5,722 bases of DNA from a virus, in IMG/VR virus record IMGVR_UViG_3300045988_048678, positions 1 through 5,722 of that record; one strand, 5' to 3'. Position 1 is the first letter of the stretch; each line of letters opens with the position of its first letter. The translations under genes were made by a program, and so were the position numbers. Under the pieces are notes generated by a model. That model was not told where the DNA came from. It searched no databases and saw nothing but the letters and a program-made list of their open reading frames with translations. Shown here in pieces: positions 1-5,722 of this stretch.

Positions 1-55
1 ATCATATACGATTGCATGGTAGTGAGGTCTGTGCGTTGTTCCGCCGTATTCTCCG
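1..55. repeat. Terminal direct repeat: 1-55 is identical to 5668-5722, marking the junction of a circular genome of 5667 nt
   Basis: Exact 55/55 match of the window's first and last 55 nt, seen by direct comparison. An in-frame gene (VP4) continues across the junction. Confidence 0.9.
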
Positions 56-525
56 GCCGCGTAGTAGACTATTTTTTTGTCACTTTTTTTATGATATTGT
101 ATGTATCTTCTTAATCTTTTCCAGAATCCTTTAAGGTCGTCATAATTGAGAGTTAAATTTTCTACTTCTACTTCTCCGGTCCATTTATTGATTCCTAAAC
201 CGTTATTGTAGCTCCAAGGTACGTGTTCGTCGTCGTATGTCAGAGTTAGGAACCATGCGTTTTCGTGGTATGGTAATTCCATTTCCATTCTGTTTGCCCA
301 GCTGCTTCGGCTTGTTAGCTTGCATCCTGCGCAGTGTCCGCATGGTATGAGTGTGCAGTTTTCATTTTTAATTTTTCTGAGCAGCTTTTTTTCTGCTGAT
401 TCGTTTAGCTCCGGTCCTGCTGCGTTGTAGAATGTCATACCTCTTCTTTTGCCGTATTCGAGGTATTTTTTCAGACTTGTTACCTCTCCGTCGCTAAATC
501 TCACGAGTGGTTTTGTGCATGACAT
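1..525 (-). CDS. VP4: Replication initiation protein VP4 (HUH rolling-circle Rep), N-terminal 175 codons; continues across the circular junction into 5667..5074
   Basis: Reverse-strand translation from the ATG at 525..523 gives MSCTKPLVRFSDGEV...NCTLIPCGHCAGCKL...AWFLTLTYDDEHVP...GEYGGTTHRPHYHAIVYD. A Cys cluster (C-x4-C-x2-C-x2-C) is encoded at about 322-357. RCR motif I (FLTLTYDD) is at about 229-252 and motif II (HYHAIVY) at about 4-24. There is an in-frame stop upstream at 552..550. The Shine-Dalgarno sequence is weak (GGGGAG sits 15 nt upstream). Confidence 0.9.
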   Translation of the reverse strand, partial: MSCTKPLVRFSDGEVTSLKKYLEYGKRRGMTFYNAAGPELNESAEKKLLRKIKNENCTLIPCGHCAGCKLTSRSSWANRMEMELPYHENAWFLTLTYDDEHVPWSYNNGLGINKWTGEVEVENLTLNYDDLKGFWKRLRRYIQYHKKSDKKIVYYAAGEYGGTTHRPHYHAIVYD

Positions 526-546
526 AGTGTTTCGTTGCGTCTCCCC

Positions 547-591
547 TCACCTAGCCCCTATAACCCTCTTGACGTTATAGGGGCTAGGTGA
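547..591. repeat. 18-bp perfect inverted repeat with a 9-nt loop (tcacctagcccctataac / cctcttgac / gttataggggctaggtga) in the intergenic region upstream of VP4
   Basis: Verified base by base. There is no U-tract on the coding strand after it, so it is not a terminator for minus-strand transcription. It lies 22-68 nt upstream of the VP4 ATG. Confidence 0.75.
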
Positions 592-647
592 CACAATTTT
601 TAGCAATTTTTTCCAATTCGTTATGTTTAAATGTTGCATCCCTGAAT

Positions 648-661
648 GCGGCGGTAGCCGC
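648..661. repeat. Small all-GC hairpin gcggc-ggta-gccgc just after the 56-aa ORF stop
   Basis: 5-bp stem with a 4-nt loop, seen directly. Minor. Confidence 0.4.
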
Positions 662-664
662 GAT

Positions 665-835
665 TCATTCACCGTGTTCATTCTTCAGAATAAAAGCAAG
701 TTGATTTATTGCTTCTCTTACACAGTCGCTCTTGTTGTACTTTACGCATTTGAAGTATTCATAGAGCCAATTCAGGTTTTCTACTTCTTTTGTTGTTAGG
801 TTGATGTTCATTCTTTCGACAACTTGGCTTTTCAT
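665..835 (-). CDS. Hypothetical 56-aa protein with a ribbon-helix-helix-like pattern (MKSQVVERMNINLTTKEVENLNWLYEYFKCVKYNKSDCVREAINQLAFILKNEHGE)
   Basis: Below the track's size cutoff. The ATG at 835 is preceded by AAAGGGGTATACC (SD-like) and there is an in-frame stop at 856..854. The predicted beta-strand INLTT, helix KEVENLNWL, turn and helix SDCVREAINQL resemble CopG/Arc-type RHH repressors. It sits immediately downstream of the promoter and operator. Confidence 0.4.
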   Translation of the reverse strand: MKSQVVERMNINLTTKEVENLNWLYEYFKCVKYNKSDCVREAINQLAFILKNEHGE

Positions 836-856
836 GGTATACCCCTTTCTAGTTTA

Positions 857-875
857 AGTGTACGATTCTTACACT
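857..875. promoter_or_regulatory. Perfect 6-N7-6 palindrome AGTGTA-CGATTCT-TACACT overlapping the predicted transcription start; candidate operator
   Basis: Plus 857-862 agtgta and 870-875 tacact are exact reverse complements. A third TACAC half-site at 883-887 abuts the -10 box. Confidence 0.4.
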
Positions 876-878
876 CAT

Positions 879-906
879 ATTATACACCTTCTTTCTCGTA
901 TGTCAA
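879..906 (-). promoter_or_regulatory. Perfect-consensus sigma70-type promoter on the minus strand: TTGACA (906..901), 16-nt spacer, TATAAT (884..879)
   Basis: Read directly: plus tgtcaa at 901-906 and attata at 879-884, with the spacer at 885-900. It lies 3 nt after the VP2 stop, faces the 56-aa ORF and VP4, and is matched by a terminator after the 71-aa gene. Confidence 0.6.
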
Positions 907-909
907 TAG

Positions 910-1875
910 TTAACTTTTCGATCTGTAACTTCCTTCGAGGTTTCCCGAAACTCCTTTTTCTGTTTGGGTCGTGTCCGTCTTGTTGTGTTCCCAGCCTTTA
1001 TTGTTGAAGTTGTTGTTGATCGTTTGAGCCATTTTTTGAACGCCCTGTGCGCTCGTCTTAGTCACTTCTTGCATGATGCCTTCCATGTAGTTGGCTACTG
1101 TGTAGTTATGCGTTGTTTTTGCGCTGTTTATGGTTTGCATTGCGTTGTTCAAAAATTGGCTGGTGTTGTTGCCATAATCATACATGGCTTGCATGGTGGC
1201 CGTGTGTGCTGCTGGTATTGCTGCCGCTTGCGCGTGTGTGAAGTTTGGCAGTCCCGCGGCGCTTGCTGTTGCGCCAGAGCCTGTGTTTGCTCCCCCGTTT
1301 TGTGCTGCTAAGATCGGGTTGATTCCGGCTTTCTTCATGTCTGCAACTGCTCTTTGATAGCTGGTATTCGACATTCTTTCTTGCCAGTCTCTGTTTTTTT
1401 GTGCTTCCGCTGCATTAAATGCGTTTGCCGTCGTTGCTGCTTCAGTTAATTTTTTGTTTTGCCATGCTGCGTTTAGCTGGTTCATCAGGTTTGCTAGCGT
1501 CCAGCTCCCCGTTTGGAGGTTGTTTGCTGTCTGTGCCTGTCCGGCGTTAAAGTTTGCAGCAAGGCCGCTGTTGTTGCCTGTTGCGGTTCCCAGTGCTTTT
1601 GTCAGGATGCTTCCGAGGCTTCCAACGTCGCCGATGGTTTCGCTTGTTCCTGTGCTTCCTCCATATTGCGAGGTTGTTTGCTGTGTCTGCCCTGTGCTGC
1701 TTTGGCTGCTCGATGTCGTTCCTATCGTCTGATTAGAAGATGAGCCGCTTTGTGCGTTTGTACTGGCTCCTGAACCGCTCGATATTAAATTTTTTATTTG
1801 ACCGGCTACGCCTACACCGGCGCTTATTATCGGCAGCAGCTTTGTTGCTGCGTTTAAGATTCCTGCCAGTTCCAT
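910..1875 (-). CDS. VP2: Minor capsid / DNA pilot protein VP2 (321 aa; hydrophobic N-terminus followed by a low-complexity tract rich in Ser, Thr, Gln, Gly, Asn and Ala)
   Basis: It lies directly downstream of VP1. The VP1 TAA is embedded in its SD (TAAGGAGAAGAAAA-ATG). The N-terminus MELAGILNAATKLLPIISAGVGVAG is hydrophobic and is followed by S/T/G/Q repeats, typical of Microviridae pilot proteins. Assigned by synteny and composition. Confidence 0.65.
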   Translation of the reverse strand: MELAGILNAATKLLPIISAGVGVAGQIKNLISSGSGASTNAQSGSSSNQTIGTTSSSQSSTGQTQQTTSQYGGSTGTSETIGDVGSLGSILTKALGTATGNNSGLAANFNAGQAQTANNLQTGSWTLANLMNQLNAAWQNKKLTEAATTANAFNAAEAQKNRDWQERMSNTSYQRAVADMKKAGINPILAAQNGGANTGSGATASAAGLPNFTHAQAAAIPAAHTATMQAMYDYGNNTSQFLNNAMQTINSAKTTHNYTVANYMEGIMQEVTKTSAQGVQKMAQTINNNFNNKGWEHNKTDTTQTEKGVSGNLEGSYRSKS

Positions 1876-1886
1876 TTTTCTTCTCC

Positions 1887-3530
1887 TTAGATCGTGTCAA
1901 GGCCGGGAATGTTGTAGACCGGCATTGCTCTCGTCCACGTCTGGTCGAAGTAGAAGTTGCAAATGAACTGGTGATTGTTTGCGTTTTGCACTGCGATCGT
2001 TCTGTCAATGTTTTCTTTGCCTTCTTTGATCCATGTGTCGGAGAGAGTCGGCAGGCTGCTATATTTGTCTGCGTAGTGCCACGCATCCAGAGTTTGAGCG
2101 AAGTTCGACCGCATTTCACAGGTTACTTCGTTCGTGCGGTACTTATAATCCGCCCACGCCTCTTGGTAGCCGAAGACTTCTTCATCTTTTTCGTTGCCTT
2201 GTGCATAGATTTCTTGGTTTAATACGGCCTGTTCGCCGAGGTTTGCTAACATCGGGTCGTAGTAGCTGAAGCGTGTGCTGCGTGTCCACATTCTCCGCAG
2301 TCCGTATTGATAACTATGCTGTACTCTTACGCACGCCAGACCGATGACAAAGCCGTGTTCCGTCGCCGAGTAGGTGCATATGTGTTGGCTGTTGGTCGTC
2401 ATGCTGTAGGCGCCTGTGTTGCCTTGCGGACTGGTTTCGTTCGTGCTGGACGTCTGAACAACCTGATTGATGTTGATTGGTACTCTGCACCCACCGATGT
2501 ATTCGCTGCGGTCAAGTCGTGCGTCCGGGCTCGTAACGCCCCACGCGCCTTTCAGGTATTCTTTGTACCTCGTGCCGGTTCGTGCATCGCGTTCGAGGAT
2601 ATGCTGTACTGCGATCGCGTTTCGGAGTTCGTTGATGGTTGTTGCGGTTACGCTTCCGAGGTCTGCCGCTAAATAAATGTCGTCTCTTGTTTTATCGTCT
2701 TTGATGTTTATGAATGGTTCTCCCAGTGTTGCCTGTATTCTCACTGAGCCGTTTTGATAGTTGTTGTAATCTGACAAATACAGGCCATATCTGTTTTTAT
2801 CGTTGTTGTTTTCCAATTTATAATATTCTTTATCTTTGGTTCCGGATGCGTATTTGATATATGCGTTTCCGTTTAGTGGCAGTTTTACCGCTTCGCCTTT
2901 TTGCGGCGAAGGGAGGCAGGATGTGAAGTAGTCTTTGTGTTTTGCTACTTTCAGCGGCAGCCCACCCGCTTCTGCGTCAGTGAGTTTGTTTCCTGTGTTG
3001 CTTCCTGCCGTCGTTGCGTCCGTTTTGCTCATGGTTACAGGCTGCTGCAGATTTTCGTCTCTAAACCACTCGTTCCAGATTTTCGCGTAAGCTCTGAATG
3101 GCAGACTGTTTACTTTTAGGTTTTCTACTCCGGTTGGAATGCCGAAGTAGTCCGCAATGGTTCCGTTTGCCCATCCTCCTGTTGGTGCTGTCGTCACCGG
3201 CGTTGTGTATTCTACATCTTCTGCCCAGAAACTCGAATCGTTCTGACCCATCAGGTTCTCGAAGTGCTCCCAGAGCAAGCGTGCCGGCACGAAGAACATG
3301 TAATAGTCGATGTCGCAGTTATCCATAACCGGATAAAGCGGTGTGCTCATGCGCACCAGACTGTTCAGGTCGATTCTGAAGGTGTCCGCGGGAAGTACTT
3401 CGTCGACGTAGATTGGTACTAGATCGCCTTCGTTGAGAGTTGTCAGCAGACTAAAAGGCCGTTTGAAGCTGCTGCGCCTGATTTCTGCATGTGGTACTTG
3501 CGTGAAATGCTGTTCTGCGTTTCGGCTCAT
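1887..3530 (-). CDS. VP1: Major capsid protein VP1 (Microviridae F-like, gokushovirus type), 547 aa
   Basis: The N-terminus FTQVPHAEIRRSSFKR...TT...GDLVPIYVDEVLPADTF...RMSTPLYPVMDN...DYYMFFVPARLLWEHF matches the conserved gokushovirus VP1 pattern (FxQVP..IxRSSF...DEVLPGDTF...TP..PxMDN...FFVPxRLxW). SD AAGGAGGGAG lies upstream. TAA stop at 1889..1887. Confidence 0.95.
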   Translation of the reverse strand: MSRNAEQHFTQVPHAEIRRSSFKRPFSLLTTLNEGDLVPIYVDEVLPADTFRIDLNSLVRMSTPLYPVMDNCDIDYYMFFVPARLLWEHFENLMGQNDSSFWAEDVEYTTPVTTAPTGGWANGTIADYFGIPTGVENLKVNSLPFRAYAKIWNEWFRDENLQQPVTMSKTDATTAGSNTGNKLTDAEAGGLPLKVAKHKDYFTSCLPSPQKGEAVKLPLNGNAYIKYASGTKDKEYYKLENNNDKNRYGLYLSDYNNYQNGSVRIQATLGEPFINIKDDKTRDDIYLAADLGSVTATTINELRNAIAVQHILERDARTGTRYKEYLKGAWGVTSPDARLDRSEYIGGCRVPININQVVQTSSTNETSPQGNTGAYSMTTNSQHICTYSATEHGFVIGLACVRVQHSYQYGLRRMWTRSTRFSYYDPMLANLGEQAVLNQEIYAQGNEKDEEVFGYQEAWADYKYRTNEVTCEMRSNFAQTLDAWHYADKYSSLPTLSDTWIKEGKENIDRTIAVQNANNHQFICNFYFDQTWTRAMPVYNIPGLDTI

Positions 3531-4027
3531 TTATTTTCGCTCCCTCCTTTTTGATTTTCTCCGTTTTGACGATTTTCGGTTTTTGCTGCAGCGACTTTTT
3601 CCGTCGAAATGCCCATGTTTTGTAACCAGCTTTCTTCTCCTGCGGTTGCCATGTACTCGTTGAAGTTGTTGTTGAACTTGTTCCGGATGCTCAACGGCAG
3701 TTGGTCGAACTTTTCCCGCTGCTCGTTCATCATGTTCATGTATTCGGTGTATGTGCTCGGCAGTTTGCTGGTGTCGATGTACCACCCCGGCGCCGCGAGT
3801 GCTGTTTCGTCTCCTGCTGCATATCTGCTTAAGATCGCCATCACGTCGCATTCGTCCCGGTAGCTTTGGATTTTTTCGTAAGTGTCTACCTCTCCGACCT
3901 TTTCAAGGTAGGCTTTGCCGTTTTCGTCGTATCGCTCGGCGTATTGCGGTTCCATCCGGTTTCCGCAGCAGTTTTCTTTTGCTTCCGGTTTTTCATCTTC
4001 GAAGGGCTTAAAGATTCTCTTTGGCAT
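3527..4027 (-). CDS. VP3: Acidic 166-aa protein immediately upstream of VP1 with ATGA stop/start overlap; putative internal scaffolding protein (VP3-like). The track ORF extends to 4153
   Basis: The TGA stop (3529..3527) overlaps the VP1 ATG (3530..3528). Composition is acidic. The internal ATG at 4027 has a GAGGAA SD. The 42 upstream residues, rich in T/S/A/R, overlap the 83-aa ORF and look like frame noise. The VP3 assignment rests on position, size and composition, not on a verified motif. Confidence 0.45.
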   Translation of the reverse strand: MPKRIFKPFEDEKPEAKENCCGNRMEPQYAERYDENGKAYLEKVGEVDTYEKIQSYRDECDVMAILSRYAAGDETALAAPGWYIDTSKLPSTYTEYMNMMNEQREKFDQLPLSIRNKFNNNFNEYMATAGEESWLQNMGISTEKVAAAKTENRQNGENQKGGSENK

Positions 4028-4259
4028 TTTTCTTTTCCTCTTCCAGATTGTAAACGAGTTTCGGCTGCTCTGCGTAGATCGCGCCGCTCTCGTTGTCATA
4101 CTTGCCCATGTAGTAGATTCTGCGGTCGTCGCAGTCTGCTTTTTCGCTTTCAAGCATGATCCACTTGAAGTTGCGCTCTGCTACTTTGTCCAGCATGATC
4201 ATCAGGTTGCCGAAGGTCCCGGCCAGTTCGTCTTTGATTGCGTAGATGTCATAAATCAT
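4008..4259 (-). CDS. Hypothetical 83-aa protein (MIYDIYAIKDELAGTFGNLMIMLDKVAERNFKW...)
   Basis: The ATG at 4259 is preceded by GAGAGAGGAGCTTGAAA (SD AGGAG with a 7-nt spacer). The track's TTG start at 4265 is only 2 codons upstream. Confidence 0.5.
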   Translation of the reverse strand: MIYDIYAIKDELAGTFGNLMIMLDKVAERNFKWIMLESEKADCDDRRIYYMGKYDNESGAIYAEQPKLVYNLEEEKKNAKENL

Positions 4260-4452
4260 TTTCAAGCTCCTCTCTCACTGCTTGGCTGTTTTTTAATCCT
4301 TCTTTGATAAGTGCTCTGAGGATTTTTCCAGCGCTTATTTTTTCTCCTGTCTCTTCCTCGATCAGCTCTTGAAGTCCGTCTACCAGCATCATTTCTTTGT
4401 AGCCCAGTTTTACGCTGATTCCAAAGCTTTCGAGGTCTTTTACCCGCTTCAC
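4249..4452 (-). CDS. Hypothetical 67-aa protein with a helix-turn-helix-like segment (GEKISAGKILRALIKEGL); GTG start
   Basis: The open frame runs from the TAA at 4555-4557. It is the same frame as the 40-aa ORF. No ATG occurs before residue 21, so the track starts it at GTG 4452. The SD of the next gene is embedded in its 3' end, a coupling arrangement. Confidence 0.3.
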   Translation of the reverse strand: MKRVKDLESFGISVKLGYKEMMLVDGLQELIEEETGEKISAGKILRALIKEGLKNSQAVREELENDL

Positions 4453-4554
4453 AGCCGGATGCCGCCGCGCGACGGCTTCGGATTTACGTTGATTTTCTTT
4501 GTCTTCTTCGCTGTGTTGGTGAAGATTCTCTGGTCTTTCTTTGGATTTACGCTC

Positions 4555-4677
4555 TTACGATGTGGCATTGTTTTCCTCCTTGTTTTCGTCCTGATTCAGG
4601 ATATGATAGATTTTATCCAGCGTGTTCAGGATTTTTTTCAGGTGTTCGATCATTTCTTTGATTTCTTTCAGCTTCAT
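4555..4677 (-). CDS. Hypothetical 40-aa protein (MKLKEIKEMIEHLKKILNTLDKIYHILNQDENKEENNATS), predicted amphipathic helix
   Basis: An internal ATG of the 84-aa track ORF, preceded by TAAGGAGGTAAAA-ATG (perfect SD, 5-nt spacer). The longer track ORF would read through the U14 terminator as FFFF and is therefore implausible. Confidence 0.4.
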   Translation of the reverse strand: MKLKEIKEMIEHLKKILNTLDKIYHILNQDENKEENNATS

Positions 4678-4679
4678 TT

Positions 4680-4721
4680 TTACCTCCTTATCATCTTTAC
4701 AATTAGTTGCGCTGTTTCCAT
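4680..4721 (-). CDS. Possible 13-codon leader ORF (METAQLIVKMIRR) with its own perfect SD
   Basis: AAAAGGAGGTGCAAA-ATG on the minus strand. Its TAA stop sits inside the AAGGAGGT SD of the next ORF. It is very short, so it is low-confidence as a gene. Confidence 0.2.
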   Translation of the reverse strand: METAQLIVKMIRR

Positions 4722-4749
4722 TTTGCACCTCCTTTTCTCTGATTTTATC

Positions 4750-4792
4750 AAAAAAAAAAAAAACGCAAGAGTGGTTTTTGTTCACTCTCACG
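4750..4792 (-). terminator. Rho-independent terminator on the coding (minus) strand: a 10-bp stem with two G.U pairs and a 9-nt loop, followed by U14
   Basis: The minus-strand RNA reads CGUGAGAGUG-AACAAAAAC-CACUCUUGCG followed by 14 U (plus-strand A14 at 4750-4763). It lies after the VP4 / 71-aa gene pair. Confidence 0.55.
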
Positions 4793-4804
4793 TTTTTGTT
4801 ATAG

Positions 4805-4844
4805 GTCATGCGGTCGGCGCGGTGCGCCGAATGAAAAGCATGAC
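4805..4844. repeat. GC-rich compound hairpin in the intergenic region
   Basis: Outer stem gtcatgc (4805-4811) pairs with gcatgac (4838-4844). Inner stem tcggcgc (4814-4820) pairs with gcgccga (4824-4830), with a 3-nt loop ggt. Checked base by base. Confidence 0.6.
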
Positions 4845-4856
4845 GTGGCTTTTGTG

Positions 4857-5072
4857 TTAGTAGCCGGATTTTCCTTTATTTGCATAGCTGCTTATGATTT
4901 TTTGCACGCTTCCGATTGTTGATTTTTTGTTAAGGTTTATGTTTGTGTCTATGTAACAAGCTAGAATCCATTCTAGTAGTTCGTCGGTTGTGTTTTCTTT
5001 GTCTAAAAATTGGTTTTCATATCGTTCATACTGTTCTATGTCTTTAAGCATTTTTCTGCAAGCTTTGTTCAT
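4857..5072 (-). CDS. Hypothetical 71-aa protein immediately downstream of VP4 (the VP5 position in gokushoviruses; no homology recognised)
   Basis: The ATG at 5072 is preceded by GGGAGGAAG (strong SD) with good spacing. The start lies 1 nt after the VP4 stop. The sequence is non-repetitive and protein-like. Confidence 0.5.
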   Translation of the reverse strand: MNKACRKMLKDIEQYERYENQFLDKENTTDELLEWILACYIDTNINLNKKSTIGSVQKIISSYANKGKSGY

Positions 5073-5073
5073 G

Positions 5074-5722
5074 TTATACTTCCTCCCTGATAAGCTTTTT
5101 CATGCGTTCTTGCATTTTTTTGTCTTTCAGGTTATAATATTCTTGCATGGTTAGGCCGGTCTGTTTGAGCTGAGCAAATAGTGCATCGTTCGCGATTCTT
5201 CGTCTTTCGCGTTTGATGGCTTTCAGTTCTTCGGATTCGGCTTTTTCTGTTGTTTCTTCGATTTCTTTTTCCTGTTTTTCTGTAAGTGGTTTTGCGTTTG
5301 AGTGTTCCAGATCGAAGAGTTTATCAAAGTATCTTGGCGGCTTACAAATTTTTCCGTTTTTTAGTTGGATTTGGTCTTTACTGTAAATCTCTTCTGCATG
5401 GTCGTAGTAATATCTTGCACCGATTCCCGGTTTTAGTGACATTCTGTTGTCTTCTGGTAGAATTCCTAGTTCTTTGTAAAATTCTTCTCCTTCTTTTCCA
5501 TAAATTTTTTTTGTGGTGTATCCTGCTGTGTAAGACATTGAATTCCATGTTGCTGGTGATAGAACCACGAACCCAAGACCCCATACTTTTTGGATCCATT
5601 CACAGTTGTAGTATACAGCTCCTTTTTTGCGTTTGTATTCTTTCAGTTCATCTTTTTCAATTGGTAAATCATATACGATTGCATGGTAGTGAGGTCTGTG
5701 CGTTGTTCCGCCGTATTCTCCG
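5074..5722 (-). CDS. VP4: Replication initiation protein VP4, C-terminal part (197 codons to the TAA at 5076..5074); total length about 372 aa
   Basis: The frame is open from the window edge and in phase with the 1..525 segment, because 5667 is divisible by 3. RCR motif III with the two catalytic tyrosines (SYTAGYTTKKIY, compare phiX174 gpA Y-x3-Y-xxKK) is at about 5506-5532. The 'M' that the track shows at 5568 is an internal GTG (Val). Confidence 0.9.
   Translation of the reverse strand, partial: GEYGGTTHRPHYHAIVYDLPIEKDELKEYKRKKGAVYYNCEWIQKVWGLGFVVLSPATWNSMSYTAGYTTKKIYGKEGEEFYKELGILPEDNRMSLKPGIGARYYYDHAEEIYSKDQIQLKNGKICKPPRYFDKLFDLEHSNAKPLTEKQEKEIEETTEKAESEELKAIKRERRRIANDALFAQLKQTGLTMQEYYNLKDKKMQERMKKLIREEV
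5668..5722. repeat. Second copy of the terminal redundancy (equals 1-55)
   Basis: Identical to positions 1-55. Confidence 0.9.

Follow-up and report, generated by a model that had tools for sequence, protein, structure and literature searches.

The hairpin at positions 547 to 591 of the window, by which is meant the whole 5,722-nt stretch of DNA analysed here, is interpreted as the viral-strand (double-strand) rolling-circle origin of a gokushovirus, recognised by its HUH replication protein VP4. This reading was assigned a probability of about 0.72. On the interpretation best supported by sequence comparison, the element would present the 30-nt origin of phiX174 in a hairpin, with the 3′ arm of the stem replacing the spacer.

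Bases 1–55 of the window recur at 5668–5722, and the window was therefore taken to represent a complete gokushovirus genome, a circle of 5667 nt. Using the open reading frame list and Pfam, all recognisable genes were located on the minus strand. These are VP1 (3530..1887; Phage_F, PF02305, E 1e-164), VP2 (1875..910), a Chp2-type VP3 scaffold protein (Chlamy_scaf, PF09675), a protein of the ORF5 family (PF20577) and the replication protein VP4. The VP4 frame starts with an ATG at 525–523 and runs over the circle junction to 5074, its 5′ part occupying 1..525 and its 3′ part 5074..5667, both on the minus strand. Following reconstruction of the frame across the junction, a protein of 372 amino acids was obtained, which matched Pfam PF23343 (REP_ORF2-G2P, E 8e-15) and carried the motifs HYHAIVY and YTAGYTTKK, corresponding to the HUH motif and the YxxxYxxKK tyrosine pair. 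With a Phage_F VP1, a VP3 scaffold, an ORF5, a VP4 Rep and a circle within the ∼4.5–6 kb range, the genome is of the Gokushovirinae type. Among GenBank records, the nearest were gut gokushoviruses of pig and human faecal origin (about 72–73% nucleotide identity).

A 56-aa open reading frame (ORF56; 835..665, minus strand) lies upstream of the hairpin and shares a transcription unit with VP4. Homologues of its product were recovered by tblastn in 38 related genomes (37–96% amino acid identity), and matches sought in Pfam and PHROG were not found. A sigma-70 promoter with an extended −10 element (TTGACA-16-TATAAT; TGTATAAT; 906–879, minus strand) agreed with the consensus at 12 of 12 positions. 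A strict pattern recovered it, at positions of about −350 to −430 relative to the VP4 ATG, in 18 of 49 relatives. Because this consensus promoter is positioned upstream, the hairpin is expected to be transcribed within the ORF56–VP4 unit. Recombination near ORF56 was considered for one relative (L041), in which the ORF56 protein was 96% identical and VP4 58%, and was rejected; nucleotide identity was 84% there as against 67–77% elsewhere, with no sharp breakpoint.

The perfect 18-bp stem with a 9-nt loop that had been described from the sequence alone was confirmed in a repeat search. The 5′ arm (TCACCTAGCCCCTATAAC; 547..564, plus strand) and the 3′ arm (GTTATAGGGGCTAGGTGA; 574..591, plus strand) are 100% complementary and 9 nt apart, and enclose the loop CCTCTTGAC (GTCAAGAGG on the opposite strand) at 565..573. 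No other perfect inverted repeat in the window exceeds 10 nt, the other listed pairs being 76–93% complementary. As single-stranded DNA, the fold of this hairpin scored z = −7.05 (minus strand) and z = −7.52 (plus strand), a stability that none of 200 shuffles matched; folded as RNA in its mRNA context, the hairpin gave z = −5.9. Its placement between the 56-aa frame and the VP4 start was borne out by the coordinates of both (835..665 and 525–523, minus strand), the VP4 start codon lying ∼20 nt downstream of the hairpin.

The immediate surroundings were likewise found to be as first described. On the mRNA strand no U-run follows the hairpin: GGGGAGACGCAACG comes next, the stem being followed directly by GGGGAGACGC. 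On the plus strand, a run of five T residues starts 5 nt past the stem. The SD-like sequence GGGGAGA (540..546, minus strand) adjoins the 3′ side of the hairpin on the mRNA strand and ends 14 nt ahead of the ATG, for which "poor" was judged a fair description; relatives carry GGAAAGG or GGAAGGAGG in its place. Rfam, scanned with the entire window (E ≤ 1), returned no match. A dif/XerCD site was considered and rejected by eye, the sequence being unlike the dif motif.

Conservation of the hairpin was assessed using 47 first-round relatives with VP4 identities of 50–97%. The hairpin was found about 17–28 nt upstream of the VP4 ATG, with a single exception (L028) in which it was placed elsewhere. 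Stems differed widely (TCACCTAGCCCCTATAAC, TCAGTGGGCCCCAATAAC, AGTGGGGGGAATAGAC, CACTGGGGGGAAATGT and TGTCAACTGGCCCATATAC) and were nearly always perfectly paired, while the loop was almost constant in these relatives, reading RTCAAGARG on the coding strand. Covariation was counted on an alignment of 23 distinct homologous hairpin sequences (A3). Paired cells made up 96.9% of the total versus 79% in column shuffles, with 0 of 500 shuffles reaching the observed value; when the partners were slid by 1–3 columns, at most 44% of cells paired. Compensatory changes on both sides were present at 13 of the 18 pairs. Lack of covariation in related genomes had been named by the sequence-only reading as the outcome that would speak against the proposal. 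Pairing was instead held by compensatory changes with the loop conserved, and this outcome favours a functional structure. As a guide to which strand folds, the ratio of G·T to A·C mismatches was 5:1 in the window clade, on the side of the plus strand, and 9:9 over 109 unique hairpins, where many of the mismatches fall at uncertain stem bases.

Within the loop, a core CTTGA(T/C) occupies 568–573 of the plus strand. It reads CTTGAC in the window and CTTGAT in most relatives (loop CYTCTTGAT), and was conserved in 66 unique hairpins spanning all sampled clades. On the plus strand of the genome, CTTGA[TC] occurs once; on the coding strand of the window, no CTTGA[TC] candidate accompanied by a distal element, and no second, forward-oriented origin, was found. 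The 3′ flank of the hairpin carries the motif TGACAC (589..594, plus strand), of which TGA falls within the base of the stem. Columns 49–53 of A3 (T49-G50-A51-C52-A53) were invariant and C54 was at least 90% conserved, even where the partner columns 7–8 varied or mismatched. As the motif is kept despite varying pairing partners, TGACAC represents a sequence signal and not a mere by-product of pairing. TGACAC or a close variant was present in all clades, whichever way the module points.

The origin of phiX174 is described in the older literature as consisting of three parts, a recognition sequence, a spacer and a key sequence, and the nick sites of pC194 and phiX174 are known to be similar. In the phiX174 record J02482, rep_origin is annotated at 4306, within CAACTTG/ATATTAATAACACTATAGACCAC (ACTTG/AT; here and below, a slash marks the nick). 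Ungapped comparison of window positions 565–594 (CCTCTTG/ACGTTATAGGGGCTAGGTGACAC) with phiX174 4299–4328 gave 15 identities out of 30. CTTGA is found at positions 4–8 of both 30-mers, and both end in a distal element, TGACAC in the window and GACCAC in phiX174, the distance from nick (predicted, for the window) to end being 23 nt in each. The distal elements are similar, not identical (GAC-AC in the window versus GACCAC in phiX174), and the 3′ arm of the hairpin sits where phiX174 has an AT-rich spacer. The pC194 origin shares the nick core TCTTGATA, given as TCTTGATAATAAGGG (PMC7072734). Since loop and flank align with the 30-nt phiX174 origin (CAACTTG/ATATT...GACCAC) and the core matches that of pC194, the origin reading is supported. 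By homology with phiX174 and pC194, the Rep nick is predicted at G571/A572 on the plus strand, and VP4 is the protein that would probably cut at the hairpin.

More distant gokushoviruses, with VP4 identities of 31–43%, were obtained by a profile search using the VP4 alignment, and a further 78 came from a second search that started from one of these. In ∼130 relatives, with VP4 as little as about 30% identical, a hairpin was present in the corresponding intergenic position, and in most of the distant gokushoviruses the hairpin of the module was the strongest or near-strongest in the genome. The module follows the pattern stem, CTTGA(T/C)-type loop (in looser form CTTGTT or CTTGCT), stem and (G)GTGACAC or a close variant, and is always located in the intergenic region upstream of VP4. 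In Chlamydia phage 2 (Chp2), it reads CTAGCGTATAAC agtctacttgatct GTTATACGCTAG GTGATAG and lies at 2904–2941, between VP3 and ORF8/VP4; in SpV4, it spans 512–544, with the loop attacttgttata, immediately past the Rep stop codon; phiMH2K has a weaker version. The distance from module to VP4 varies from about 8 to about 740 nt, and other frames intervene in Chp2 and others.

A covariance model (R1) was built from the 23 hairpins of A3. In the window, R1 identified one site, the whole origin-like module with hairpin and flanks, at 541..597 of the plus strand (77.7 bits, E 1e-21); the minus-strand score of 32.8 bits derived from the stem alone. Matches to R1 were strand-specific in most other genomes. 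Nothing was found when phiX174, which has no hairpin, was searched with R1. In a search for clues to the host, none of 185,579 GTDB genomes contained a match to the module. The origin module appears to be common to most sampled gokushovirus lineages.

Because loop and 3′ flank are asymmetric, the orientation of the module can be read. The sequence-only reading had assumed that the relevant strand was the mRNA-sense strand and that this strand was packaged. The nick-like motif and its 3′ flank were instead located on the plus strand of the window; since the genes all run on the minus strand, the module occupies the non-coding strand (inverted). An inverted module was also present in the entire window clade (>60 genomes) and its sister group (L138–141), in lineages L130, L131, L134, L137 and L144, and in L203 and L265. 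A forward module, on the coding strand, was found in Chp2, SpV4 and phiMH2K, in the gut lineages L129, L132–136 and L142, and in nearly all of the aquatic/environmental set; nested among the forward lineages is an independent inverted one (L146, L148 and L189–192). As the module tolerates inversion relative to every gene, a role in transcription or translation is unlikely and a replication element fits. A cultured relative with an inverted module was sought; among 3133 matching tblastn records, those sampled and the most frequent organism names all pointed to metagenomes.

Two recombination events at the hairpin were also considered. A flip of the loop by arm–arm recombination alone was rejected, as the TGACAC flank flips too. 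A recombination junction at the loop was rejected for L183, in which the arms come from two lineages, yet both flanks resemble one; an assembly chimera is possible in that case.

The following mechanism is proposed. The 18-bp inverted repeat would be extruded or melted in the supercoiled replicative form, leaving the 9-nt plus-strand loop single-stranded. VP4, with two catalytic tyrosines in YTAGYTTKK as in phiX174 gpA, would bind the module via the 3′ element TGACAC, cut CTCTTG/ACG between G571 and A572 and become joined to the 5′ end. The 3′-OH of G571 would then be extended by host polymerase, with displacement of the plus strand. One round later, the regenerated site would be cut, and the displaced strand circularised and packaged.

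Three roles had initially been offered for the hairpin: origin, complementary-strand initiation signal or translational control element. The first is favoured by the covarying stem, the conserved loop and the match of the core to phiX174 and pC194, the last is disfavoured by the occurrence of the module in either orientation, and complementary-strand initiation may coexist with an origin. As a complementary-strand (single-strand) origin, the hairpin would be recognised in packaged single-stranded DNA by host primase, PriA or RNA polymerase and would prime formation of the replicative form. The hairpin is very stable as single-stranded DNA on both strands, its conserved loop could serve recognition by a host factor, and a similar role has been proposed, and left undecided, for covarying Rep-adjacent hairpins of other microvirus clades (PMC9865509). 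However, the resemblance of loop core and distal motif is to the phiX174 viral-strand and pC194 double-strand origins rather than to a known priming site. The loop is, moreover, conserved across gut, marine, freshwater, Chlamydia and Spiroplasma phages, and over such diverse sources a conserved phage Rep fits better than varied host priming systems. This explanation is considered unlikely, though priming of the complementary strand could coexist with the viral-strand origin role; if true, it would also imply the plus strand as the packaged strand.

Still less probable is an RNA element in the ORF56–VP4 transcript, with the stem-loop limiting VP4 translation, protecting the mRNA or acting in processing or attenuation. 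The asymmetric module is kept on a defined DNA strand, either way round to the genes, and the corresponding RNA loops would differ by clade. The variable distance to VP4, with frames intervening in Chp2 and others, also argues against such an element, as do the lack of a U-run on the mRNA strand and of an Rfam match. In the window clade, imperfect stems carry A·C on the mRNA strand in 5 of 6 cases, which is intolerable for RNA pairing. In its favour, the hairpin folds strongly as RNA, lies within a promoter-driven transcription unit and ends right before the SD-like GGGGAGA, and Rep proteins are usually held at low levels. Some side effect on VP4 expression is plausible, because the transcript carries the hairpin immediately ahead of the ribosome-binding site. 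A palindromic operator for a dimeric regulator, such as the ORF56 product, or a transcription terminator or insulator could be suggested by the perfect palindrome adjoining the conserved small ORF56 downstream of a strong promoter, and by the T5 run on the plus strand 5 nt past the stem. Yet the stem sequence drifts freely as long as pairing is kept and is unrelated in close relatives, the opposite of what is expected of a site read by a protein, and the module also occurs where no ORF56 homologue was detected, as in Chp2, SpV4 and many clades. As to termination, the plus strand has no genes to terminate, the mRNA strand has no U-run, and an intrinsic-terminator scan did not call the hairpin on either strand; a canonical terminator is located elsewhere, at 4745–4800. 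Both roles are considered very improbable.

Interpretation of the hairpin as a viral-strand origin has a corollary for packaging. For phiX174, it is established that displacement of the nicked strand and packaging are coupled. When a rolling-circle origin is inverted, the other strand is consequently expected to be nicked, displaced and packaged. The chance that the nicked, displaced and encapsidated strand of the window clade is complementary to the mRNAs was estimated as even, the putative packaged strand being assigned by homology with phiX174 and pC194. All described Microviridae have been taken as positive-sense, with complementary-strand genes essentially unknown (Roux et al. 2012, PMC3394797), which sets a prior against antisense packaging.

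Strand composition was compared between the two orientations. In ssDNA phages, NNT codons (synonymous-site T) are enriched on the virion strand, and deamination of C to T has been given as the cause (PMC3278643). T makes up 38.3% and A 16.5% of the window plus strand, and the three intergenic regions are also T-rich on this strand. At four-fold sites of the coding strand, 70 A and 445 T were counted in phiX174 (used as control; no hairpin, origin on the coding strand), 50 A and 388 T in the forward gut genome L132 and 232 A and 52 T in the inverted window, the skew of which is the mirror image of the other two. Following clustering of the genomes at 55% VP4 identity, the median four-fold AT skew was +0.59 for inverted clusters (n = 9) and −0.35 for forward clusters (n = 22; Mann–Whitney p = 7e-4, the lineages being not fully independent). 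The inverted L146 group had skews of +0.75 to +0.79 and its forward sister group of −0.80 to −0.86. The ranges overlap, with forward genomes extending from −0.87 to +0.49 and several marine lineages and phiMH2K (+0.25) being A-rich; L265, a well-supported inverted genome, is an exception with a skew of −0.65. As a discriminator of orientation, purine skew did not improve on AT skew.

Singleton differences were polarised within clusters of close relatives. In 8 of 8 inverted clusters, coding-strand singleton G>A changes per G exceeded C>T changes per C (ratios 1.04–2.2). Forward clusters F_1 and F_4 displayed the mirror image (0.58 and 0.60), and in forward clusters F_2 and F_3 the expected asymmetry was absent. 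Both composition and substitution counts mix mutation bias with codon selection; composition is no clean indicator of the packaged strand, and the association is statistical. More broadly, it is proposed at equal odds for and against that gokushoviruses have in common one ancient origin module, homologous to that of phiX174, which was inverted several times, that the inverted lineages, among them the large mammalian-gut clade of the window, are negative-sense Microviridae packaging the complement of their mRNA, and that their extreme NNA (not NNT) codon bias is the mirrored signature of ssDNA deamination.

If this proposal is true, a major gut clade would be negative-sense, against the assumption that Microviridae genes lie on the virion strand (PMC3394797). 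Strand-specific quantification, analyses of mutation spectra and codon usage, and composition-based host prediction would be affected. Gokushoviruses are among the most abundant ssDNA phages of gut and aquatic viromes. The proposal would also explain odd A-rich compositions, such as that of PhiCA82 (A 38.6%, T 21.6%), the A-rich genome of which was reported without comment (PMC3135560). With the rule of stem, CTTGA(T/C)-type loop, stem and TGACAC, a candidate nick site can be located in the majority of the ∼130 genomes sampled; the rule renders the origin question testable with one protein and one oligonucleotide, and could be used to orient metagenomic microvirus genomes by replicated strand.

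Among known systems, the viral-strand origin of phiX174 (30-nt gpA site, nick G4305/A4306) resembles the module in its CTTG/A(T/C) core and in a distal GAC(C)AC that ends 23 nt past the nick. The two phages are members of the Microviridae and encode an HUH two-tyrosine Rep, gpA carrying HFHAVHF and YVAKYVNKK and VP4 HYHAIVY and YTAGYTTKK. In contrast, the phiX174 origin is located inside gene A, on the coding (virion) strand and without a hairpin, whereas the module of the window is intergenic, on the non-coding strand, with its core exposed in a hairpin loop closed by 18 bp. CRESS-DNA viruses (circoviruses, geminiviruses, nanoviruses) likewise have a covarying stem with a conserved 9-nt nick-site loop, in an intergenic position beside rep, and several of their families package a strand that is antisense or ambisense to part or all of the gene set. 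Their nonanucleotide loop consensus, NANTATTAC, is unrelated to the loop of the window on either strand, and their Reps are of a different HUH lineage, with a helicase domain. The double-strand origins of plasmids of the pC194/pUB110 family (Rep_1 HUH) share the nick core TCTTGATA (pC194, PMC7072734) but differ in that their Reps belong to another Pfam family, their flanks are unrelated and, as these plasmids are not packaged, the choice of strand has no virion consequence.

Closest in setting are the reekeekee- and roodoodoo-microviruses, also Microviridae, which have conserved Rep-adjacent intergenic hairpins with conserved loops and compensatory stem changes. These hairpins are found in other clades and differ in size (up to 64 nt); complementary-strand priming was discussed and their role left open, and neither a link to the phiX174 nick motif nor an analysis of orientation was reported (PMC9865509). 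In the literature covered, no gokushovirus origin, experimentally defined or otherwise, no occurrence of this motif and no negative-sense microviruses were described; older subscription papers on Chp1/2, SpV4 and phiMH2K were outside this coverage and may mention the hairpin of Chp2 or SpV4. On the best-supported reading, the window carries a hairpin-presented variant of the phiX174/pC194-type origin, which in the window clade has inverted polarity relative to the genes.

The first 55 nt of the window (1-55) are repeated exactly at its end (5668-5722), indicating that it represents a circular genome of 5667 nt. The linearisation point falls inside the ORF of VP4, the Rep gene, which is consequently split.

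A sigma-70 promoter of perfect consensus (TTGACA-16-TATAAT, with an extended -10; TGTATAAT) is located at 879-906 on the minus strand, just past the VP2 stop. By a strict pattern, 18 of 49 relatives conserve it with comparable spacing to VP4. It probably drives a transcript comprising ORF56, the hairpin and VP4. ORF56 (665-835, minus strand), a 56-aa ORF upstream of the hairpin, is conserved in 38 related genomes and yielded no Pfam or PHROG match. When compared with the related genome L041, the ORF56 protein is 96% identical, whereas VP4 identity amounts to only 58%. This contrast hints at mosaicism around the hairpin, although the nucleotide sequences revealed no sharp breakpoint.

The sequence of the 18-bp stem of the hairpin (547-591) does not track Rep phylogeny: L001/L027 (IMGVR_UViG_3300045988_001819) carries a stem identical to that of the window with a VP4 identity of only 66%, while the stem of L002 differs despite 75% VP4 identity. 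In L183 (JABLTM010015598.1, approximately 3375-3430), the hairpin is chimeric, combining a 5' arm of the type found in L029 with a 3' arm of the window type, and because the arms are of two types, pairing is limited to the upper 9 bp. This hairpin could be a natural recombinant joined at the loop, as expected for the predicted Rep nick site, or else an assembly chimera. A 6963-nt contig (L028, IMGVR_UViG_3300006298_000061) contains a long G-run (GGGGGGGGGGGGGGGCGCGGGGGGCGG) upstream of VP4, between the gene and the usual flank, which is probably an artefact of assembly or sequencing.

On the minus strand of a second non-coding region (4745-4850) lies a canonical terminator (4745-4800), consisting of stem CGTGAGAGTG/CACTCTTGCG followed by T14. 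Adjoining it is a nested hairpin (GTCATGC..GGCGC-n3-GCGCC..GCATGAC, approximately 4804-4846), a candidate site for complementary-strand priming. For the 71-aa ORF downstream of VP4 (4857-5072, minus strand), essentially no homologues were detected by tblastn in 90 related genomes.

The module, a putative origin comprising the hairpin, its conserved loop and the TGACAC flank, is inverted in L265 (IMGVR_UViG_3300020043_004275; 4174-4225, minus strand), yet the coding strand of this genome is T-rich (AT skew at four-fold synonymous sites -0.65, GC 56%). L265 is the single clear exception to the association of inverted modules with an A-rich coding strand and may reflect a recent inversion or else be evidence against the inference on packaging. 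Synonymous sites are A-rich in the forward-orientation genomes L198, L212, L220, L229, L244 and phiMH2K (AT skew +0.25 to +0.49), so the T-bias usual for ssDNA phages is not universal, even with the origin on the coding strand.
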